In this document: one piece after another, positions 1 through 64,000 of the stretch
Layout: each line of letters begins with the position of its first letter
Numbering within the stretch: the stretch's first letter is position 1
Assembly (NCBI GenBank): GCA_012455605.1
Contig: GCA_012455605.1_3618.1
DNA: 64,000 nt
Direction: 5' to 3' (one strand)
Origin: a phage
The notes under the pieces: model-generated
Databases searched by the model: none
What the model was told of the DNA's origin: nothing
The model's input: the letters and a program-made list of their open reading frames with translations, nothing else
Made by a program: the position numbers and the translations under genes

Positions 1-108
1 TCGCTGGCGCTCTTTCCCCTTATGGTTAGATATGTGCTGATCGGTATTGTCCTGGCAGTCAGTGATCTATTGGAAACGGTTGGCACCTTGTTTTAAAGAG
101 CGGTAAAA

Positions 109-300
109 ATGAATATCGAACAAGTTAGAAAGGTATTGGCGGTACTGCGTTATCATAATCATAGAAAGGTTATAGACGATCCTGATTATGTTGATTCAAG
201 TCTGGAAGAGGATACGCTACAAGCCATAAGTAACATGCAAGAATTGCTAAAGCGCATGACAGAGAAAAACCGACCGGACTACATAGGCGAAAAAATATAA
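109..300 (+). CDS. hypothetical small protein (63 aa)
   Basis: ORF in track; followed by hairpin plus T-run terminator at 315-346. Confidence 0.4.
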   Translation: MNIEQVRKVLAVLRYHNHRKVIDDPDYVDSSLEEDTLQAISNMQELLKRMTEKNRPDYIGEKI

Positions 301-314
301 TATTTATAAACTAC

Positions 315-346
315 AAAACAGGGCTTGCTATGGTCCTGTTTTTTGT
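315..346 (+). terminator. rho-independent terminator-like hairpin
   Basis: aaacagg...cctgtt stem followed by TTTTTT. Confidence 0.5.
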
Positions 347-428
347 TATACTTATTACACGGCAGGCACCTGGCGACGGGTGGAGACAATCACCGGGCCT
401 GCCTGTCATATAAGAACTATAAAAACCG

Positions 429-457
429 TTGACATCTGCCAGGTGGTGGGGTAACAT
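429..457 (+). promoter_or_regulatory. sigma70-like promoter (TTGACA-17-TAACAT)
   Basis: TTGACA at 429-434, 17 bp spacer, TAACAT at 452-457, upstream of the 511 gene. Confidence 0.5.
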
Positions 458-510
458 TATCTTGAAGGGGCAAAAGTGCCCACACAACAACCAGAAGAGA
501 GGAAAACATC

Positions 511-783
511 ATGTCAAGCTGGATTAATCAAGAAGTCGAATCACGTTTTAATGCTATTTGGGATCTCATCGAAAAAGAGGACGGAACATCAAGCCCTTAC
601 CTCAATAATCTTGAATTCCATTTTGTGGAAGCGATGAACGCAGAACATGATCACGAAGGTGGCGCGGATGATTTCGCTAAAGGTTATGGCTTTAACAATG
701 CCAACGAAATGATCGAGGCGGTCGTACTCCAGGCTGAGGAAGATTATCAATTAAAAACGCTTGAATTCTGCCGCCATAAGTAA
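511..783 (+). CDS. hypothetical protein (90 aa, acidic)
   Basis: ORF with SD-like gagaggaaaacatcATG; same RBS context recurs at the 844 and 1252 starts. Confidence 0.5.
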   Translation: MSSWINQEVESRFNAIWDLIEKEDGTSSPYLNNLEFHFVEAMNAEHDHEGGADDFAKGYGFNNANEMIEAVVLQAEEDYQLKTLEFCRHK

Positions 784-843
784 TAAGATAATGACACGGG
801 CCAAAAGGCCCGCTAATCAGAACCGCATAAAGAGGTAAACATC

Positions 844-1107
844 ATGAAACGTCTTGATCAGCTCAAACTAGTTCAGTACATGGCCTACAAAGTTCTTGAA
901 GTCCAAAAAGGTAGCAAAAAAGAGGTTTGCGAGAAAGCATATAAGATCTTTACCCGTAAAAAAGATGATTGGATGTTACGCCAGACCAAAAAAGCCGATA
1001 TCCTGGGGTACCTGGAAGAAGAGATCCGACTTGAAGAGCAAGAAGAGATCCGCCGCAGTGAAGCAGATTATCAGGCAGCTTGGGAAAACTGGATGAGTAA
1101 CAAATAA
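844..1107 (+). CDS. hypothetical protein (87 aa)
   Basis: ORF with RBS aagaggtaaacatcATG; hairpin after the stop. Confidence 0.5.
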   Translation: MKRLDQLKLVQYMAYKVLEVQKGSKKEVCEKAYKIFTRKKDDWMLRQTKKADILGYLEEEIRLEEQEEIRRSEADYQAAWENWMSNK

Positions 1108-1173
1108 TACAACAAGTTGCACGATCAGGGGGCAATAAAGCCCCTTGATCACATAAAAATTATGCTATCCTTA

Positions 1174-1202
1174 TTGACAAGGATCGGCAGTTTTGCTATA
1201 TT
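1174..1202 (+). promoter_or_regulatory. near-consensus sigma70 promoter (TTGACA-17-TATATT)
   Basis: TTGACA 1174-1179, 17 bp spacer, TATATT 1197-1202, about 50 bp upstream of the 1252 start. Confidence 0.6.
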
Positions 1203-1251
1203 CTTTTTTGAAGGGAAGTTGTAAAAAAATTAACTAAGAGGTAAAAACACC

Positions 1252-1671
1252 ATGAACATTAAATCTAATAATCCGGCATATAGCTTTGATAACGCTTTTT
1301 GTCACGGCCCGGCGGCGAAAGGATTCGAAATCGATGGTAAACTAATTATTGTCAATGTTGACGGGGAAGAGGTTGCAGTATATCCGGTGGCAGACGTAAA
1401 AAGCCGTTTACAATGCCGCATTGATGTTACCGCCTATCAGCTTGATCCGGTCCGCATAGTTGCCCTGGTCCTGGAAGAAGAAATTAAAGCCATGCACCAT
1501 AGCAACAGGTTTATTGGTGACGCCCAGGATAATATGAAGGTATGCCGCCATAAAGTTAATGAAGTGCTTAAAGAATATGGCTTTAAAGATCTGATGATCA
1601 AACGTGAGGAAAAATTCCGCTACCGTAACGACCTGGCAAATCGAATCTATGAAATATACGAATCATTATAA
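1252..1671 (+). CDS. hypothetical protein (139 aa)
   Basis: ORF with RBS aagaggtaaaaacaccATG, preceded by consensus promoter and followed by terminator. Confidence 0.55.
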   Translation: MNIKSNNPAYSFDNAFCHGPAAKGFEIDGKLIIVNVDGEEVAVYPVADVKSRLQCRIDVTAYQLDPVRIVALVLEEEIKAMHHSNRFIGDAQDNMKVCRHKVNEVLKEYGFKDLMIKREEKFRYRNDLANRIYEIYESL

Positions 1672-1689
1672 TTTCTTAACTAAACTATC

Positions 1690-1717
1690 AGGGGCTTTAA
1701 AAGGCCCCTTTCTTTTT
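1690..1717 (+). terminator. rho-independent terminator
   Basis: GGGGC...GCCCC hairpin followed by TTTCTTTTT. Confidence 0.6.
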
Positions 1718-2324
1718 GTCTGTATTTCTCCTACCACAAACGGCCCAGCCTGGCAAGTGGAATAATTGACTAGCCATCAATCCCACACACTGTACAAACA
1801 TACATGTAAAATAACTATTGCATAATTTTTCATTGTGTGGTAGCAGGGCCATTTTTACCCGTTTTCTCTCTCAAAATTGCACGTAATGCCGCTATTGCAC
1901 AAAATTTAACCTGATGCACATCTTCAATATCTTGTCAACAACTAAAAATCTTTATAAGTCATACACTTACACACTCACAAAAGCGTGTTCTACGTGAAAA
2001 ATCGAGTATAACTATAGCCGCCAGATCTCAGAATTTACGTACGCTCACCATTCTATAGTCTGCTAAGTATTTATTCCAACCATAGAATAACGGAATAGTC
2101 AATACCTGCATAAAATAATTATTCGTGTAAACTGCATAACATAAATCAGCTTATGTGTCAACATTCTTGGTAAACAGTCCGAAATTGTAATGGTAAGTTA
2201 TAATAAACAGAGAAATCTTTAGTCGTCTAATGTTTACTGTACATAACTATACTGACTGGAATCATTAGATGACTAAGAGAAAGATAAGAAATCATTAACA
2301 ATGCAATTGTTTTATTCGTAACAA

Positions 2325-2700
2325 TAAGGCAACTATGCAAACGAATGGCATGGCGCGACGGAGTCGCGACATAATATAAAAGCAGTAACCATCACCCCCG
2401 TGATAGTTTGTCTGCAAACTATTAATCAGATCATAGTTGCCTTGTATTTAGTTAATCATGACATAACAAGCAAGGCAACTATAGATCTTCTAATAGTTGC
2501 CCTGCTTTTATATTATGTCATCTATTGTAAACAAGTTAATTATTGTCATGCAAACGAATGTCATGGCTTATCATTTTTGAGTAAACAATCTATGCGTGAA
2601 CAGTTAGCTATGTAAACTATTAGACATGTAAACTATTGAGAATGTAAACAGTAAAGGGAGTGAATAGTGATAGCGTAAACAGTCAGGCATGTCAATTATG
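2325..2700. repeat. iteron-like cluster of short direct and inverted repeats
   Basis: AAGGCAACTAT in 4 copies (2 forward, 2 inverted: about 2326, 2433, 2471, 2493); TGCAAACGAATG(G/T)CATGG twice (about 2335 and 2548); TGTAAAC(T/A) words at about 2525, 2580, 2609, 2626, 2642, 2672; many ATGTCA words 2687-2750. Confidence 0.5.
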
Positions 2701-3255
2701 TTCAGTGTCACCATTATGTCATATTGTGTCACAGTATGCCCAGTATGTCAGACAAGTTTTTCTCCTCTTTGTCAAGTGCTGCATGAAAAATTTACAATCT
2801 GGTATGGTAGCATTTTTGCGGCCCTGTTTACATTCAGTTGTGTATGTATAAGCCTTGTTGTGTGGGCGTTTAGACGTCTAGACGGTTGGAAGTCTACAGG
2901 TCAATATCTAATCTATTGGTTGCTAACTATATCCCACACAAATAGTAAGAAATATAATTGTTATGTGTGTAAACTGTAACTCATGTTATCAATCCCTGTA
3001 TGGATCGCCAGTGGTGCGCATAATGGGTATTATGTTAAATTGCCCGTAATGATAACAGTTCTCACAATGATAGGTATTCTCATTCAATCCCACAAGATAG
3101 GTTGCAAATGTTGTGCCACTGTGTGAACGGCCTCACCTATTAATTTGCCACACTGCCCCGATATTTGAGAATTGTTATAAGAATGAGAATGATTCCCATT
3201 TCGTCCGCCTGGCAGCACTCCAGTCGCTACCGCTCATAACAGGGCAGAACTAGAC

Positions 3256-3794
3256 CCTCTTCAGATATTTCTGGCTGACTCTTCAGGTCTGTGTGGGAAA
3301 AGCCAACCTCTCCGGCGGGAAGGGGGGGTCAATTAAAAAATTTACGGGGTATATGAAGCGCTCTTCAGGTAAGGCATGTATTATGGGATGAAACCCTCTT
3401 CAGGCAATGATATTTGTGGGTGTGATATTTGCTGGAAAGCCAGATATGACGGGACTCCCGGCGGGGCAGGGGTAGTACAGGAAGGGAAAATATGGGGATG
3501 TAGTTGGGGAAATTGATCAGACAGGTGGAGTATAGTATATGTTACAAGTATGTTAAATATGGATGGTGAATATCTATAGGATTTGTGTGTAAAATCAAAG
3601 ACTTAAGTGGTGTTGTGGTATTTTCTATAAATAATTCAAGTTTAATAGGGAATATTTGTCAGAAAGGTAGGTTCAGGTTATTTAAAGTTGTATTTCAGAT
3701 GCATGTTTACAGAAGCAGGTAACCCCCCTCCCCCTTCGGCTACCATTCACCTTTTCCTCTAACTGGTACTTAAACACTTATTCAGACTCTTCAG
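3256..3794. repeat. dispersed CTCTTCAG(G) 9-mer repeats with G-rich CGGCGGG-A-GGGG motifs
   Basis: CTCTTCAG(G) at about 3256, 3289, 3361, 3394, 3786 and again at 4435; CTCCGGCGGGAAGGGGGGG at about 3310 and CTCCCGGCGGGGCAGGGG at about 3466; no ORF over 60 aa in 2980-3930. Confidence 0.45.
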
Positions 3795-4146
3795 GTTATC
3801 ACCCATATATCATATGGCAGTGACTGGTGTCCTCAGGCCCCTCTTTCGTCACCCGTCCGCTTCGCCATGCTAATGCCATAGCCAGTGGTTCGGTTGTTCA
3901 CCCTGTTCACTCAGGTGTATCTCCATACCCCTTCAAACCGAAGAGAACAGAAAACCCGAATTACTCGGTAAAAGAAAAGAGAAGAACTTAATTTTATCAG
4001 GATAGGCAAGAATGTCAAGGCATGACTGCTCACTAAACAAGCAAACAGTCATGTGTGGGAGGTAAGTGATTGTGGTGGTAGGAAATTTAGTTGAAAGATG
4101 TGTTATAGGTGCTCCCAGCACTTTTAGCCGGGCAGCTAGTTGTGTG

Positions 4147-4362
4147 TCAGTCCAGCGGTTCATCCCCTACTTCACTGAAATCGATGTTCATGGTCTCCTC
4201 CCAACCATCGATCTCAGCACAAGAGTGGAGATCTTTAGGACTTACTCCCAAAGCCTCAGCAACAGCGTCTATATTTAACACCTCTGGCAGGTATGATTCA
4301 TCGAATTCAAGGTAAATCAGGCCACGAGTGTTGTCAGCTCCACCAAATATTTCTATCTTCAT
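4147..4362 (-). CDS. hypothetical acidic protein (71 aa)
   Basis: ORF; last gene of the minus-strand block. Confidence 0.4.
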   Translation of the reverse strand: MKIEIFGGADNTRGLIYLEFDESYLPEVLNIDAVAEALGVSPKDLHSCAEIDGWEETMNIDFSEVGDEPLD

Positions 4363-4483
4363 AAAATCTCCTCTGGAAATGAGAGTGTGAACTGGGTTTT
4401 ATACGTTCCAATACGTTGGAATTATGCACGTTTGCCTCTTCAGGCCATGCTTTAGCATGAGGAACCTGTGTGGGCTCGGTGCT

Positions 4484-4897
4484 TCATAGTCTACCACCTC
4501 TGAACTCTTCGTGCTCCGGCATGATAGAGAACCAGATATCTACGATGTCTTCCCACGTTAGGTCATCAGCCTCAGGATCTACCTGGAGCGAAGATGGAGA
4601 ATATTCAGAATCGAAGTTTTCCTCTTTCACTGGCTCAGCCAAGGGACATATAGTCACTCCTTTGGATGTCTCTTCAGATGCATGTGTGTTTATCATGTTC
4701 CACCCGTGAGTATTCCGGCAACAGCCGCTATGGACGTAATGATCATCAGGATCACCACTAAAACTTCGGACAATGTTCTCATTGTGTATCCTATATTCTC
4801 TAAACGATGTGTGGATAATATCACGAGGGCGGTAATGTGTCAACAGAAACGCCGCGAGGGTTTGGTTAAAATCCGAGCGTATGGTGATTTGGGTCAA
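4484..4897 (-). CDS. hypothetical protein
   Basis: ORF in track; start uncertain. Confidence 0.3.
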   Translation of the reverse strand: MTQITIRSDFNQTLAAFLLTHYRPRDIIHTSFREYRIHNENIVRSFSGDPDDHYVHSGCCRNTHGWNMINTHASEETSKGVTICPLAEPVKEENFDSEYSPSSLQVDPEADDLTWEDIVDIWFSIMPEHEEFRGGRL

Positions 4898-5056
4898 AAC
4901 GGACGTGCGTTCTCGCTACGCTCGAAAGAGAGACTTGTTTGTAGAAAGCTCTTAAACGCTCTGTAACGAGATTAACTACCAGAGGTATGCAATCGTGCAC
5001 CAGATAAAGAAAAGGACGCCATAGAGCGTCCTAGGTGTCTTAAATTTGATATTTTG

Positions 5057-5368
5057 CTATACCCACGAGGGCTTATCAAGGTTGGAGTAGCTGAAAGGTG
5101 TCAAAAGGTGACTGTCAAAATCTCTCAAACTATCCAGATCTTTTTCCTCGTCCTGACACCATCTGTGCCTACATTTATTGTTGTAGTGCATAGAATGCAT
5201 AGCGTTCTGCAACTTAACAGGCACAAGTGATTCGGGAGTAGATAGTATTGTTGGGTATGCCAGAACCACTTCAAACAGTGGAAACACATCGAAACTAAAG
5301 TCTACCTCTGCAGAGGTTGATGGCATGTAGGAGTATTTAGCCGCCTTTGTAGACATAATCCACCTCAC
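5057..5368 (-). CDS. hypothetical protein (103 aa)
   Basis: ORF, overlaps upstream stop by 4 nt. Confidence 0.35.
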   Translation of the reverse strand: MRWIMSTKAAKYSYMPSTSAEVDFSFDVFPLFEVVLAYPTILSTPESLVPVKLQNAMHSMHYNNKCRHRWCQDEEKDLDSLRDFDSHLLTPFSYSNLDKPSWV

Positions 5369-5691
5369 ACAGGTTTGATAATACCTTTACCGAATAACTC
5401 TTCGTATCTAATCTTATCCGGATCCCACTCCTGGATAATTTCGAAGACAATATCCAACCCTGGGATAATCACTTCTCCAGTGTCAAGTTTGGCAAGAACA
5501 AAACCAGAAGGTTGAATGGTTTCCCAGTTGCGACGATTGGAATAGAAGACCTCGAAAATATCACCGACCTTGATCTGTTGATCAAGATGTTCAAGGTTCT
5601 CTTTCATGTAGACGCAGCGTATTTTTCGTGCAGGCCATAGACCACCTGCATCACGTTCATTCAATTCTTTTACAGTGATCGGTATACCCAT
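5365..5691 (-). CDS. hypothetical protein (108 aa)
   Basis: ORF in tight minus-strand array. Confidence 0.45.
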   Translation of the reverse strand: MGIPITVKELNERDAGGLWPARKIRCVYMKENLEHLDQQIKVGDIFEVFYSNRRNWETIQPSGFVLAKLDTGEVIIPGLDIVFEIIQEWDPDKIRYEELFGKGIIKPV

Positions 5692-5710
5692 CTCAAATCT
5701 CCTTCATAGA

Positions 5711-5740
5711 TAGTAAAAAGAGGGGCCCAAGCCCCTCTCT
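5711..5740 (-). terminator. rho-independent terminator/attenuator (minus strand)
   Basis: AGAGGGGC-ttgg-GCCCCTCT hairpin followed by TTTTT on the minus strand, directly after the 5747-6052 gene. Confidence 0.5.
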
Positions 5741-5746
5741 TTGTCA

Positions 5747-6052
5747 TTATTCTACAGAGCGTTTGAACAGAATGTCTGCCTCGGACATGTGCTCAACCTC
5801 TTCTTCGATTTTAGCTCGACGTTTTTCAGCCTCATATCGAATATCGAACTCGGTAGCCACCAGAGATTTGATGAATTTAGGAGAATACAGATGATCCTGC
5901 TTCTCAACAAGAATGATATCCTTGATGGCATCTTTCAGATCTTTAATCTGAAGTTGGAGTTCCACCAGTTCTTCGATTGTTTTGCGAAGGCGATCACGCT
6001 CTGCAGTGTCAGAAGGAAGAGAGGTGAACAGTTCAACTTTAGATTTAGCCAT
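5747..6052 (-). CDS. hypothetical coiled-coil protein (101 aa)
   Basis: ORF; charged heptad-like composition. Confidence 0.45.
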   Translation of the reverse strand: MAKSKVELFTSLPSDTAERDRLRKTIEELVELQLQIKDLKDAIKDIILVEKQDHLYSPKFIKSLVATEFDIRYEAEKRRAKIEEEVEHMSEADILFKRSVE

Positions 6053-6080
6053 AGTAAGAGTCTCCTTATGTTGTTTTAAA

Positions 6081-6398
6081 TTAACGTTCTACAAAAATAC
6101 CGTTCAGTTCAATAACCAGGAATTTCTGGTCTTCACTATCGTCTCGTGCCAGCACCTCACAGACGTATCGGTCATCCCCATCATCATCGCAGTCAAATAC
6201 AAGACTGAGGACTTTATCATGGTAAACCTTCGCCACTACCGCCTCGTAAGTATTGCCGATTGTGAATCCAAGATAATCTCCGATGCATTTGACAACAACA
6301 TGGTCTCCAGCATTTAAGTCAATCTTCGTCATTACTGCGCTCCTTGGGTAATAATACTGTATGTAAAACTTTAACCAGAGATGTGAATAACGCCCCAA
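6081..6398 (-). CDS. hypothetical protein
   Basis: ORF in array. Confidence 0.4.
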   Translation of the reverse strand: MGRYSHLWLKFYIQYYYPRSAVMTKIDLNAGDHVVVKCIGDYLGFTIGNTYEAVVAKVYHDKVLSLVFDCDDDGDDRYVCEVLARDDSEDQKFLVIELNGIFVER

Positions 6399-6487
6399 AA
6401 CACACCGATAGCGCTAAAACAGACAAGGCCATCATTAAAGCTTCAGTAAAATCAGTCATTCCTCACCTCTTGTTAGTCACTATACTA

Positions 6488-6751
6488 TCATTTATCCTCG
6501 CCGTCAAGAACTTTTTTAAATCTTTCAGGTATATCACCCGTTCTTAGATAGTTCATGACCTCACAAGGTTCCCACTTGAATTTCTTACAGAGCAGGGCGG
6601 CTGAGATTGTTTCATTGCGAAAAGAAAGGATATTAATATCCCACTCTGAGAACCCCAACTTCCGAAGGGTAGCTACAGAAATCCTCACCGCAACCCAGCA
6701 GCAAAAACATGCAACAAACGCCACTGCTACAACCCACATCGGGATGTTCAT
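6488..6751 (-). CDS. hypothetical membrane protein (87 aa, N-terminal TM segment)
   Basis: hydrophobic N-terminus WVVAVAFVACFCCWVAV. Confidence 0.4.
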   Translation of the reverse strand: MNIPMWVVAVAFVACFCCWVAVRISVATLRKLGFSEWDINILSFRNETISAALLCKKFKWEPCEVMNYLRTGDIPERFKKVLDGEDK

Positions 6752-6840
6752 ATAAGCACCTTACTGAAATACAAGACATAGGGTTAAGGTTACTGACCAG
6801 CAAATAATTAACAGTGCCGTTGCAACCTTGGCAAGATTTA

Positions 6841-7128
6841 TCATAGTGCCTCTAAGATTTCATACCCTTCGGGTCGGAATACAAGCCACTCCGTGGCTCC
6901 GTTTGGTCGATATGCTTTATACAAAACAACCTGATCTCGGCACATGCACATAGCTACATAGTTTTCATCCACACCTGCAGCCTGCATTGCATCTTCTTCT
7001 CCGGCAACTGCTTTGCTTACAACCTCCTTGGTAGGCAGGTGTGCGATCAGCTCGTCACCATCATTAATTCCAAAATGGCTGAGTTCTCCATTGGTATCTT
7101 TAATCTTAATCTTAACCAGATCTTTCAT
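6841..7128 (-). CDS. hypothetical protein (95 aa)
   Basis: ORF; stop-start overlap with neighbour. Confidence 0.45.
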   Translation of the reverse strand: MKDLVKIKIKDTNGELSHFGINDGDELIAHLPTKEVVSKAVAGEEDAMQAAGVDENYVAMCMCRDQVVLYKAYRPNGATEWLVFRPEGYEILEAL

Positions 7129-7457
7129 TAGTCTTCCTCCAGGTTCAAAGGTCCTAAGATTTCATATGCCAGATTAGAAGTTACCAGAGGGTCTTCTGCG
7201 TCTTTAGTATTATACCACCCGTGAATAACCAGAGTCCCACTTTGTTTCATGTCCAACTGGAACTCTTCTGCCGTTTCCTCATCCAGCTCCAAGATTTCCA
7301 TAAGGTATTTGATGTTAGGGAGGTATGCAGCTGTTACAGTCCCCTCTACCAGACCTTCAGGCCAACCTACATCTGGATGACAAGTAGGAACCAGGTTGGT
7401 CAGCTTAATGGTGTACGCTTTTTCTGCACGAGCCTTCAGTAACGGGTCAATCTTCAT
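7128..7457 (-). CDS. hypothetical acidic protein (109 aa)
   Basis: ORF; acidic C-terminus. Confidence 0.45.
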   Translation of the reverse strand: MKIDPLLKARAEKAYTIKLTNLVPTCHPDVGWPEGLVEGTVTAAYLPNIKYLMEILELDEETAEEFQLDMKQSGTLVIHGWYNTKDAEDPLVTSNLAYEILGPLNLEED

Positions 7458-7807
7458 TATTCGTCCTCCTCTTCGGTACCTGCTTCCAGTAATAAGTTAA
7501 GAATATCTTCTGCACAAGGTTCATAGAACTCTTGGCCTTCATTATCGATGATTTTGTAGTCATCTCCACGAATAATCAGGGGATCACTCTCAAAATTATC
7601 GAGACCTTTAACAACGACAACACGATCGATTGCCATCATTGTAAGAACTTTATCGACATCTTCCTCTGCTACACCATACTGCAGCAGAATGTCTTTGGTA
7701 GGAGGAACAGCATCCACCACAACGCCGTTACCAAAACCTTCTGGAAGTTTAGCTAAAATATCTTCCGGAACCACATTCACATCAAAACCGGTAATTTCTA
7801 CTTTCAT
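7457..7807 (-). CDS. hypothetical acidic protein (116 aa)
   Basis: ORF; C-terminal EEEDE tail. Confidence 0.45.
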   Translation of the reverse strand: MKVEITGFDVNVVPEDILAKLPEGFGNGVVVDAVPPTKDILLQYGVAEEDVDKVLTMMAIDRVVVVKGLDNFESDPLIIRGDDYKIIDNEGQEFYEPCAEDILNLLLEAGTEEEDE

Positions 7808-8068
7808 TTACAGCACCTCTTCGTCAACTACTTCATAAAAATGGCCTGGGATTGCAATAGCGTTCTCACCTTCACCTACAAACACAGTTCCGTCAAGAAT
7901 CAACATCATAAGAATTTCTGTAATATCCTCTTCCGGAACGTTGCCAAAACCTTTAATCAGCTCGTAGGTTGGAATATTTACCTCTAAGATGTCACCATCT
8001 TTAGAACGGAAATCAACACCGTCCTGAATCTCTGCCGTTTCAAGGTTTTTCAATTTAATCTTCATCAA
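7808..8068 (-). CDS. hypothetical protein (86 aa)
   Basis: ORF with RBS. Confidence 0.45.
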   Translation of the reverse strand: MMKIKLKNLETAEIQDGVDFRSKDGDILEVNIPTYELIKGFGNVPEEDITEILMMLILDGTVFVGEGENAIAIPGHFYEVVDEEVL

Positions 8069-8099
8069 TCGGTCCCCCTGTCTTATTAAGATGAAGGTA

Positions 8100-8128
8100 T
8101 TATTTCACACAGGGTTGGCGTTGTCAAC
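8100..8128 (-). promoter_or_regulatory. sigma70-like promoter (minus strand, TTGACA -35)
   Basis: TTGACA (plus 8123-8128 reverse complement) with a weak AATAAT-like -10; upstream of the 8068 start. Confidence 0.35.
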
Positions 8129-8145
8129 ACCTGTGTGCAAGAAAA

Positions 8146-8541
8146 TTACTGAAACAGTGCGGATAAATTACCTTCTGGTGGGAACTTATCTGCCAAAAAC
8201 GGTGTTAGCACAGTAGCCTTCTGAAGATCTGGGGTCCACTCGTTGTTCAGAACATCCCAGTAGTACGCAATGTTGCTGTGTGGGTGCCGCATTACGAACT
8301 TTTTCCCTTCGTAGTCATCTGAAACCTCTACAGAAGAAATAACAACAGAATCTTCAAGGGTTTCTTCATAGAAAGATCCACCTTCAAATTTCCAACGAGA
8401 TGCAAGAGCCCCTGCCTTGAACGCTGCAGATAACGGACTGTCGGCAAGAACATACATTTCTTGCACTCTGTCGCTGCGATCTTTGCTTCTTACGTTGTAT
8501 ACAGTATCTGAGCTATACTCAACACGGTATAGGCTTACCAT
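8146..8541 (-). CDS. hypothetical protein, paralog family B (131 aa)
   Basis: shares the FVMRHPHS..YYWD...EWTPD...ATVLTP block with the 10353-10751 product. Confidence 0.5.
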   Translation of the reverse strand: MVSLYRVEYSSDTVYNVRSKDRSDRVQEMYVLADSPLSAAFKAGALASRWKFEGGSFYEETLEDSVVISSVEVSDDYEGKKFVMRHPHSNIAYYWDVLNNEWTPDLQKATVLTPFLADKFPPEGNLSALFQ

Positions 8542-8900
8542 TACCGCACCTCCTCAATAACTTCCACATCTGAACCTACCACAAATGCAAAAGGACAGGT
8601 TTCATGAAAGATATCCGGATCGCCGCCAAGCTTGCTAACAATTTCTCCACCACTAATAAACACAAGCTCACCGATATTCATCAGATTGCTGAAATAGTAC
8701 CCATAATGATTAAAGAATGCAGCAGGGTCAGGTAGACTAGTAGCCTCAAGCACTACATCGGTTGAGGTTACTTTCTTATCATAACCTCTCGCCTTTTGAG
8801 ATGCAAGATCTGCAGAATCCTCAGGCGACCGGAGATGCACAGGAATTGTTTCACCAATAAAGCGTACTTTCATATTATCACCCAACAACCATAGCTTCAA
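8541..8900 (-). CDS. hypothetical protein, divergent member of paralog family A
   Basis: C-terminal FISGGEIVSKLGG...VGSDVEVIEE resembles the DLIAAGA...EVVE family. Confidence 0.45.
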   Translation of the reverse strand: MKLWLLGDNMKVRFIGETIPVHLRSPEDSADLASQKARGYDKKVTSTDVVLEATSLPDPAAFFNHYGYYFSNLMNIGELVFISGGEIVSKLGGDPDIFHETCPFAFVVGSDVEVIEEVR

Positions 8901-9141
8901 AAGGAGTCATGAACGAATAAACGGCATCATCATCTGCTTCAGGGAATGCTCCCAAAGACTTCATATCCGAGCCCTTGACAAATACAAGGTTTTGATCAAA
9001 GGCTTCTTGGGGGTCAATCCGATACATATTTCGTAAAATATCGCTTACCTCCTCATCAAGAGGTGAGTATGCTGTGCACGTTTTTCCGATCAAGCTTTGA
9101 GAATCAGGGTATCCACCTGAAGTTTTAAAATAAACAATCAT
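8878..9141 (-). CDS. hypothetical protein (87 aa)
   Basis: ORF. Confidence 0.4.
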   Translation of the reverse strand: MIVYFKTSGGYPDSQSLIGKTCTAYSPLDEEVSDILRNMYRIDPQEAFDQNLVFVKGSDMKSLGAFPEADDDAVYSFMTPFEAMVVG

Positions 9142-9232
9142 ATAGTATCACCTCTGGTAAGAGATTGGGACTCCTTTCCCACAAATAATTACAAATCTTC
9201 CTTAGCGAGGAAGTATGCTAATCCAAGCAGGA

Positions 9233-9502
9233 TTATTCCTCTACAATCTCATACACATCGGGAGTTACAATCAACTCTTCTCCGTTACCCGGTGCAACAA
9301 ACACCACCAAACCTTCAGGTGTGTGCTTTTTAGCCATCTCGATAACATCTTCTCGCAGAGCTGGCTCCATCAGATCAAAACCTTCACCTAGGGCATCACG
9401 AACCACCTTCATATAGTCCACTGGTTGTGCTTCAACAATCATGCCTTCAACCAGTCCACAATTTTTGTCTGCCAGCTCAGTTTGGAATAATTTAATTTTC
9501 AT
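9233..9502 (-). CDS. hypothetical acidic protein (89 aa)
   Basis: ORF. Confidence 0.45.
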   Translation of the reverse strand: MKIKLFQTELADKNCGLVEGMIVEAQPVDYMKVVRDALGEGFDLMEPALREDVIEMAKKHTPEGLVVFVAPGNGEELIVTPDVYEIVEE

Positions 9503-9639
9503 TTAGAGGTCTCCTCAATTATTTGATATTAATAGCCGTAACCTAACACATTAACTACAACTGCGATTGCAAACATAATTTCAAAGCATGCAATCTCTAC
9601 ATTTGGGACTAATTTCTTAATCACACCCATTGTAGCACC

Positions 9640-9960
9640 TCATTCTCCAAAGTCAATCTTTACTTTGCCTTTCCCCTTACCTTTCTTTCCACCGCATTTA
9701 GCCAGCTGACGTGCTGCAACATCTACCATACGGTCAGTTGCCTCGTAAGCATCACTGCCTTTAGCCTTGGCAATAACTTCTTTTCCAGAATTGTCAAAAA
9801 TGAACGCCATAACTTCCTGGTGATCATTTTCAACTTTTACACTCACACGTGCATAGTTAACAGAGGGATGTAAACGCTCCAGCTTGGACATTTTGCGGGA
9901 AATAAAAGATACCATACCTTCTGTGATTTCTACATTGTTGCCAGTGATTTCAATTTGCAT
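9640..9960 (-). CDS. hpf: ribosome hibernation promoting factor / RaiA-family protein
   Basis: N-terminus MQIEITGNNVEITEGM and central SDAYEA...ARQL match the HPF/YfiA family as recalled from E. coli HPF (MQLNITGNNVEITEAL); basic Lys-Gly tail. Confidence 0.75.
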   Translation of the reverse strand: MQIEITGNNVEITEGMVSFISRKMSKLERLHPSVNYARVSVKVENDHQEVMAFIFDNSGKEVIAKAKGSDAYEATDRMVDVAARQLAKCGGKKGKGKGKVKIDFGE

Positions 9961-10009
9961 AACGTGTTCCTTTTAAGGAAGAGGGAATAACTATCTCTCT
10001 TTGAAAACA

Positions 10010-10038
10010 ATGATACTAAATCTGAAGCGTTGTGTCAA
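10010..10038 (-). promoter_or_regulatory. sigma70-like promoter (minus strand, TTGACA-17-TATCAT)
   Basis: reverse complement of plus 10033-10038 is TTGACA and of 10010-10015 is TATCAT; directly upstream of hpf. Confidence 0.5.
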
Positions 10039-10044
10039 CAGTTT

Positions 10045-10335
10045 TTACAGCTTGTTGTCGATAGTTTTTAAAATATCCACAGCAAGATCTGCCATTTTTC
10101 GAACATACTCTGCAAACTCAACAGGATCCTTGATCAAAGAATTCACAGGGTCGTACCCTAGAGCGTTTAAAATGGCTGCAGCATCTACAACCTTCTCATC
10201 ATTTGCGAAGATCTCTCCGTCAAACTTGTAGGTCCATTTTGAGTCAACCTTAGCAGAGCAGGGTTTGTCCATGCTTGTTACACCATCGTCTTTAAACTCT
10301 CCTGCGTTATCAATATTTAGAATTAAATCCATCAT
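10045..10335 (-). CDS. hypothetical protein (96 aa)
   Basis: ORF. Confidence 0.45.
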   Translation of the reverse strand: MMDLILNIDNAGEFKDDGVTSMDKPCSAKVDSKWTYKFDGEIFANDEKVVDAAAILNALGYDPVNSLIKDPVEFAEYVRKMADLAVDILKTIDNKL

Positions 10336-10352
10336 GGTGACACCTCACTGTT

Positions 10353-10751
10353 TCAGTTTAGCTTTTCTTCAACAACCCCATAACTTGGGGCAGAGTCAAG
10401 AGCTTTCTGGTTTAAAAGTGGCGTAGCAGAATCTGCAAACGGTGTCCAAGTTTTTGTTCTGGCATTCCAGTAATGCTTCACTCTGGAGTCTGGATGCACT
10501 ATAACAAAAACTTTTTCACTTGTCAACACATTAATTTCTTCTACACCCTTGCTGATAATTTCTCCGTCATAGCCCCCAGTCTGGTATCCTTCGTACCAGG
10601 TTCTTGCATAGGCATAGCCAGCCTGCCAGCATGCAGCCTCCTCCGAGGTGGAGACTACGTAGAAGTCTTTCTCAAATTCTGGAATACGCCCTTGCTTTAC
10701 GCTCCAAGCCCCGCGAATTTTCATTGTAACTTTAAACAGTTTATTTTTCAC
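10353..10751 (-). CDS. hypothetical protein, paralog family B (132 aa)
   Basis: FVIVHPDSRVKHYWN...TWTPF..ATPL block shared with 8146-8541. Confidence 0.5.
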   Translation of the reverse strand: MKNKLFKVTMKIRGAWSVKQGRIPEFEKDFYVVSTSEEAACWQAGYAYARTWYEGYQTGGYDGEIISKGVEEINVLTSEKVFVIVHPDSRVKHYWNARTKTWTPFADSATPLLNQKALDSAPSYGVVEEKLN

Positions 10752-10763
10752 AACGGTTACCCA

Positions 10764-11018
10764 TCACAGCTCTACAATATCTGCATCTGACCCTACCCCA
10801 AAGGCATAGTAGGACTCTTCCCCGAAATAATATTCAGGTGCACCAGCGGTGATCAGGTCTGATCCCAAGATAAACACCACGTTGTGGCCTACATAACTGT
10901 GATGTTGCCGCACAGGATCATCCCACGGCAACCCTTCAAAGTATACCGCAGGAACGACCTTTCCATTCAGGAAGGATTGTCCCAAGTAGACGTTAGAATC
11001 AAGAATTTTAACCTTCAT
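10764..11018 (-). CDS. hypothetical protein, paralog family A (84 aa)
   Basis: MKVKILD...GSDLITAGA...SDADIVEL pattern shared with 11008-11235 and 14561-14794. Confidence 0.5.
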   Translation of the reverse strand: MKVKILDSNVYLGQSFLNGKVVPAVYFEGLPWDDPVRQHHSYVGHNVVFILGSDLITAGAPEYYFGEESYYAFGVGSDADIVEL

Positions 11019-11235
11019 GATCGTCCTCCACTACCTCTACATCCTCACCTAGGGCAAAGTTATAGGTCCACTGACTGTCAAAGCATTCCTGAGATGCACC
11101 AGCGGCAATAAGATCTGCTCCTTTTATTTTTAAAAGGTCAGGGTAATCTTCGTTAGGGACAGCAGTAAACACTTTTCCTACTAAAGGCTCCTGACCAATA
11201 TAGAAGCTTGAATCTAAAACTTTAACTTTCATCAA
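11008..11235 (-). CDS. hypothetical protein, paralog family A (75 aa)
   Basis: MMKVKVLD...KGADLIAAGA...EDVEVVEDD. Confidence 0.5.
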   Translation of the reverse strand: MMKVKVLDSSFYIGQEPLVGKVFTAVPNEDYPDLLKIKGADLIAAGASQECFDSQWTYNFALGEDVEVVEDDHEG

Positions 11236-11519
11236 CGGTCTCCATCAGGTGGTTGTGGGACGTAAACACTGTTACGAATATCGTCAGCAGTGTAGTAATA
11301 AGTGGTTCCAACCCTGTCTCGGGCTGCAATGTACTCTGCTATACCAATAAGTGCCATTGATTTGGTGGCGTATCTTCCCAACTCGTTAGCTCCCCAGTAG
11401 AATTTAGACCAGTAGGGAATAAGACCGAACAAATATACCTTTTGACGAACTTCCCAGTAAGTGCCTTTTCCGACAAGTTTAAACTCTACTTCACTACTGT
11501 TAATCTTTTTCATTATCAA
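11232..11519 (-). CDS. hypothetical protein (95 aa)
   Basis: ORF with 4 nt overlap. Confidence 0.4.
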   Translation of the reverse strand: MIMKKINSSEVEFKLVGKGTYWEVRQKVYLFGLIPYWSKFYWGANELGRYATKSMALIGIAEYIAARDRVGTTYYYTADDIRNSVYVPQPPDGDR

Positions 11520-11812
11520 TCTCCCTCTACCGTGGTCGGATTGTCAGTAAGAAATTGAGCATTGGCTGGAGGCACGCCTGACATTTTCCACACAACCATA
11601 AGTTTGTAACCAGGCACTCTATTAAGTGCAGATCGAGTAGAGTTTGTGCACGTATACTTTCGCTTTCCAAACCCGTTCTCCATCATAATCCAGTACCCAG
11701 TATCTTTGTCACCAGGTATCGGTAGACCACCTTCATCAACCCACTGAATGGACCACGGCACGATGGCTACAGCTTTATATTTAAACTTTTTAAACCACTC
11801 AAAAAGTTTCAT
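11516..11812 (-). CDS. hypothetical protein (98 aa)
   Basis: ORF. Confidence 0.4.
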   Translation of the reverse strand: MKLFEWFKKFKYKAVAIVPWSIQWVDEGGLPIPGDKDTGYWIMMENGFGKRKYTCTNSTRSALNRVPGYKLMVVWKMSGVPPANAQFLTDNPTTVEGD

Positions 11813-11997
11813 AATTCAGCCTCGCTTGGCAACTCTTCTACCTTAACATGCCGAAAAGTGTTACCGTAATGGTTGATCCATGACATCAGCTCGCTTTCTT
11901 GCTCTTCCTCTGGGATGAACTCTCGAATGCTGACAAGTTTTAAGAAAACCCAATCACAATCTGCACCCATTCTACCAGACAGGCAATAGTGCTTCAT
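11809..11997 (-). CDS. hypothetical protein (62 aa)
   Basis: ORF. Confidence 0.35.
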   Translation of the reverse strand: MKHYCLSGRMGADCDWVFLKLVSIREFIPEEEQESELMSWINHYGNTFRHVKVEELPSEAEL

Positions 11998-12015
11998 AAA
12001 ACCCTCCTGCCTGGT

Positions 12016-12210
12016 TTAGAATATTGCTTCTTCCATTGCGCCTGAGAGCAACAAAGAGGTGATCTGGCTAACATTCATCTCAGACTCTACTTCCTCCCCT
12101 TTGAAAGGTTCGCGGCAGAATAGGACTGTTTCAGGACTTTTACTTCGAACAATATAATACAAATCATTCAATGTGTTGTAGTAATAAGTGTTAAAACGTA
12201 AGTTTTTCAT
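12016..12210 (-). CDS. hypothetical protein (64 aa)
   Basis: ORF. Confidence 0.35.
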   Translation of the reverse strand: MKNLRFNTYYYNTLNDLYYIVRSKSPETVLFCREPFKGEEVESEMNVSQITSLLLSGAMEEAIF

Positions 12211-12494
12211 TTTCTAGTCCTCTTCTTAGATTTTTGGGGAGAAACGCTTTCTGCAATACGAGACAGACGTTCTTCTGAAGCCTTACCTACTCCAGGTTTT
12301 TTAAGTGGATTATCTTTATGACCACAATCCAACTGGATATTGGATACCTCTCCAACTTTGTAAGTCAATTCTAGTAAAAGGTTGTCGTCCTTGTCAAATG
12401 TTTTTACGATAAATTTTTTATCGTTCTCCTGAACTTCATATCTGGTACCTGCAGTATACAGCATGGTGCCATCAGCATAGGATATCCAGATCAT
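12207..12494 (-). CDS. hypothetical protein (95 aa, basic C-terminus)
   Basis: ORF. Confidence 0.4.
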   Translation of the reverse strand: MIWISYADGTMLYTAGTRYEVQENDKKFIVKTFDKDDNLLLELTYKVGEVSNIQLDCGHKDNPLKKPGVGKASEERLSRIAESVSPQKSKKRTRK

Positions 12495-12838
12495 TGAGCC
12501 TCCTTTTGCTGCAACAGCATTAACTCTTTGTTAGAGATCTTTACTGCTGTTTTTATTGTTCCATCTTCACGAAACCACGACCAGAACTCTACAGTGTCAC
12601 CACTATCAAGTAAAGCATGCCCATGGTAAAAATCTTTGTCCTTAGACAGTTTCTCATCTATATCTGCATCAACACATTCGTGATCCATAGCATTTTGCCT
12701 GAACGCATCGGTTATGCCAATGCACGCCTTGCTCTCAAGACTGGTATATCCGATATCTTTTAATTCAGTTTCCCAAGTCCAGTACCCTATAAAAGCTAAA
12801 ACAGCTACCCACAGTAATAACGTTTTAATCTTTGGCAT
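12491..12838 (-). CDS. hypothetical membrane-anchored or secreted protein (115 aa)
   Basis: N-terminal hydrophobic segment LLLWVAVLAFIGYW. Confidence 0.4.
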   Translation of the reverse strand: MPKIKTLLLWVAVLAFIGYWTWETELKDIGYTSLESKACIGITDAFRQNAMDHECVDADIDEKLSKDKDFYHGHALLDSGDTVEFWSWFREDGTIKTAVKISNKELMLLQQKEAQ

Positions 12839-12900
12839 TCTCTCTACCTCTCTCTTAGTTTATTTCACTATGGCACATCCTTTGTGCCATATCTCAACTA

Positions 12901-13371
12901 CTACTTAAATAGTAGTTCAAAATAGTGCAAAATTAACAGAAGTTGAACTACACCTAGTGCAACGGCGAGTATGTTAATCTTAGAATCGAAAAACTTCTTA
13001 ACTTTTACTCTAAAAGGTTCCTTAATGTCCTTTACGATCCTATCTATAGATGACCTCATATCTCTGATTACCATCCTGAACATTAAAGACGGATGCTCCC
13101 CCATCTCTGTAACGGAATCGAAAACATACTCTCTTCGGTCATAAGGGCCGCCAGCTCTGCGTATTAACCTCTCCACAGAGACCTCGAACGTCACACCTGT
13201 AACGTAATCATCTATAACAAGTCGTGACGGGTCTTTACCTTTACTATCAAGAGGTATCAAAGTTATCTTTCCAGATTTTGTTAAAATTTCCCCTTTTTCA
13301 AGCAAGGTGTACCAATGCTCTCTGCCAAGACTGTTGAGGCACGTTTTTACATATTTAACAAACATCGTCAC
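12901..13371 (-). CDS. hypothetical protein with C-terminal TM anchor (156 aa)
   Basis: C-terminal ILAVALGVVQLLLILHYF. Confidence 0.4.
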   Translation of the reverse strand: MTMFVKYVKTCLNSLGREHWYTLLEKGEILTKSGKITLIPLDSKGKDPSRLVIDDYVTGVTFEVSVERLIRRAGGPYDRREYVFDSVTEMGEHPSLMFRMVIRDMRSSIDRIVKDIKEPFRVKVKKFFDSKINILAVALGVVQLLLILHYFELLFK

Positions 13372-13571
13372 CCCTCATCGCACGTCTGATATAACCACTC
13401 TATAAAATCTTGATACCATTCGCCCTCTGAGCGCTCCGTAGGCCAATAATCTTCACCCTCTCGTGCATTAAAATCTGAGTATTCAACTTTCCACTCCTTT
13501 ACCAGCTCGTGGAGAAGGTTTTCAGCCTGCTCTAAAGATTTATTTTTTACCATTGCTGTCTCCTTTTTCAA
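13368..13571 (-). CDS. hypothetical protein (67 aa)
   Basis: ORF. Confidence 0.4.
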   Translation of the reverse strand: MKKETAMVKNKSLEQAENLLHELVKEWKVEYSDFNAREGEDYWPTERSEGEWYQDFIEWLYQTCDEG

Positions 13572-13772
13572 GATAGTTATACATCAGAACTGCACCACCT
13601 AAGATGGCTACCAGTAACAATATCCCAGATAGCATCTCAATAAACATGGCTTGAAACACTGGAAGGTCTCCCTAAATTAACGCACCATTTTAAATACATG
13701 CTCTTTTCCCATAAAGGTGCCTGGCTAAGATCTGCGTAGAACGCAATCTCTTTAAGAACAGTATAGATAGTT

Positions 13773-14000
13773 TTAGGTGCGGTCTCCATCCCTACTCTCC
13801 TTCCTGATATTCTTGTAGTAATCAACTAGGCACATTATTACGATGAAGATAACAACAGGCCAAAAAGGTGCAGCAGTGATGATGGTGATAAAATCATCAA
13901 ACTTCACCCTTCGTCTGGACACGATGCATACACCTGTCAAGAATACCGCTGTTATAACGGATATTACCAGGTAACCTATTAACACAACATTTATACTCAT
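13773..14000 (-). CDS. hypothetical small membrane protein (75 aa, two predicted TM segments); possible holin-like
   Basis: two hydrophobic stretches and a charged C-terminus; holin assignment is speculative. Confidence 0.35.
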   Translation of the reverse strand: MSINVVLIGYLVISVITAVFLTGVCIVSRRRVKFDDFITIITAAPFWPVVIFIVIMCLVDYYKNIRKESRDGDRT

Positions 14001-14030
14001 TAGCCTTCCCTTTATAGGTTAAATTGTATA

Positions 14031-14564
14031 CTACAGATGGTTGCTTATGGTGTCAAGAAAAGTATCCCGTTCTTTCTTGGAGTTTTCACAGGTGTAGCTG
14101 AAAAACATATCTAGAATAACCTTATTGATATATTCCAGCTCCTCCGTGTTCAGGTACTTAGCAGGATCTACAATGACATCCCAAGTCTCATACAGACCGC
14201 ACTCATGATACCCCCAACGCTGCTCAATTGTCAAGCTGAGCGGCAAATCTTTACCGTCACAAACAACCTTCCATCTACAAATGCTGGTATCTGGGCGCAA
14301 CTGTGTACGGTATACCTGTACAAAATCCAATCTGAATTTGAGGTACTCGTCATACAATTTAAGCACAAAGCTCTCAATTTGTGGAGACACTTTTGCAGCA
14401 AACTGTGCGTATTTATACTTGCACTGGATGATCTTTCTGCGTTTCGCAGTTAAATTTTTTGCAGCCAGTTGTTCTTCAGTATATCTCCATCTACGATCAA
14501 CAAACGCAACAGGGTCTTTGTCCCCATAGAGGTCTTCCCAGTTAATAAGAAGCATACCTGTCAC
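14031..14564 (-). CDS. hypothetical protein (177 aa)
   Basis: ORF. Confidence 0.45.
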   Translation of the reverse strand: MTGMLLINWEDLYGDKDPVAFVDRRWRYTEEQLAAKNLTAKRRKIIQCKYKYAQFAAKVSPQIESFVLKLYDEYLKFRLDFVQVYRTQLRPDTSICRWKVVCDGKDLPLSLTIEQRWGYHECGLYETWDVIVDPAKYLNTEELEYINKVILDMFFSYTCENSKKERDTFLDTISNHL

Positions 14565-14794
14565 TCCTCCACAACTTCAAGGCCTTTGCCGCCTCGTTCT
14601 GGTAGATTACTTAAAGATAGGTAATATGTATAGTCAGGAGAGATCCTGCCAGACTCTGCACCTGCAGCTAATAAATCTTTTCCCTTAACCATGACAACAT
14701 TATCGTTTGCAGATAGCCGTTTTGCTTCCACAATTTTACCAATGCAGTCAACCAAAGAAGGGTACCCTAAATCTGTAAGAAATTTAACTTTCAT
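14561..14794 (-). CDS. hypothetical protein, paralog family A (77 aa)
   Basis: MKVKFLTD...KGKDLLAAGA...LEVVEE. Confidence 0.5.
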   Translation of the reverse strand: MKVKFLTDLGYPSLVDCIGKIVEAKRLSANDNVVMVKGKDLLAAGAESGRISPDYTYYLSLSNLPERGGKGLEVVEE

Positions 14795-14833
14795 GCTACC
14801 TCCTACTTCTACCGTCCCTGGTAAGATAAATTA

Positions 14834-15232
14834 TTACTGAACAGAGCGCGGAGCCGGGAAGGATAACTCTTCTAAAGAGAAGATTTCATTTCCCACAATC
14901 CATGTTGCCGGATCATCCGGGTTGACTGGATAGATAATCATCACCTCGTCCGTGCTACATACCCGCTTTTTACCTGTAGAGTTATCAGCAACTAGCATAC
15001 GAGGCTCTTCAGAGATACACAGGTATCCGCCACGTCCAACTGTCCCTTCTACAGGGTCCTGGCCTTTTATTACGATGATTATCTTCTCTCCTGAGACGAT
15101 ATTACCTTGCACACTAACAGTTTGACCAACTTTAGATGTGCCGAACTTGGTGGTTTCAAACATTAAATCTCGAATTACTGTTGCATAGTCTCCAGACACT
15201 TTCTTACCTTCTTTAGTGATCTCAATCTTCAT
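14834..15232 (-). CDS. hypothetical protein (132 aa)
   Basis: ORF. Confidence 0.45.
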   Translation of the reverse strand: MKIEITKEGKKVSGDYATVIRDLMFETTKFGTSKVGQTVSVQGNIVSGEKIIIVIKGQDPVEGTVGRGGYLCISEEPRMLVADNSTGKKRVCSTDEVMIIYPVNPDDPATWIVGNEIFSLEELSFPAPRSVQ

Positions 15233-15504
15233 ACACTGGGCTCCTTAAATGAATCTATATAGTCAATTAAATCCCAAGCATCCCTATGGCCTGTCATAGG
15301 GTATACTTCTCCGAGAGGGATCATAGCAATAAGTCTATCAAAAACCCAGTCTGGACGCAACATTTTATGGTGATATTCCCACTCACCTTCCACAGATTTT
15401 TTCTGAGTGATCAGGATCTCTGTGTAGTGTTTCGCCTGTCTTGAGTAGATTGAAAATGACTTGTACATAAATGACCCCCTCTTGTTGAAAACAACAATAC
15501 ACAA
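15229..15504 (-). CDS. hypothetical protein (91 aa)
   Basis: ORF. Confidence 0.4.
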   Translation of the reverse strand: MCIVVFNKRGSFMYKSFSIYSRQAKHYTEILITQKKSVEGEWEYHHKMLRPDWVFDRLIAMIPLGEVYPMTGHRDAWDLIDYIDSFKEPSV

Positions 15505-15858
15505 CTACCAGGTTACTGTCAAGTAGGCAACCGTATTATTTTTCTCTGGGGAGATGCCAACAACATCTACCTGCAGACCTCCTGCCCTTAAATCTCCAAC
15601 AATGTGCGGGAAGTAATCTGAGAGATGCGAGGGTAGATTTATCGAAAATCCGCACCCCAGAAAGCCTGCTAACGCTTTATTTTGTATCTCCCCCACAATC
15701 GCATCATAAATGGAGTTAAGCTCGTCAGGAAGCGTTACAGGACGTTTTAGCGCTAACTGGTGTAATTTGTCCTTAGCACTCATTTTCATTTCAGGTCTAC
15801 CTCTGGAGGTGCCAACCACATAAATGGCGGCAGGTCTAAACGGTTCTTCTTGTCCCAC
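15505..15858 (-). CDS. hypothetical protein
   Basis: ORF; start uncertain, overlaps the downstream methyltransferase ORF. Confidence 0.35.
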   Translation of the reverse strand: MGQEEPFRPAAIYVVGTSRGRPEMKMSAKDKLHQLALKRPVTLPDELNSIYDAIVGEIQNKALAGFLGCGFSINLPSHLSDYFPHIVGDLRAGGLQVDVVGISPEKNNTVAYLTVTW

Positions 15859-16319
15859 ACAAAATATGCATATGCTTGCCCGTCAGTTCTGCCATTCGAT
15901 TGGAATGATGGACGCTTAGATATTGTGATCACAGTGGTAGGTGCATTATCAAGCCACCATTCAAATCTGGCTTTGCTTTCCAAAAAATTAAGACGCAAAA
16001 GCATAATAACTACGTCAGCATCTTTCAACGCCTTGTCTACAAACTCACGAGCCAGGCTGTACGGTGGGTTGGTGATAATACAGTCAACATGGTTGTATTC
16101 TGTATTCAGATAGTCAACACCTTCTTGGATTTCTCCCCATGCAGATCCTAACGGCATACGGGAGTAGAACACACCTGAGGCGCTATTCCTGCAAGGCTCT
16201 AGGTAGGTCCAGTCTTCTGGGAACGGAATAAGGTCATACAGCCCTTCTGCACACCACTCCGGTGTCACATACTCATCGTAGGCGTTACGTTGTTCATCAG
16301 GTTTTCTAGCACAAGTCAT
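15786..16319 (-). CDS. DNA N6-adenine methyltransferase
   Basis: ITNPPYS (NPPY catalytic motif) plus LEPCRNSASG SAM-binding-like motif. Confidence 0.65.
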   Translation of the reverse strand: MTCARKPDEQRNAYDEYVTPEWCAEGLYDLIPFPEDWTYLEPCRNSASGVFYSRMPLGSAWGEIQEGVDYLNTEYNHVDCIITNPPYSLAREFVDKALKDADVVIMLLRLNFLESKARFEWWLDNAPTTVITISKRPSFQSNGRTDGQAYAYFVWDKKNRLDLPPFMWLAPPEVDLK

Positions 16320-16332
16320 GCAAATCTCCAGA

Positions 16333-16360
16333 TCATAAAAGCCCTCCGAAGAGGGCTTTA
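16333..16360 (-). terminator. rho-independent terminator (minus strand)
   Basis: AAAGCCCTC-ttcg-GAGGGCTTT hairpin followed by T-run, after the 16371 stop. Confidence 0.55.
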
Positions 16361-16370
16361 GAATTAATGT

Positions 16371-17420
16371 TTAAGCTTCTTCGACAATTCCTGCACCCAG
16401 GATTTTTTCATTGAGCTCTTTTGCTGTTTTAATAATATTGTCCACCAGACGCTTGCGGGTCTTATCTTTAACCTGAACTTCTTCACCTCCGTTCAGGGTG
16501 GTTTTCAATTGGGACAAAATGTCCTGAAGCTCTACCACAGAGAACCGCTGCAGATCTTCCGAGGTAATCTCACCCAGTGCAATCTTAATGGTCTCACCGC
16601 TCTCCATCTGCAGATTCAGGAACACAGTGTGAACATCACCTTTCATACCATTTGCTTTTGCAGACTCAACAGCATGAACCAGCTCGTCCAGAGATGTGCA
16701 TTGGTGAATCTCTGGCAGGCCTGCTTCACCTAGCACGCCTTCTTCATCACTTTTTGCCAAAAGCTTTTTCGGTTTCTGTCCATTCTGAATGCGCTGAATG
16801 TTTTCATCGTCCAGAATAATAGCACCAGTTCGAGATGCCAGCTCTTCCCCATCTAACCACACTTCGCCGCCAGCTGTGATGGATGCGATCTCATCTTCTG
16901 TTAGCACTCCACCGTAGTATTTTTCGATCAGGCGTTCAAAACGTTTCTTCCAGTAGTTGACCTGGGTATTCATGTTCACACCGTTACCATAGGTGCCACC
17001 TTGATAGTAGTGGAACATAAATTCTGTGTCCGGAGCCACAGTTCGTTCTTTGCAACCCAGCCATAAGATTGTTCCTGCCGAGCAGCACATCCCTTCAGCG
17101 TGTACAACAACGCTTGCCTGAGACTCGCGGAATGCCTGCAAATACGCCATAGCGATGTGAACGCAACCACCAGGACTGTTAATAATCACCCGAATGCTTT
17201 CTTCCGGCTGAGCCATACGGATCGTCTGCAGACGAGACATATGATCTTGTAAGTCTTCCAAATCGTCGATATAAAGAACGTGGTCAACAACAGGTGTTGG
17301 GTAGCTGTATGTTTCCATAATACCACCCGGCATACCGAACATTTTATTACTCATAGGTTCGAAACCGTTCTGTTTTTCTTTCGTGCCGTGTACCATGGTG
17401 CTGCGATGTGTTAAATTCAT
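16371..17420 (-). CDS. ClpP-family serine peptidase with long C-terminal extension
   Basis: VIINSPGG, MCCSAG and FMFHY resemble the ClpP Ser/His motifs; about 150 aa charged C-terminal domain. Confidence 0.6.
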   Translation of the reverse strand: MNLTHRSTMVHGTKEKQNGFEPMSNKMFGMPGGIMETYSYPTPVVDHVLYIDDLEDLQDHMSRLQTIRMAQPEESIRVIINSPGGCVHIAMAYLQAFRESQASVVVHAEGMCCSAGTILWLGCKERTVAPDTEFMFHYYQGGTYGNGVNMNTQVNYWKKRFERLIEKYYGGVLTEDEIASITAGGEVWLDGEELASRTGAIILDDENIQRIQNGQKPKKLLAKSDEEGVLGEAGLPEIHQCTSLDELVHAVESAKANGMKGDVHTVFLNLQMESGETIKIALGEITSEDLQRFSVVELQDILSQLKTTLNGGEEVQVKDKTRKRLVDNIIKTAKELNEKILGAGIVEEA

Positions 17421-17480
17421 GAGAAATCCTTAATATTGGAAGTTGAAAGCTGTTTATTTAAACCTGATTCACATTTACCT

Positions 17481-17792
17481 TTATTTAGCAATCACTATGG
17501 AATACTTACGATTGTCAGAAGCATCACAGCTCAGTGATTGCCAGTCTACCACATACCACGTATCATTGTCAACAATTACTTTATCGCCTGTTCTGTAGCA
17601 GGTGCTGCTTTCAATAATCCGAGACTCGATAAAGAATCTGTGTCGGCGCTCACGTAGCAACGCTAAGTTGATTATATTACCACCACTGTCCTTGATCCAT
17701 ACATTCTTGGATCCTTTATATGCCAGAATTGTCTCGCCGTTATAGACAAACAGGCAGTATATTTTATTCAGTTTCTCTTGTACTGTAGCCAT
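17481..17792 (-). CDS. hypothetical protein (103 aa)
   Basis: ORF with RBS ggagaaggagatagtATG and an upstream promoter. Confidence 0.45.
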   Translation of the reverse strand: MATVQEKLNKIYCLFVYNGETILAYKGSKNVWIKDSGGNIINLALLRERRHRFFIESRIIESSTCYRTGDKVIVDNDTWYVVDWQSLSCDASDNRKYSIVIAK

Positions 17793-17817
17793 ACTATCTC
17801 CTTCTCCTTGTCCGATA

Positions 17818-17846
17818 ATAATATCTAAAGCTTACCTGTTTGTCAA
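17818..17846 (-). promoter_or_regulatory. sigma70-like promoter (minus strand, TTGACA-17-TATTAT)
   Basis: reverse complement of plus 17841-17846 is TTGACA and of 17818-17823 is TATTAT. Confidence 0.5.
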
Positions 17847-17890
17847 CAAATGTTTTAGATATCTAAGGGTGGAATAACCACCCTTCTGTG

Positions 17891-18679
17891 TTACTCGGAA
17901 ACAGGGGTCCAAATATGATTTGCACGATCCTCAATAAGATTGAGTGCAATCTGACGACCCAATCCGGAACGAACGACATCGTCTGGACTATCAAAGCTGA
18001 TCATTCCAACCTCAGGATCTGGATGACGAGTAAAGAAATCCGTCACCCATGCAAGTCCAGATTTACCAGGGATGTCACGTTGGCTATTATCGCCCATGAT
18101 TACAAGGGTGGCCTGATCAGAGATCCTTGTGATAATTGACAACATTTCTTCAGGGTTAGTTTGCTGTGCCTCGTCAATCAGGACAAAGCATCGCTCATCG
18201 AAACTACGACCACGAATGCTTTCAACCTCACAAATCTCGATACGGCTGTTCTGACCATCTCCCAGCATTGCGGCAAAAGCACCTTTGCCAACACGACGAC
18301 AAATAGTGTCCATCATGCTTCGAAGATAAGGCCACAGTTTCTGCATTGCATTACCGGGTTTAAATCCTGAAGTCTTTCCTGTCTGAACGTAAGGACGTGC
18401 AACAATGATCTTATCAATCTCGTTCTTACGCAGAAGATCACCTGCATATGCAGATGCCATGAATGTCTTACCGGATCCAAACACACCGTTTACAATAATA
18501 ATCTTACGTGACCCTAGATAATCAAGATACTTTTGCTGCTTCTTATTCATTGGTCGGAGAGCTGGAGCGGTGTGCTCTCGTTCGTCAGCAAATTTCTCAG
18601 CAGCCTTACGCAGGCGATCAGATTTGCGAGCCTCTCTAGCTTCATCACGCATGCGTTTTGTTTCTTTAGCTCGACCCAT
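17891..18679 (-). CDS. phoH: PhoH-like ATPase
   Basis: Walker A GVFGSGKTF, Walker B CFVLIDEAQ and overall PhoH layout. Confidence 0.8.
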   Translation of the reverse strand: MGRAKETKRMRDEAREARKSDRLRKAAEKFADEREHTAPALRPMNKKQQKYLDYLGSRKIIIVNGVFGSGKTFMASAYAGDLLRKNEIDKIIVARPYVQTGKTSGFKPGNAMQKLWPYLRSMMDTICRRVGKGAFAAMLGDGQNSRIEICEVESIRGRSFDERCFVLIDEAQQTNPEEMLSIITRISDQATLVIMGDNSQRDIPGKSGLAWVTDFFTRHPDPEVGMISFDSPDDVVRSGLGRQIALNLIEDRANHIWTPVSE

Positions 18680-18717
18680 GTTGGGACTCCTTTCAGATTG
18701 AGATGTGCCAAGTACTT

Positions 18718-19068
18718 TTACTGCAACAGTTTTTCAATAGCCGCTTCCATGCTGCTTGCAACAGCCTGAACTCGGATATTCATCTCTTCTTGGTGGATCA
18801 GCTCCTTAAGCTCTTTAATGGTAAATTCTTTAGAGAAACCTTCCACCATAATCTTGTGTAAGGCTTCTTGCGTGCCTACTTGCAAGAACTTTTCCAGTTT
18901 GTTGGCAGAGGCTTCTAAATCAGCCCGAATACGAGGGTCATCTGTGCGATTCAGCATTAGGCGTAAGCCATCAAGATTAGTAGAAATAGCGTCTGCATGT
19001 TGAGTAACTAACCGTGGCAAAATGAGATCTACAAACTTATTAGCCAAATCGATACGTTCTTGTGTCAC
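18718..19068 (-). CDS. hypothetical protein (116 aa, GTG start)
   Basis: ORF; GTG start overlaps the stop of the upstream small ORF (GTGA). Confidence 0.4.
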   Translation of the reverse strand: MTQERIDLANKFVDLILPRLVTQHADAISTNLDGLRLMLNRTDDPRIRADLEASANKLEKFLQVGTQEALHKIMVEGFSKEFTIKELKELIHQEEMNIRVQAVASSMEAAIEKLLQ

Positions 19069-19178
19069 TGTTGCACCCCCTCTTCATCCTCATGATATTT
19101 CTTTTCACGCTTGTGTTTTTTCTTAAGCTCAAGCGCAATTTCTTTTTTGTACGCCTTCTTCAAGGCTTTTTTAGCCAT
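19068..19178 (-). CDS. small lysine-rich ORF (37 aa: MAKKALKKAYKKEIALELKKKHKREKKYHEDEEGVQQ)
   Basis: strong SD GGAGGAGGTG 5 nt upstream of the ATG; below the 60 aa track cutoff. Confidence 0.3.
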
Positions 19179-19209
19179 TTGGCACCTCCTCCGCTTTCAT
19201 TTTACGATA

Positions 19210-19239
19210 ATTATACCTATCTAAACAAAACTTTGTCAA
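19210..19239 (-). promoter_or_regulatory. consensus sigma70-like promoter (minus strand, TTGACA-18-TATAAT)
   Basis: reverse complement of plus 19234-19239 is TTGACA and of 19210-19215 is TATAAT. Confidence 0.55.
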
Positions 19240-19242
19240 CAA

Positions 19243-19716
19243 CTAGTCTACCTGAACCCAACCGCCTGGTACTTTTTTAAACATTCTTTGGTTATCACTG
19301 CCTCGGAACGGTTTCTTGGTTGGTAAATCTTTTACATACTTACCGTCAATGATGATATCAGCCAGTTTAAGAACATCACTAGAGATATGGTCAAATGTGA
19401 ACCCAGTATATACAAGAATAGTTTTCTTGTCACCAAATTTTTCCTTAATTTTCTCCATCAAGCTAATAATATCTGGCTCATTATAGTATGCTAAGGGTTC
19501 TCCCCCCAGCAGAGAGATACCGCACACAGATGGGTTATCTAAATCTGACAAGATTTTTTGTAAATCTTCTTCAGTGAACTCTCTCCCCTTATCTTTTGAC
19601 CAAAATGCCTGATTAAAGCAACCAGGGCAAGCGTGTGGGCACCCAGATACCCACAAGGCAGTTCTAATACCTGGCCCTTCGGTGTAAGATATTTCTGCGT
19701 ATCCGACAATATTCAT
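19243..19716 (-). CDS. nrdG: anaerobic ribonucleotide reductase activating protein (radical SAM)
   Basis: GPGIRTALWVSGCPHACPGCFN (CxxxCxxC cluster); start placed at the second in-frame ATG (MNIVGY...), which fits the usual NrdG N-terminal length. Confidence 0.8.
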   Translation of the reverse strand: MNIVGYAEISYTEGPGIRTALWVSGCPHACPGCFNQAFWSKDKGREFTEEDLQKILSDLDNPSVCGISLLGGEPLAYYNEPDIISLMEKIKEKFGDKKTILVYTGFTFDHISSDVLKLADIIIDGKYVKDLPTKKPFRGSDNQRMFKKVPGGWVQVD

Positions 19717-19829
19717 AGATACTCCGCATCGCATTCAGGGCAATGCCAAATAAAATCGTCCAGTGCCTTGCACCAACGAAGATTGCAACGACAACCGCAC
19801 TTGCAAATTTTATAAATACCTGTAGACAT
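19716..19829 (-). CDS. small Cys-rich zinc-ribbon-like ORF (38 aa: MSTGIYKICKCGCRCNLRWCKALDDFIWHCPECDAEYL)
   Basis: hand-translated ORF between nrdD and nrdG; its TGA overlaps the proposed nrdG ATG. Confidence 0.35.
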
Positions 19830-19890
19830 ACTGTACCTCCTAGCTCGCTGTGCCAACAATATGCCACATCCTTGTGGATTTTGTCAAGTA

Positions 19891-22014
19891 TCAGCAACCA
19901 CAACTTCCGTAGTGCTTAACCCGTTCTATAACTTCCGCTTGCTTACCTTTATTGTAAGGACGGGAGTTTGGACTAGACAGGTACCCGGATACACGTCTGA
20001 TCACACTGATCGTTCCCTCTTCATGGTTTCCACACTCTGGGCATACAAAGCCTTTAGCTGTTGCACTAAACTCACCAGAGAAACCACACTTGAGACATTT
20101 ATCCACAGGTTGGTTAATACCAAAATACATAATGTGTTTATACCCGAAGTCAACAAGAGCCTCTAAAGCATCTAAATTGTTTTTCAGATTTGGTGTCTCT
20201 ACGTATCCGATGTTGCCGCCAGAGGAGATCATAGCAAAACCCTCCTCATACTCCCACTTATCAAAAGGAGAGCTATTGATCCACACTGGCTGATGGAAAC
20301 TGTTGGTGAGATATTCATGCTCGTGCTTCAACACTTCAGGATATTCACGATCCAGACAGGTTGCAGCTTTATAGCATAGACTCTCAGAAGGGGTGCCGTA
20401 CAAGCTAAACGCTAGTCTACTTTCCTTCTTGTATCGCTCACAAGCATCTCTCATGTGCTGAAGTATTCCAAGAGCTAAAGCCTTGTCACCCTCCCTGCCC
20501 AAAATCTGACAGGTTTCATACACACCAATATACCCAATACTGATGGAAGCGTACCCGTCATAGAAGAGTTTATCAATACTCTCTTCAGGATCCAGGCGAG
20601 CAAGAGCGCCTTCACACCACATGATAGGGTTCTGCCCTGCTTTGGTGCCTTTCAGACGGTTAACCCTTACAAGGTGAGCTTCATATGCCAAATCCAGATA
20701 CTCGTCAAGAACGGCAAAGAAATCAACACCTTCCGTCTTAGCTTTTGCCGCAATCATTGGCAGGTTAAGACTAACAACACCCAAGTTGAATCTGCCGAGG
20801 TATTTCTCCTCACCTGTTTCCAAGTCATTGTATTTGCTAAGAAAACTCCGGCAACCCATGCTCGTTACTTTGCCATCTGTCGAGCCTGTCACTTTACGAT
20901 TTAGTGGAACAGAAACAAAGTCAGGATAAATCCGCTCTGCAGAGCATTCCAGAGCTAATCGTTTCAAATCATAGTTGGGATCTCCAGGGCTCATGTTGAC
21001 ACCCTCTTCTAGGAAGAACAGCACTTTAGGGAACACAGGTGTGATACGTTCTTCACCAAGACCCATTTTGTGGACTTTCAAATAGTTTTTGGTAATCATT
21101 CTACCAAAGACCGAGGTATCCAGTCCTAAACTTAATGTGATGAATGGAGTTTGCCCGTTGACAGAGGTTAACGTATTGATTTGATAGAGCAAAGTCTGCA
21201 TGCTGTCAAATACGTCTTTATCTGTCATTTGCATTGCAACAGTCTCAGCATCTGGCAACCAATGTTCCTGGCAAAATTTAAGGTTCTTCTCATAGGTTGC
21301 TTCAGCATACTGTGCCAGATAATGATCAATATGGCTCATAGTCTGACCACCATATTGAGCACTAGCTACCGCACTAGAGATTTGGCTAAGGATTGTTGTT
21401 GCAACCCCTATTGACTTCGGCTTACTGACATGGGCGTTACCAATGTTGAATCCGTTTTCCAACATATCTGGATAATTTACTAAACAACAGTTTGTTAACG
21501 GACTGATCAAATAGTCAAGGTCATGCACATGGATGAAGCCTTTATTGTGCTCTTCGGAGACACGGTCTGGCAGGATCTGTGTCGATGCAAGGTGTTTGCT
21601 AAGGATGCCTGCAAGCAGGTCACGATGAGTGTGTACATGATTGGTAGGCTTATTTGCGTTTTCTTTTGTAAATTCATCACAAGTGCGATCCAGGAAGCCA
21701 CTAATATCTGCAAGCAGTTTTCCACCTGCCTCTCTGTTATTATCTCTTGTCTGCCTATACTGGATGTATTCTCTGGCTGCACATTTTAAACCCATATCCA
21801 TAAGAGCGTCTTCAACAAGGATATGGATATTTTTTACAGAGATCGTGCACTGGTCGGTTGGTAGATTGTTAGCAACAACTTCATTAACCGCGCAGGCGAT
21901 CCGGTAAGCTTCTTCTTCAGTATGTCCAGACTCAAGTAAGGCGGACTCTGCCGCCTTGATCACCTTAATTCCGTTATAGAACTCTTCTCTACCGTCCCGT
22001 TTTACAACTTTCAC
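19891..22014 (-). CDS. nrdD: anaerobic ribonucleoside-triphosphate reductase (class III)
   Basis: N-terminal ATP-cone-like MKVVKRDGREEFYNGIKV; C-terminal glycyl-radical motif RRVSGYL and Cys-rich zinc site. Confidence 0.85.
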   Translation of the reverse strand: MKVVKRDGREEFYNGIKVIKAAESALLESGHTEEEAYRIACAVNEVVANNLPTDQCTISVKNIHILVEDALMDMGLKCAAREYIQYRQTRDNNREAGGKLLADISGFLDRTCDEFTKENANKPTNHVHTHRDLLAGILSKHLASTQILPDRVSEEHNKGFIHVHDLDYLISPLTNCCLVNYPDMLENGFNIGNAHVSKPKSIGVATTILSQISSAVASAQYGGQTMSHIDHYLAQYAEATYEKNLKFCQEHWLPDAETVAMQMTDKDVFDSMQTLLYQINTLTSVNGQTPFITLSLGLDTSVFGRMITKNYLKVHKMGLGEERITPVFPKVLFFLEEGVNMSPGDPNYDLKRLALECSAERIYPDFVSVPLNRKVTGSTDGKVTSMGCRSFLSKYNDLETGEEKYLGRFNLGVVSLNLPMIAAKAKTEGVDFFAVLDEYLDLAYEAHLVRVNRLKGTKAGQNPIMWCEGALARLDPEESIDKLFYDGYASISIGYIGVYETCQILGREGDKALALGILQHMRDACERYKKESRLAFSLYGTPSESLCYKAATCLDREYPEVLKHEHEYLTNSFHQPVWINSSPFDKWEYEEGFAMISSGGNIGYVETPNLKNNLDALEALVDFGYKHIMYFGINQPVDKCLKCGFSGEFSATAKGFVCPECGNHEEGTISVIRRVSGYLSSPNSRPYNKGKQAEVIERVKHYGSCGC

Positions 22015-22289
22015 TTTTTCTCTCCAAAACCATTCTTAACAAAAGAGATGAAATCGTCGGCACCGCCTATATGGACACTGTCAAGATCGCTTTCTAAGAA
22101 GATCTGCGGCAACGTTCTGGGGACAATTGGACTGCACTTCTCAATAAGCTCTTCTTTTGTGTAGCCCTCGCCAAGTGTCTTATATACAAAAGGCAGACCT
22201 TTGCTGATTGCAAATTCTTTTGCTCTGACACAATGTGGGCAGTTATCCTTACCGTAAATGATGATGAAAAAAGATTTTTCGCAGCTCAT
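22011..22289 (-). CDS. glutaredoxin-like redoxin (CPHC active site)
   Basis: YGKDNCPHCVRAKEF thioredoxin-fold motif; sits between nrdD and nrdB. Confidence 0.75.
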   Translation of the reverse strand: MSCEKSFFIIIYGKDNCPHCVRAKEFAISKGLPFVYKTLGEGYTKEELIEKCSPIVPRTLPQIFLESDLDSVHIGGADDFISFVKNGFGEKK

Positions 22290-22292
22290 ATA

Positions 22293-23381
22293 TTAAAACT
22301 CCCAAATTTCTTCTTCAGCGTCGTTAACAGTTGTGTTGACGCGGTAGTCAGTGTTCGACATTTCTTGGTTCGCCGTCTGTTGTAATGAAGGTTTCATCCA
22401 CACCTGCATAAACGGTAGCGGGTCCTTTGTTGGCGGCACAAAGTCTTTGTCGATGTCGTAGTAATCATAAATCGGTGAGCAGTTATAGTCAACCCACTCT
22501 TTAAGCAACGGTGAGTTAAGACCTATAATCGCTCTTCCTTCGCTGAAAATATAGTCACTCCAACCGTACTCTTTGGTTCGTACTTCATCAAGAATCTCTT
22601 TTAACTCCCCCTTTATCTCAAGGAAGCTTTTCTCCCATGCGGGATCATTAAGCAAGATATCAATGATGGCAAAATCACCTTTCGAATGTAGCATTTCGTC
22701 AAGCATGATTTTTTGAACAAGCTGCGCCACCTGAACAAAGATACCCTGTTCAGCTACTGCGAAAGTGCATGCAAAACTTGCAATAAACTCAATACTTTCC
22801 AGAGCTAAAAGCGCAAAAAGCGCTCTAAGAATGCATTTCCGCACAATATCTTCTTCAACACTAGAAGGATCCAGGCGGTATTTTGCACCAATAACCTCAA
22901 GCTCTTGCATGTATTTGACAATAACGCCGGATCTGCTCAGAACGTTTTGGTTTTCCTGAATCTCTTCTATAATCTCACGGGCATTGGGGAGGCATTGTCT
23001 AACAATCTCTGAGTAAGTTAGTGCGTGAAGAACTTCAATCTCTGACTGTTTCATCAATAGAGTGAAAAGCTCACTATTAGTGATGAATGGTGAAAAGAGG
23101 CAGATGATCGATCTTGCCGCAACGCTATCAGCCTCCCATTGCCACATCAAGGTCTGCACCATCACGTCATAAGTTGACTTTGAGCATGTTACAAAATCTG
23201 AAATAGATTGCGACAAATCCACTTCATCCTCTGCCCAATCTTGCTCTTTTTGTTTTTTGTATAGTTCAAACAGTTGTGGATATTTTTTGTTGATAGAGTC
23301 GTACATACCCATTTGCTGTCCCAGAAACAGCGGATAGTCACCAGTTTTATGAGCGGTGTTCTCAGCATTAAATACAGCCAT
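22293..23381 (-). CDS. nrdB: ribonucleotide reductase small subunit (class Ia beta)
   Basis: start at internal ATG gives MAVFNAE...PLFLGQ, like E. coli NrdB MAYTTF...PMFFGQ; adjacent to nrdA. Confidence 0.8.
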   Translation of the reverse strand: MAVFNAENTAHKTGDYPLFLGQQMGMYDSINKKYPQLFELYKKQKEQDWAEDEVDLSQSISDFVTCSKSTYDVMVQTLMWQWEADSVAARSIICLFSPFITNSELFTLLMKQSEIEVLHALTYSEIVRQCLPNAREIIEEIQENQNVLSRSGVIVKYMQELEVIGAKYRLDPSSVEEDIVRKCILRALFALLALESIEFIASFACTFAVAEQGIFVQVAQLVQKIMLDEMLHSKGDFAIIDILLNDPAWEKSFLEIKGELKEILDEVRTKEYGWSDYIFSEGRAIIGLNSPLLKEWVDYNCSPIYDYYDIDKDFVPPTKDPLPFMQVWMKPSLQQTANQEMSNTDYRVNTTVNDAEEEIWEF

Positions 23382-23392
23382 TATTCTACCTC

Positions 23393-23420
23393 TAAAATGG
23401 GGCCGAAGCCCCTTTAAAAT
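23393..23420 (-). terminator. intercistronic hairpin/attenuator between nrdA and nrdB
   Basis: AAAGGGGC-ttcg-GCCCC hairpin plus short T-run on the minus strand, between the nrdA stop (23420) and the nrdB start (23381). Confidence 0.4.
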
Positions 23421-25735
23421 TATAGTGCACAGCTTTCGCAATACGGATCTTCAACTGAACTATCTGCAATCAAAGGATAGTTCTTTCTGGTTTCATCTTC
23501 AGCCTGTTTCTTGGCATGAAGTTCCTCTGCCAAGGAGTCACCAGCACCAACCCTAGAGTTTAAATAATACCATGTCTTCATCCCGAATTTAGTGGCACGG
23601 ATAAGGTACCCTAACTGCTCCTTCATTGAAATTTTACCATCTTTCAACTTGGTGTAGTCTATGTATAAATCCGCGCTGATTGCCTGACCTGTGAATTTTT
23701 GAATCACGGCATACATATCGATCATGTCGTTAGTATCAACGTCCCAAGCCGAGGTGTAATACTCTTTCAACTCATCATAGTCAGGAACGATAAACAGCAC
23801 CTGCCCTTGTGGCGACTTTTTAAAGATAATGTGCTCACGGACAGGATAAACCCCGTTAGTGGTGTTTGTTGCCAGCGAAGAGCTTTCATTAGGCATATAT
23901 GCTTCAAGAACGCTATTACGTAGCCCACCATTCTCAATGATTTCTTTACGTAACCCTTCCCAATCCTGTTTAAGAGAAGGATCTTTCACCACGCTATCGA
24001 CCTCTTTGTTATAGGTGTCGATTGGTAACCAACCTTCTGGATATTTTGTTTTATGCATCCACTCGCAGACACCACGCTCTTTTGCCAACCGTAAACTTGC
24101 CTTATGCAAGCTGTAGCTGTGAAGTTCTGCAAGATCGTGAACGAGCTGTTTACTTTCAGGAGACCCGTAAGTAACCTTGTGGCTGGCAATAAAATGTGCA
24201 ACATTGGTAAGGCCAACCCCGATGGATCTGCGTTTTTTAACTGTGCTTTCCATATTTTCATACGGATATGTCATGATTTCCATAACATTGTCAATCATAA
24301 GCACCGTATAGTATGCAACATCCTCATACTCCTCTGGAGTAACCCTCCCAGCTACAAGAGATGACAGGAAGCACAATGCAACCTCTCCATCATCAGCATC
24401 GTACTTGAAGATATTACGCATATCTGAATAGCCTTTTGTCGGGAGGGCTATTTCTGCACACAGGTTGCTTGAATAGATCACATCTTTAAAAGGTGTATGT
24501 CTATTCATCTCATCTGTCCAGTATACGTACAGCCTTCCCACCTCAGTGCGCTGCGTGATCAGTTCAACAGCAAGATCTCTAGCTCGGATCCATGTTTTAG
24601 GAATACTGTCATCTTTAGCAATACGATCAACCTCTGCATCAAACTCCTCCATAGACATGGTGAAGATACCCTCATGCAGTTGAGGCGCGTGCTTATAAGA
24701 AACAAGCATCCAATCTAAATTCTTAGCCACACGGTTGATAAACGACCTATTAATACCGATGGAGTAGTCCATGGTGTTGATTCTTTTTGAAGCAACAGTC
24801 ATAGGGTTTCTCAAACGGATTAGCTCATCAATCTGCGGGTCCAGTGCAAGGAATGATACTGTTGCAGAACCACCACGTGATTGTTGTCTGTTCTCCTTAA
24901 CCCCAGCATCAATACCTCGATAATATGGAATCTTACCCATATGTTTAATAGTGTTACCACGAACACCATCGCCTGCAGATCTTGAGGATAAGTAGTAGCC
25001 GATACCTGCTTGGTTAACCGTCATTGTGTACGCAACTTCACGTGCCACACCAATAGATTTTGCTGTATCGTCAGCTTTTATTACACAACAAGATGCATAC
25101 CCTGTCTTACCTGTGCGCAGCCCGTTTAAGTACGGTGTTGGGGCATTGATCTTTAAGTCGGACAGATAAGTGTATAATTTTACAACATCGTTGATACGAC
25201 GTTCTTTCGGCATATTCTTCATGACAGCCATTGCTATCCCCATAAACATCATCTGGGGAGATTCAAACAAGGTGTCTTTAAGAGTATCCTTGATCCCGTA
25301 TTTGTCGCGAAACTGTTTAAGGACTGCATAGCCATAACCGAGATCTTTACTGTGGTCAATAACAGCGCCTAAAGTGTTTAGCTCGGTAAAGCTATAACCC
25401 ATATCCTCCCAATAACCTTTCTCAACCATGTCATTGTAAAATGATGGTAAGGAAGGGATCTTTGTAAACCCTCCAAAAGCCTCTTTATAGATCTGACCAA
25501 TAAGAACACGACCAGCCATACGGGAATGTGCTTCGTCTTTACGGCTAACACAAGAGTCTATAATAGCTTGGTTAACTTCTTTGGTTGTACATCCATCATA
25601 CAACCGCTTGTAGGCATCCAGTGCAATATGTGACCAATTGCCGTTACCATCGTCACCGAAAATAGCTGCCTTATTTAAACGTTCTGGATCGAATGCCACT
25701 TCACATCCGTTGCTTTTAATTACCTTGGTGATCAA
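23420..25735 (-). CDS. nrdA: ribonucleotide reductase large subunit (class Ia alpha)
   Basis: 771 aa; NLCAEIALPT active-site-like motif and C-terminal CESCAL cysteine pair. Confidence 0.85.
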   Translation of the reverse strand: MITKVIKSNGCEVAFDPERLNKAAIFGDDGNGNWSHIALDAYKRLYDGCTTKEVNQAIIDSCVSRKDEAHSRMAGRVLIGQIYKEAFGGFTKIPSLPSFYNDMVEKGYWEDMGYSFTELNTLGAVIDHSKDLGYGYAVLKQFRDKYGIKDTLKDTLFESPQMMFMGIAMAVMKNMPKERRINDVVKLYTYLSDLKINAPTPYLNGLRTGKTGYASCCVIKADDTAKSIGVAREVAYTMTVNQAGIGYYLSSRSAGDGVRGNTIKHMGKIPYYRGIDAGVKENRQQSRGGSATVSFLALDPQIDELIRLRNPMTVASKRINTMDYSIGINRSFINRVAKNLDWMLVSYKHAPQLHEGIFTMSMEEFDAEVDRIAKDDSIPKTWIRARDLAVELITQRTEVGRLYVYWTDEMNRHTPFKDVIYSSNLCAEIALPTKGYSDMRNIFKYDADDGEVALCFLSSLVAGRVTPEEYEDVAYYTVLMIDNVMEIMTYPYENMESTVKKRRSIGVGLTNVAHFIASHKVTYGSPESKQLVHDLAELHSYSLHKASLRLAKERGVCEWMHKTKYPEGWLPIDTYNKEVDSVVKDPSLKQDWEGLRKEIIENGGLRNSVLEAYMPNESSSLATNTTNGVYPVREHIIFKKSPQGQVLFIVPDYDELKEYYTSAWDVDTNDMIDMYAVIQKFTGQAISADLYIDYTKLKDGKISMKEQLGYLIRATKFGMKTWYYLNSRVGAGDSLAEELHAKKQAEDETRKNYPLIADSSVEDPYCESCAL

Positions 25736-26040
25736 TTTGCTTCCTCCACTTCACTAACGTATTTATCAAGGCAGGTATCAGTATCTTGCTGGATAAAAGT
25801 ATCCTCTTCTACAGAGATATTTATAATTTTACCTGTATACTCGTCATAATAGACATCATCATACATTTTAATATCGTTTGTCAGGCCATTGAACCAAAGC
25901 CAACCAACATACTCTGCCCGACTTGCAAAACCAAGATCCTTCCACTTGGAGTTATGACTCATCTTCACCACCTTAGCTTTCAATACCGAATAATTTTTCC
26001 AGGCGATGCAGATCTTCAAAATTGAAAGGTTCATCAACAA
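25732..26040 (-). CDS. hypothetical protein (102 aa)
   Basis: ORF; ATGA overlap with the nrdA start. Confidence 0.4.
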   Translation of the reverse strand: MLMNLSILKICIAWKNYSVLKAKVVKMSHNSKWKDLGFASRAEYVGWLWFNGLTNDIKMYDDVYYDEYTGKIINISVEEDTFIQQDTDTCLDKYVSEVEEAN

Positions 26041-26434
26041 TATGAATATCTTCAGCCTTTTCAGATTGTTTTGTATACTTTCTTACATTAACACGATCTT
26101 CTACAGGGATATCATACGGGAGATCTTGAACAAGCATTGCCTCACCAGGTGCTTTATCTACATCTAAAATATCTACACCGTTATACATTTGTGGGTATCT
26201 AAAGTCTGCACGCATGACACCAGCAAATACATCTGCCTTTCGATAATGTGTTGGCTTATTTTTGCATCGAACGTTTTTTCCACGAAGAACATCAATACTT
26301 TTTAAATCAAACCCTACGGCAAAGAGTGCAGCTCGGAGACCGTTTCGTGTGCGAACGTTAAACCCGGGGACGGTAGATAGAAAATCTAAAGTAACTGAAA
26401 TAAATGTCTTTTTAGGAATCATAACATTACTCAT
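25973..26434 (-). CDS. hypothetical protein
   Basis: ORF; start moved to the internal ATG (MSNVM) with RBS ggaga, because the promoter -10 abuts the first ATG. Confidence 0.4.
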   Translation of the reverse strand: MSNVMIPKKTFISVTLDFLSTVPGFNVRTRNGLRAALFAVGFDLKSIDVLRGKNVRCKNKPTHYRKADVFAGVMRADFRYPQMYNGVDILDVDKAPGEAMLVQDLPYDIPVEDRVNVRKYTKQSEKAEDIHIVDEPFNFEDLHRLEKLFGIES

Positions 26435-26474
26435 ATCTGTCTCCATTTCTGGCTCACCAACAAAGTGAGCCATT

Positions 26475-26503
26475 ATTATAGATTATCTAATACTATTAGT
26501 CAA
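26475..26503 (-). promoter_or_regulatory. sigma70-like promoter (minus strand, TTGACT-17-TATAAT)
   Basis: reverse complement of plus 26498-26503 is TTGACT and of 26475-26480 is TATAAT. Confidence 0.5.
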
Positions 26504-26532
26504 CACAAAAGTTACCTATCGCTGTGATAGGA

Positions 26533-27516
26533 TTAACCTTTCACGAAGTGGTTATTAAGCAGTTGTCTGTGCTGAACCCACCCACAAAAGTTGGCAGACC
26601 AGAATTTACCATCACGGTCTTGATGGGTTACACCTTCCTGCCAAGTACTGATGTCTTGTGTGATTTCACATGAAGACAGGTAGTAGTTTAAACGTTCCAT
26701 TGCGTTATCGTGATCCATAGGTGTTGCCTGGTGCTCGTAAGGGCTTGCATGAATACGATCCCCACCAATCAATTTTTTAGCCACACTATCTGCCTTTTCA
26801 AACGTGCTGTCAATATTTCGATAAGATACTTGTGCACAGCAACTAGCACTGATAGACAGAGCTTCTTTAGTATCGAGAATGCAGAGCTTTCCTTCTGTGT
26901 CACGTACAGCGTAGTTAAACTCTCCGTCCAAATAAACGTGCTCTACATATGGGGTGTGCCATTGACCCGGTTTAAGGATTTCAGGAGTGCTATTCTCAAG
27001 AGCCTCCCACATACAATTAGCTAACATCTGAATCGTAGGATCCGCATCGTGCCAGCAACGGAGGTGGAAAAAATTATTCCACTCGGTGCTTGTTACAACT
27101 GTTTTCATGCGCTGGAACGGCTCCACTAAGCGGTTACATACTTGCTTATGGTAACCAGCAAGGGCGAACTTCTCTGCATGCCAAGCGGCGTTTTTTGCAG
27201 CTTCTTTCCAAAACTCTTCAGGAGTTAGCTCCATGTCAGTGTACTCTACACGGATCTTTTGATCGTGTTCCCCACCATCTTCCATTCCTCGCTTATTTAC
27301 ACCGAAGCGAACTGGCATTGCCGGATTCTCCACAATCTGTTGCAGCATCTTGCCGACAGGTACTGCACGGGAAGACATGGCGTTTCGGCTGAACACTCGG
27401 TGCGTCATAAGCTCTGAGTGAATAATTCGAGGATACTCTAGTTCAAAAGTGGTGATACGCTTACCTTTCTCGGAAATGCTGTCAGCAATAATCTTTGCAG
27501 TGCACAGTTTTAGCAT
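26533..27516 (-). CDS. thyX: ThyX-like flavin-dependent thymidylate synthase (tentative)
   Basis: THRVFSRNAMSSRA resembles the ThyX RHR-x7-S-x-R signature; sits in the nucleotide metabolism island; longer than typical ThyX. Confidence 0.5.
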   Translation of the reverse strand: MLKLCTAKIIADSISEKGKRITTFELEYPRIIHSELMTHRVFSRNAMSSRAVPVGKMLQQIVENPAMPVRFGVNKRGMEDGGEHDQKIRVEYTDMELTPEEFWKEAAKNAAWHAEKFALAGYHKQVCNRLVEPFQRMKTVVTSTEWNNFFHLRCWHDADPTIQMLANCMWEALENSTPEILKPGQWHTPYVEHVYLDGEFNYAVRDTEGKLCILDTKEALSISASCCAQVSYRNIDSTFEKADSVAKKLIGGDRIHASPYEHQATPMDHDNAMERLNYYLSSCEITQDISTWQEGVTHQDRDGKFWSANFCGWVQHRQLLNNHFVKG

Positions 27517-27716
27517 TATTTAGCTCTCCTTGTTTTAATTTTGGAAATTTCGTCTGGGTTTATGTTGGCCTTAAATGCAAGGTATCTGTTGAACATGTCA
27601 GAGCACATATCTTGGGTGATCCTAGAGGCATACACTAGCTTACCTCCTAGATCATACACCTCTAGCCAGTCACCGTATCTGACTACAGGATCGCCACCTT
27701 TAGAACATCTGCCCAT
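27516..27716 (-). CDS. hypothetical protein (66 aa)
   Basis: ORF. Confidence 0.35.
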   Translation of the reverse strand: MGRCSKGGDPVVRYGDWLEVYDLGGKLVYASRITQDMCSDMFNRYLAFKANINPDEISKIKTRRAK

Positions 27717-27717
27717 T

Positions 27718-28311
27718 TCAAATACCTTCTAAAAATTTTCCTATTTTATACCAGCTATTAGCGGTATAGTCAACACTGACCTTTAACTCCTCGAATTGCT
27801 CATAAGGCGTATCTTTTAGGATTTTAATAACTTCAGGTCGTGAAGCGAATTGGTTCAGGTATTCATGCCTGTCGTCAATTATAACATCTACAGCCACATT
27901 CCCTTTGAAATGTGTGGCGTAGAAGCCGTGGCCCTGGGTGTGATCGTCCAGATCCATAAAATCACTGGTCCAACGCTTTAAGAACCTTGATTTAGATGCA
28001 AGGTGACCTTTCTTGCATACCGAGATAAATGCAAGCTTGTGACCACGAGCCACCAAATCTTTCATAACCTCAATAGCCCCCTCTTCAGGCTTAAGGAAGT
28101 CGTAGAGGAACGGATCACTCCAGAAATCAAAAGGTCCTATGATGTTTTCTTTGGGACGATCAGGCCAATACTTTGACAGATCGTAATACATTAGCCCATT
28201 AGAAGGTTTAGCTACTGTCTTACTGGCTGGACCATACAAACGCTCCAACCACTCCCACCATGCTGTTCCTGAATCTACCAGTGTCAGATCTACATCAATT
28301 CCGATTAACAT
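27718..28311 (-). CDS. HAD-superfamily phosphatase (possible 5-prime-deoxynucleotidase)
   Basis: N-terminal IGIDVDLTL (DxDxT motif). Confidence 0.5.
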   Translation of the reverse strand: MLIGIDVDLTLVDSGTAWWEWLERLYGPASKTVAKPSNGLMYYDLSKYWPDRPKENIIGPFDFWSDPFLYDFLKPEEGAIEVMKDLVARGHKLAFISVCKKGHLASKSRFLKRWTSDFMDLDDHTQGHGFYATHFKGNVAVDVIIDDRHEYLNQFASRPEVIKILKDTPYEQFEELKVSVDYTANSWYKIGKFLEGI

Positions 28312-28919
28312 TCTTCTTGGGCCTCTTTAGCATCAATATACTTGCACACAATCTCCGATGCACACTCCCAAGGTGCACCTTCAGGGTTTACAACATCAAA
28401 CTCAACCCCTTTTATTCCGTTCTTTTCCAGACTTAGATAGGTTCTGGAATCATTTCCCCAGTCATATCCTGCACGGTGAATACGGAACAACAACAGATCT
28501 CCACCTGTGCTGTATGCGTACTCGCTAAGGCATGCCAGCTCCTCTTTGAATCCCCCATCGGAGTAAACAATAACCCCTTTACCTTCAGGGAAATCTTTCT
28601 TCAAAGATGCGACTGCGGCTTTACCGAAAGCATCTTCACCAAAGATAGGTTTAATCAGATTTTCACTACAATGGATCATCCATTCTCGCGGAGAAACATG
28701 CTTGCCGTCTATCATTAAGAAAGGGCAAGGCTCTTCTTTGTAGTGGCGGTCATAAAGTGCATTCCAGAGTTGAGGAGTTACACCAGCTGCCTTAATTGCC
28801 ACACTGAAGAGCATTTCCTTAACCTCACGGTGGTGTGAGTTAGGAATAGCTTCCAACAAGAGATCTGCAATGTGATCCTTACCACTGCTGGGTGGGGCGT
28901 TAAGAACAATAATATCCAT
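28305..28919 (-). CDS. P-loop nucleotide kinase (dNMP kinase-like)
   Basis: MDIIVLNAPPSSGKDH Walker A at the N-terminus, like T4 gp1 ...GVKRSGKDT as recalled. Confidence 0.45.
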   Translation of the reverse strand: MDIIVLNAPPSSGKDHIADLLLEAIPNSHHREVKEMLFSVAIKAAGVTPQLWNALYDRHYKEEPCPFLMIDGKHVSPREWMIHCSENLIKPIFGEDAFGKAAVASLKKDFPEGKGVIVYSDGGFKEELACLSEYAYSTGGDLLLFRIHRAGYDWGNDSRTYLSLEKNGIKGVEFDVVNPEGAPWECASEIVCKYIDAKEAQEEC

Positions 28920-29122
28920 TAAAAACCTCCGTGGTATTCTTCAACTGCATCAATAATACTTTTACACTTATCTACCAGCTCGTTAGCCACTACAGCATCG
29001 TCTTCCCAAACAGCCTCCTCAATCTGATCAAGCAATGATCGCATCTTACTCATCATTTCTGGGATAAAGTTTTCTGAAAAGCTGTCTGGAATTGTTAACT
29101 CTAGTGTCATTTCGGTCTCCAA
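28919..29122 (-). CDS. hypothetical acidic protein (67 aa)
   Basis: ORF. Confidence 0.35.
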   Translation of the reverse strand: METEMTLELTIPDSFSENFIPEMMSKMRSLLDQIEEAVWEDDAVVANELVDKCKSIIDAVEEYHGGF

Positions 29123-29137
29123 TCATACTATGCGTTA

Positions 29138-29596
29138 TTAGAAGTTTGTTTTTACACGTCCCTTCTCATCAACCTCGTTGTTAGCTAAAAGCGTTACAAA
29201 GTCTGTGAAACGAACATGAAGAACCCTTTTCTTATCAAGGTATCCTAAAGCCACCCCTGAGAAATTTAGCATCAAAGGGGCTAAAGAAGCTCTGGCACTG
29301 AAATGCTGTTGTTCTACCCTTCCAACACCCTTAGTGTAGGATGGGTTAAGATTGTAAGTTCTGAATCCCAGTTTTGTTGGAGCTTTAGAATTAAAAACGA
29401 CTTTATAGCGTTTCTTACTCAACTTATGCTCCAGGATAAGCATTCCCTTATCACCTTTGATAAGTTGAAAATCTGTAAAGTGCTCTTTTAAGACGAAAGG
29501 TAGTGCCAGTCCCATCGCCTGTCCTCTTTGTACCGCTGTCTCACCAAAAGCTTTTGCATCAGTAAGTTCTTTGGTCAAGTCTATGCTTTTGATCAT
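29138..29596 (-). CDS. hypothetical protein (152 aa)
   Basis: ORF. Confidence 0.4.
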   Translation of the reverse strand: MIKSIDLTKELTDAKAFGETAVQRGQAMGLALPFVLKEHFTDFQLIKGDKGMLILEHKLSKKRYKVVFNSKAPTKLGFRTYNLNPSYTKGVGRVEQQHFSARASLAPLMLNFSGVALGYLDKKRVLHVRFTDFVTLLANNEVDEKGRVKTNF

Positions 29597-30407
29597 ACCT
29601 GGTCTCCAAAATGTATTGTAGTTCTTTCTTACCTATACTCTTCATTCCAGCAGTCTTACCTGCTTCTTCTTGAAAAGAAGAATAGCATTCAGCAAACACT
29701 CTGTCAACACCGTTAACTAAAGATTTTATGAAATATGTTGATTCTTCAGATTTTGGGTCATCATCCCCCAATACTTTTCCAGCATTATACCCAACACGTC
29801 TTACACAGAAGTCGTAGTCATCTGGTGTGCTAAAAGAAAATAACTTATTCTCTCCAATCTCTACAGGATCCCTATTGCACGCCTTTTTCTCCCAAATTTG
29901 GAAAACACATGGCACGTCATAAGGTTTGCCATTAAGTAAAAACGAATTCTTAGGGCACCTTTCGCTGTAGACAAGGTGCATCGACATGTCCAGTTTGTTT
30001 GCAAAAAATATTTTTTCAAATGTCCGTGGCAAGATGAAGGCTATAGCCCCTCCAAGCTCTAGCAATGATGCACAATGGTTAAAGAATTTGCAAGCTAAGG
30101 ATGAATTCTTGCCAAATGGTGGGTTACCTATGAAGACATCTGCCTTGGGATGCACCTCCAAGAAGTTTGCCTGAATGCACGGTGTTGGTCCTTCAAATTC
30201 AGGATCTGGTACTAAATCGTACGACAGTATCTCTGAAAATAGTTTTGAAAAAGAACCCCTTCCAGCAGAAGGCTCAACGTATGCACAATTCCCATACTTA
30301 TCTTTTACTTTACCAACAAGATATTCTGCATACTCAGGGTTTGTGTAGTATTTGTCGTTGGACTCTTTCTTGCTCAAAGTGCCTCCAAAAGGAAAAGGGA
30401 GGCGCAA
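29559..30407 (-). CDS. DNA N6-adenine methyltransferase
   Basis: VEPSAGRGSF (SAM binding) then FIGNPPFG (NPPF catalytic motif). Confidence 0.65.
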   Translation of the reverse strand: MRLPFPFGGTLSKKESNDKYYTNPEYAEYLVGKVKDKYGNCAYVEPSAGRGSFSKLFSEILSYDLVPDPEFEGPTPCIQANFLEVHPKADVFIGNPPFGKNSSLACKFFNHCASLLELGGAIAFILPRTFEKIFFANKLDMSMHLVYSERCPKNSFLLNGKPYDVPCVFQIWEKKACNRDPVEIGENKLFSFSTPDDYDFCVRRVGYNAGKVLGDDDPKSEESTYFIKSLVNGVDRVFAECYSSFQEEAGKTAGMKSIGKKELQYILETRYDQKHRLDQRTY

Positions 30408-30422
30408 GCCTCCCTATAATTG

Positions 30423-31406
30423 TTAGATTATCTGAATCAGGGTATTTTTCATTTCTTCTCTGGTGCGGATGTTGTTACGGTCACGAACAACAGATCCACA
30501 ACCTTCGCAGCGGTATGTTTTAAATGCACTCAGTTGAGTATATGCCAAAGCTTCTTCCTCGTGAAGGTGTTCTCCACCACATCGTGGGCAACGAACCTTT
30601 GGCTCCTCGTCCTGGTAGTACAATGACATGTTTGGGTGCTGCTTAGCAAACGGGCGAGCCAGCAAATACAGTCCTTCCAGAGACAGGATATCACCAACAT
30701 TATACTCCCGCATCTGTTTAAATGCCTCAAGATCGCCATGGACACACTTGATCCACATTTCAAATGTGTGATCAATCAGTTTCTGTCGGGCCAGTTGGAA
30801 GTATTTGCATGCATACTCCAAAGTGTTTGCATTCAAACGGAATGCCTTCTTGATCATTTTAAGGGTGTCAACCTCTTTGTAGGGGCTTGTTGGAGGCAAC
30901 CCGTGAAATGCAAATCGTTGGTTGGCCCACCCGCAGTCAAAACCTGAATTGTGGGCTACTGCGACATCGCATTTATCCAGATAATACCACAAATCCTGAA
31001 TCAATTCGAGATCATTGTGAATATCCTCATCCCACATTTTGTAATCGGGAAGAGCGCAGTCAACCACACTAGGGCTGTCTAACCACTTACCTGCGAAAGT
31101 TAGCATATAAGGCATAACTTCAATACCACAGGTTTGAATGTTGGTCTTATAGTGCCCAAAGAACCAGCCGTTTGTTGGGGATGTCTCTGTATCATACACC
31201 CAAACTTTAGCGCCTTTGTGCTCTTCAAGGAAGCGCTCCGTTGCTTCTCCTACAATCTCTGACATATTCTCTTGTGCACGTTTAAGCTGTAGTCGGATCC
31301 AGCTCTCACGTGACTCACGACCTAAAAATTCACGAGCAATTTGTCTATTAGTGTATCCCTGTTGCTTTAGTGTTAAAATTTGCTCAAGAGTTAACTTTGT
31401 CATCAT
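30423..31406 (-). CDS. DEDD-type 3-prime to 5-prime exonuclease with N-terminal HTH and C-terminal zinc ribbon
   Basis: VWVYDTETSP, VAHNSGFDCGW and YNVGDILSLEG match Exo I/II/III motifs; C-terminal CPRCGG...CEGCG. Confidence 0.6.
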   Translation of the reverse strand: MMTKLTLEQILTLKQQGYTNRQIAREFLGRESRESWIRLQLKRAQENMSEIVGEATERFLEEHKGAKVWVYDTETSPTNGWFFGHYKTNIQTCGIEVMPYMLTFAGKWLDSPSVVDCALPDYKMWDEDIHNDLELIQDLWYYLDKCDVAVAHNSGFDCGWANQRFAFHGLPPTSPYKEVDTLKMIKKAFRLNANTLEYACKYFQLARQKLIDHTFEMWIKCVHGDLEAFKQMREYNVGDILSLEGLYLLARPFAKQHPNMSLYYQDEEPKVRCPRCGGEHLHEEEALAYTQLSAFKTYRCEGCGSVVRDRNNIRTREEMKNTLIQII

Positions 31407-31418
31407 CGTTAAGATTCC

Positions 31419-31640
31419 TTAGTAAAACTGAAGAATGTCTTTTAAAGCGAAGTCACGATATTCGCCCTTGTCTACATCGAAGGCACGCATCAACCACTGC
31501 TCTTCTTTATGATACTCTGTAGAACCAAACCATAAATTAGGCTCAGTAACGCAGCGATCTGCAACAACACCTTTCCAGTTACGGTATTTCATCCTGATCA
31601 GGACCGAGTCGCAAGGATTGAATACCTTTTTCATCCCCAT
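31419..31640 (-). CDS. hypothetical protein (73 aa)
   Basis: ORF; overlaps the downstream gene, start uncertain. Confidence 0.3.
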   Translation of the reverse strand: MGMKKVFNPCDSVLIRMKYRNWKGVVADRCVTEPNLWFGSTEYHKEEQWLMRAFDVDKGEYRDFALKDILQFY

Positions 31641-32184
31641 AGAAATCTCTCTCCTCAGTTTTCTTTATAAACTCCTGCATGTAGAACTCAATAGCCTCAT
31701 GCTTGGTGCACTCCGGATCAATGACAAGATTGAGATCTGATTCTGCTCGTGCAATAATCGTAGCTTTAGAGCATCGCCTCAAGAACTTTGTCATATCATC
31801 TCTGTAGTTTTTGTGGAGCGGGAAGTCGCTGTAGTCTTTCTCCAAATAGTCAGCAATCCGGCGCAACGCCTCTGATAAACTGCAATCTGTATACTCGTTA
31901 CAGTATTTCATCCAGTATTTAAGCACATACCCCTCAAAGGTATTAGTGCATTGAGACAAAACACCCCTGCAACGACCAGTCAGATGATCATGATCTAAAC
32001 AAGGCTTACGAAGTGGCTCGCACAAGATCGGATCAAGACCATCCTGCTCCTCTGACAATTCTTTTCGAAAGTTGGCTATGTCCTTAGAATCTTTTAACCA
32101 CCCGTTATGAACTGGGGCTTTGACAGCTTTCTTTCTTATTTTACGCTTTGCGATAATCCCTCCAGATGAGCCCTGCCTATCCAA
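31579..32184 (-). CDS. endonuclease VII-like junction resolvase
   Basis: CEPLRKPCLDHDHLTGRCRGVLSQC matches the T4 endonuclease VII zinc/DHDH motif. Confidence 0.6.
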   Translation of the reverse strand: MDRQGSSGGIIAKRKIRKKAVKAPVHNGWLKDSKDIANFRKELSEEQDGLDPILCEPLRKPCLDHDHLTGRCRGVLSQCTNTFEGYVLKYWMKYCNEYTDCSLSEALRRIADYLEKDYSDFPLHKNYRDDMTKFLRRCSKATIIARAESDLNLVIDPECTKHEAIEFYMQEFIKKTEERDFYGDEKGIQSLRLGPDQDEIP

Positions 32185-32765
32185 TAAGCATCTGCGAGAT
32201 CGGCCTTACCTTGTACCAAATTGATCCCGTCTAGGAACCCAGGTTCAGATACTTCGCAGGCCTTAACCATCAACTTTTTATCCATTGTAACAGGTTTCTT
32301 CACAGTATGCTCTTTACCTGTCTTTTTGTCAAGCTTTTTCTTCTCCTCAAAAGCAAGTTCTTCAGGAAGATGACTACGAGCAAACTTTTTGGCAGTTGTT
32401 GGTGTCACTGTGTGGACCTTAAACAGGCCGTCATTTTCACAATCAGCTAAGGCATCCCAAAGCATAATTTCAAGACCGTAAAACAACCCAGCCAGTTCAC
32501 GTGTGGCATCCCCGCGTGATCCAAAGGAAAGCCCTTCCATAACCACGGTGTCAACGTGATGCGTGTGGATATAATATCTGACCTGTTTGCAGATCCAGTC
32601 AATACGCTCAGCAGCTGTTGCAAAAGAAACCGTCCCTGGTTTCTTCTCTTTTGCAGATGAGCTTTGAGTTCGTAACACAACCTTATGAACAGGCTTTCCA
32701 TCGTCCCATACAACGCAAGCTGTGTGTGTCAACGACTGGTCTATGGATAATAGACGCTCTCTCAT
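32136..32765 (-). CDS. RuvC-like Holliday junction resolvase (tentative)
   Basis: SIDQSLTHTACVVWDDG RuvC-like N-terminus, MEGLSF, C-terminal ADAYWIG. Confidence 0.45.
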   Translation of the reverse strand: MRERLLSIDQSLTHTACVVWDDGKPVHKVVLRTQSSSAKEKKPGTVSFATAAERIDWICKQVRYYIHTHHVDTVVMEGLSFGSRGDATRELAGLFYGLEIMLWDALADCENDGLFKVHTVTPTTAKKFARSHLPEELAFEEKKKLDKKTGKEHTVKKPVTMDKKLMVKACEVSEPGFLDGINLVQGKADLADAYWIGRAHLEGLSQSVK

Positions 32766-33097
32766 GCTTCCTCATCCTCCTCTCCTTCATCAGGAGCATA
32801 AGCCTTATCTTTGAACAAGACGAGAGAGCAAAGCTTAACATCTGTTTCCACACTGGTGAACATGCATAACCGCTCGCCCTCAATCAACTCACAATCCTCT
32901 TTTAAAACAGCAGACCATACACGGTCATCTGCGTAATCATCTGTGTACAGGATGTATGAAATAGTGTCATCTTCATACAACCGCCACATACCTGTGGCAA
33001 CAATAAATGTATTTTTTGTTTTAATGGTCCCTGTTGTATGATCATCCTCAAAAACAGCTTCCATAATTGCACTATCTACAGAATTTTTAGTCATCAA
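32762..33097 (-). CDS. hypothetical acidic protein (111 aa)
   Basis: ORF. Confidence 0.4.
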   Translation of the reverse strand: MMTKNSVDSAIMEAVFEDDHTTGTIKTKNTFIVATGMWRLYEDDTISYILYTDDYADDRVWSAVLKEDCELIEGERLCMFTSVETDVKLCSLVLFKDKAYAPDEGEEDEEA

Positions 33098-34233
33098 ATT
33101 GCTCCAACATTTCTAAGAACGTTAACAAGTTTTGTTTGATCATTGAATGTTCGCTTCATATACAAACAGTCAAAAATTATACTCATCCATTGACCTACGG
33201 AAATTCTACGATCAACACCATTGAAGTCAGTATACTTAACAACACCTTTCGGGAACCACTTCTTGTACTGATCAATAATAGCCACCCACATCTCCTTTGG
33301 AGTGCTGCACTGAGACAGTAGGTAGAATGCTGAGGCATCCCCGAACTTACCCTTACCGATAAGTCCTTGATACGGCTTGATGTTGTCAGCAGAGTCACCA
33401 CACAGCATTTGGTATCCGAAGAACAGCATTCCGTAACCACCAACCTCTCCATTAGGCTTCATGAAGATGTTACCCATACCGTTATCGATCAGCATAGGGG
33501 TTTCCCTTACAAAATCTCCCTTATCGTTTCGCATGGGATCGAACACAAGCCCCGGTAGTGTTCTTTGGTCCTTATCAATAGAGATAATAAACTTGTTGAA
33601 CTTACCTGTTTTTTGGTAGTGGTTCCAACCTTCAAATTGCTGGATAGCTAACCAGTCATCAGCCTCTATACCGTTGATCACTTGAGCATTATACTGCTTT
33701 TGGAGATACTGTCTTGCATCTCCAAGCAGCAGTGGTCGAAGAGTATTGTTACGGTTGGCTTTATATCTTTCCGGCATGGGAAGATCTAGTCTGAAATTAC
33801 CTGTGCCCCCAAGTACCCCCACGCACCGATCTTCCGGAATACCGAGATAATTAAGGACTGCATTAGCTTTACACTTAATTGTGTGCAAGCAGTTCTCTAC
33901 AGGATCAGGGGTTTGGATATCCAAGACATCGAAATCTTCCCGTGTCCACGGAATAAACTCCTTGCCAGCCTTTTTACATGCAGCTTCACGGTTGGTATTC
34001 TCAGCTTTTAACCAACCACCAACGGTGTTCTTCTGCCGCCCCCAGAACTCTGTTCGTGTTTTAAACATCTTCTTACGTCCGGAGGCTTTGTGTGTTACCT
34101 CAATTGTCCTTTTTTCACAACTTGCTGCAGCTTGATATGCAACCTGATCGAAGTCATAATAAACTATAGCGTCAGGTTCAAGAAGATCAGCCAGACAATC
34201 TATGGACTCAATAAGTGGATATTCTCTACTCAA
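33094..34233 (-). CDS. 5-prime to 3-prime exonuclease / flap endonuclease-like (tentative)
   Basis: YKANR and GDSADNIKP resemble FEN/RNase H family motifs. Confidence 0.5.
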   Translation of the reverse strand: MSREYPLIESIDCLADLLEPDAIVYYDFDQVAYQAAASCEKRTIEVTHKASGRKKMFKTRTEFWGRQKNTVGGWLKAENTNREAACKKAGKEFIPWTREDFDVLDIQTPDPVENCLHTIKCKANAVLNYLGIPEDRCVGVLGGTGNFRLDLPMPERYKANRNNTLRPLLLGDARQYLQKQYNAQVINGIEADDWLAIQQFEGWNHYQKTGKFNKFIISIDKDQRTLPGLVFDPMRNDKGDFVRETPMLIDNGMGNIFMKPNGEVGGYGMLFFGYQMLCGDSADNIKPYQGLIGKGKFGDASAFYLLSQCSTPKEMWVAIIDQYKKWFPKGVVKYTDFNGVDRRISVGQWMSIIFDCLYMKRTFNDQTKLVNVLRNVGAI

Positions 34234-34534
34234 AGACCCTCCTGTTAGTTATTCTGCAAGATGGTTGGATGCTGTAATGGAATGCATCATCACTTTCTGC
34301 AATAAGTGACTCAACATCCCAATACTTTTCAAAAAGGAACGGATTAGAACCCCAGTGATGAGTTATTTTCATCAAGGAGTCTGGTATCAGATAACCAGAG
34401 ATCTTAACTACATCGCCAGGTTGAATTGTGTTTTCATGAAGGTTGCTTGCCTTCTTCAGGATCATACCTTTATGATTCTCGTTTGCATACAACTGGACAA
34501 TATCTTTATCTTCAACAATAAAAATTTTAAGCAT
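34226..34534 (-). CDS. hypothetical protein (102 aa)
   Basis: ORF. Confidence 0.4.
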   Translation of the reverse strand: MLKIFIVEDKDIVQLYANENHKGMILKKASNLHENTIQPGDVVKISGYLIPDSLMKITHHWGSNPFLFEKYWDVESLIAESDDAFHYSIQPSCRITNRRVFE

Positions 34535-34593
34535 ATCTAGTTCTCCTGGTTTATAAATATCTGAACGATAATATCAGATTAATAACACTTTTG

Positions 34594-34887
34594 TCAAGAC
34601 TTTTTAGTCTTTCTTGGAGAGCTTTTTGTTGATCTTTTCCTTTTGTGGTAGATTCCAAGTGCAGCGTTTTCTTGGGCGCACGTTTTAACAGTTCTCAGAC
34701 AAGAACTTTCAGCTTTAGGCAGGTTTAACTCCCACCAACCAAGCCAGTAAAGTTCTGATTCAGACAACTGCTCAGATTCAGCCTTCCGATACAAGGCTTG
34801 CATACCTCTGATGATATCGTCCAGAGGTGTATCGAATACAAAAGCTGTCTTATCGAATTTCTCTTTTACAGGTCTCTTAGCCATCAA
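34594..34887 (-). CDS. hypothetical basic protein (97 aa)
   Basis: ORF. Confidence 0.35.
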   Translation of the reverse strand: MMAKRPVKEKFDKTAFVFDTPLDDIIRGMQALYRKAESEQLSESELYWLGWWELNLPKAESSCLRTVKTCAQENAALGIYHKRKRSTKSSPRKTKKS

Positions 34888-35392
34888 GGTAACCCTCTAT
34901 CCACGAAAAGTCAGTCTTCCATTCTGGAACTTTACTAAGCTCACGCCACTCTGCAAAGCAGTCTCGGTAATACGCCTCTGCCATACCTTTAGTGATCTTA
35001 TTCACCTTAGCCAACTGATTAACTGCCTGAGCATACTTTCCACGGATATTTGCTAACCCAGGATGCACCGATGTGTGACAATCTGGGCATAATGCTATCA
35101 GTCCGACAAGCCGGATCACTCCCTCTTCGAAAGTGTAAAGTTCATGACACTCCACTGGGTGTTTGCTGCCTTTACCGCCGCACACCTCACAGGTGTAGTT
35201 GGCTTCTCTATAGCACTTCTTGCGGATCTTATCCCACTCACTCTTCTTCACAGCGTTTCGGAGGTTATTATACCAAGCTGTTTCTGGGATCAGTTGCACA
35301 ATAAGCCTTCGTTCAGACTTCATTAAACGTCCGTCTTCCACGTGTTCTCCCTCATTCAAAGAAATGGGTGCGAGGGCAGGAACCTGCCTCAC
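34877..35392 (-). CDS. HNH/zinc-finger nuclease-like protein (tentative)
   Basis: CEVCGG...HPVECHE...CPDCH cysteine/histidine pattern. Confidence 0.4.
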   Translation of the reverse strand: MRQVPALAPISLNEGEHVEDGRLMKSERRLIVQLIPETAWYNNLRNAVKKSEWDKIRKKCYREANYTCEVCGGKGSKHPVECHELYTFEEGVIRLVGLIALCPDCHTSVHPGLANIRGKYAQAVNQLAKVNKITKGMAEAYYRDCFAEWRELSKVPEWKTDFSWIEGYLDG

Positions 35393-35558
35393 CTTGTTTC
35401 ACAAGCTCGTAGAGCTCACCTTGGCTTGTCTCATAAAGGCAAATACGTTTACCATTGTCACGATATACATCGACAATATACGCTGTTTCACCTGCAAACA
35501 CGACACCACAGGCCAGACATGCCGCCATGAACAAAATTGCCAACAGAAAATCTTTCAT
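35352..35558 (-). CDS. small putative lipoprotein (68 aa)
   Basis: signal peptide with lipobox-like FMAACLACG. Confidence 0.35.
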   Translation of the reverse strand: MKDFLLAILFMAACLACGVVFAGETAYIVDVYRDNGKRICLYETSQGELYELVKQGEAGSCPRTHFFE

Positions 35559-35621
35559 GGTTAAACCCCCTCAAACATTTTATGAGGTAACAATACCACG
35601 TCCGTGTGGTTATGTCAATGA

Positions 35622-36383
35622 TCAATCCTCAACACAAGGTCTTGGATAGCCTCTGGATAACTTCCACTCAGTTAGTGACATCCCTCCGTAGAGACAGTTT
35701 ACTTCCCAAGACTTTCTTGCACAAACTGCCTCCCACCACGGATTTAGCCACTTCCTGTCGTTGAAGCATCTTAAGTTTCTTCCTTTGTTATCTCGTGCCC
35801 TCCAACAGGTATCTTTCTTAGACCAATCAATACCTGGCAGGATATTATTCTTGTGCGGGTTTGGAACTATCTTTAAAGCCTCTTCCGGGTTGGCTATTGA
35901 CCATTCAACCCTAGACTTAGCCTCTTCGAAAGTGTCAAAATCTCCCAACCTAACATTTACCCTATTTATCCTTCTACTTGCCCTCCACTTACCCTCTCTT
36001 TTCAGCCATACCACACCAGTCACTGTAGAGGTGTTATTGCTTTGCACATTTTCCAAGGCTCTCTTACAGTAGTTATCCCAAGGCTTCAACATTTGAAGGT
36101 TTTCTATCTTGTCTACAGGCACTCCGTTAGTAGAATTTTTCTTAGAGACGATATGATCGATATGCCAAGTATCTGTGACACATCCGTAAAACATGTCAAA
36201 AATTTCCCTATGTCTGCCACGTTTAACATTTGTCAGCTTATTGTACACTTGGAAATATCCAGTCTTTTTGTTGTAGTGTCCAGCCCTATTTCCATTCCTA
36301 CTGTAGCCAGGTTTCCAAAAGATTAGATCACCATCCTTGTACCAATAAGGATAGTAATCATTAAAAAAGAAATGTATCTTCAT
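35622..36383 (-). CDS. HNH homing endonuclease with AP2-like DNA-binding domain
   Basis: HIDHIVSKKNSTNG HNH motif plus WRASRRINRVNVRLGDFDTFEEA AP2-like segment. Confidence 0.65.
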   Translation of the reverse strand: MKIHFFFNDYYPYWYKDGDLIFWKPGYSRNGNRAGHYNKKTGYFQVYNKLTNVKRGRHREIFDMFYGCVTDTWHIDHIVSKKNSTNGVPVDKIENLQMLKPWDNYCKRALENVQSNNTSTVTGVVWLKREGKWRASRRINRVNVRLGDFDTFEEAKSRVEWSIANPEEALKIVPNPHKNNILPGIDWSKKDTCWRARDNKGRNLRCFNDRKWLNPWWEAVCARKSWEVNCLYGGMSLTEWKLSRGYPRPCVED

Positions 36384-36437
36384 ATCTCAACACACCTCTG
36401 GTGTAGAAAGGTAGGCGAGTGGCCTACCTTTTGATCA

Positions 36438-36935
36438 TTAATCCAGAACAACACCTCCAAACTCTACAAATTTCTTAAGCAACTTGTCAATGGTTTTTGG
36501 ATTTTGGTCGTACTGGTTGTATGGGAACGAAGCCCAAATATTTGAGGTCTTACGTATAGCAGATTTAATATGACCGTTATCTATGTCTTCAAGTGCTTTA
36601 CGTTCCCTGATCAACTGGATTGCCCACTTATCCTGGCTATCTGGTCCAAAATCCGGCAACTTAAGCTGTTTTTTGTAGTGTTCCCAGTATTTGACAAGAA
36701 ATTGATATTTACCGCAGGCTGTAGTTCTTTGCCCTTTTGAGTTAAACACTTTACCAGGGCGACCGTTTGCAAAAGGGTGCGTAGAAAAATCTGTAAAGAT
36801 TTCAGGTTTTCCGTCCATCCCGTATGCTACAACATCGTATCCTCCACATTTGGTGGCAGGGTGGGTTGTTGTTCCCTCTGCCCAGCCAATAAGATCCAAG
36901 AAAGCTTTTCGTTGAATATTTTTATCAAGTTTCAT
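36438..36935 (-). CDS. endolysin, lambda R-type lytic transglycosylase
   Basis: NIQRKAFLDLIGWAEGT, CGKYQF and IWASFP align with lambda R (NNQRKAFLDMLAWSEGT, AGRYQ, IWASLP) as recalled. Confidence 0.85.
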   Translation of the reverse strand: MKLDKNIQRKAFLDLIGWAEGTTTHPATKCGGYDVVAYGMDGKPEIFTDFSTHPFANGRPGKVFNSKGQRTTACGKYQFLVKYWEHYKKQLKLPDFGPDSQDKWAIQLIRERKALEDIDNGHIKSAIRKTSNIWASFPYNQYDQNPKTIDKLLKKFVEFGGVVLD

Positions 36936-37060
36936 TTTTCATACTCTCCAGTTTACTCATAACTAACCCGATCAACAACACTGCATAGTGTGGTTATGTA
37001 GGTGCCAATTGAAAAAACCTTCATTCAATTGGCTACCGTTACCTACTAAACCTTCCTACA

Positions 37061-38344
37061 TCATTCCAGAACCTCCCAAGTATCTGGGTTAACATTTCGG
37101 ACGCAGATACCGACAGGGAATTGGTAGTTGTTGTCTTCTGTCCTTGCTTGATATTTGAAGGTGACAAACTTGCCGATCATTTCCTGCATCCTGTCATAGC
37201 TACGCTCCTCGTGCGTGCCTTTCATCTTCATTTTAACAACAACACCTTCCTTGTCAACACAGATAAGAACACCTTCATCATTCTTATCTTTCTCAACGTC
37301 AATAACTTTCACCTCTGCGTCGTTGAACTTTTTCCATTTCAATGCTTCAGATGTTCGCTGACCATACTCATATTTACCACAGAAGTTACGCATAATGGTA
37401 CCTTCATATCCTTCAGACATAAATATACCAACAGACTCTTCGCACCGATCAACCGTATATGCAAGCTCTGCGTCAACAACCTTGATATGGTCAAGCATCA
37501 GAGTGGTAACGGTATCCTCTGCATCCATAAGATCCTTGCAGCGTCCAGACTCTGTTTCTGGATCCCACCACACCTTGTCGCTAGGAATATCAAAAATGTG
37601 GTACTCCAGATCGTAGCTACAGTACCCACCGTAACGCAAATCATCACGAACAGGCTCAACATCGACAGGAATATCTACCTTGTTGAAGTTTTTGTATGTT
37701 GATAAGCCTGCCTTAATTGCGGCATGACGGCGTTTTTTATCTGCCTCATAGTCTTTATCGATCTCGGCCTGAATCTCTTCCTGTGTGCGCCACCGTTTAG
37801 CAAGAGACACTATTTTCTGCAAAGGAAGACCATGAATGTATAGTTCCCCATCAAGTTGTTTAATCCCAGTGGTAGAATGGAAAGAACGAAGTTGCTCTAA
37901 AAGCTTTCCTTGAATAGGGTAGGACTTATTACCACGGGAAATAAATTTAGGCTCACCATTTTGGAAAACAACAAGCAGACGAAGGCCATCTAACTTACGC
38001 AAGATCCAGCAAGGTAATTTAAGTGCCTTGCCACGCTTCAGATAGTCATGCACCAGCATGGGTAAAAGGTCAACACCCTGCTCGCAATCTTCCATGTTTT
38101 CAACATACCCCAGACGGACTTGTTTTTCCCACTTGCTGATAGCCTCAAGCTCGGCCTGTTGCTCAGCTGTAGTCTCATTGGCACGACCTACGTTCTTAGG
38201 TGTGCATACCGTCTCTTTGTACTGCAATTTACCGTCAAGCTTGCCAAACTCTACGATAACCTTTTCGCCATCAGTGAATACTTTCCACTGTTGGTAGCTG
38301 CCATCTTTGTTCAGTGCGTACAGTGTTGTTTTGATTTGATGCAT
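37061..38344 (-). CDS. ATP-dependent DNA ligase (nucleotidyltransferase superfamily)
   Basis: motif I KLDG (ILRKLDGLR), DGELY, EGTIMR, KWKKF. Confidence 0.6.
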   Translation of the reverse strand: MHQIKTTLYALNKDGSYQQWKVFTDGEKVIVEFGKLDGKLQYKETVCTPKNVGRANETTAEQQAELEAISKWEKQVRLGYVENMEDCEQGVDLLPMLVHDYLKRGKALKLPCWILRKLDGLRLLVVFQNGEPKFISRGNKSYPIQGKLLEQLRSFHSTTGIKQLDGELYIHGLPLQKIVSLAKRWRTQEEIQAEIDKDYEADKKRRHAAIKAGLSTYKNFNKVDIPVDVEPVRDDLRYGGYCSYDLEYHIFDIPSDKVWWDPETESGRCKDLMDAEDTVTTLMLDHIKVVDAELAYTVDRCEESVGIFMSEGYEGTIMRNFCGKYEYGQRTSEALKWKKFNDAEVKVIDVEKDKNDEGVLICVDKEGVVVKMKMKGTHEERSYDRMQEMIGKFVTFKYQARTEDNNYQFPVGICVRNVNPDTWEVLE

Positions 38345-38613
38345 TACTCGGCCTCTTCCTTAAAAATTTTAAACATCTCTTCTTTACTCATTACCAACCA
38401 GTCTCCCATAAAGTCAACTAGCCAATCCCCCTGGTACAAGACAAGGTTACCAAAAGGCTCGACAAGCTCACACATGCGACGAAGATCTCTGGTCCGAACA
38501 GGTGACGATGTAAACACACCTGTATCAATCCACCGTTGCAGATCAGATACTGATGAAGAGCTTCCGTCAAACTGGTGGGCTTCTACAGGTTTAGCAAGAT
38601 TAAATAACGGCAT
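38344..38613 (-). CDS. hypothetical protein (89 aa)
   Basis: ORF. Confidence 0.4.
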   Translation of the reverse strand: MPLFNLAKPVEAHQFDGSSSSVSDLQRWIDTGVFTSSPVRTRDLRRMCELVEPFGNLVLYQGDWLVDFMGDWLVMSKEEMFKIFKEEAE

Positions 38614-38938
38614 TGCAGTCCTCCTTCTGTAGTAGGTCTTTTATAGGATAAACAAGTAAGTGTGGATCGGAATAACGTATAGTCTTATTCTGCCACACTA
38701 TGAACTTAATTACAACTAAATTTACAACATCTTTATCTCCATGTAGTCCAACACACAGATTTGTCCATATTTTGTGGTTGAATACTTTGCTGTCGATGTA
38801 GATCTTAGTGTCAAACTTATCCTCTATCCTGCCTATGAGTTTAACCAACTCTTTCATCTGATCCCCAAACACAGCATCGTTTTCAAGATCTCTAGAGTGC
38901 TTGTACATAACTATCTGCCTCACTTGCATACTTTCCAC
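38600..38938 (-). CDS. hypothetical protein (112 aa)
   Basis: ORF. Confidence 0.4.
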   Translation of the reverse strand: MESMQVRQIVMYKHSRDLENDAVFGDQMKELVKLIGRIEDKFDTKIYIDSKVFNHKIWTNLCVGLHGDKDVVNLVVIKFIVWQNKTIRYSDPHLLVYPIKDLLQKEDCNAVI

Positions 38939-38971
38939 AACAAGTAAAGCCGGGTGATCCCGGCTATGTTG

Positions 38972-39685
38972 TTAAATATACTCTGTTACATCCTTGAAGC
39001 TTGAAGGCTTCATGATCTTACCTTTACTGTCAATGAATATGATAACTTTATTACCGTTGTAGAATTCTTCCTTAGCAACAAAACCTTCATATCGACCATC
39101 AAAGCGTCGCTCAAGATCTTTAATCTCCAACTCGATGAGTTGTTCAGCAGGCATATCTGCACTGGCACCGTGTGAATGCCGTAGATGGTTGACCCGTGCA
39201 AACTTGCTGTCATTCGATTTGAGAACCTTACGCATCATCCCGCACACATCGCCGCGAAGCTGGAACAGCAAAGCTGTTGACAACTCTGCTAAGCGGTAAG
39301 CAGACGCTCTTTGCTTAGAGGTGTTTTTCGCAGCGATCAGTGTATCATAGAACTCACCAATCTTGAACTTAATACCTCGTGGATTATCAAACAGGTTTGA
39401 CCACTTTTCGTGATTGTCATTAACAAGATAAGCGGCATAACTTGTGACAACATGAAGATCGCAGGCCTCTTTTAGCAAGTGATCTCCACCATCACCTTTC
39501 TCCAGCTCTTCCAAAACTTCATTGAACTCTTCCTCAATGAAGCTAAGCTGTAATTCGAATGGCGTGTATGATTTTTTCACCTTAGCTGCCACACGGTTCC
39601 AGTTTTCCACCCAGTTGGCAGACCAAAGGTAGTTTTCAGGCTGAGACAGTTTTTCCAAGTTGTCGATCAGTTTAGTATTCAGCAT
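38972..39685 (-). CDS. MazG-like nucleotide pyrophosphohydrolase (tentative)
   Basis: SFIEEEFNEVLEELEKGDGGDHLLKEACDL resembles the MazG/HisE EExxE...E..D metal-binding helix. Confidence 0.4.
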   Translation of the reverse strand: MLNTKLIDNLEKLSQPENYLWSANWVENWNRVAAKVKKSYTPFELQLSFIEEEFNEVLEELEKGDGGDHLLKEACDLHVVTSYAAYLVNDNHEKWSNLFDNPRGIKFKIGEFYDTLIAAKNTSKQRASAYRLAELSTALLFQLRGDVCGMMRKVLKSNDSKFARVNHLRHSHGASADMPAEQLIELEIKDLERRFDGRYEGFVAKEEFYNGNKVIIFIDSKGKIMKPSSFKDVTEYI

Positions 39686-39698
39686 TAAAGGTCTCCTT

Positions 39699-40460
39699 TT
39701 AAAGTTCCATAAAGTTTTCTACAGTTTCAATAAATACTTTATCAGAGAAAGCGTCAACAGCACCGTTAAACCATACAGGGATCCCGCGATCCTCATATTG
39801 ATAAAGGTCGCTACGTGAAATGCCACTTCCATCTGCACTCTGCGAATCATACTTGTTTACAATCAGCAGTTTTGTGCCTTTACAAGTAGCAGGAAACAAT
39901 TCCCAGTTAAAATTAATAACTGTGTTAGAACAACCTACCAGGATCACCATATCATTGCTTGTGAGAGATGTCAACAGGTCATACATGTCTGTATACTTAG
40001 GAGCAACCTCACCGAAGAACACTACATTGGGCTTAACCCAGGTATACTTGCCTGTATCTACCTCCGTGTATCCGATATTTTTAATTACATCATTACCTTC
40101 AGCATCTTCGTAGGTGATTTCAGGCAAATACCCGTGGACATGTAAAATATCTTCATGTTTTACACCAGCACGCTCCAGCAAATCATCTACATTGGTGGTA
40201 AGGTTGATCACACGACCAGACCAGCGGGAATACCACTCAGCGATCCGAAGATGTGCAAGGTTAGGATCAACACTGCCCAGAGCTACACGACGTGCATTGT
40301 AAAAGTCATGCACCTTATAGTAGTTCTTGGCAAAGGTGTGGATGTTGCACACCTCATCGATGCTGAAATTCTCCCACATTGCAGTGCTACCAGATCGGAA
40401 AGTGGGAATACCAGATTCAGCGCTCAAACCAGCACCGGAGATAATAATCAGTCGTCGCAT
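39699..40460 (-). CDS. Sir2-family NAD-dependent protein deacylase / ADP-ribosyltransferase
   Basis: ISGAGLSAESGIPTFR (sirtuin Rossmann motif), TTNVDDL, VHG. Confidence 0.8.
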   Translation of the reverse strand: MRRLIIISGAGLSAESGIPTFRSGSTAMWENFSIDEVCNIHTFAKNYYKVHDFYNARRVALGSVDPNLAHLRIAEWYSRWSGRVINLTTNVDDLLERAGVKHEDILHVHGYLPEITYEDAEGNDVIKNIGYTEVDTGKYTWVKPNVVFFGEVAPKYTDMYDLLTSLTSNDMVILVGCSNTVINFNWELFPATCKGTKLLIVNKYDSQSADGSGISRSDLYQYEDRGIPVWFNGAVDAFSDKVFIETVENFMEL

Positions 40461-40468
40461 AAGTGTCC

Positions 40469-40819
40469 TCAGTAGATGTTTTGTTTAATCTCTATTCCAA
40501 ACTTTTTAAACGAGTCAGCTGCAAGCATGAATTTACGAGCCGCTGATGGATTAGAAGTATGTACGAAAATCTTCACGTTGTCAACCACGGGAGGCTTACC
40601 GAATACAAATTTTTCCTCCAACATGGATAGGCAATCATATCCTTCGAATACTTCTCCTAGGTCGTTGTCCATATGCCACTCAGAAACGCGTCTGTAGAGC
40701 TTTCCCTTATCGTTAATAAAATCCATAAACTCGGAGGAATTCTTCAGCCAAACAGCGTCTGGGAGTCCATAATTTGACGGATCTCTCAAATCATCCAGCC
40801 ACACAATCAACTTCTTCAT
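40469..40819 (-). CDS. hypothetical protein with receiver/Rossmann-like N-terminus (MKKLIVWLDDLRDP)
   Basis: ORF; ATGA overlap with the RNA ligase stop; start placed at the internal ATG. Confidence 0.4.
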   Translation of the reverse strand: MKKLIVWLDDLRDPSNYGLPDAVWLKNSSEFMDFINDKGKLYRRVSEWHMDNDLGEVFEGYDCLSMLEEKFVFGKPPVVDNVKIFVHTSNPSAARKFMLAADSFKKFGIEIKQNIY

Positions 40820-41751
40820 TGCATATAGTCCTCGTTGTGGAAATAGTGGTCGAGTATCTCCCTGCGTTCCTGCTCCAGTAGGCAGTTCCACACATCTTCT
40901 GTGTAATTGCTACGAATGAAGTTTACCATGCCGTAAAACTCTTCGTCAACACGTTTAAAGATATCATCATCCCAAATCTTCCAAGCTTTACCCCTCATTA
41001 CGGCCTTCCGTGCCAGATAGTATGGAGACTTGATCTTCAGCTGCAGATCATAAGGGTAGTAAGGCTTACGAATCATATACCCTTCACCTCTTGTTTCTGC
41101 AGCTAATTCTTTTGCATAGCTGAACGGAATTTCACGCACAGTGTGAGGACGTTTTGCACCAAGGTATTTGGCAATCCCATCTAAAGCTGCCTCTGGGAGC
41201 ATTATTCCAGAATCATTATATCTGCAACCTATCAAATATGCGCCATGATCTTCCTGAACAATATGCGGATCTGAAGGGTGACAAATTTCAAACATGAATG
41301 TCATGTTTTCATTGCCCATAACCTTCTTGATAAGATCTAAATTACCACATTGCTCCTGGATGGTTTTCTTTGCGAGGTTACAATATGGGGAATCAAGAGA
41401 TCCGGTTGTTGAGAACAATAGTTCACCTTTATGAGATGATACCACACCGAGGAATCCGTTCTTTTTCTCTACCGCCGTCACAAGCTTATTGTCAGGCAGG
41501 TTGGTGGAATTTTCTCCCAAGTTAAACACTTTTGTGAAGGGCCATGCCACAACATTCCCTTCATTACCGACAACAATGCCTCGGCACTCCAGTAATCGAG
41601 GAGACAAATGCCATAAGTTGTTGTAGAATACTTTTCTGGCATATTTATAGATCTTTAACCCAAGATCTGGGTAATATCTGCTGGTTACAAGACCTTTGTC
41701 AACTAGGTCGTCTGCATTAAAATACTTCATCATACGTTCCTCATTTGTCAT
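40816..41751 (-). CDS. RNA ligase-like nucleotidyltransferase (tentative)
   Basis: EKKNGF (motif I Lys), EGYMIRKP (motif IV), LKIKSPYY (motif V). Confidence 0.5.
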   Translation of the reverse strand: MTNEERMMKYFNADDLVDKGLVTSRYYPDLGLKIYKYARKVFYNNLWHLSPRLLECRGIVVGNEGNVVAWPFTKVFNLGENSTNLPDNKLVTAVEKKNGFLGVVSSHKGELLFSTTGSLDSPYCNLAKKTIQEQCGNLDLIKKVMGNENMTFMFEICHPSDPHIVQEDHGAYLIGCRYNDSGIMLPEAALDGIAKYLGAKRPHTVREIPFSYAKELAAETRGEGYMIRKPYYPYDLQLKIKSPYYLARKAVMRGKAWKIWDDDIFKRVDEEFYGMVNFIRSNYTEDVWNCLLEQERREILDHYFHNEDYMQ

Positions 41752-41794
41752 TTTGTCCCTTTATCCTGCCACACAAATAACCCAGTGTCAACAC

Positions 41795-41823
41795 TTGAAA
41801 TTAACAAAACAGTTAGGTATACT
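41795..41823 (+). promoter_or_regulatory. sigma70-like promoter (TTGAAA-17-TATACT)
   Basis: in the divergent intergenic region upstream of the kinase gene. Confidence 0.5.
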
Positions 41824-41851
41824 ATCATTGAAATTAAAACGGAGGGTTACT

Positions 41852-42259
41852 ATGTCTAAAATGCTATATATCGTGCGTGGTCTACCAGGGTCTGGCAAAT
41901 CAACACTGGCAAATGCGCTATCTTTAGAAGGTCTGTACCCACATTTTGAGAACGACATGTTCTGGTACGACGATGACGGCAATTACAACTGGGATGCAAG
42001 TAAAGTAACACTTGCAGCAAAATGGTGCAAAGATAACGTAGAAGATATGATGCGTATGGGATACGACCGTATCGTGGTAAGTAATACGTTTACAAAAGAA
42101 AAATACGTGCAAAAATATATTGACATGGCAATCAGCTATGGGTATAGTTATACCGTAATCGTGGTTGAAAACCGCCACGGTAATAAAAGCATTCATGCTT
42201 CAGACGAGGTTGTGGATCGTATGGAGCGCCAGCTTAAAAACTGCATCAAACTTAAATGA
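41852..42259 (+). CDS. polynucleotide 5-prime-kinase-like P-loop kinase
   Basis: MLYIVRGLPGSGKST resembles the T4 Pnk kinase N-terminus (ILTIGCPGSGKST); start at ATG after RBS ggaggg. Confidence 0.55.
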   Translation: MSKMLYIVRGLPGSGKSTLANALSLEGLYPHFENDMFWYDDDGNYNWDASKVTLAAKWCKDNVEDMMRMGYDRIVVSNTFTKEKYVQKYIDMAISYGYSYTVIVVENRHGNKSIHASDEVVDRMERQLKNCIKLK

Positions 42260-42266
42260 GGAATGT

Positions 42267-42821
42267 ATGAAATACTTTGTAACAAGCGACACACACTTTC
42301 TCCACCAGCGGGTCATGGAGTTTGATTCATGTCAAAAACACAGATCTCAATATGATCACAATCTTGACAGTATGAATGCGGGAATCATCACCAAGTGGAA
42401 CTCTGTTGTGTCACCTGCAGACACTGTGTTCCACCTGGGAGATATTGCGTGCACTAATGATAAGAATATCAACAACTTACTTCCAGATATTCTAAATATG
42501 TTGAACGGACATATTATTCTTGTTCGTGGCAACCATGACACAAGGACGACTGTCAGAATTATGAAAGAGTTCGGTCATGAGGTTGTAGATTATTACGAGC
42601 TTCGCCACAACAAGAATTTGATCTGTATGAGCCATTACCAGTTTGCAAAGTGGAACAGAAAGCCTCACGGATCAGTCCAACTGTTCGGTCATGCTCACGG
42701 AACCACACAACAGTTGTTTGGCAGACAGCTTGATGTCGGTTGGGATGTGTGGGGGAGACTCTTACCATTAGAAGAGGCATACCGTATTGCAATGAGTTTT
42801 GCTATTGACAGCGGGGAGTAA
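42267..42821 (+). CDS. calcineurin-like metallophosphoesterase
   Basis: SDTHF, GDIA, GNHD and GHAHG metallophosphatase motifs. Confidence 0.65.
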   Translation: MKYFVTSDTHFLHQRVMEFDSCQKHRSQYDHNLDSMNAGIITKWNSVVSPADTVFHLGDIACTNDKNINNLLPDILNMLNGHIILVRGNHDTRTTVRIMKEFGHEVVDYYELRHNKNLICMSHYQFAKWNRKPHGSVQLFGHAHGTTQQLFGRQLDVGWDVWGRLLPLEEAYRIAMSFAIDSGE

Positions 42822-42868
42822 TCCCTGCTATTTTAAAGAAAATTGCCACACAAGGAGAATCAGGAGAT

Positions 42869-43219
42869 ATGAAAGATGGGGATAAGCTGCTATATCTTAA
42901 AGTCCCCCTTGAAATACTGTCTATGTCAAAAGTTTTGAATGACACAACTGGGGAGGTTGTTGTTCTTGACTTGTATGACAAGATCGTATACTGCTACCTG
43001 CACAACTGGTATAAACTTAGAGGAAATTCACGCTTCACACCCAGCACAAGGAAAATTGCAGCAGATGTTGGGATAAAGAAAACAAAAGCAGCAGCGTGCG
43101 TTAAAACTTTAGAATGTGCAGGAGTGGTTGAAACATCCACACAAGGGAGAGGTAAAAGATGCACATTTTCCAAAGTTTTGCCACCAGAAGAAGTTATTCG
43201 GATGTCAACAACTGGTTAG
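42869..43219 (+). CDS. hypothetical protein with HTH-like segment
   Basis: STRKIAADVGIKKTKAAACVKTLECAGVVE looks like a winged-helix/HTH. Confidence 0.4.
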   Translation: MKDGDKLLYLKVPLEILSMSKVLNDTTGEVVVLDLYDKIVYCYLHNWYKLRGNSRFTPSTRKIAADVGIKKTKAAACVKTLECAGVVETSTQGRGKRCTFSKVLPPEEVIRMSTTG

Positions 43220-43294
43220 ACCAGTAAAAACTTAAATATCTGTACTATAAGGATTCGTATGTTTTATGTTCGCCATGGAACGGATACTATTAAC

Positions 43295-43353
43295 TGTCCG
43301 TAATACGGACACTACTGTCCGTCACGCGGACACATCTGCCCGTAATACGGACA
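43295..43353. promoter_or_regulatory. three tandem palindromic operator-like sites at 21 bp spacing
   Basis: TGTCCGTA-A-TACGGACA (43295-43311), TGTCCGT-cac-GCGGACA (43316-43332), TGCCCGTA-A-TACGGACA (43337-43353). Confidence 0.55.
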
Positions 43354-43489
43354 CATAAAGAATATAACTAAAATAACTAAATAATAAAAAATAAAAGATC
43401 TAGTACTTATGGTACTAAGTACATATACTTAACTTATGTAGAATATACTAGATCCTAAGTACCATGTTTTAAATTTATTACTTACTATG

Positions 43490-43740
43490 GGCAGTGTCGG
43501 CCCTTCATTGGCACTCGCCTACGAGGGGCGAGATGCCGGGCCTCCTTGGTGCACACAATAACAGAAGTGCACACATGCAGGTCTGTTAACATGTGTGGGA
43601 GCGAAGCTATAGCGCAGGCCAAAGGCCGAGCACTGATGTGGACCACCGACGAAAGCTTGCCAGCGCCGTAAGGAGTCGGTTGAGAGTCTCCCGCGCGAGC
43701 TTGGATGAAGTTTATGTGTGGAAACTGACAAGAAGGTCCC
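43490..43740 (+). ncRNA. GC-rich structured element, candidate non-coding RNA or regulatory structure (strand unknown)
   Basis: local GC spike in an AT-rich genome; nested hairpins GGCA-CTCGCC...GGCGAG-TGCC, GTGCACACA repeated, CACATG...CATGTG, GGCC-aaa-GGCC; only a low-complexity antisense ORF. Confidence 0.3.
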
Positions 43741-43857
43741 TAAATCGCTCCACAGCTATATAAACTATACCAGGTAATGCAATCGCACCAGTTTGATAGA
43801 AAAGCTCGTTACAAAGCGATACAGTGAGTTTTTCTATAACTTGAAGAGGAGGCAGCT

Positions 43858-44436
43858 ATGGGTTCACGCAAAGATGACCGTGAAAAGATTGCAAAACGTT
43901 ATCAGAATGAAGAACAGATGGAGAAAACTTTCAAGTGGAAGCCAGGTTTCCAGCGTAATCATTCTAACGCTCGTGATCGTAAGCATCCGGATAAGTGGCT
44001 AACACCGCCAAATGATGGCATGCAGGTTGGGGATGAGAAGGAGATGTCGCCTGGAAAAGATGGCAACTACATTCGCACTAAGGACGCTGGTCCAAAGGAT
44101 GACAGCTATCTTGTAGATAAGGTTCTTGATGGTATCAATGTAGATGTTGACACTGCACGAAACCTTTTTCTTGGGTGGTATCGCACAGGTTTTTTCGACA
44201 TCAAGGCTATTCGTCGTGTTTGTGATATTAAAAAGTCTGCATATGATGACGACTCGTTACATCGCACCCTGAGACAATATTCAGAAAGATATGGTCATCC
44301 GGTTATCACTCTTGACGATGTTAACGAAGTGATGTATCATGCAGATGTTGTTGCAGGAAGATTTGGTGATGCATATCTTGATATCCTTTCTGCAAAGGAT
44401 GAGGTAATGTTAAATAAGATTTACTATGAACGCTGA
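43858..44436 (+). CDS. hypothetical protein (192 aa)
   Basis: ORF with strong RBS gaggagg. Confidence 0.5.
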   Translation: MGSRKDDREKIAKRYQNEEQMEKTFKWKPGFQRNHSNARDRKHPDKWLTPPNDGMQVGDEKEMSPGKDGNYIRTKDAGPKDDSYLVDKVLDGINVDVDTARNLFLGWYRTGFFDIKAIRRVCDIKKSAYDDDSLHRTLRQYSERYGHPVITLDDVNEVMYHADVVAGRFGDAYLDILSAKDEVMLNKIYYER

Positions 44437-44446
44437 GGGGTGATTA

Positions 44447-44635
44447 ATGAACAATCCGGTAGCAAAGAACTGTAATAAATTCAACAAGTCTGCTATTCAC
44501 ACTGACAGGAAAAAGAGTTGGTTTCCTGACATTGACGAGGAGCTTGAGAGTTACTTTGAAGATTTAGTCACCAATGCGGATGAGGTTGCGATTAAAGAAT
44601 ACGCAGACAGGCGAGATAAGGCCGGAATCTGTTGA
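44447..44635 (+). CDS. hypothetical protein (62 aa)
   Basis: ORF with RBS gagggg. Confidence 0.4.
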   Translation: MNNPVAKNCNKFNKSAIHTDRKKSWFPDIDEELESYFEDLVTNADEVAIKEYADRRDKAGIC

Positions 44636-44660
44636 CAAAAATAATGTTACCTGATAAGAT
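44632..44660 (+). promoter_or_regulatory. sigma70-like promoter (TTGACA-17-TAAGAT)
   Basis: consensus -35 with 17 bp spacer. Confidence 0.5.
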
Positions 44661-44711
44661 CTGCAATATGATGTGATACAATTTTAACTTACGAGGTCTA
44701 CAGGTAATGCT

Positions 44712-44954
44712 ATGTTTAAGGTTAAGCTCGTTTTTCGTTCCATGAATGAGGATTATTTAGAAGATGAAGGTGAATTTCGTGCACTGGATGATGCAATAGA
44801 TTTTGCCAACGACTTAGCTTGTATGAATACGGGTTATGGGCTATGCTGTTGGGATGGTGGTGTTCAGATCGGTGATAGCAAGATCTTCTACTTCTACCCT
44901 GAGCCTGATAACAAACAAATTAAGTATGTTTTATTTATTTGTGCTTTACAATGA
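44712..44954 (+). CDS. hypothetical protein (80 aa)
   Basis: ORF downstream of promoter. Confidence 0.4.
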   Translation: MFKVKLVFRSMNEDYLEDEGEFRALDDAIDFANDLACMNTGYGLCCWDGGVQIGDSKIFYFYPEPDNKQIKYVLFICALQ

Positions 44955-45241
44955 GGTTGTTTTCGTGTATCATGATGAATATCCAATTTAAAGATGAATT
45001 TGATGGCTTTATCTCTGGATGCTTTGAAACAGGGTTCGGAGAAGACTGAGTTCCCCTTAGAGGGCTTGATAGTGCACCACACTTAAAATGGTAGGGGCAG
45101 CCAGCACATGACGATGTGACCCAAGCCAACCTGTAATAAGGTCGAGCCAAAGTGCGGTAATGGGCTCTGGTAACCCACTTGTTGGGTCTTGCTGGTCCAG
45201 GACGCTGGACAAGTCGCAGGGAATACCACCCTGCGGCGAAC

Positions 45242-45270
45242 TTGACAATCAGTATTTGCTATGATAAAAT
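45242..45270 (+). promoter_or_regulatory. sigma70-like promoter (TTGACA-17-TAAAAT)
   Basis: consensus -35, 17 bp spacer. Confidence 0.55.
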
Positions 45271-45298
45271 CCACCTATCACGTGATAATGGAGGAAAC

Positions 45299-45637
45299 AT
45301 GGCGGATACAACTAAAAAGCGTCGCCGTAGAGGCAGACCTCTGAAAGAGGAGTCCAACGCCATTCAGCTAGAGAAGAACATCCTTGATATGAAGGAATCT
45401 TTTATAGCGATGGTTCCAGAAGCTCACAAAGTTTTAAGAGAGCTGATGTTGGACCCGAAAACCAAACAAAATATTCGTCAAAGCATTGCAGAGTATGTTC
45501 TTGATAAGGCAGACCGAATGCAGGAAGAATATGATGAGATGTTTGGTGAAGAGGAAGAGGTGGTAGTGGAAGAGGCTGAAAAACCAGCACCTTTTATGCC
45601 ATTTACTACAGAAATACAGCCTGTTAGCAATAGCTAA
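45299..45637 (+). CDS. hypothetical protein with basic N-terminus and acidic C-terminus (113 aa); possible DNA-binding protein
   Basis: KKRRRRGRPLKEE N-terminus; RBS ggagg. Confidence 0.4.
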   Translation: MADTTKKRRRRGRPLKEESNAIQLEKNILDMKESFIAMVPEAHKVLRELMLDPKTKQNIRQSIAEYVLDKADRMQEEYDEMFGEEEEVVVEEAEKPAPFMPFTTEIQPVSNS

Positions 45638-45646
45638 AATATTTTC

Positions 45647-45675
45647 TTGACAAACTTTGCTTAACAGTGTAATAT
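45647..45675 (+). promoter_or_regulatory. sigma70-like promoter for the tRNA cluster (TTGACA-17-TAATAT)
   Basis: consensus elements about 60 bp upstream of the first tRNA. Confidence 0.55.
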
Positions 45676-45733
45676 TGTAAACATGGTCTCCCACCTTTTC
45701 TGGCGGCTAAGGTGTAAAAGAAAGCCACCCAGT

Positions 45734-45805
45734 GCCCTGTTAGCTTAGTGGATAAAGCAGCGGCCTTCTAAGCCGTTGACACTGGTTCGAGTCCAGTACG
45801 GGGTG
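45734..45805 (+). tRNA. tRNA-Arg (anticodon TCT)
   Basis: hand-folded cloverleaf: acceptor GCCCTGT/ACGGGGT, anticodon arm GCGGC-cttCTaa-GCCGT, T-arm ACTGG-ttcgagt-CCAGT, encoded CCA. Confidence 0.75.
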
Positions 45806-45812
45806 CCAAATT

Positions 45813-45896
45813 GGGGAGTTATCCCGTAGAGGTAGCGGTGTAGACTGTAAATCTATTGTCATTGCGACTCGGGTGGTTCGACTCCACCACTCCCCA
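45813..45896 (+). tRNA. tRNA-Tyr (anticodon GTA)
   Basis: acceptor GGGGAGT/ACTCCCC, anticodon arm with CTGTAAATCT as in E. coli tRNA-Tyr, long variable arm, encoded CCA. Confidence 0.7.
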
Positions 45897-46013
45897 CCAA
45901 ATTTATATTTTTAGATGCATAAATAATACAGATAATGGCATTGATATTTATCGTCGTTTATACTAGTCACTAACTGCTCGAAAATCAGTGTCATTATCAG
46001 TATAATTTATAAA

Positions 46014-46101
46014 GGAGGGTAGGGAGCAATGGTGCTCAAGCGGTCTTGAAAACCGTCCCGTTGAGGATGACTCGATGATGGTTCGATTCCATTACTCTCC
46101 G
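46014..46101 (+). tRNA. tRNA-Ser (anticodon TGA)
   Basis: acceptor GGAGGGT/ACTCTCC, anticodon arm GCGGT-cttgaaa-ACCGT, long variable arm, discriminator G, encoded CCA. Confidence 0.7.
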
Positions 46102-46202
46102 CCACATTGTTGACCTTGTAATTAAGCGAAAGCCGGAAGCAGAACCGGATTATCAAATGTTACAGTCGTCATCGCCGACTAGCAACATGGTCAACATACT
46201 GA

Positions 46203-46299
46203 GCTAGGTAAGCCCTTTGGCAAGGGCGAGGATTTTTAATCCTGAAAATAGACGAGGTAGTCGTTGAATACATAGGTGGTTCGATTCCATCACCTAGCA
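46203..46299 (+). tRNA. aberrant tRNA-like gene (Leu-type body, non-canonical anticodon loop; possible pseudo-tRNA)
   Basis: acceptor GCTAGGT/ACCTAGC, D-arm GCCC-tttggcaa-GGGC, T-arm GGTGG-ttcgatt-CCATC, discriminator A; anticodon region AGGAT-tttta-ATCCT has a 5-nt loop (or UUU in the alternative fold); over-long variable region; no encoded CCA. Confidence 0.4.
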
Positions 46300-46306
46300 C
46301 CTTTTT

Positions 46307-46379
46307 GCTGATGTAGCACAATCGGTAGTGCAATTGATTTGTAATCAATAGGTTGTAGGTTCAAGTCCTGCCATCAGCA
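46307..46379 (+). tRNA. tRNA-Thr (anticodon TGT)
   Basis: acceptor GCTGATG/CATCAGC, anticodon arm ATTGA-tttgtaa-TCAAT, encoded CCA. Confidence 0.75.
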
Positions 46380-46383
46380 CCAA

Positions 46384-46455
46384 GGCCCTGTAGCTGGAAG
46401 GTTCAAGCAAGCGACTCATAATCGCCAGACGGTGGTTCAATTCCACCCAGGGCCA
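46384..46455 (+). tRNA. tRNA-Met or Ile2 (anticodon CAT)
   Basis: acceptor GGCCCTG/CAGGGCC, anticodon loop ctCATaa, T-arm GGTGG-ttcaatt-CCACC, encoded CCA. Confidence 0.7.
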
Positions 46456-46469
46456 CCAAATAATAAATA

Positions 46470-46543
46470 CTCCGCGTAGCTCAGCTTGGTAGAGCGCCTG
46501 ATTTGGGATCAGGAGGTCGAGTGTTCGAATCACTCCGTGGAGA
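46470..46543 (+). tRNA. tRNA-Pro (anticodon TGG)
   Basis: acceptor CTCCGCG/CGTGGAG, anticodon arm CCTGA-tttggga-TCAGG, encoded CCA. Confidence 0.75.
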
Positions 46544-46592
46544 CCACTTTCAGTTATACTTTAAACATATACAAACAAAAGGAACCTTTAAA

Positions 46593-46862
46593 ATGTATAC
46601 ACTTAAAATTGTAGAGCGTGTAAATCCAACCCATACCGTAGATTTTCGTGACGATTTCAATCCTCTGGCTGTAAATCTTCGAGAGTCATATCATGAACTC
46701 AGCTGCGATGCAGTGGTGGTCTTTTTTGAAGACAACTCTGAAGGGGCGGTAGCTTGTGTTGTTGATAGTGAGCAGAAGTTTTATATTTACAGAGATGTAG
46801 ATGCATACTTGATGAATGAAAACGCAGTTACTGTTAGAATCATCCACCGAGTGCCTCGATAA
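46593..46862 (+). CDS. hypothetical protein (90 aa)
   Basis: ORF starting at ATG 46593 with RBS aaaagga; the track ORF start at 46503 overlaps tRNA-Pro. Confidence 0.45.
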   Translation: MYTLKIVERVNPTHTVDFRDDFNPLAVNLRESYHELSCDAVVVFFEDNSEGAVACVVDSEQKFYIYRDVDAYLMNENAVTVRIIHRVPR

Positions 46863-46914
46863 GTATTAGTCTCCTTTTAGTTAGTTTCGATCTATTTAGG
46901 TTACTCAATTTTAA

Positions 46915-46950
46915 CCCGCCCCGTTAGCTGTATAGCTGCGGGGTTTTTTC
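46915..46950 (+). terminator. rho-independent terminator
   Basis: CCCCG...CGGGG hairpin followed by TTTTTT. Confidence 0.55.
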
Positions 46951-46967
46951 GTTTCTGGAGCCTTAAA

Positions 46968-47366
46968 ATGATTTCAGGTTTAACATGGCTGAGTAGATAT
47001 AGAGGGATCATAAAATGTTTAGTTTTTGCAGCTGCTATAGGTACAGCTTATCTTGGGGCCGTGTATTGGTTTAACTCTAAGCTTAATGAAGCCTACCAAG
47101 AAGGTGTGTTAGCAACAGAGTTGAAGTGGGAACGGATCCTTGATCAGCAACAAAAGCAGGCCGACAAAGTTAAAATGGGCCACGCAGAGGAGGTTAAAAA
47201 CCTTGAAAAATCCCTTTCTGACCTACAGGATAAATTAAATATGGCTGAGAAGGCAGGTAAAGAAAAGCAGATTATTTACCTCCAATCCACTGAGGGTAAG
47301 AAGTCAACACTCCCTGATCAGCTTATAGATATTTATAATGAGAGTATCAATCAGGAGGGTCGATGA
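46968..47366 (+). CDS. i-spanin-like (Rz-type) membrane protein
   Basis: N-terminal TM anchor then charged coiled-coil periplasmic domain; stop overlaps the next start (ATGA). Confidence 0.5.
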   Translation: MISGLTWLSRYRGIIKCLVFAAAIGTAYLGAVYWFNSKLNEAYQEGVLATELKWERILDQQQKQADKVKMGHAEEVKNLEKSLSDLQDKLNMAEKAGKEKQIIYLQSTEGKKSTLPDQLIDIYNESINQEGR

Positions 47367-47650
47367 GAGTTGCTACACTGTTTATTGTGTGCTTGTTATT
47401 ATGTGGGTGTGCAACCAGTGTTGAGAAAGAATACAAGATTGACCCTCCAGATGTAGGAAGGTTGATTGTTAAACCCCCAGAAGGTGCCATGAAACCACCT
47501 GCTAAAGCTATGCCTTTGAAGAAAGGTGCGCCAGATGCAGTAAATTCTGGCATTATGAGGGATAATAATCTGTCTTGTAGCAATGATAGAGCTAAATTGA
47601 TCATTTTGCAAGACTATATTAGAACACTTTTTCCAAAGGAGAGAGGTTAA
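47363..47650 (+). CDS. o-spanin-like (Rz1-type) outer membrane lipoprotein
   Basis: signal peptide with LLLCGCA lipobox-like motif; Pro-rich mature part. Confidence 0.5.
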   Translation: MRVATLFIVCLLLCGCATSVEKEYKIDPPDVGRLIVKPPEGAMKPPAKAMPLKKGAPDAVNSGIMRDNNLSCSNDRAKLIILQDYIRTLFPKERG

Positions 47651-48075
47651 TGTCTAAGATTTACGGACCGTGTTCTGAAAAGCAGAAGATGATCCTCGAA
47701 AACGATGCAGATATTTTGGTAATCGGCGGTGCCGCAGGGTCTGGCAAGTCGTTCCTCTTGCAGTTGATGCCACTTAAAATTATTGATGACCCCCACAGCT
47801 CTGTGGTTATGTTCCGAAGAACAACCCCACAGTTGGAAGGTGAGGGTGGACTATGGCCTAAAGCAGTAGCTATTTATAGTGATCTGCCTGAAAACATTAA
47901 GCCAAAGTTCAGAGAGAAGGATCATAAGTTCATTTTTCCACGGTTTGATCCGAACACTGGCAAGTGGGATAGAAGCAAAAAGGGAGCTGTTGTAAAATAC
48001 TGCCACATGGAGTATGTACAAGATAAGCTTAACCATCAGGGGCTTGAGTACACCATGGTTTGCTTCGATGAGGGT
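47650..48075 (+). CDS. terL: terminase large subunit, exon 1 (ATPase N-terminus: Walker A to Walker B)
   Basis: Walker A GGAAGSGKS; ends with YTMVCFDEG (Walker B-like) just before the stop; downstream ORF supplies the rest of the protein. Confidence 0.7.
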
Positions 48076-48394
48076 TAATTTGTAGCTCTCGTAAAACCTC
48101 CCTAATTGCGGGGAAATCTTTATTATTGACACCACCAGCCTGTTATGGTAACATAATAGAGGCTTCGAAGAGAGATCGAAGGTATGGTAACAGTGTGTTA
48201 ATTTAGATAATCCGCAGCGAAGCATCCGAGAGGATGAACGTTCAACGACTAGTCGAAAGACGTAGAATCAAGCGATTCGAAACGGGAGGGTAAGCGGTTG
48301 TTGTCGCTTATAAGATATAGTCTGGTCTGCATGGAGACATGCAGCTGCCTGAAAATGGCGGGGCAAGACTAGCGACCTTGCCCGAACATGAACG
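48076..48394 (+). mobile_element. group I self-splicing intron (IA2-like, no ORF) in the terminase large subunit gene
   Basis: core elements present in canonical order: P AATTGCGGGGAAA (48104-48116), Q AATCCGCAGC (48209-48218), R GTTCAACGACTAGTCGAAAG (48240-48259), S AAGATATAGTC (48312-48322); P1 pairing of exon GAGGGU (48070-48075) with intron GCUCUC (48085-48090) including U-G at the splice site; 3-prime boundary inferred from frame (alternatives to about 48430). Confidence 0.8.
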
Positions 48395-49516
48395 ACACAA
48401 TTCGAATGGGAGCAGATAGACTATCTGATGTCTCGTCTGCGATCTCAGTCAAAGTATCCATCAAGAATGGTTATCAGCTGTAACCCCGATTCAGAACACA
48501 TGCTTGCCAAACTGGTTAGATGGTGGTTGGACGATGAAGGGTATCCAGATCCGGAGAAATGCGGTAAGAAAAGATATTTTATCCGACGCGACGGTGAATT
48601 TATCTGGGGAGACTCTAAAGAAGAGTTGATAGAGAAATACACCACGGTTAACGGACTGGGTGTGGAGATCAAGCCAAGACCGTTGTCATTCTCGTTTATA
48701 GGCGCAACAATATTCGATAATCCTGTCTGCTTAAGAGACAACCCAGAATACCTTGCTTTCCTTGAAGGTCTGCCGGAACTGGAAAAAGCTCAGCTTCTTC
48801 ATGGTAACTGGTTTGCAAAGCCTGAGGGTGCAAACTATTTTCAAAGATCTTTCCTTCGTGATGCCGATAGAGTACCCATTGGATCAGTATCTTGCAGGGC
48901 ATGGGATAAGGCAGGAACCGAGAGAACTTCCGGTAATAAATTTCCTGACTTTACCGCCAGTATTAAGGTAAGTAAAGATAGCGACGGCTTTTATTACCTG
49001 TCCGGTGATTATTGTCCTGAGAACGTGGATGACGGGAGGTATTCCACAGGTCTGGAAGGCAAGTTCTGTAAAAAGGCTGGTGAACGAGATGTGATCATCA
49101 GGAAACAGGCGCAGTTTGATGGTGATGATTGCATAATCGTATTCTCTGTGGACCCTGGTCAGGCAGGTAAGAGTGAGTTCTTAACCTCATCCAGATCCTT
49201 GCTCGCCGAAGGGTTCAGGGTTGAAGAAGACCCAATGCCTTCCAACAAATCTAAACTGACAAGGTTCTCACCTTTTGCCAATCTTGCACAACAAGGAATG
49301 GTGAGGATTGTAAAATCCAGTTTCCATCCTGATACTCTGGAAGCATTTCTGACTGAACTTGAAAAATTCAACGGAGAAAGATCAACATTTAACAGAAAAG
49401 ACGACTGGGCAGACTGTGTAGCTTCTGCGATTAATTTCCTGGAGAAAGAGGAGGTAGCACTTCCTTGTGTGATTCCATCAATCTCATCACCTTCTATGTT
49501 CAAGCGTTTTATCTAA
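48395..49516 (+). CDS. terL: terminase large subunit, exon 2 (coupling motif and nuclease domain)
   Basis: frame open from 48392; contains RMVISCNPD (like T4 gp17 IIITTTPNG); exon start inferred. Confidence 0.65.
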   Translation, partial: TQFEWEQIDYLMSRLRSQSKYPSRMVISCNPDSEHMLAKLVRWWLDDEGYPDPEKCGKKRYFIRRDGEFIWGDSKEELIEKYTTVNGLGVEIKPRPLSFSFIGATIFDNPVCLRDNPEYLAFLEGLPELEKAQLLHGNWFAKPEGANYFQRSFLRDADRVPIGSVSCRAWDKAGTERTSGNKFPDFTASIKVSKDSDGFYYLSGDYCPENVDDGRYSTGLEGKFCKKAGERDVIIRKQAQFDGDDCIIVFSVDPGQAGKSEFLTSSRSLLAEGFRVEEDPMPSNKSKLTRFSPFANLAQQGMVRIVKSSFHPDTLEAFLTELEKFNGERSTFNRKDDWADCVASAINFLEKEEVALPCVIPSISSPSMFKRFI

Positions 49517-49519
49517 GTG

Positions 49520-49548
49520 TTGCCAATCTTAATTAGATGTGGTAGAAT
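49520..49548 (+). promoter_or_regulatory. sigma70-like promoter (TTGCCA-17-TAGAAT)
   Basis: between terminase and portal. Confidence 0.4.
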
Positions 49549-49565
49549 AGAGTAATCGGAGATAC

Positions 49566-49594
49566 TAGCCCTCTAACACGAGGGCTATTTTGTT
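49566..49594 (+). terminator. hairpin plus T-run, terminator/attenuator-like
   Basis: TAGCCCTC-taacac-GAGGGCTA followed by TTTTGTT. Confidence 0.45.
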
Positions 49595-49618
49595 ATACTG
49601 TTTTGAGGGGTAAAGCTT

Positions 49619-51175
49619 GTGTCCAAAAAGAACCGCAGGAAACACAACGCCACAGCCAAAACTGTGAATAAATCTGGGAACGCAGGCGCACCAACTCATA
49701 ATGTTCGTATGAGTGAGATCGGTTCTGGCGCACTTTCCCAAATTATGGCAGAATCGCAATCTATGATGGTTGAGGAATTGCGTTGGCCTCAGCTGATTGC
49801 TACAGTGGAGACTATGAAATGTGATTCCACAGTTGCTACTGCCTTAGATACAAAATATGTTTTCATCACGAAAGCATTCAATGATTTTAAGATCCTTTAT
49901 AATGTTAAAAGTGAAGACTCTAAGAAAGCTGCAGAGCTTATAGAGTATTCTTTGCGTAATTTGGCAAACCAACAAACTCTTCGAGATATTGCAAGAAGCG
50001 CAGCTACCTTTAACGAGTATGGTTTTTCACTGTTTGAGAAAGTATACCGCAGAGAGAAAGAAGGTAAATATGCCGGGATGCTTCTTATTGATAAAATTGC
50101 ATTCCGACCTCAGGCCAGCCTGTCCAGATCAGAGCCGTTTGTTTTTGACAAGAATAGTAGAACACTGACAGGTATTTATCAGTCACCTAATGCATTTCTA
50201 AACACTCAGAATGCACGCTGGGCTGGACCTCTTGCTGCAATGCCTTCAAAAGGCTTTAATGAGCCTGAAATTTTCATCCCTGCTAAAAAGCTTATGCTCA
50301 TGACCCTGTCAGGAACAGAATCTAACCCTGCAGGTGTGTCGCCGATGATAGGTTGCTACAGATCTTTCCGTGAGAAAGTTCTGATTGAAAACCTTGAGGT
50401 TGTTGGCTGTTCCAAAGACCTTGGTGGTGTGCTTGAGCTGAAAATTCCTTCCAATATTTTGAACAAGGCCAGCATTGACCCGAATTCAATGGAAGGGAGA
50501 ATGGTTGCAGATCTTATGCTTGACGCAGCAAACGCCCATAGTGGTGAGCAAAGTTTCTTTATACTTCCGTCTGATAGAGATAAGTCTGGTAAAGAGCTTT
50601 ACTCCATGACCCTGAAGGGGGTTGACGGTATGGGTAAGCAGTATTCCACTAAAGATTTGATTGATGCCCGTAAGAAGGCGATTCTTGACCGTTTCGGTGC
50701 TGGATTTATTAACCTCGGTAACGATAACGTTGGATCCTTCTCTCTGTCTGAATCAAAACAGTCTATCCATGGTCATTTTGTTCAGCGTGATATAGATATT
50801 ATCACTGAAGCCTTCAATAAGGATCTTATTCCACAGCTTTTGGCATTGAATGGTATCATCCTTGAAGATGATGATATGCCTAAACTGAAACCTGGTCTGA
50901 TTGAAGAGGTGGACATGGAGAGCTTCTCCAAATTTGTCCAGAGGATCGGTGCTGTAGGTTACTTGCCAAAAACTCCTGCAGTAATTAATAAGATTCTTGA
51001 AGTAGGCGGGTTTGATGAAAGATTTGACGAGGACATGGACCAGGAAGAGCTGATGAAGCTCTTGGGCCAGGACATCAGTAGGGCTGGTGATGGAATGGCT
51101 GCAGGATCCACTGGTAACGGCACTTCTAAGATGTCATCAACCAGAGATAATTCCATATCCAACATGGAAAATTAA
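49619..51175 (+). CDS. portal protein (putative, GTG start)
   Basis: 518 aa ORF immediately downstream of terminase; size and position typical for portal. Confidence 0.5.
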   Translation: MSKKNRRKHNATAKTVNKSGNAGAPTHNVRMSEIGSGALSQIMAESQSMMVEELRWPQLIATVETMKCDSTVATALDTKYVFITKAFNDFKILYNVKSEDSKKAAELIEYSLRNLANQQTLRDIARSAATFNEYGFSLFEKVYRREKEGKYAGMLLIDKIAFRPQASLSRSEPFVFDKNSRTLTGIYQSPNAFLNTQNARWAGPLAAMPSKGFNEPEIFIPAKKLMLMTLSGTESNPAGVSPMIGCYRSFREKVLIENLEVVGCSKDLGGVLELKIPSNILNKASIDPNSMEGRMVADLMLDAANAHSGEQSFFILPSDRDKSGKELYSMTLKGVDGMGKQYSTKDLIDARKKAILDRFGAGFINLGNDNVGSFSLSESKQSIHGHFVQRDIDIITEAFNKDLIPQLLALNGIILEDDDMPKLKPGLIEEVDMESFSKFVQRIGAVGYLPKTPAVINKILEVGGFDERFDEDMDQEELMKLLGQDISRAGDGMAAGSTGNGTSKMSSTRDNSISNMEN

Positions 51176-51243
51176 AAAATTATCAACACAGGGGGTTGCA
51201 AAACCTCCTTTGGCGTGATAAAATAATCCACATGGGGAATAAG

Positions 51244-51663
51244 ATGCCACAGGAAGAAATGATTTCCTACGAAATCATCTACGAGCCTGACACTAAAGAT
51301 GCTCACGGTGAGTGGATGAGTAAAGACACCATCAAAAAGGCTAAAGATAACTGGGACGCAGCATACGCCGCAGGCCTAGTTTCTGAAAACCTTTTTCACT
51401 TGACCTCTACAGATGCTTTCACTATTGAAAAGACGTGGATTCAAGAAGAGTTTGATGTTGTAGTAATTGGCACTGAGCAGGTCATCAAGGCTGGCTCTTG
51501 GGTTGCTAAAGTTAAATACAATAATCCTGAACTATGGGAAGCTAAGAAGGCTGGCATTGTTGGTGGCCTAAGCATTCAGGCAACAGGTAATGTTGATGAA
51601 GAAACTGGTGAAATTACCAACGTAAACTTCGGGATCAGTGTTGTAGAAGAGGGCAATGAATAA
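51244..51663 (+). CDS. hypothetical head morphogenesis protein
   Basis: ORF between portal and scaffold; start at ATG with RBS gggga. Confidence 0.35.
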   Translation: MPQEEMISYEIIYEPDTKDAHGEWMSKDTIKKAKDNWDAAYAAGLVSENLFHLTSTDAFTIEKTWIQEEFDVVVIGTEQVIKAGSWVAKVKYNNPELWEAKKAGIVGGLSIQATGNVDEETGEITNVNFGISVVEEGNE

Positions 51664-52640
51664 TGTCTGAAAAAACGATTACTATTAAAGAGAAGGGGAT
51701 TGCCCTGTGCCATAAGGCGCAAGGCTATAGCGCTAACAACAGACCTGTATCTCTTTTGATGAAGAGTGATCTTAAGCCTGAGCAGTTAACAGACGACATT
51801 GTTAAGGCACTTCGCCAAGTTACTGTGGAGCTTAGTTTTGAAGAATACCTGCGTCGTTTCTTCGATATGTGGTATGATGATGCTAAAGCACTTGCACACA
51901 TGCTTGGTTTTGAGATTGAAGAGGAGGCTTGGGCTAAAGAGCATCCTGATTGGGAATGGGCGCAAGCTGACGCAGAGTCTTGTATTGCATGGCTGGAAGA
52001 GCGTTGTGATAACGTGACCATTCATAAAGCTGCAAAAGAAGGCAAGCAGCTTAGTGTGGTAGATCAGTACAGTCTGTTAAAAACACAACAGATTTTTGAA
52101 CAAGTAACCGCTGATCTCTTCGATAAAGAAGGGAACCTGATCAAGGCGGTACAGGAACCTGCTGAGGTGGATAAAACTACCGAGGTGGATGATGTTGCAA
52201 AATCCGCAAATACCGAGGAGAATCCGGTGGACGTAACCAAAACTAAAGAGTATCTGGATCTGCTGAAGCAAGTAGAAGAGCTGAAAGCAACCCAGAGTAA
52301 AGCTGAAGAAATCATCAAGGCCCAGGTTGAAGTTGAAAAAGCTAAAATGCTGACTAAGGCTCAAGCTTTAAGCTTTGTTGGTGAAGAAGATCATGCAACC
52401 CTGGTTGACTTCATGCTGGAAAAAGCTAACGAACCTATCGTAGCTATGCTGGAGAAAGCTCAAGCAAAAATTGAAGAGCTGGAAGCAGAGGTGCATAAAA
52501 CCAAAGAAGAGTTTGCCACCACTGAACATGGTAATGATGGCGAACCTGTTGTGGATGATATTGCAAAATCCGCAGAAGAAATTCTTGCTGAAAACGTTGC
52601 AAAAGCACTTGCTCGTGCACGTGCAGAATCTAACAAATAA
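51663..52640 (+). CDS. scaffolding protein (putative)
   Basis: 325 aa, acidic, coiled-coil-like (KEYLDLLKQVEELKATQSKAEEIIKAQVEVEKAK); position before capsid gene. Confidence 0.45.
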   Translation: MSEKTITIKEKGIALCHKAQGYSANNRPVSLLMKSDLKPEQLTDDIVKALRQVTVELSFEEYLRRFFDMWYDDAKALAHMLGFEIEEEAWAKEHPDWEWAQADAESCIAWLEERCDNVTIHKAAKEGKQLSVVDQYSLLKTQQIFEQVTADLFDKEGNLIKAVQEPAEVDKTTEVDDVAKSANTEENPVDVTKTKEYLDLLKQVEELKATQSKAEEIIKAQVEVEKAKMLTKAQALSFVGEEDHATLVDFMLEKANEPIVAMLEKAQAKIEELEAEVHKTKEEFATTEHGNDGEPVVDDIAKSAEEILAENVAKALARARAESNK

Positions 52641-52660
52641 GACATTAACGGGGGAAATAA

Positions 52661-53050
52661 ATGATTACCGCTCAATATTCTGATATCGTGCTCGGCAAAG
52701 TTGATTCTAGCGATGCTGGCTACAATTTTAAAGAGATGGAAATTACACTGACAGAGCACCATCATGCTGGCACGGTTGTGACCAAAGATGGTAGCATTGC
52801 CAATCAGGACGGTTCAGACGCCTATGGCGTTCTGGTGGATCGTGCTTTAATTCCGGACGCTGCTGGTAAAGTACATATCGCTGAACCTCTTGGCACAAAG
52901 AAATATAAACTGGTTGTTGCTGTGCGTGGTGTTACTTTTGCCAAGGATAAATTGCTGGCAACTGGTGGTGCTAAAGCAGAACAGGCTGTGTTAGACAAGC
53001 TTGAGGCTCTGGGTAACAAGGTTCAGGTCCAGACTCTTGGTGAAGAGTAA
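52661..53050 (+). CDS. hypothetical head protein (129 aa)
   Basis: ORF with RBS; strong codon bias like neighbours. Confidence 0.4.
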   Translation: MITAQYSDIVLGKVDSSDAGYNFKEMEITLTEHHHAGTVVTKDGSIANQDGSDAYGVLVDRALIPDAAGKVHIAEPLGTKKYKLVVAVRGVTFAKDKLLATGGAKAEQAVLDKLEALGNKVQVQTLGEE

Positions 53051-53098
53051 GCCCTAAATTGTTCGGGAAAATATTTAAGTTTTACTTTGGAGAAATAA

Positions 53099-54106
53099 AT
53101 GATTACTCGTAAAGATGAATTTGGCATTGTTGATTTAGGTGCTACTCTGGACCTTGTTCCGCGTCAATTCCGCCTGATTACTGGTATGGATCTGTTCGAA
53201 ACCCGTCTCGGCACCTCAACAATTGCTCAGATTGAGCGTGTTGATGAAGTTGTAACCGACATTCCGGCACGCCGTCGTGGTGGTGAGCGTAACTACGTTG
53301 GTAGTGAACGTGCTCAGGTTAAAAACCTGAACATCCCGTTCTTCCCTCTGGACAAAGGCATCACCGCAGCAGATGTTCAGAACTTCCGTCGTTACTTCAC
53401 CCCTGATGCTCCGAAAACTGTTCAGGATGTAGTAACCCGCGTTGTTCGCCGTATCCGTGTTTCTCATGAAGCACTGCGTGAGAAAGCGCTGTTCCAGGCT
53501 ATTCTTGGTAAATCCTATGCACCTGGCGACACAACCTGTCAGTATGACTACTACACTCTGTGGGGTGTGTCTCAGAAATCTGTTGAGATCGATCCTGCAA
53601 AAGCAGATCAGGACCCGATGGAAGTTCTGGAAGACGCTCGTCTGCATATCGCCCTGCAAGCTGGTGACAACGCTGCTGGCTACCGTATCGTGGCTCTGTG
53701 CTCTCCTGAGTTCTTCAGTGCAATCACTCACCACCCGCTGGTAGAACTGGCATACACCTATTACGGCTCTGCTCAGGAACCTCTGCGTCGTCGTCTGGGT
53801 GCTGGCGGTCAGGACAGCGTTTATCGTGTGTTCGAACATAAAGGTATCACCTTTATCGAAGATATCTCTGGCAATATTCCTAAGAAAGAAGCTCGCATTC
53901 TGCCGATGGGTATTGATCAGATGTTCCAGCTGCACTTTGCTCCGGCAGATGATGTTAACGAAGCAAATACCCCAGCACAGGAACTGTATATGTGGTATAA
54001 ACACTCTGCATACCTGCGTGAAGAGAAGATTGAATCTGAAACTTCTATGCTGGCAGTTAACACCCGCCCAGAGCTGGTTGTTAAAGCAACTCTGAAAGGT
54101 GACTAA
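53099..54106 (+). CDS. major capsid protein (putative)
   Basis: 335 aa ORF after scaffold with marked high-expression codon usage (cgt, ctg, ggt) and a strong terminator downstream. Confidence 0.5.
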   Translation: MITRKDEFGIVDLGATLDLVPRQFRLITGMDLFETRLGTSTIAQIERVDEVVTDIPARRRGGERNYVGSERAQVKNLNIPFFPLDKGITAADVQNFRRYFTPDAPKTVQDVVTRVVRRIRVSHEALREKALFQAILGKSYAPGDTTCQYDYYTLWGVSQKSVEIDPAKADQDPMEVLEDARLHIALQAGDNAAGYRIVALCSPEFFSAITHHPLVELAYTYYGSAQEPLRRRLGAGGQDSVYRVFEHKGITFIEDISGNIPKKEARILPMGIDQMFQLHFAPADDVNEANTPAQELYMWYKHSAYLREEKIESETSMLAVNTRPELVVKATLKGD

Positions 54107-54130
54107 TCACTAAGGTGATTCATCCCATAT

Positions 54131-54160
54131 GGGGAGGGGGTTCTCCCCCTCCCCTTTTTA
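54131..54160 (+). terminator. rho-independent terminator
   Basis: GGGGAGGGGG-ttct-CCCCCTCCCC followed by TTTTT. Confidence 0.65.
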
Positions 54161-54187
54161 TTTATTAGGGTTTAACAGGAGTGTCCC

Positions 54188-55012
54188 GTGAAGAGAGCCG
54201 TATATCCAGTTGAGTATGATCCTCTATTAAGAGTTTTCAACAATCAGTTAAGTTTTTATCAATTTTTAGCACAATATAACCCAGAAATCAATGTTGGTTT
54301 ATCAGCCCTGCTGCCACCAACAGAATTCGTTATTGGCAGTGTTCACTATCCGTGCAGAACGATTGTAGACTTCTTCGAGAAGATTGCAAAACATACAGGC
54401 CTGCCAATTGATACTGGTATTTCAACTATCCGTATGGGTGTTATTCTTCTGTTCTTCACAGAGAACCTTGATGAAAGCACTTTAACACTTCGAAGTGGTG
54501 ATGTCAACATTACACTTACCCCTTCAGTGTTTAAAGAGGTAGATGCTGCTTTCAAGGTTTCCGTGGCAGAGGGCTATCTATGGGACCCTGCAGGAATGCC
54601 TAAAAAAGTGACCATAAACGATGAGCAATGCAACATTGTTTATGAAGAAGATACCCAAACTTTCACCATTGAGTGGCCTAAGAAACGTTCTCAGGTTATA
54701 AATCTGGGTTTGACTTCTACAGTAGCACCTGAACCAGAACCTGAGCCTGAACCAGAGCCTGAGCCGCCTGGAGAGGGTGACGGTGAAGGTCCTGTAGCAG
54801 ATCCACAAGATGTGGCTGTAGCCTCTTTCGCATCTGCAGCTGTTGAGAATAAGGATGAAATCCTTAAACAGGCCGCAGCTCTTAACAACGAAGATGACAA
54901 AAGTGGTTCAAAAGATGCACTCCAAACCTTCGCTAAAGAGCACGGTGTTACCTTAAGTAAGGCAAAAACTTTCCAAAATATGATGAAAGATTTTGAGGCT
55001 GCACTGGCATAA
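54188..55012 (+). CDS. hypothetical structural protein with (PE)n linker (GTG start)
   Basis: 274 aa; APEPEPEPEPEPEPPGEGDGEG linker encoded at about 54728-54769. Confidence 0.4.
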   Translation: MKRAVYPVEYDPLLRVFNNQLSFYQFLAQYNPEINVGLSALLPPTEFVIGSVHYPCRTIVDFFEKIAKHTGLPIDTGISTIRMGVILLFFTENLDESTLTLRSGDVNITLTPSVFKEVDAAFKVSVAEGYLWDPAGMPKKVTINDEQCNIVYEEDTQTFTIEWPKKRSQVINLGLTSTVAPEPEPEPEPEPEPPGEGDGEGPVADPQDVAVASFASAAVENKDEILKQAAALNNEDDKSGSKDALQTFAKEHGVTLSKAKTFQNMMKDFEAALA

Positions 55013-55022
55013 TTTTGTTAAG

Positions 55023-55055
55023 GCCCCTTCCAAATCAGGAATGGGGCTTTATTTT
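55023..55055 (+). terminator. terminator-like hairpin
   Basis: GCCCC...GGGGC followed by TTTATTTTT. Confidence 0.45.
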
Positions 55056-55071
55056 TACGAGGTATTTTCAA

Positions 55072-55692
55072 ATGGCATGGTATGAAGATGAAGATATTAT
55101 CCCGTCCCCGCCTAACCATGATGGTGTAGTCGATACCCCAGAAGAGCCACCAAAAGAAGATCCTGTACCTCCGGAACCTGATCCAGACCAACCTCTTATT
55201 GATATTATGAGGTTATTGCTTGGCAATGTTGATGAGGAAACACTCCCTGATGAGGTAATTAAAACATTCCTTGACATGGAGAAGCTGAAACTAAATTATC
55301 CGGCAGACCCTGATAAGCTACCACTGCTTAAGTACAATGTGCTTGTGCAGCTTGTGCGATGGCTGATGATGCAGGAAGTTTCCAGCGGTAATGCAAGTAT
55401 AACTTCCCGTCTGGAAAAAATAGGTGATGAGACGATAGAGATTCGTGGTGGATCTTCCTACGCCCAATGGAAAGATTTCCTTGATTGGCTGCTGGCACAC
55501 CCAGACTATGTAGATTCTGAGCTAGATGCTTACAGCAGAATGATTATCATTGGTGGTGTTCGTGTAGATGAAGGAATTCGGGTTAAATTTAATGAAAACA
55601 GCAACGGGCCGTTCGATGTCCAGGGTATTACACCTATCAGTGGTCTAAATAACCAACCTCCTCGCCACCCAAGACGCAAACGCAGTTTTTAA
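55072..55692 (+). CDS. hypothetical structural protein (206 aa)
   Basis: start at ATG 55072 (MAWYEDED) after the terminator, RBS gagg. Confidence 0.4.
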   Translation: MAWYEDEDIIPSPPNHDGVVDTPEEPPKEDPVPPEPDPDQPLIDIMRLLLGNVDEETLPDEVIKTFLDMEKLKLNYPADPDKLPLLKYNVLVQLVRWLMMQEVSSGNASITSRLEKIGDETIEIRGGSSYAQWKDFLDWLLAHPDYVDSELDAYSRMIIIGGVRVDEGIRVKFNENSNGPFDVQGITPISGLNNQPPRHPRRKRSF

Positions 55693-55745
55693 AAATTGTT
55701 GCTTTTGATGTATCTTTGTGGTAAAATACATTAGTGAGGGATATA

Positions 55746-56204
55746 ATGCTAAAGGTTAAATGTCAAACAAGGTTCAACCTAAAGCGTTTAGATAGCTTCT
55801 ACAAAGAACTTGTGAGACTTGAAAGTAAAACAATAACCTACGGCTTTTATGACGAACCTCACCCGTCAGGCTTAAATATGGCAACATTGGCAGCCATTCA
55901 CAACTTCGGTTGGAACGGGCTGCCTGTTCGCAATTTCATGGAGACAGCCTTTGCATTTCACAGCACTCAACTACAGACCTTGACAGAAAAATTGTTGAGA
56001 GCTATGGCTAGAGGATCAAGTGCAGAGGCTATTCTTAAGCAGATGGGGGACACAGGGGCCAAAGCTATCCAGTTTGTTATTGAGGCTGGTCAGTTTAGTA
56101 ATCCTACTGTTAGTGAGCAGTGGGCACAAGAAAAGGGCTTCAACGAGGCTATGCGGCATTACGATGTGCTGCTTGAATCTGCAACCTTTAAAATCGGACA
56201 GTAA
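55746..56204 (+). CDS. hypothetical head-tail connector/completion protein
   Basis: ORF; RBS gaggga. Confidence 0.4.
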   Translation: MLKVKCQTRFNLKRLDSFYKELVRLESKTITYGFYDEPHPSGLNMATLAAIHNFGWNGLPVRNFMETAFAFHSTQLQTLTEKLLRAMARGSSAEAILKQMGDTGAKAIQFVIEAGQFSNPTVSEQWAQEKGFNEAMRHYDVLLESATFKIGQ

Positions 56205-56219
56205 AAATAAGGGGGTTGA

Positions 56220-56645
56220 GTGGCAGCAGGTTATAAGCTGATAGGAAAGAACAGACTAATACCTCGTAAAACATTCAAAGGTCGCCACAGAGTGTATAAC
56301 AAAACAGTTGGTGGTCCTTTTGTCAACGAGGGGTTAGAGCTTGAGTATGAAGAGTTTGATGTCTTAGAGTGTGTTGTGCAGCCGTTGACAGGAAGGGCAG
56401 CTAAAGATTACTCCTCTCAAATAAACCCTGAAGGTGACAGACAGTACGAGGCTTTTACAGTTTACTCCTCAACCAAGTTGTATAGTCCGGACGAAGGAAC
56501 ATATGCAATGGCTGACCAAATTCAGCTGCCTGACATCCGTGGTGACTTGAAATGGTTTACCGTTTTAAAATGCGATGCATATGTTACCTCTGGTGGCGGG
56601 AGATATAGATTTTTTGTGGTAGAAGAGCCTGAAGGAGAGAACTGA
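56220..56645 (+). CDS. hypothetical head-tail connector/completion protein (GTG start)
   Basis: ORF; RBS aggggg. Confidence 0.4.
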   Translation: MAAGYKLIGKNRLIPRKTFKGRHRVYNKTVGGPFVNEGLELEYEEFDVLECVVQPLTGRAAKDYSSQINPEGDRQYEAFTVYSSTKLYSPDEGTYAMADQIQLPDIRGDLKWFTVLKCDAYVTSGGGRYRFFVVEEPEGEN

Positions 56646-57196
56646 TGGAAGCTTTCGAAAAAGTTTTTTCTGATCTTGAAACAACCATTGCTAAGCTCGT
56701 CAAGGTTGCCACAGGAAGAACTGTAGTTCTGGCAGAAAGCTCTACCATACCGAAGCCGGAAGGTGAGTTTGTACTTTTACAAACCTTGGCGATCAATCCC
56801 ACCACTTGGGAAGATAATGAGTTTCAAGATGCGGAGGGTAATGCTTACGTCACCCACAGCTACACTGTTACTTATCTATTAACAGCTTATCGTGGCAGGG
56901 CATATGCTGCACTTAGCAGAGTATTGCAAGCAATAAACCTTCCAATGTTTTATGACAAGTATTTCCCTCTGGGATCGTGCTTTGCCTACTCTAACAATTC
57001 AACAATCTCACCTCAAAGAGTGCCGTTGAATAAGCAGACGTATGAAAATAGAGCCACTGTGATGCTGACATTTAACGTAAGGTTTGTTGAAACAGACATT
57101 GGGGCTTTTGAGGATCTTCAGGGAATTAAGGCTGAAATAACCACACACTTCCCTTCACCCAATTCTGGTAAAGCGGTTACAGACAGTGGTCAGTAA
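56645..57196 (+). CDS. hypothetical tail completion-like protein
   Basis: ORF overlapping previous stop. Confidence 0.4.
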   Translation: MEAFEKVFSDLETTIAKLVKVATGRTVVLAESSTIPKPEGEFVLLQTLAINPTTWEDNEFQDAEGNAYVTHSYTVTYLLTAYRGRAYAALSRVLQAINLPMFYDKYFPLGSCFAYSNNSTISPQRVPLNKQTYENRATVMLTFNVRFVETDIGAFEDLQGIKAEITTHFPSPNSGKAVTDSGQ

Positions 57197-57268
57197 TCGT
57201 TATAATTGTGTAGTGTAATGATTACACTGCGTGTTTGATATCCGTGCACAGATATTAAGAGGAAACAA

Positions 57269-58645
57269 ATGCCATATTTAGATAAAGTGGTAGATGTTAC
57301 AGTTAACCTCGGAACCCAGCCTATTGACACTGTAGGTTTCGAAACTCCCCTGTTCATCGCTATCCACAATAACTTTACTGAGCGAGCTCGCGTATATGCT
57401 GAGCTGGATCAGATGGTGGAAGATGGTTTCGCACAAGGCTCTGCAGCGTATGAGTTTGCAGCAAAAGCTTTTGGTGGTGTATTCCCTCCACAATACGTTA
57501 TGATCGGCAGACAGGCCAAAGAAAAGACCACTGTAGATTTTAAAGGTATTGCTGCCGCAGCTGATACCGATGTTGTAATGACTATTGCAAAAGGTGACTA
57601 CAATACTGCCTTGATAGTCCCTATCTCTGGTGGAACAGGGGCAACTCAGATCGCAGAGGCAATGAAGGAAAAAATTGAGGCGGATGATAGCTTAGACGGT
57701 ATCACCGTACAGGCCGACGAAGGTGTTATCACCATCACTGGTGACTGCACTGTAGGTTATCATACTGGTAACTATACAATTAAAAATATCGCCAATGCTG
57801 AAAAACCTTCTACAGTAGTTGATAAGATCAATGCTGAGCGGGACAATTGGTACTTCCTGTGCCATGAAGACCACACCGACATTGAAGCATGTGCTAAGTG
57901 GGCTCAGGCCAACTACAAGCTGCACGTCTACTCTACTGCAGAAGATGTGACTGGCAAAGATAGTAACATCGCTACCAAACTGAAAGCTGCACAATATGAC
58001 AGTGTTGGCATGTACGATCCTCGTGCAGATAAGGACTTCCCGGAGGGTGGTATCATAGGTGCTATGGCATCCAACGATCCGTCCTACGGCGACAGCTTGC
58101 ACTTAAAACAGATGCCAGGTGTGATTGCACCGTCTCTGACTTTAACTCAGCGTATGGCTATTTGGGAAAACCACGTTAACTTCTACAGAATGATTAACGG
58201 TGTTGGCGCTTTCTGGGAAGGTAAGTGTGCTTCAGGTCAGTATGCAGACGCTATTCGTTTTGCACACTGGATCAAGTTCAGATCTGAAGAATCTATGTTT
58301 GGGTACATGCATCGTCGCTCCAACATGGGTTTAAGCATGAAGATGTCTGATGATGATCTTCCGGTTATCAAGTCTGTCCTGATGAACAACCCAATCAACA
58401 CTGGCATTAAGAATGGTGCGATCCTGACAGGTTTTGACGAAGACAACAATGTGTTCTACGACCCGATCATCACAGTTCCTAAACGTGCAGAGATTCCAAC
58501 CAATCAGTTGGCTGCTCGTGTTCTGGAAGGTGTGAAAGTAGAACTGGTGTATAACAACGCCCTGCACTTCGTTCGTATCCGGATCAACGTCCTTCTGGAC
58601 AAAGTTGGTTCTAAATCCACCAATGCTGTTGCAATGACTGAATAA
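57269..58645 (+). CDS. tail sheath protein (putative)
   Basis: 458 aa, high-expression codon usage, followed by a 157 aa tube-like gene, chaperone pair with frameshift, and tape measure. Confidence 0.5.
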   Translation: MPYLDKVVDVTVNLGTQPIDTVGFETPLFIAIHNNFTERARVYAELDQMVEDGFAQGSAAYEFAAKAFGGVFPPQYVMIGRQAKEKTTVDFKGIAAAADTDVVMTIAKGDYNTALIVPISGGTGATQIAEAMKEKIEADDSLDGITVQADEGVITITGDCTVGYHTGNYTIKNIANAEKPSTVVDKINAERDNWYFLCHEDHTDIEACAKWAQANYKLHVYSTAEDVTGKDSNIATKLKAAQYDSVGMYDPRADKDFPEGGIIGAMASNDPSYGDSLHLKQMPGVIAPSLTLTQRMAIWENHVNFYRMINGVGAFWEGKCASGQYADAIRFAHWIKFRSEESMFGYMHRRSNMGLSMKMSDDDLPVIKSVLMNNPINTGIKNGAILTGFDEDNNVFYDPIITVPKRAEIPTNQLAARVLEGVKVELVYNNALHFVRIRINVLLDKVGSKSTNAVAMTE

Positions 58646-58655
58646 GGAAGACTAG

Positions 58656-59129
58656 ATGGAAACTCAAATTTTAACTCCTTATGCTTATGATCCTAAAAAG
58701 GTCAAACTGTATCTGATGCAGCAGCGTGTCACTGGCTTCGCTGCTGACACCAAGATCGTTGTTTCAAGAAACGAAGACAACATCTACCCTCACGTTGGTG
58801 TGGATGGCGAAATGTCTGCTGCCCTGTCTCGTAACCAATCTGGTGTTATGACTGTATCTTTGCAGAACACTTCTGTATGGAACGCTTACCTTTCTGACTG
58901 GCAGAAACAGGCATCGATTACTGGCCTGGTATTCTTCCCGGTTCTGCTGGAAGGTAGCCAGGGCCCTGGTATTTCCACAATTGGTTGGATCCAGAAACAG
59001 CCTGACCTGACTTACGGAACCGAAGTAGGTCAGCTGGACTGGGATATCGGTATTCTGGATGCATGGCTCAACCGTGATAACATCACTGGTGCTCTTACTG
59101 GCCTCGCAGGTCTTGCAGGTATTATCTAA
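58656..59129 (+). CDS. tail tube protein (putative)
   Basis: 157 aa ORF directly after sheath; terminator follows. Confidence 0.45.
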   Translation: METQILTPYAYDPKKVKLYLMQQRVTGFAADTKIVVSRNEDNIYPHVGVDGEMSAALSRNQSGVMTVSLQNTSVWNAYLSDWQKQASITGLVFFPVLLEGSQGPGISTIGWIQKQPDLTYGTEVGQLDWDIGILDAWLNRDNITGALTGLAGLAGII

Positions 59130-59148
59130 GGGCACACTTTAGCATAAG

Positions 59149-59178
59149 CCTCACCTTCGGGTGGGGCTTTTTGCTTTT
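59149..59178 (+). terminator. rho-independent terminator (UUCG loop)
   Basis: CCTCACC-ttcg-GGTGGGG then TTTTTGCTTTT. Confidence 0.6.
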
Positions 59179-59219
59179 ATGGTTTTGACACACGTTCTTG
59201 AATTGCTTGAAAGGTTAAA

Positions 59220-59248
59220 TTGACAATGCACCATAATCATGGTAAAAT
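59220..59248 (+). promoter_or_regulatory. sigma70-like promoter (TTGACA-17-TAAAAT)
   Basis: inside the tail module, upstream of the chaperone gene. Confidence 0.5.
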
Positions 59249-59291
59249 ACACAAATATGGTGCACAACATGACTAATAAGGATGCTATAAA

Positions 59292-59765
59292 ATGGCTATA
59301 AACTTTAGACCTACAACAGAGATTGATTTAGCAGGGCACAACTTTGTGATCACCCACTGGGGACCGATGAAAGCAATGAAAAACATGCCTAAAATCGGTA
59401 AGATTGTGGCTGTCCCGCTAGGTGCTATCGGTGGATCTATTATCTCAGGCGGTCAGAACATGGCAGAGGTCCTTCCTACAGCTCTGGCTTACCTGTTCCA
59501 AGAACTTGATGATAACTCTATTGAAGAGCTATTTAAAATCTTGTTCGAAGATATTACCGTAGATGGTGTGGATAAGCTTAACCCGGATGTTGTGTTTGCA
59601 GGGCATCTGCTGGAGATGATTAAGCTGGCAGGTAAGGTTCTGGAGGTTAACTACGGCTGTTTTTTCACACAAGACGGTTTAGGAAGCCTTCTGGAGATGT
59701 TACAGCAGATGGGTATGATTCAGCAGGTGAACAACCTGGATCAGACTCCGGAAGAGCAGGAATAA
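59292..59765 (+). CDS. tail assembly chaperone (G-like)
   Basis: 157 aa ORF upstream of tape measure; contains the slippery site. Confidence 0.5.
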   Translation: MAINFRPTTEIDLAGHNFVITHWGPMKAMKNMPKIGKIVAVPLGAIGGSIISGGQNMAEVLPTALAYLFQELDDNSIEELFKILFEDITVDGVDKLNPDVVFAGHLLEMIKLAGKVLEVNYGCFFTQDGLGSLLEMLQQMGMIQQVNNLDQTPEEQE

Positions 59766-60025
59766 GCAAGGTTGTTGTGAGGGCCAGTGAGTGGGCAGCC
59801 AAGAACAGTTCACTCAACTGGTTCGACTTTCTTTGGTGCAGGGTGCTCAAGAATTTCAAAGGGGAAAATTTTGAATCGCTAAATCTTGCAGATATGGCGT
59901 ATTTCCTGAAGCTCTGTGAGTATCTTGATATCGAAGAATTCCTAGATACCGTCCAAAACAGGGAAATGGAGCGGGAGCAGAAGGCTGCCGCAGCTGCTGC
60001 GAAAGCTAAGCGCAGGAGAGGATAA
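59651..60025 (+). CDS. tail assembly chaperone -1 frameshift extension (GT-like)
   Basis: -1 frame open through the overlap; track ORF 59777..60025 is its GTG-initiated part. Confidence 0.45.
   Translation, partial: LRLFFHTRRFRKPSGDVTADGYDSAGEQPGSDSGRAGISKVVVRASEWAAKNSSLNWFDFLWCRVLKNFKGENFESLNLADMAYFLKLCEYLDIEEFLDTVQNREMEREQKAAAAAAKAKRRRG
59660..59666 (+). other. -1 programmed ribosomal frameshift slippery heptamer T-TTT-TTC
   Basis: X-XXY-YYZ heptamer in the 0 frame (tgT TTT TTC); the -1 frame is open from 59651 to 60025. Confidence 0.5.
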
Positions 60026-60030
60026 TCTAA

Positions 60031-60066
60031 GGGCCGGATTCCTTTTCTGGGATCTGGCCCTTTTTA
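60031..60066 (+). terminator. hairpin plus T-run, terminator/attenuator-like
   Basis: GGGCCGGAT...ATCTGGCCC followed by TTTTT, between chaperones and tape measure. Confidence 0.4.
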
Positions 60067-60079
60067 TTATGAGGAAACC

Positions 60080-62416
60080 ATGGCTACAAACAAAATAGTT
60101 GCCACAACAGTCAACAAGATTGGCTTTGAGATAGAGAACTCCTCCTACAAAAAAGCTGTAGAGAAAATTCGCAGTATTGGGAGGGAGTTCAGGAAACTGG
60201 GCGAGGATTTTAACTCAGCCAACCCCATGAGTAGATGGCAGGCGGTAGCTGTTAAAACCCAGCAGACAATGCAGAGGGTTGCCAGACAGCAATCTCAGGC
60301 AAATGCTAAACTGCACAGAGAGAGCGTAGCACAGGCCAAGAAAGAGGCTGCAGTAAGGGCTGCAATAGAACGTAGGGAGAATGCGAGACGTAAACAAGCT
60401 GTAGGTAATCTTACCGCTAAAAATCCAGAAATGGCTAGGATGCGTAAGTTCTACCAGCAGCAAGCTAAAGAGGCCAAAAAGGCTGCCAAATCTGCACCAG
60501 TGTCTTACGGTGGTTATAAGGCACCTAAGGCAAGAGTTTTGGCTAATGCCAAATCTTTCAAATATATCCCCGGTAACCCTAATATGGGTGGTGTGGCTTC
60601 CGACCCTAACCTTGTGAAAGCTCAGACAGCCGCTATGAATCGTTATCATAGACAGCTAAGAAGAGACAGTAAAGCTGGTATGGATAATAGGCTTATGTCG
60701 GATCGTGAGGCAAGGAGAACCCACCTCTACAACTCCGCGATAAGACTTTCTGCCAAGTATGGGGCCGGATTCCGTGGAAGCTTGCCAGGATACTCAGAGT
60801 TAGAGTCCAGGTTTGCTCGCGGGGAGATGAAGAAGTCAACCTTTAACGCCCACCTGTCAGCGCTGCAGTCTGGGTTTAAAAGCGCCACCAGTCAAACGCT
60901 TACACTAGGCGATGCCATGAGAGACTTACGTAGATCTGTTATTAATGCAACAGCTGCGTATACAGCTTTTTCTGGATTTGCTGCGGTTAACAGATCTGGT
61001 CACATGATGGAGGGGGCAAGTGCTGCTCTTACTGCTGTTACTGGAGATCCAAACAAAGCCAACAGTGAGGTTGCGTTTGTCCAGCAAGAGGCTATGCGTC
61101 TTGGTTTTGATCTCAAATCTGGTCTTCAAGGTTACGCCCAGATGTCGGTAAACGCCAAAAACCAGATGACAAATCAGGAAGTGCATGAGCTGTTTTCTGC
61201 ATACTCCCAGTATGCTGCTGCTTATGGTGCCGATGAGGTAAAATACCAGCGCGGTATTATGGCAATCCAACAGATGCTTGGCAAGGGACAAGTAATGTCC
61301 GAGGAACTGAAGCAACAGCTTGCTGAAGCATTGCCTGGTGCATACGAACCTTTTATCAAGGCCACCAAAGAGGCTTTTGGTCTTTCTGAACTCTCCATGG
61401 ATCAGTTCATGGATATGATGAAGAAAGGCGAGGTTAAAACAGCCAAGATCATGAAGTATGTGGCTAAGTACATGAACGAGGCATCTGCAGCTGGTTATGA
61501 AAGAATGCAGAAGTCTAACGTGCTGGCAGAAAACAGACTGAAAACCTTTATCGAACTGACTCGTCAGAAACTGTTCACCCGTTGGTCTGACGAACTAACA
61601 GAGTTCTATTATACACTAATCCGCACTGGTGAGACTCTGCAATTTGTGTGGGATGCCTCTGGTGATTTTGTTAGCGGGTTTGTGAGAGGCCTTAACTGGG
61701 TAGTTGGTGAACTAAACAACACTATAGTCAAGATCCGCATGTTTTTCCTTGAATGGGGGATTAAATGGGGGTTCATAACAGCCAAGACGAAGGAATATTC
61801 TGAAGAGCTTCATGACACCTTTAGCTATGCTAAATGGGCAGGGTTTGCTGCTGCCATCATGCTGGTCGTCAACGCCCTAACAAAAGGTTTTGTCATGGCA
61901 TCTATGCTTGTAAAAACCTTTAAATTCCTTAACTCTCTAAGGGGTGCAGCTGGAGCAGCGGGTGCCGCTACTACAGAAGGATCTGGTGGTGGAGCTCCGG
62001 CAGGAAAAGGTGGAGGTGGCCTCAAGACACCTGGTGGCAAAGTTGGTCTGCTCGGTAAGCTGGGCATTATCGGTACAATACTGAGCGCCGGGGAATTATT
62101 TAATGACCGTTACAACCCACTAAGTGAAAGAAATCAGCAGCTGGATACTATCAGCGATATGATTCGCAAAGATATCATATCGGGAGGTAACGGGTTTGTT
62201 AATCCTTTGGACACCTTACCGGGCGGGACTCTTCCGTTGCCGGGTGGCCCTGGTTTTGCTTCTCAATTAAGAACTATGGAAATGCTACCTTTAGAGATCA
62301 GTGATGGGAAAATCACGATTTCAATAGATGAGGGTGAGTTTAACAAAATATTTGATGCAAAACTTGAGTGGGAGAACAATAAAGATATCAACTTCATGTC
62401 TACCGACCTTTGGTAA
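60080..62416 (+). CDS. tail tape measure protein
   Basis: 778 aa; N-terminal basic coiled coil, central hydrophobic and Gly-rich (GAAGAAGAATTEGSGGGAPAGKGGGG) segments; follows frameshifted chaperones. Confidence 0.7.
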   Translation: MATNKIVATTVNKIGFEIENSSYKKAVEKIRSIGREFRKLGEDFNSANPMSRWQAVAVKTQQTMQRVARQQSQANAKLHRESVAQAKKEAAVRAAIERRENARRKQAVGNLTAKNPEMARMRKFYQQQAKEAKKAAKSAPVSYGGYKAPKARVLANAKSFKYIPGNPNMGGVASDPNLVKAQTAAMNRYHRQLRRDSKAGMDNRLMSDREARRTHLYNSAIRLSAKYGAGFRGSLPGYSELESRFARGEMKKSTFNAHLSALQSGFKSATSQTLTLGDAMRDLRRSVINATAAYTAFSGFAAVNRSGHMMEGASAALTAVTGDPNKANSEVAFVQQEAMRLGFDLKSGLQGYAQMSVNAKNQMTNQEVHELFSAYSQYAAAYGADEVKYQRGIMAIQQMLGKGQVMSEELKQQLAEALPGAYEPFIKATKEAFGLSELSMDQFMDMMKKGEVKTAKIMKYVAKYMNEASAAGYERMQKSNVLAENRLKTFIELTRQKLFTRWSDELTEFYYTLIRTGETLQFVWDASGDFVSGFVRGLNWVVGELNNTIVKIRMFFLEWGIKWGFITAKTKEYSEELHDTFSYAKWAGFAAAIMLVVNALTKGFVMASMLVKTFKFLNSLRGAAGAAGAATTEGSGGGAPAGKGGGGLKTPGGKVGLLGKLGIIGTILSAGELFNDRYNPLSERNQQLDTISDMIRKDIISGGNGFVNPLDTLPGGTLPLPGGPGFASQLRTMEMLPLEISDGKITISIDEGEFNKIFDAKLEWENNKDINFMSTDLW

Positions 62417-62425
62417 TAAACTGTG

Positions 62426-62452
62426 CAGGGGGGCTCCGGCCCCCTTTATTTT
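62426..62452 (+). terminator. rho-independent terminator
   Basis: GGGGGC-tccg-GCCCCC followed by TTTATTTT. Confidence 0.6.
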
Positions 62453-62459
62453 ATCGGTG

Positions 62460-62488
62460 TTGTAAAAACGGCTATTTTATGATACAAT
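62460..62488 (+). promoter_or_regulatory. sigma70-like promoter (TTGTAA-17-TACAAT)
   Basis: directly after the tape measure terminator. Confidence 0.45.
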
Positions 62489-62521
62489 ATCTAGATGGTA
62501 TCGGAGTGTCCTGGAGAGGTT

Positions 62522-63406
62522 ATGCCAAGCAATATAGTTGATGAAAAAGACCTGTACAAGCCTCAAGAGGTTAAATCTCCAAAGGCTGAAAAGGCAGAGC
62601 AGCAAACTGAAAGCGATGTAAAGTACACTATGTTTGTCAGCGGTCTTAACTATGGCGGTCGCAATACGGAGATGAAGGGTAAAAACTTTACTAACGATCT
62701 TGCCATTATCTTCGATCAGGTTGAGAATTACTCTTTCAAACATTCTGTTGATAAGACTGGGTTTGCGGTGGAAGATAAATCTACCCTGTCAGACCACGCT
62801 GTAATTAAAGATGGTGTATTTTCTTTTACTGGTAGGGTAAATACATCCCCACACATAATTTATGAGCAAAACTACATTGATAGGAATACTGACTCTAAAA
62901 ACCCTGCAGCATCTATGCGACCAGGCGCTGCATTGGAGGCTTTGACTGAGATTATCAATAAGCGACAGTTGGTTTCTTTGGTTACCGAGGAGAGACTTCT
63001 TGAGAACTACATCATAACCAGTCTTTCTGCCAACAAGTCTGTTGGTGAAGGCGCTGCAATGGTGTTTGATGTAGAGCTTACAGAGTTCCGCACATTCTAC
63101 TTGAATAAGGTTGTTAATGCAACTGTATACAGCAATCCTAAGAAAGTAGGCAAAACCCAGCAAAAAGGTGCTGTCAACGACTGTAAGAATGGCAGTAACG
63201 TGGGTAACAAGAGGGACACAGGAGCATTCGCAGACACTGCATCCACAAACGCTGCAGAGGAGTGGCAGCCATACAAATCTATGATGTGGACAGATGAAAA
63301 CGGTGTTACCCAATCGGCTGCGGATTGGTATTATCAGGAATATGGAAGACCTTCTACCATAGTCCCCTCTGAGCAGGGAAACTACAACAAAGTTAACGGG
63401 AAATAA
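62522..63406 (+). CDS. hypothetical tail/baseplate protein
   Basis: ORF after tape measure; start at ATG with RBS ggagagg. Confidence 0.4.
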   Translation: MPSNIVDEKDLYKPQEVKSPKAEKAEQQTESDVKYTMFVSGLNYGGRNTEMKGKNFTNDLAIIFDQVENYSFKHSVDKTGFAVEDKSTLSDHAVIKDGVFSFTGRVNTSPHIIYEQNYIDRNTDSKNPAASMRPGAALEALTEIINKRQLVSLVTEERLLENYIITSLSANKSVGEGAAMVFDVELTEFRTFYLNKVVNATVYSNPKKVGKTQQKGAVNDCKNGSNVGNKRDTGAFADTASTNAAEEWQPYKSMMWTDENGVTQSAADWYYQEYGRPSTIVPSEQGNYNKVNGK

Positions 63407-63418
63407 GGAGAGCGTATA

Positions 63419-63799
63419 ATGGAGCTTAAAGATTGGTGCATAATTACCTTTGTGTGGGACATTGACGGCTTTCCTGATCAAACCATGCGTGTTGTTTTAG
63501 ACAATGAAACGTATGAAATGCGTATGCAATGGAATGAGAGGGATGAGTCCTGGTGGTTATCTCTTGGTCCAGTAGGTGACAGCCCTTTAGTAACCAGAAA
63601 AGTAACAGCTTGTCAAGATATTTTAGACGGACTGCATTACAGAGATGATTTACCGAAAGGTAGACTGATGGCGCTGTCGTTTAAAGACGATCAATATTGG
63701 GGTAGGGTTGGAAGATATAACCTTGGGGCGAGATCTGAGCTACAACTTGTATACGGCACCCCGGTTGATCTTTACAAGGAACAGCAAGGGTTAGAATAA
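63419..63799 (+). CDS. hypothetical tail/baseplate protein (126 aa)
   Basis: ORF with RBS aaggagag. Confidence 0.4.
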   Translation: MELKDWCIITFVWDIDGFPDQTMRVVLDNETYEMRMQWNERDESWWLSLGPVGDSPLVTRKVTACQDILDGLHYRDDLPKGRLMALSFKDDQYWGRVGRYNLGARSELQLVYGTPVDLYKEQQGLE

Positions 63800-64000
63800 T
63801 GGCAGAGTACAGACGTAGAACATGGCGATTATTGTTTGGTCGTCCGGTAGAGCATGGCGGTAAATCAAAAACCAATATCCCAAAATCTGTTGAAAAGAAA
63901 GGGGAGAGTGATTCCGGAGTTTATGAAGTTAGCTCAGACACTGGTGCCGCCAATATAGAGTTTGACATACAAAAGGACAATACCAAAGAGCCAAACAAAG
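63799..64000 (+). CDS. hypothetical protein (partial, runs off the window)
   Basis: ATG overlapping previous stop (TAATG); open to window end. Confidence 0.3.
   Translation, partial: MAEYRRRTWRLLFGRPVEHGGKSKTNIPKSVEKKGESDSGVYEVSSDTGAANIEFDIQKDNTKEPNK

What the first reader, a model, noticed from the sequence alone, without database searches (positions are those of the whole stretch)
46203..46299. Leu-type tRNA-like gene with a non-canonical anticodon loop inside the tRNA cluster
Acceptor stem, D-arm, T-arm (GGTTCGATTCC) and discriminator A are intact and the body is class II (Leu-like), but the anticodon region forms a perfect 5 bp stem with a 5-nt loop (AGGAT-tttta-ATCCT), or alternatively a 7-nt loop with anticodon UUU on a weaker stem. 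The variable region is unusually long and CCA is not encoded, unlike the six neighbouring tRNAs. It may be a pseudogene, a tRNA with altered decoding, or a tRNA-derived regulatory RNA.
Basis: seen in the sequence. Interest (0 to 1): 0.55.

Follow-up and report, generated by a model that had tools for sequence, protein, structure and literature searches.

The report
Odd lysine-type tRNA in rV5-like phage
This is a real, evolutionarily maintained gene for a misshapen transfer RNA that carries a lysine-type anticodon on a shortened stem; it belongs to an undescribed family that travels in phage tRNA clusters and probably helps the phage cope with host enzymes that cut tRNA.

Summary
Window 46203-46299 (an rV5-like Vequintavirus, 100% identical to phage Murica) folds as a cloverleaf with intact acceptor, D and T arms, a 30-nt variable region and a 15-nt anticodon arm (17 is canonical). 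ARAGORN calls it tRNA-???(atcc). Rfam's tRNA model scores it 35.5 bits and reads anticodon UUU.

It is not a pseudogene and not Leu-like. I found 27 distinct homologues, in five genera of Vequintavirinae, an N4-like Salmonella phage and metagenome contigs. All keep every stem pair, ten pairs show compensatory changes, and the tertiary elbow pair 19:56 switches G:C to U:A. All have the short anticodon arm.

The anticodon differs between lineages and changes together with the discriminator base:
- UUU with A73, the E. coli lysine identity set (rV5 group).
- NCC with U73, G1:C72 and C2:G71, the glycine identity set.
- UCA with U73.
- UAU with U or C at 73.

An RNA ligase, a kinase and a phosphoesterase lie 3.4-5.4 kb upstream.

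Best reading (about 0.4): a non-canonical, lysine-accepting tRNA(UUU) that substitutes for host tRNA-Lys when anticodon nucleases such as PrrC or PARIS attack it. Main rival (about 0.3): a non-decoding tRNA mimic or decoy. No paper I found describes it, and GenBank annotates it inconsistently.

The parts
46203..46209 (+). Acceptor stem, 5' strand (GCTAGGT), positions 1-7
   Evidence: Pairs 7/7 with 46292-46298. Pairs 3:70 and 4:69 show compensatory changes across 17 homologues; G1:C72 and C2:G71 are invariant.
46210..46211 (+). Linker A8 A9 (U8 is replaced by A in all family members)
   Evidence: Column 8 is invariant A and column 14 invariant T in alignment A1.
46212..46227 (+). D arm GCCC-TTTGGCAA-GGGC. 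The stem is 4 bp and can extend to 6 bp with a 4-nt loop TGGC. G19 is at 46220.
   Evidence: Three of the four D-stem pairs covary. RNAalifold and the MFE extend the stem by U14-A21 and U15-A20. Column 18 (G or T) covaries with T-loop column 90 (C or A), 9 sequences to 8.
46228..46228 (+). Single G between the D stem and the anticodon stem (invariant)
   Evidence: Invariant column 26 in A1.
46229..46243 (+). Anticodon arm, 15 nt: AGGA (46229-46232), loop TTTTTAA (46233-46239), TCCT (46240-46243). Anticodon TTT is at 46235-46237. The loop ends can also pair (T46233-A46239).
   Evidence: The four or five stem pairs covary across the family. The run TTTTAATC is shared with the host tRNA-Lys arm GTTGA-CTTTTAA-TCAAT.
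46244..46273 (+). Variable region, 30 nt: conserved flank GAAAA(TA), hairpin GACGA-GGTAG-TCGTT (46251-46265), conserved flank GAATACAT (46266-46273)
   Evidence: GAAAA and AATACAT are invariant in all 17 aligned variants. The hairpin pair A46255-T46261 becomes G-C in Av-05. Hairpin sequence and length differ between genera.
46275..46291 (+). T arm GGTGG-TTCGATT-CCATC
   Evidence: 5/5 pairs in all 27 variants. Pair 51:63 covaries U-A to C-G. T-loop C56 changes to A together with D-loop G19 changing to T.
46292..46298 (+). Acceptor stem, 3' strand (ACCTAGC)
46299..46301 (+). Discriminator A73 followed by an encoded CC. The next base is T, then a T run up to tRNA-Thr at 46307.
   Evidence: A73 occurs only in the UUU-anticodon lineage; all type B and type C relatives have T73 plus an encoded CCA.
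45978..46006 (+). Promoter-like site (TCGAAA-17-TATAAT) upstream of the tRNA-Ser - spacer - odd tRNA - Thr - Met - Pro unit
   Evidence: Consensus scan only, 10 of 12 matches. Function is inferred.
40816..41751 (-). T4 Rnl1-type RNA ligase gene (context, not part of the RNA)
   Evidence: Pfam PF09511, E=5.9e-15. Annotated 'RNA ligase' in phage RudolfGeigy.
41849..42821 (+). P-loop (polynucleotide) kinase gene at 41849-42259 and metallophosphoesterase gene at 42267-42821 (context: an RNA end-healing pair)
   Evidence: Pfam AAA_33 E=3.6e-10; Metallophos_2 E=1.3e-6. Annotated polynucleotide kinase and phosphoesterase. The same trio is present in Hena1.

Best explanation
The locus encodes a functional, non-canonical tRNA of about 97-100 nt. 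It belongs to a conserved family that sits in phage tRNA clusters.

Shown:
- It folds as a cloverleaf with an L-shape elbow pair (19:56).
- It is under purifying selection as strong as that on the neighbouring canonical tRNAs.
- Its anticodon arm is one base-pair layer shorter than in any standard tRNA.
- In rV5-like phages it displays the loop UUUUUAA (U33, anticodon UUU, A37, A38) together with discriminator A73. That combination is the complete E. coli LysRS identity set.
- An RNA ligase, a kinase and a phosphoesterase are encoded 3.4-5.4 kb upstream.

Inferred:
- It is transcribed with tRNA-Ser, Thr, Met and Pro, released by RNase P and 3' trimming, and completed by the host CCA-adding enzyme.
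- It is charged with lysine and reads AAA/AAG.
- It thereby stands in for host tRNA-Lys(UUU) when that tRNA is cut by phage-triggered nucleases (PrrC/RloC in the anticodon loop, PARIS AriB at 40|41).
- Its altered body makes it a poor substrate for those nucleases. The relevant features are the short anticodon stem with C at position 41, A8/U14, a Sec-like D arm and a very long variable region.

In related phages the same chassis carries other anticodon and discriminator combinations.
For: 1. It is a real gene: ARAGORN and Rfam both detect it and the cloverleaf is the MFE with z=-4.1.
2. It is under selection. Cells are 99.5% paired in 17 homologues, with 0 of 500 shuffles reaching that value and 34-45% paired when the partners are slid. 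Ten pairs carry double changes, including tertiary G19:C56 to U19:A56. All 27 variants keep 7/7, 4/4 and 5/5 stem pairs. In a divergent contig it is 98% identical while the spacers are 80-82%.
3. Identity sets match. UUU with A73 is the Lys set. Relatives with NCC have U73, G1:C72 and C2:G71, which is the bacterial Gly set. Anticodon and discriminator change together, which suggests that aminoacylation matters.
4. In type B copies only the two nucleotides 5' of the invariant CCA vary, taking 4 of 6 substitutions (P about 2e-6). This is the pattern expected if positions 35-37 are constrained by charging or decoding while positions 33-34 are under diversifying pressure.
5. The loop and 3' stem share TTTTAATC with host tRNA-Lys. 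The AriB site U36AAUC|A41 reads U36AAUC|C41 here, and A41C is one of the two substitutions that protect T5 tRNA-Lys.
6. An Rnl1-type ligase, a kinase and a phosphoesterase lie nearby. Coliphages encoding tRNA-Lys(UUU) have been reported to encode tRNA ligases as well.
7. No canonical tRNA-Lys is found in the window by ARAGORN or reported for rV5.
Against: - No natural decoding tRNA with a shortened anticodon stem is listed in the review of non-canonical tRNAs, which describes only elongated stems.
- The unmodified arm prefers to close into a 3- to 5-nt loop.
- Relatives lack U33: type C has A33 and type B has A, C or U in a 6- or 8-nt loop.
- Erwinia phage Hena1, whose copy has anticodon UCA, uses TGA for 42% of the stops of long ORFs. 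At least that copy is therefore not an efficient decoder.
- Type B phages also carry a canonical tRNA-Gly(UCC), so simple tRNA supply is redundant there.
- Phage V18 has lost half of the gene.
- No expression, charging or cleavage data were available.
Confidence: 0.4

Rival explanations
1. It is a non-decoding tRNA mimic (decoy or sponge). The RNA is processed like a tRNA and perhaps charged, but it does not work on the ribosome. It presents a look-alike of the host tRNA-Lys anticodon arm, and in other phages other arms, on a tRNA body. This binds tRNA-targeting immune effectors or toxins unproductively and spares the host tRNA.
For: - The anticodon arm is too short in every member and is the least conserved part of the molecule, in length as well as sequence. 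In ordinary tRNA families it is the most conserved part.
- Two loop nucleotides are hypervariable in otherwise identical copies, which fits an arms race.
- Hena1 shows no TGA avoidance despite its UCA copy.
- The arm is nearly identical to the host tRNA-Lys arm around the AriB site.
- The PARIS authors themselves suggest that some viral tRNAs may act by competing for AriB.
- U73 plus G71, present in types B and C, is the recognition pair of the Salmonella TacT toxin.
Against: - A decoy for an anticodon nuclease has no obvious need for the discriminator to switch together with the anticodon, or for C35, C36 and A37 to stay fixed while only positions 33-34 vary.
- An effective sponge needs very high copy number or very tight binding, and neither is known.
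- The canonical features kept in the rV5 loop (U33, A37, A38) are not required for mimicry of a stem cleavage site.
Confidence: 0.3
2. It is a recoding tRNA: a specialised low-efficiency decoder used for programmed events. Examples would be frameshifting on A-rich slippery sites in rV5-like phages, quadruplet or -1 reading by the 8- or 6-nt loops of type B, and UGA read-through by type C.
For: - ARAGORN proposes a 4-base anticodon.
- Type B loops are 8 nt if the closing C-G pair opens.
- Type C has UCA and is annotated tRNA-sup(tca) in NC_048828.
- Non-standard anticodon loop sizes are the classical signature of frameshift suppressor tRNAs (general knowledge; review listed).
Against: - The ARAGORN fold with the 4-base anticodon is not conserved: 36% of cells are paired, no better than shuffles.
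- The rV5 loop itself is an ordinary 7-nt UUU loop.
- No recoding site was identified.
- TGA is the stop of 42% of long Hena1 ORFs, so general suppression is unlikely.
- The function would have to differ in every lineage.
Confidence: 0.1
3. It is a cis-acting processing or termination element. The tRNA-like fold serves only as an RNase P/RNase E punctuation signal, or as a leaky terminator (acceptor/T hairpin followed by CCTTTTT), within the tRNA operon.
For: The pattern scan flags 46273-46296 plus the T run as terminator-like. The element lies between tRNA-Ser and tRNA-Thr, after a 98-nt structured spacer.
Against: - The T run exists only in the rV5 lineage; relatives have TCCAAA.
- Punctuation would not need a conserved elbow pair, an anticodon arm, identity-set nucleotides or an encoded CCA.
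- The neighbouring tRNAs are themselves processing signals.
Confidence: 0.07
4. It is a decaying pseudogene of a class II tRNA (Leu, Ser or Tyr) with no function.
For: The anticodon arm is non-canonical and the last A of CCA is missing. The RefSeq rV5 annotation and paper omit it. V18 carries a deletion through it. The Av-05 lineage has UAU with U or C at 73, and one variant has G1-U72.
Against: There are compensatory substitutions in every stem and in a tertiary pair. No broken pair occurs in 27 variants from two phage families. Identity is 98% against 80-82% for the spacers. The single-stranded flanks are strictly conserved.
Confidence: 0.03

Closest known systems
Phage T5 tRNA-Lys(UUU), the cleavage-resistant viral tRNA that neutralises PARIS (PMC11464382, PMC12409363)
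   Same: - Phage-encoded, in a tRNA cluster, with anticodon UUU.
- It differs from host tRNA-Lys at the AriB site. T5 has U36AAACC41 and this RNA has U36AAUCC41, so both have C41.
- The phage also encodes other AriB-target isoacceptors; tRNA-Thr(UGU) lies directly downstream here.
   Different: - T5 tRNA-Lys is described as a tRNA-Lys variant with two substitutions around the cleavage site. This RNA has a 15-nt anticodon arm, a 30-nt variable region and A8/U14.
- It keeps U39, the residue whose change (Mut1) abolishes cleavage in T5.
- Resistance and function are untested here.
tRNA-Sec and the allo-tRNA / selC*-type non-canonical class II tRNAs (PMC5389517, PMC7609411)
   Same: - Long variable arm.
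- A D arm that can form 6 bp with a 4-nt loop.
- The U8:A14 pair is lost.
- One scaffold carries many different anticodons, including UCA and UAU.
- Relatives score best against Rfam tRNA-Sec, at 27-39 bits.
   Different: - The acceptor/T branch is the canonical 7/5, not 8/5, 9/4, 8/4 or 9/3.
- The anticodon stem is shortened, where those families have normal or elongated stems.
- The discriminator is U or A rather than G73.
- C2:G71 is listed as an antideterminant against SerRS.
- All tRNA-Sec scores are below the gathering score of 47.
Phage tRNAs with anticodon-loop substitutions proposed to evade anticodon nucleases (van den Berg et al. 2023, PMC10264068)
   Same: The variation sits next to the anticodon while the anticodon identity positions stay fixed. 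tRNA-Lys(UUU) co-occurs with a phage RNA ligase.
   Different: Those are otherwise canonical tRNAs with point changes. Here the whole architecture is altered, and the loop length itself varies (7 nt, or 6/8 nt in type B).
Frameshift-suppressor tRNAs with 8-nt anticodon loops (e.g. sufD-type; general knowledge)
   Same: Type B relatives have an 8-nt loop if the closing C-G pair opens. ARAGORN reports a 4-base anticodon for the window copy.
   Different: The ARAGORN fold is not conserved. The window copy has a 7-nt loop. The extra nucleotide in type B lies 5' of the anticodon, and U33 is absent.
tRNA-like non-decoding RNAs (mascRNA, viral 3' tRNA-like structures, the tRNA-like domain of bacterial Y RNA)
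   Same: [quoted passage not shown]
   Different: This RNA is an independent gene in a tRNA cluster. It has a full acceptor end and carries recognisable aaRS identity sets. The only Rfam match to YrlA in the region (25 bits, gathering score 69) lies elsewhere, across the Met and Pro tRNAs.

Membership tests
Canonical elongator tRNA (Rfam RF00005) | Score at or above the family gathering threshold | tested here: met
   35.5 bits against a gathering score of 29, E=3.7e-5, full-length match to model positions 1-71.
Canonical elongator tRNA (Rfam RF00005) | 7-bp acceptor stem, 5-bp T stem, T loop TTCRANY, and the G18G19 / psi55 C56 elbow | tested here: met
   7/7 and 5/5 pairs in all 27 variants. 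The 19:56 pair covaries G:C to U:A.
Canonical elongator tRNA (Rfam RF00005) | 5-bp anticodon stem carrying a 7-nt loop (17-nt arm) | tested here: not met
   The arm is 15 nt (4 bp + 7 nt, or 5 bp + 5 nt). Relatives have 15-16 nt. Infernal needs a deletion and a non-canonical pair to align it.
Canonical elongator tRNA (Rfam RF00005) | U8 and A14 (reverse-Hoogsteen tertiary pair) | tested here: not met
   A8 and T14 are invariant across the family.
Canonical elongator tRNA (Rfam RF00005) | U33 and a purine at 37 in the loop | tested here: met
   In the 4-bp reading the window loop is U32 U33 U34 U35 U36 A37 A38. This is not met in relatives: A33 in type C, and A, C or U in type B.
   The loop TTTTTAA gives TTT. 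No register with a paired stem gives TAA.
   A73 occurs only in the UUU lineage; 20 type B/C variants have T73 and the Av-05 lineage has T or C.
tRNA-Lys(UUU) by identity set (E. coli LysRS) | Anticodon U34 U35 U36 plus A73 | tested here: met
   TTT at 46235-46237 and A at 46299. Identity set as given in PMC9976931.
tRNA-Lys(UUU) by identity set (E. coli LysRS) | Actual lysylation and AAA/AAG decoding | not testable with these tools
   Requires in vitro charging, acid-gel Northern blots and translation assays.
tRNA-Lys(UUU) by descent | Class I body homologous to bacterial or phage tRNA-Lys | tested here: not met
   The variable region is 30 nt, so the body is class II. Outside the anticodon arm and the generic T loop I noted no shared run with host tRNA-Lys; the arms share the 8-nt run TTTTAATC (by eye, using the host sequence confirmed). 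Homologues carry other anticodons.
tRNA-Sec / allo-tRNA | 13-bp (8/5 or 9/4) or rearranged 12-bp (8/4, 9/3) acceptor/T branch | tested here: not met
   7/5 in all variants. Definitions from PMC5389517 and PMC7609411.
tRNA-Sec / allo-tRNA | Long variable arm and a 6-bp D stem with a 4-nt loop | tested here: inconclusive
   The long variable region is present. The two extra D-stem pairs (U14-A21, U15-A20) are predicted but never vary, so there is no covariation test.
tRNA-Sec / allo-tRNA | Rfam RF01852 gathering score (47 bits) | tested here: not met
   Relatives score 39.0 (Hena1), 29.4 (Av-05) and 27.0 (SSE121). In the window the tRNA model wins.
Quadruplet-decoding / frameshift-suppressor tRNA (ARAGORN's 'atcc' call) | Conserved 5-bp stem closing an 8-nt loop that holds the 4-base anticodon | tested here: not met
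   The ATTTT/AAAAT stem is paired in 36% of cells, equal to shuffles and to slid controls.
Nuclease-resistant viral replacement tRNA (T5 tRNA-Lys type) | Same anticodon as a host tRNA targeted by a defence nuclease, with substitutions at the cleavage or recognition site | tested here: met
   UUU, and U36AAUC|C41 against host U36AAUC|A41. This is sequence-level evidence only.
Nuclease-resistant viral replacement tRNA (T5 tRNA-Lys type) | Resistance to cleavage and rescue of infection | not testable with these tools
   Needs AriB, PrrC or RloC assays and phage genetics.

The most novel reading that the evidence does not exclude
The family is a portable, nuclease-proof tRNA chassis: a 7/5 acceptor branch, a Sec-like D arm, an over-long variable region with invariant A-rich flanks, and an anticodon stem one layer short. 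Anticodon and discriminator are swapped as a unit (UUU/A73, NCC/U73, UCA/U73) as it moves between unrelated phages. Each phage can thereby replace, or shield as a decoy, whichever host tRNA the local immune nucleases or toxins attack. This would be a new structural class of functional tRNA, the first with a shortened anticodon stem, and a modular anti-defence RNA.
Probability: 0.3. Interest if true: 0.8.

Novelty: new variant of a known kind. Interest (0 to 1): 0.6.

Why it matters
If this RNA is charged and used, it breaks a rule. The review of non-canonical tRNAs read here describes the anticodon stem as consistently 5 bp and lists only elongated exceptions, so a working tRNA with a shortened stem would be new. 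It would give tRNA structural biology and genetic-code engineering a new natural chassis.

If it is a decoy, it would be an RNA-based anti-defence factor aimed at tRNA-cleaving immunity such as PARIS, PrrC/RloC or ApeA. That field currently knows only near-canonical viral tRNAs.

Either way the gene is present in well over a hundred sequenced rV5-like phages, several of them proposed for biocontrol of E. coli O157. It is annotated as nothing, tRNA-Lys, tRNA-OTHER, tRNA-TERM or a hypothetical protein. A consistent description would correct those records and flag a testable determinant of host range.

Tried and rejected
- **ARAGORN's 4-base anticodon 'atcc'** (stem ATTTT/AAAAT, 8-nt loop). Rejected: the stem is not conserved in homologues.
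- **tRNA-Leu(UAA) with a canonical loop.** No register gives it.
- **Pseudogene.** Rejected by covariation and by conservation relative to the spacers.
- **Protein-coding reading.** Mechanical ORFs overlap on the minus strand (46169-46348 and 46204-46293), and some records annotate a 'hypothetical protein'. The compensatory base-pair pattern argues for an RNA gene.
- **Efficient opal suppressor, for the UCA relatives.** Hena1 does not avoid TGA stops: 42% of 79 long ORFs against 33% in this window.
- **Other Rfam families.** Nothing but tRNA and tRNA-Sec for this element.
- **Pairing between the anticodon loop and the variable hairpin** (UCCA with UGGA in some Seunavirus copies). Considered by eye and dropped, because copies with the same loop but a different variable hairpin (FENT2 type) lack the partner.
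- **K-turn, loop-E or tetraloop-receptor motifs in the invariant flanks GAAAA and AATACAT.** No convincing match by inspection. The role of the flanks remains unexplained.
- **Bacterial chromosomal origin.** The exact 22-mer AATACATAGGYGGTTMGATTCC found nothing in 185,579 species genomes.
- **Literature.** The rV5 genome paper lists six tRNAs and does not mention this one. Full-text searches on Vequintavirus tRNAs, on phage tRNA-like RNAs with long variable arms, and on allo-tRNAs in phages found no description of it.
Full report
**What the window is.** The 921 bases around the finding are 100% identical to Escherichia phage Murica and 99.9% identical to phage rV5 (Vequintavirus, Vequintavirinae). 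ARAGORN finds seven genes in one cluster: Arg(tct), Tyr(gta), Ser(tga), 'tRNA-??? (atcc)' at 46203-46301, Thr(tgt), Met(cat) and Pro(tgg).

Reading the sequence gives:
- a 7-bp acceptor stem, GCTAGGT with ACCTAGC;
- a D arm, GCCC-TTTGGCAA-GGGC;
- one G;
- a 15-nt anticodon arm, AGGATTTTTAATCCT;
- a 30-nt variable region with the hairpin GACGA-GGTAG-TCGTT;
- a T arm, GGTGG-TTCGATT-CCATC;
- discriminator A, then CC, then T.

The six neighbours all encode a full CCA. Here only the final A is missing.

The Rfam tRNA model matches end to end at 35.5 bits (gathering score 29, E=3.7e-5). It aligns a 7-nt loop UUUUUAA, so the anticodon is UUU, but it needs a deletion and a non-standard pair at the top of the stem. 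RNAfold returns the cloverleaf as the minimum-energy fold (-34.2 kcal/mol, z=-4.1, no shuffle as good). It closes the anticodon arm further, to 6 bp with a 3-nt loop.

Public records disagree about this locus. RefSeq rV5 and its paper list six tRNAs and omit it. The BASEL phages call it tRNA-Lys (AAA). Other records call it tRNA-OTHER, tRNA-TERM, tRNA-???(atcc), a hypothetical protein, or nothing.

**It is a selected gene and part of a family.** BLAST with the element and then with diverged copies, plus exact-pattern scans of viral and metagenome collections, gave 27 distinct variants. They come from:
- Vequintavirus, Avunavirus, Seunavirus, Mydovirus and Henunavirus;
- uncultured contigs;
- an N4-like podovirus, Salmonella phage UTK0002 (Schitoviridae).

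None was found in 185,579 bacterial species genomes. Every variant keeps 7/7 acceptor, 4/4 D and 5/5 T pairs.

On a 17-sequence alignment, 99.5% of cells are paired. No shuffle out of 500 reaches that value, and only 34-45% are paired when the partners are slid by 1-3 columns. Ten pairs carry changes on both sides.

The most telling pair is tertiary. Copies with D loop TTTGGCAA have T loop TTCGATT, and copies with TTTGTCAA have TTAGATT. So G19:C56 becomes U19:A56, in 9 sequences against 8. The RNA therefore folds into a tRNA L-shape.

Within the rV5 lineage, a divergent 137-kb contig keeps the element at 98% identity. The canonical tRNAs there are 89-100% identical, and the two intergenic spacers have dropped to 80-82%. 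A pseudogene is excluded.

**How it departs from a tRNA.** These departures hold for every member:
- Position 8 is A and position 14 is T, not U8 and A14.
- The D arm can form 6 bp with a 4-nt loop, as in tRNA-Sec. Those two extra pairs never vary, so they cannot be tested by covariation.
- The variable region is 30-39 nt. Its hairpin changes in sequence and length between genera, but its single-stranded flanks GAAAA and AATACAT are invariant. I could not assign them a motif.
- The anticodon arm is 15-16 nt instead of 17.

The review of non-canonical tRNAs describes the anticodon stem as 'consistently 5 bp' and lists only elongated exceptions: Sec, Pyl, mitochondrial Ser and allo-tRNA. A shortened stem therefore appears to be new.

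The alternative ARAGORN fold with the 4-base anticodon 'atcc' is not conserved. Its cells are 36% paired, the same as controls.

**The anticodon arm varies by lineage.** There are four forms:

| Type | Phages | Anticodon arm | Anticodon | Position 73 and 3' end |
|---|---|---|---|---|
| A | rV5-like | AGGA-UUUUUAA-UCCU | UUU | A73, CC encoded |
| A' | Av-05-like | AGGA-UUUAUAA-UCCU | UAU | U or C at 73, no CCA |
| B | Salmonella, Cronobacter, Klebsiella, Enterobacter, Proteus phages | AGGUC-C[A/C/U][U/A/G]CCA-GACCU (5 bp + 6 nt, or 4 bp + 8 nt) | NCC | U73, CCA encoded |
| C | Erwinia phages, the N4-like phage, metagenomes | GGGC-[C/U]AUCAAA-GCCC (4 bp + 7 nt) | UCA | U73, CCA encoded |

In type C, position 32 varies (C or U) opposite A38. 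This behaves like a loop position, so the 4-bp + 7-nt reading is the more uniform description for type A as well.

**Identity sets.** According to the identity review, E. coli lysine identity is the UUU anticodon plus A73. Bacterial glycine identity is U73, G1:C72, C2:G71, C35 and C36. Type A carries exactly the first set. Type B carries exactly the second, because G1:C72 and C2:G71 are invariant in the family. Anticodon and discriminator thus change together, which is hard to explain unless the RNA is aminoacylated.

Among six near-identical type B copies, four of the six inferred substitutions fall on the two nucleotides just 5' of the invariant CCA (P about 2e-6). So positions 33-34 are diversifying while positions 35-37 are held.

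**Context.**
- Upstream at 3.4-5.4 kb lie a T4 Rnl1-type RNA ligase (PF09511, E=6e-15), a P-loop kinase and a metallophosphoesterase. The same trio is present in Hena1, together with a CCA-adding enzyme.
- The literature links coliphage tRNA-Lys(UUU) with phage tRNA ligases and with PrrC.
- PARIS AriB cuts host tRNA-Lys(UUU), Thr(UGU) and Asn(GUU) at U36AAUC|A41. T5 escapes with a tRNA-Lys that carries U39A and A41C.
- The host arm is GTTGA-CTTTTAA-TCAAT. The phage arm shares TTTTAATC and reads U36AAUC|C41. It therefore has the T5-like C41 but keeps U39.
- The next gene downstream is tRNA-Thr(UGU).
- A promoter-like site precedes tRNA-Ser.

**Interpretation.** The best-supported account is a lysine-accepting, non-canonical tRNA(UUU) that substitutes for host tRNA-Lys under nuclease attack. 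Its altered body would remove the nuclease's recognition features. I put this at about 0.4.

Five observations weigh against efficient decoding:
- the missing helical layer in the anticodon stem;
- the tendency of the arm to close into a small loop;
- the absence of U33 in types B and C;
- the presence of a canonical tRNA-Gly(UCC) in a type B phage;
- Hena1, whose copy reads UCA, using TGA for 42% of the stops of its long ORFs, against 33% in this window.

These points feed the main rival, a non-decoding mimic or decoy for tRNA-targeting effectors (about 0.3). The PARIS authors raise that idea themselves. Recoding, a cis-acting element and a pseudogene are minor alternatives. Phage V18 shows that the gene is dispensable in some settings: a deletion fuses the 5' half of tRNA-Tyr to the 3' part of this gene.

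**Novelty.** The gene is visible in GenBank under many names. It is absent from the rV5 paper, and the full-text searches I ran did not find a description of it. It fits no defined non-canonical tRNA class (see the membership tests). I rate it a new variant of a known kind, namely phage-encoded non-canonical tRNA. It has a real chance of being a new structural class of working tRNA or an RNA anti-defence decoy.

Noticed in passing
window 39699-42821: There is a SIR2-family gene (39699-40460, minus strand), a T4 Rnl1-type RNA ligase (40816-41751, minus strand), a P-loop polynucleotide-kinase-like gene (41849-42259) and a metallophosphoesterase (42267-42821). Together they look like an RNA heal-and-seal kit just upstream of the tRNA cluster. 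The same trio, plus a tRNA nucleotidyltransferase, is in Erwinia phage Hena1.
   Followed up: partly
window 46105-46202: The 98-nt spacer between tRNA-Ser and the odd tRNA folds into a multibranch structure. It is closed by a stem of about 8-9 bp (UGUUGACC... with ...GGUCAACA) and holds inner hairpins (CCGG/CCGG and GUCG/CGAC). MFE z=-2.6. It is 80% conserved in a divergent relative. It could be another small structured RNA or a degenerate tRNA.
   Followed up: partly
L004 (Escherichia phage V18, NC_041937) 955-1047: A natural deletion joins the 5' half of tRNA-Tyr to the 3' part of the odd tRNA. It removes tRNA-Ser and the spacer. The V18 tRNA-Pro also has a disrupted anticodon arm. V18 is left with three intact tRNAs.
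   Followed up: partly
L002:1617-1790 (KE22), L003:1112-1285 (Av-05), and the same element in L009, L011, L012, L027: Directly downstream of the odd tRNA in Seunavirus and Avunavirus lies a conserved element of about 170 nt. It looks like a tRNA (acceptor stem AGTGTAT/ATACACT, TAGCTCAG D-arm start, anticodon-like arm) with an insertion of about 100 nt in the D loop and a 4-nt T loop (GGTT-GAGT-AACC covarying with GGTG-GAGT-CACC). ARAGORN misses it and it has no Rfam hit.
   Followed up: partly
L015:820-1010, L013:820-1000, and equivalents in L010, L016, L018, L020, L022, L029, L030, L033, L040: Conserved intergenic elements of about 190 nt sit between the odd tRNA and tRNA-Leu in Mydovirus, Henunavirus and some Seunavirus. 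They are closed by 10-16-bp inverted repeats, for example ACATTTTATGTACGGG...CCCGTACATAAAATGT. They have no Rfam match and their nature is unknown.
   Followed up: no
L003:1298-1380 (Av-05): This is another unannotated class II tRNA-like gene, with anticodon loop CTTCTAA (UCU) and an encoded CCA. ARAGORN misses it. Rfam tRNA-Sec scores it 29.6 bits, below threshold.
   Followed up: no
L048:2398-2486 and 2488-2597 (Salmonella phage UTK0002, Schitoviridae): An N4-like podovirus carries a type C member of the family, unannotated. Immediately upstream is an unannotated class II tRNA with acceptor GGAAGAT and anticodon UGA. The family has therefore moved between unrelated phage families.
   Followed up: partly
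search results, records MG065635-MG065690: Eighteen records named 'Campylobacter phage' (host C. jejuni) are 99-100% identical to rV5-like coliphage DNA over the tRNA cluster. They are probably mislabelled or contaminant assemblies.
   Followed up: no
window 45734-46546: Four of the six canonical tRNAs of this phage (Ser, Thr, Met, Pro) are the isoacceptor families reported as the strongest targets of the HEPN nuclease Ec1ApeA. Thr(UGU) is also a prime PARIS target, and the phage tRNA-Thr keeps the host-like site UAAUCA. The whole cluster may be a counter-defence set rather than codon compensation.
   Followed up: partly
window 46384-46458: The tRNA with anticodon CAT is called Met by ARAGORN and in the rV5 paper, but Ile (ATA) in the BASEL annotation. 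It may be a lysidine-type tRNA-Ile2.
   Followed up: no
window 46273-46306: The acceptor/T-arm hairpin of the odd tRNA is followed by GCACCTTTTT and matches a terminator-like pattern. This T run is specific to the rV5 lineage and replaces the encoded CCA of relatives.
   Followed up: partly

Follow-up and report, generated by a model that had tools for sequence, protein, structure and literature searches.

How is an intact terminase large subunit (TerL) made from a gene that is halted by a stop codon beside the Walker B motif of its ATPase and resumes further on in another reading frame? The question is raised by the window analysed here, a 64,000-nt stretch of DNA that is from a Vequintavirus, an rV5-like E. 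coli phage (coordinates are positions in this window, on the + strand unless stated otherwise). The initial annotation, made from the letters alone, answered that an ORF-less group I intron splits the gene at Walker B, and this answer is upheld here by a covariance-model match, by colinearity with intron-less alleles and by an ATPase domain that is continuous once the intervening DNA is removed. It is very probable, in our judgement, that 48076..48394 is a subgroup-IA-type, ORF-less group I intron that would be spliced out of the TerL pre-mRNA to give a 515-aa TerL.

The two exons divide the protein unevenly. Exon 1 (47650..48075; 142 codons), with a good Shine-Dalgarno sequence (AAGGAGAGAGG) 5' of its ATG, covers positions 2-104 of the Terminase_6N profile and carries Walker A (GGAAGSGKS; 47725-47751, TerL aa 26-34) and Walker B (MVCFDE; 48055-48072), both read from the sequence. 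It ends ...MVCFDEG, with GGU (Gly142) as its last codon, and TAA follows at 48076-78, just as had been reported for the ATPase half. Exon 2 (48395..49516; 373 codons and a stop) begins ACA CAA TTC (TQFEWEQIDYLMSRL...) in a different frame, 319 nt downstream, where about 320 nt had been estimated. The description of this exon as the nuclease half was right in that the RNaseH-like nuclease domain lies there, but this exon also encodes the ATPase domain's C-terminal half (profile positions 117-211 of Terminase_6N). When 48075 is joined to 48395, the resulting 515-aa TerL gives one Terminase_6N match (72.2 bits, residues 25-294) that spans the junction, compared with 25.6 and 28.1 bits for the separate fragments. 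Terminase_6C is matched with 27 bits, both profiles score over their cut-offs, and the match to PHROG 979, 'terminase large subunit', reaches 693 bits. By its domains, the spliced product would be a T4-type large terminase, with a Walker A/B ATPase domain and an RNaseH-like nuclease domain. A phmmer search of spliced TerL against PDB sequences gave no match at E <= 0.001, so the placement of Walker B relies on its hhhhDE pattern and on coordinates in the Pfam profile rather than on a solved structure. An antisense 124-aa ORF (47851-48225) overlaps exon 1, has no PHROG match and was rejected as spurious.

The intron boundaries were set by colinearity with intron-less alleles together with a spliced protein exactly identical to deposited TerL sequences. 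Letter for letter, the 515 residues are those of TerL from Murica (YP_009593907.1, AKU44155.1) and HeinrichReichert (QXV79789.1), and the intron-less alleles of A6-1, phiWec189 and EduardKellenberger, each one 1545-nt piece, show 99.4-99.8% identity to the spliced protein. At the insertion site the intron-less alleles read GAGGGC ACG CAG TTC, whereas the window reads GAGGGT/ACA CAA TTC (here and below, a slash between letters marks the junction). The residues at the junction, D140 E141 G142/T143 Q144 F145 E146 W147, are invariant in Seunavirus and Certrevirus TerL. The 5' splice site falls after U48075, one codon past the Walker B Asp-Glu. For the 3' splice site, three candidates had been offered, after G48394, G48409 and G48430, with alignment of the spliced protein to intact terminases proposed as the means of choosing between them. 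That alignment fixes the site after G48394, the omega-G, which precedes the only junction colinear with both the intron-less alleles and deposited TerL. Cleavage after G48409 or G48430, or also after G48412, would leave the product in frame, but at the cost of 5-12 residues that intron-less homologs keep invariant. The intron so delimited is 319 nt long and, as first claimed, has no homing endonuclease gene (HEG): no + strand ORF of at least 40 aa lies within 48076-48394, and tblastn with both related HEGs as queries found no HEG remnants in it.

The covariance-model search that the initial annotation had suggested returned Rfam RF00028 (Intron_gpI) at 48066-48344 with 84 bits, over model positions 1-253 of 253 (gathering score 50; E 6.4e-20, computed for the entire 64-kb window, both strands). 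Such a match lies well outside what chance would give. Independently of Rfam, the MFE fold (-112.8 kcal/mol, z = -4.85; 0/100 shuffles fold as well) recovers P1, P3-P6, P7.1, P7.2, P8, P9 and P9.1. The four conserved elements stand in the canonical order that had been read from the letters. Element P (AATTGCGGGGAAA, 48104-116) contains the 5' strand of P4 and element Q (AATCCGCAGC, 48209-218) the P4' strand, while element R (GTTCAACGACTAGTCGAAAG, starting at 48240) contains the 5' strand of P7 and element S (AAGATATAGTC, 48312-322) its 3' strand. The P1 helix (48070..48090) likewise proved to be as first drawn: 6 bp join GAGGGU of the exon (48070-75) to GCUCUC of the internal guide (48085-90), two of them wobbles (G48073-U48087 and the splice-site pair U48075-G48085), and the in-frame TAA is located in the P1 loop.

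The Rfam alignment and the MFE fold both give P3 (48097-102 with P3' at 48284-289), P4 (48106-112 with P4' at 48211-217), P5 (48116-119 with P5' at 48205-208) and the P9 hairpin (48324-346). A peripheral extension of P5 (48120..48204) consists of a long stem (48125-137 with 48185-202) and two hairpins (48140-159 and 48161-183), and P6 is a hairpin at 48223..48236 (CAUCC GAGA GGAUG). P7 pairs GACUA (48247-251) with UAGUC (48318-322), and its 5 bp are invariant in 12 intron copies; this R-S pseudoknot helix is the predicted guanosine-binding site. Relative to the Rfam model there is a 29-nt insertion between P7 and P3', formed by the hairpins P7.1 (48252-261, GUC-GAAA-GAC) and P7.2 (48265-278, GAAUC-AAGC-GAUUC). 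These are a subgroup IA signature, and the intron looks like a subgroup IA-type intron, an assignment based on these two hairpins. P8 is a hairpin at 48290..48311, and past the end of the Rfam match lies a P9.1-like 3'-terminal hairpin (48361..48383, GGGCAAG...CUUGCCC). Candidates for P10 are short and ambiguous, with either 3 bp (48395-97 with 48081-83, exon +1 to +3) or 4 bp (48397-400 with 48080-83, exon +3 to +6).

Comparison of the 12 intron copies showed 1 variable position among 143 in the core and 23 among 155 in the periphery (Fisher p = 1.9e-6), a distribution consistent with selection on the ribozyme core. Pairing is kept in 8 of the 11 variable base pairs, in three of them through changes on both sides. 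Most of the differences between copies fall in the P5 extension, among them three pairs altered on both sides with pairing retained. As the copies are 96.6-99.7% identical, covariation evidence is thin and confined to peripheral helices. Position -1 is U in all nine intron-plus alleles (the window and eight relatives) and C in both intron-minus alleles, and the silent changes between allele types cluster at -1, +3 and +6.

In the pathway that we propose, the TerL gene would be transcribed as a single pre-mRNA, whose intron would fold with P1 pairing the last six nucleotides of exon 1 to the internal guide and with a core of P3-P9. Guanosine would then attack after U48075, and the exon-1 3'-OH, once freed, would attack after omega-G48394. 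Ligation of ...GAU GAG GGU to ACA CAA UUC... would give the mRNA for a 515-aa TerL (~59 kDa) with an intact ATPase domain. The predicted ligated junction is ...GAUGAGGGU-ACACAAUUC... (with the exon 2 side at the junction, GAUGAGGGU/ACACAAUUCGAA), and the predicted junction peptide contains ...CFDEGTQFEWEQ.... Unspliced RNA would yield only the 142-aa fragment, because the TAA stands three bases into the intron. From its sequence, we infer that the window intron is spliced in the cell, perhaps autocatalytically.

The alternative that survives best, though we think it unlikely, is that the intron splices in infected cells but depends on a host or phage factor (a chaperone, or folding assisted by ribosomes) and would not splice in a protein-free assay in vitro. 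Autocatalysis in vitro cannot be taken for granted, because there are phage group I introns for which splicing is seen in vivo only; several in the Bastillevirinae, terminase introns included, were spliced in vivo and not in vitro (PMC11878797). Furthermore, P10 is weak in the window intron, and the stop codon so close to the 5' splice site would bring ribosomes to termination on P1. In the T4 td intron, where a stop likewise lies near P1, translation has been described as playing a part in folding. However, the core elements of the window intron are all canonical and the predicted fold is stable, and nothing in the sequence indicates a missing element.

It is far less probable that there is no splicing at all, and that TerL is assembled after translation from two polypeptides, one of 142 aa with Walker A and B and one of 362 aa (ATG 48428, ~41 kDa). 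Gene callers do output exactly these two ORFs, which hundreds of contigs hold as separate 'terminase' proteins, and split phage genes that are not spliced exist, for example the mobE-split NrdA of Aeromonas phage Aeh1 (as cited in PMC7344957). A product of the 362-aa ORF, however, would be without TQFEWEQIDYL, 11 residues that include seven (T143, Q144, F145, E146, W147, Q149 and Y152) shared without variation by three genera. Its ATG is preceded only by GGGAG, 15 nt upstream, which is ordinary coding sequence found in intron-less alleles too. Moreover, what fills the gap scores as a full group I ribozyme, its core is much better conserved than its periphery, and the U at -1 and the omega-G stand exactly where in-frame ligation requires them. 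Least credible of all is that the element is an intron remnant in decay, or an artefact of assembly, within a terminase pseudogene that has no function. The lack of an HEG might recall such a remnant, as in the homing-cycle model an HEG-less intron is the stage preceding intron loss. Plaque-forming isolates effectively refute this reading: TerL is essential, and 23 phage records from independent, plaque-forming isolates, rV5 among them, have the 319-nt form. In addition, the core is essentially invariant, and both exons are intact, with 98-100% identity to their intron-less counterparts.

The ORF-less intron that we favour is real, but it is already known, and the novelty that the initial annotation implied for this phage type is not supported. 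Intron 1 in the terminase of the type phage rV5 (DQ832317 / NC_011041) occupies the same site, is likewise 319 nt long and ORF-less, and is 98.4% identical to the window intron. The rV5 GenBank record gives TerL as a three-piece join, 'ORF64ABC', and a section entitled 'Introns in terminase' covers the intron (Kropinski et al. 2013, Virol J 10:76). Unlike the window, rV5 has an additional 979-nt, HNH-bearing intron at codons 248/249. LL12 (MH491969) and JohannBauhin (MZ501083, BASEL collection) have the same two-piece TerL join of 1867 nt with the ORF-less intron only, and differ from the window at just 2-2.5% of nucleotides. The LL12 record notes that the gene contains an intron whose splice site is predicted by homology to AKU44155, and the LL12 paper describes TerL as interrupted by sequences that are predicted introns. 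The intron was predicted from BLASTX or homology in the rV5 and LL12 papers, and in the Vequintavirus literature we found no RNA/cDNA or in vitro splicing data for the terminase intron. The finding is therefore correct but ordinary, as the same intron has been annotated and published for rV5 and relatives.

Among ~121 records with a matching TerL, 23 have the ORF-less intron, 30 have an HEG-bearing form and ~68 are intron-less. The intron is thus present or absent at one site among close relatives, and the window copy lacks an intron-encoded homing endonuclease. Such a three-state polymorphism (no intron, ORF-less, or HEG in P8) is the pattern that homing-driven gain and loss would give. The HEG-bearing form (HeinrichReichert, Murica-type, HdK5, JES2013 and others) shares its insertion site, core and spliced protein with the window, but is 883 nt long and has a different helix as P8 (GAAUGUGUAA with UUACACACUC). 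This P8 carries a 196-aa homing ORF of the Endonuclease_7 family (Endonuclease-VII-type), whose AUG lies inside the P8 5' strand and whose stop is the UAG of the S element. The short P8 hairpin of the window is unrelated to this helix in sequence, so simple deletion from the HEG-bearing form does not account for the ORF-less one. A second TerL intron site, between the codons for GATI and FDNP (48706..48714), is empty in the window, filled by a 979-nt intron with an HNH gene in rV5, HdK5 and phiWec196, and filled by a 268-nt ORF-less intron in RudolfGeigy. At the gathering threshold, Rfam detects neither the HEG-bearing versions of intron 1 nor the HNH-bearing intron 2. The model fails on the large insertions in P8, so the lack of an Rfam match in these forms does not show that the intron is missing.

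The orthologous TerL of Pectobacterium phage CB7 (Certrevirus, same subfamily) also has, within Walker B, a group I intron that RT-PCR showed to be spliced (Buttimer et al. 2020, PMC7344957). The CB7 intron is inserted 6 nt upstream of the window site (GVD/EGTQF as against FDEG/TQF) and is 969 nt long with an HNH gene, whereas the window intron is shorter and ORF-less. The two have ~80% similarity over 35 nt only, and the CB7 intron scores 35 bits with Rfam, under the gathering score. Similarly, the T4 introns td, nrdB and sunY (subgroup IA2) resemble the window intron in their canonical P, Q, R and S, their P7.1/P7.2, an in-frame stop soon after the 5' splice site and residence in an E. coli myovirus. 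The td intron region of T-even phages has ~82% identity to the window over 77 nt (S element to P9.1). The T4 introns differ from the window copy in that they sit in nucleotide-metabolism genes instead of a packaging ATPase and in that the window copy is ORF-less. The terL intron of Lactobacillus phage LL-H, with which a group I intron was first reported in the gene for a large terminase subunit (Mikkonen and Alatossava 1995), is unlike the window intron in its Gram-positive host, its siphovirus background and its homing endonuclease ORF.

In practical terms, the value of this work is chiefly for annotation, and current understanding is unchanged. The correct TerL annotation is join 47650..48075,48395..49516, in place of the 'terminase' fragments that many Vequintavirus records keep, and the join matters for the use of TerL as a phylogenetic marker and for packaging-strategy prediction in rV5-like therapeutic phages. 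The locus is also a further well-resolved example of selfish introns lodged in essential phage genes at their most conserved catalytic codons. How the ORF-less copy spreads is a matter of inference. Rather than the HEG-bearing form in decay, it might be a lineage apart that is stably maintained, has its own P8 helix and spreads by 'collaborative' homing in which the Endonuclease-VII-type enzyme acts in trans from co-infecting relatives, a proposal that we regard as doubtful. If it were true, homing pressure would have selected the intron-minus alleles, which carry the silent changes C(-1), G(+3) and, in some, G(+6), as variants that resist cleavage. More speculatively, the Walker B location may tie TerL production, and hence the start of packaging, to guanosine-nucleotide levels via splicing. 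The three-state polymorphism in Vequintavirus could be a natural system in which to study the homing cycle.

The gap in the terminase large subunit (TerL) gene of the window is recognised as a group I intron. The Rfam Intron_gpI model was covered in full at 48066-48344 on the + strand (84 bits, E 6.4e-20; gathering score 50), and no further match to it was found in the window, even at permissive thresholds. This covariance-model search, proposed in the initial annotation, thereby found the group I core, with the P, Q, R and S elements at 48104, 48209, 48240 and 48312 as originally placed and with the P1 that had been predicted, in which exon GAGGGU (48070-48075) pairs with GCUCUC (48085-48090), including the splice-site pair U48075-G48085. 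Model-independent MFE folding (-112.8 kcal/mol, z = -4.85) recovered P1, P3, P4, P5 with a long extension, P6, P8, P9 and a 3' hairpin, while P7 is the expected pseudoknot, GACUA (48247-48251) with UAGUC (48318-48322). Two small hairpins between P7 and P3' (48252-48261 and 48265-48278) correspond to P7.1 and P7.2, which characterise subgroup IA, the subgroup of the T4 introns. From S to P9.1, identity to the td intron region of T-even phages is ~82% over 77 nt.

The source phage is classed as an rV5-like E. coli myovirus of the genus Vequintavirus; 116 phage records match the 2.4 kb around the intron (at least 80% of length, 95-99% identity), the best being phage naam (99.0%). The first TerL ORF (47650-48078, + strand, 142 aa) carries GGAAGSGKS at residues 26-34 and terminates in MVCFDEG and a stop, and the second, in a different frame of the same strand, ends at 49516. 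Because both fragments match the same Pfam domain, Terminase_6N (profile positions 2-104 on the first, 117-211 on the second, which also has an RNaseH-like nuclease domain), the interruption is placed inside the ATPase domain itself and not, as first proposed, at the ATPase/nuclease boundary. Spliced, the 515-aa TerL matches Terminase_6N in a single continuous hit of 72 bits, compared with 26 and 28 bits for the separate fragments.

Three phages of the same genus (A6-1, phiWec189 and EduardKellenberger) have an intron-less TerL, against which the protein joined from 48075 to 48395 aligns as a single 1545-nt piece at 99.4-99.8% identity. At the junction (slash), A6-1 reads GATGAGGGC ACG CAG TTC GAA TGG and the window GATGAGGGT / ACA CAA TTC GAA TGG, and since the flanking bases on either side differ, the junction cannot slide. 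Given this boundary against intron-less alleles, which also leaves U at -1 and a G at the end of the intron, as the two group I rules demand, the intron limits are placed at 48076-48394, or 319 nt. The spliced product is identical letter for letter to the deposited TerL of Murica and HeinrichReichert, and the residues spanning the junction (DEG/TQFEW) are invariant in Seunavirus and Certrevirus orthologs. The other 3' splice sites considered in the initial annotation would delete invariant residues.

Ordinary group I splicing of the terL pre-mRNA is the best-supported mechanism, its chemistry being taken from family membership; the fold, the junction and the restoration of the domain were established in the present analysis. 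Guanosine would attack after U48075, and exon 1 would then attack after G48394 to give mRNA for full-length TerL. Unspliced RNA would yield the 142-aa fragment only, because a TAA lies three bases into the intron. It is possible that splicing requires cellular factors, since some Bacillus phage terminase introns splice solely in vivo (PMC11878797). Synthesis of TerL as two polypeptides, without splicing, is unlikely, because a start at the downstream ATG (48428) would lose conserved residues and has no well-spaced Shine-Dalgarno, and the gap is a conserved ribozyme and not a spacer.

Comparison of 12 intron copies (the window, eight ORF-less relatives and three relatives bearing a homing endonuclease gene, HEG) provides sequence-level evidence for maintenance of the ribozyme. 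In the core, just 1 position out of 143 varied, compared with 23 of 155 in the periphery (Fisher p = 1.9e-6), and that lone core change, from GAAA to GAGA, preserves the GNRA loop of P7.1. Pairing was kept in 8 of the 11 variable base pairs, three of them with changes on both sides, all within the P5 extension; the other three were broken, each in one copy.

The initial annotation was correct in reporting an ORF-less group I intron in TerL, and its interpretation is supported. Its claim of novelty is refuted by the annotation of rV5, LL12 and JohannBauhin and by Kropinski et al. (2013): the terL intron of the window is an already known, annotated element. The rV5 GenBank record gives TerL as a three-piece join ('ORF64ABC'), and Kropinski et al. 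(2013; Virol J 10:76) treat 'Introns in terminase' in a section of its own and acknowledge D. Shub, who located the intron. The LL12 announcement describes predicted introns disrupting the TerL and DNA polymerase genes, and its record has an explicit intron note and a two-piece TerL join over 1867 nt, the same span as the window's gene; JohannBauhin (BASEL) is annotated likewise. In CB7, of the sister genus Certrevirus, an HNH-bearing group I intron lies 6 nt upstream in the same Walker B motif (GVD/EGTQF), and its splicing was demonstrated by RT-PCR (PMC7344957). Other terminase group I introns occur in Lactobacillus phage LL-H and in Bacillus phages (PMC11878797). No direct RNA evidence for the Vequintavirus terL intron was found in the searchable literature.

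More than 400 contigs carry the 142-aa fragment from exon 1 under the name 'terminase family protein [Escherichia coli]', and TerL fragments of 249, 261 and 362 aa have been deposited as well; unjoined pieces of intron-split TerL are therefore widespread in bacterial and metagenome annotations. Approximately 18 'Campylobacter phage' records (MG0656xx), with Campylobacter jejuni as the named host, share 98-99% identity with E. coli rV5-like phages throughout the locus, intron included, and their host labels look doubtful. Immediately before terL, a 95-aa ORF (47363-47650) ends in a stop that overlaps the start codon of TerL (TAATG). It matches the 'Rz-like spanin' family of PHROG (81.8 bits), and BASEL records annotate it as an o-spanin; several other public records call it 'putative large terminase subunit', apparently a misannotation that has been propagated. 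Seven tRNA genes cluster at 45734-46546, directly upstream of the lysis and terminase genes: Arg-tct, Tyr-gta, Ser-tga, Thr-tgt, Met-cat, Pro-tgg and an unusual 99-nt gene (46203-46301), to which ARAGORN gives a four-base anticodon (atcc) and Rfam just 35.5 bits.

The Walker B site intron (intron 1) is present in 53 phage records, 23 with the ORF-less form (314-320 nt), including the type phage rV5 (98.4% identity to the window's intron), and 30 with an 883-nt form. As this TerL (at least 95% identity) is encoded in ~121 records, roughly 68 are without intron 1. The 883-nt form encodes a 196-aa Endonuclease_7-family ORF (75 bits), held in a P8 helix (GAAUGUGUAA / UUACACACUC; HeinrichReichert, locus L004 1324-1920) that is unrelated in sequence to the window's P8 (compared over window 48290-48322); HdK5 and phiWec196 restore pairing at one mismatch of this helix. 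The endonuclease reading frame opens with an AUG within the 5' strand of P8 and closes with the UAG belonging to the catalytic S element; therefore, translation and ribozyme folding should compete. No remnant of this ORF was found in the window's intron. Elsewhere, a free-standing 201-aa gene (31579-32184, - strand) has an Endonuclease_7 domain (31.5 bits) and only weakly resembles the endonuclease that the intron carries in related phages (48% over 25 aa); its product is probably a junction-resolving enzyme of the phage itself and not a homing endonuclease.

A second intron site, at codons 248/249 (GATI/FDNP; 48706-48714), is empty in the window. It is filled by a 979-nt intron with an HNH_3 plus HTH endonuclease in rV5, HdK5 and phiWec196 (L002 1812-2790, from a related phage) and by a 268-nt ORF-less group I intron in RudolfGeigy (Rfam 95.6 bits; L006 1735-2012). 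Pseudomonas phage KIL3, whose TerL is ~40% identical to that of the window, has a group I intron (94.7 bits; L012 2280-2583) at exactly the homologous codon (ANV/YDNP), and thus the same site is targeted in distant terminases. A second KIL3 match to Intron_gpI (68.9 bits; L012 3168-3390) starts ~40 nt before the annotated terL CDS end and extends into the downstream intergenic region; that annotated 3' end may be wrong. The closest relative of the window's intron outside Vequintavirus (72.6% over 190 nt) is in phage 2PS (278 kb; L018 1501-1705). This element, unannotated between two 'hypothetical protein' CDSs in the large (~278 kb) Pseudomonas phages 2PS, SL2 and PaZh_1, probably represents an intron that has escaped recognition and divides a single gene.

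Finally, the insertion site itself differs silently between alleles. Position -1 is T and position +3 is A in all nine intron-plus alleles examined (the window and eight relatives); in both intron-minus alleles they are C and G. The codons are GGT/ACA CAA in the former (window 48075, 48397 and 48400), and GGC ACG CAG in A6-1 and GGC ACG CAA in EduardKellenberger (L007 and L008) in the latter. The T at -1 agrees with the U-G pair that group I splicing requires. The cluster of silent differences is what co-conversion near a homing site, or divergence of the target there, could leave, and could represent co-conversion tracts or endonuclease-resistant target variants. What is left of mild interest is the distinct P8 of the ORF-less form and these allele-specific silent changes, which leave room for trans-acting homing and target-site immunity; either would be incremental if found.
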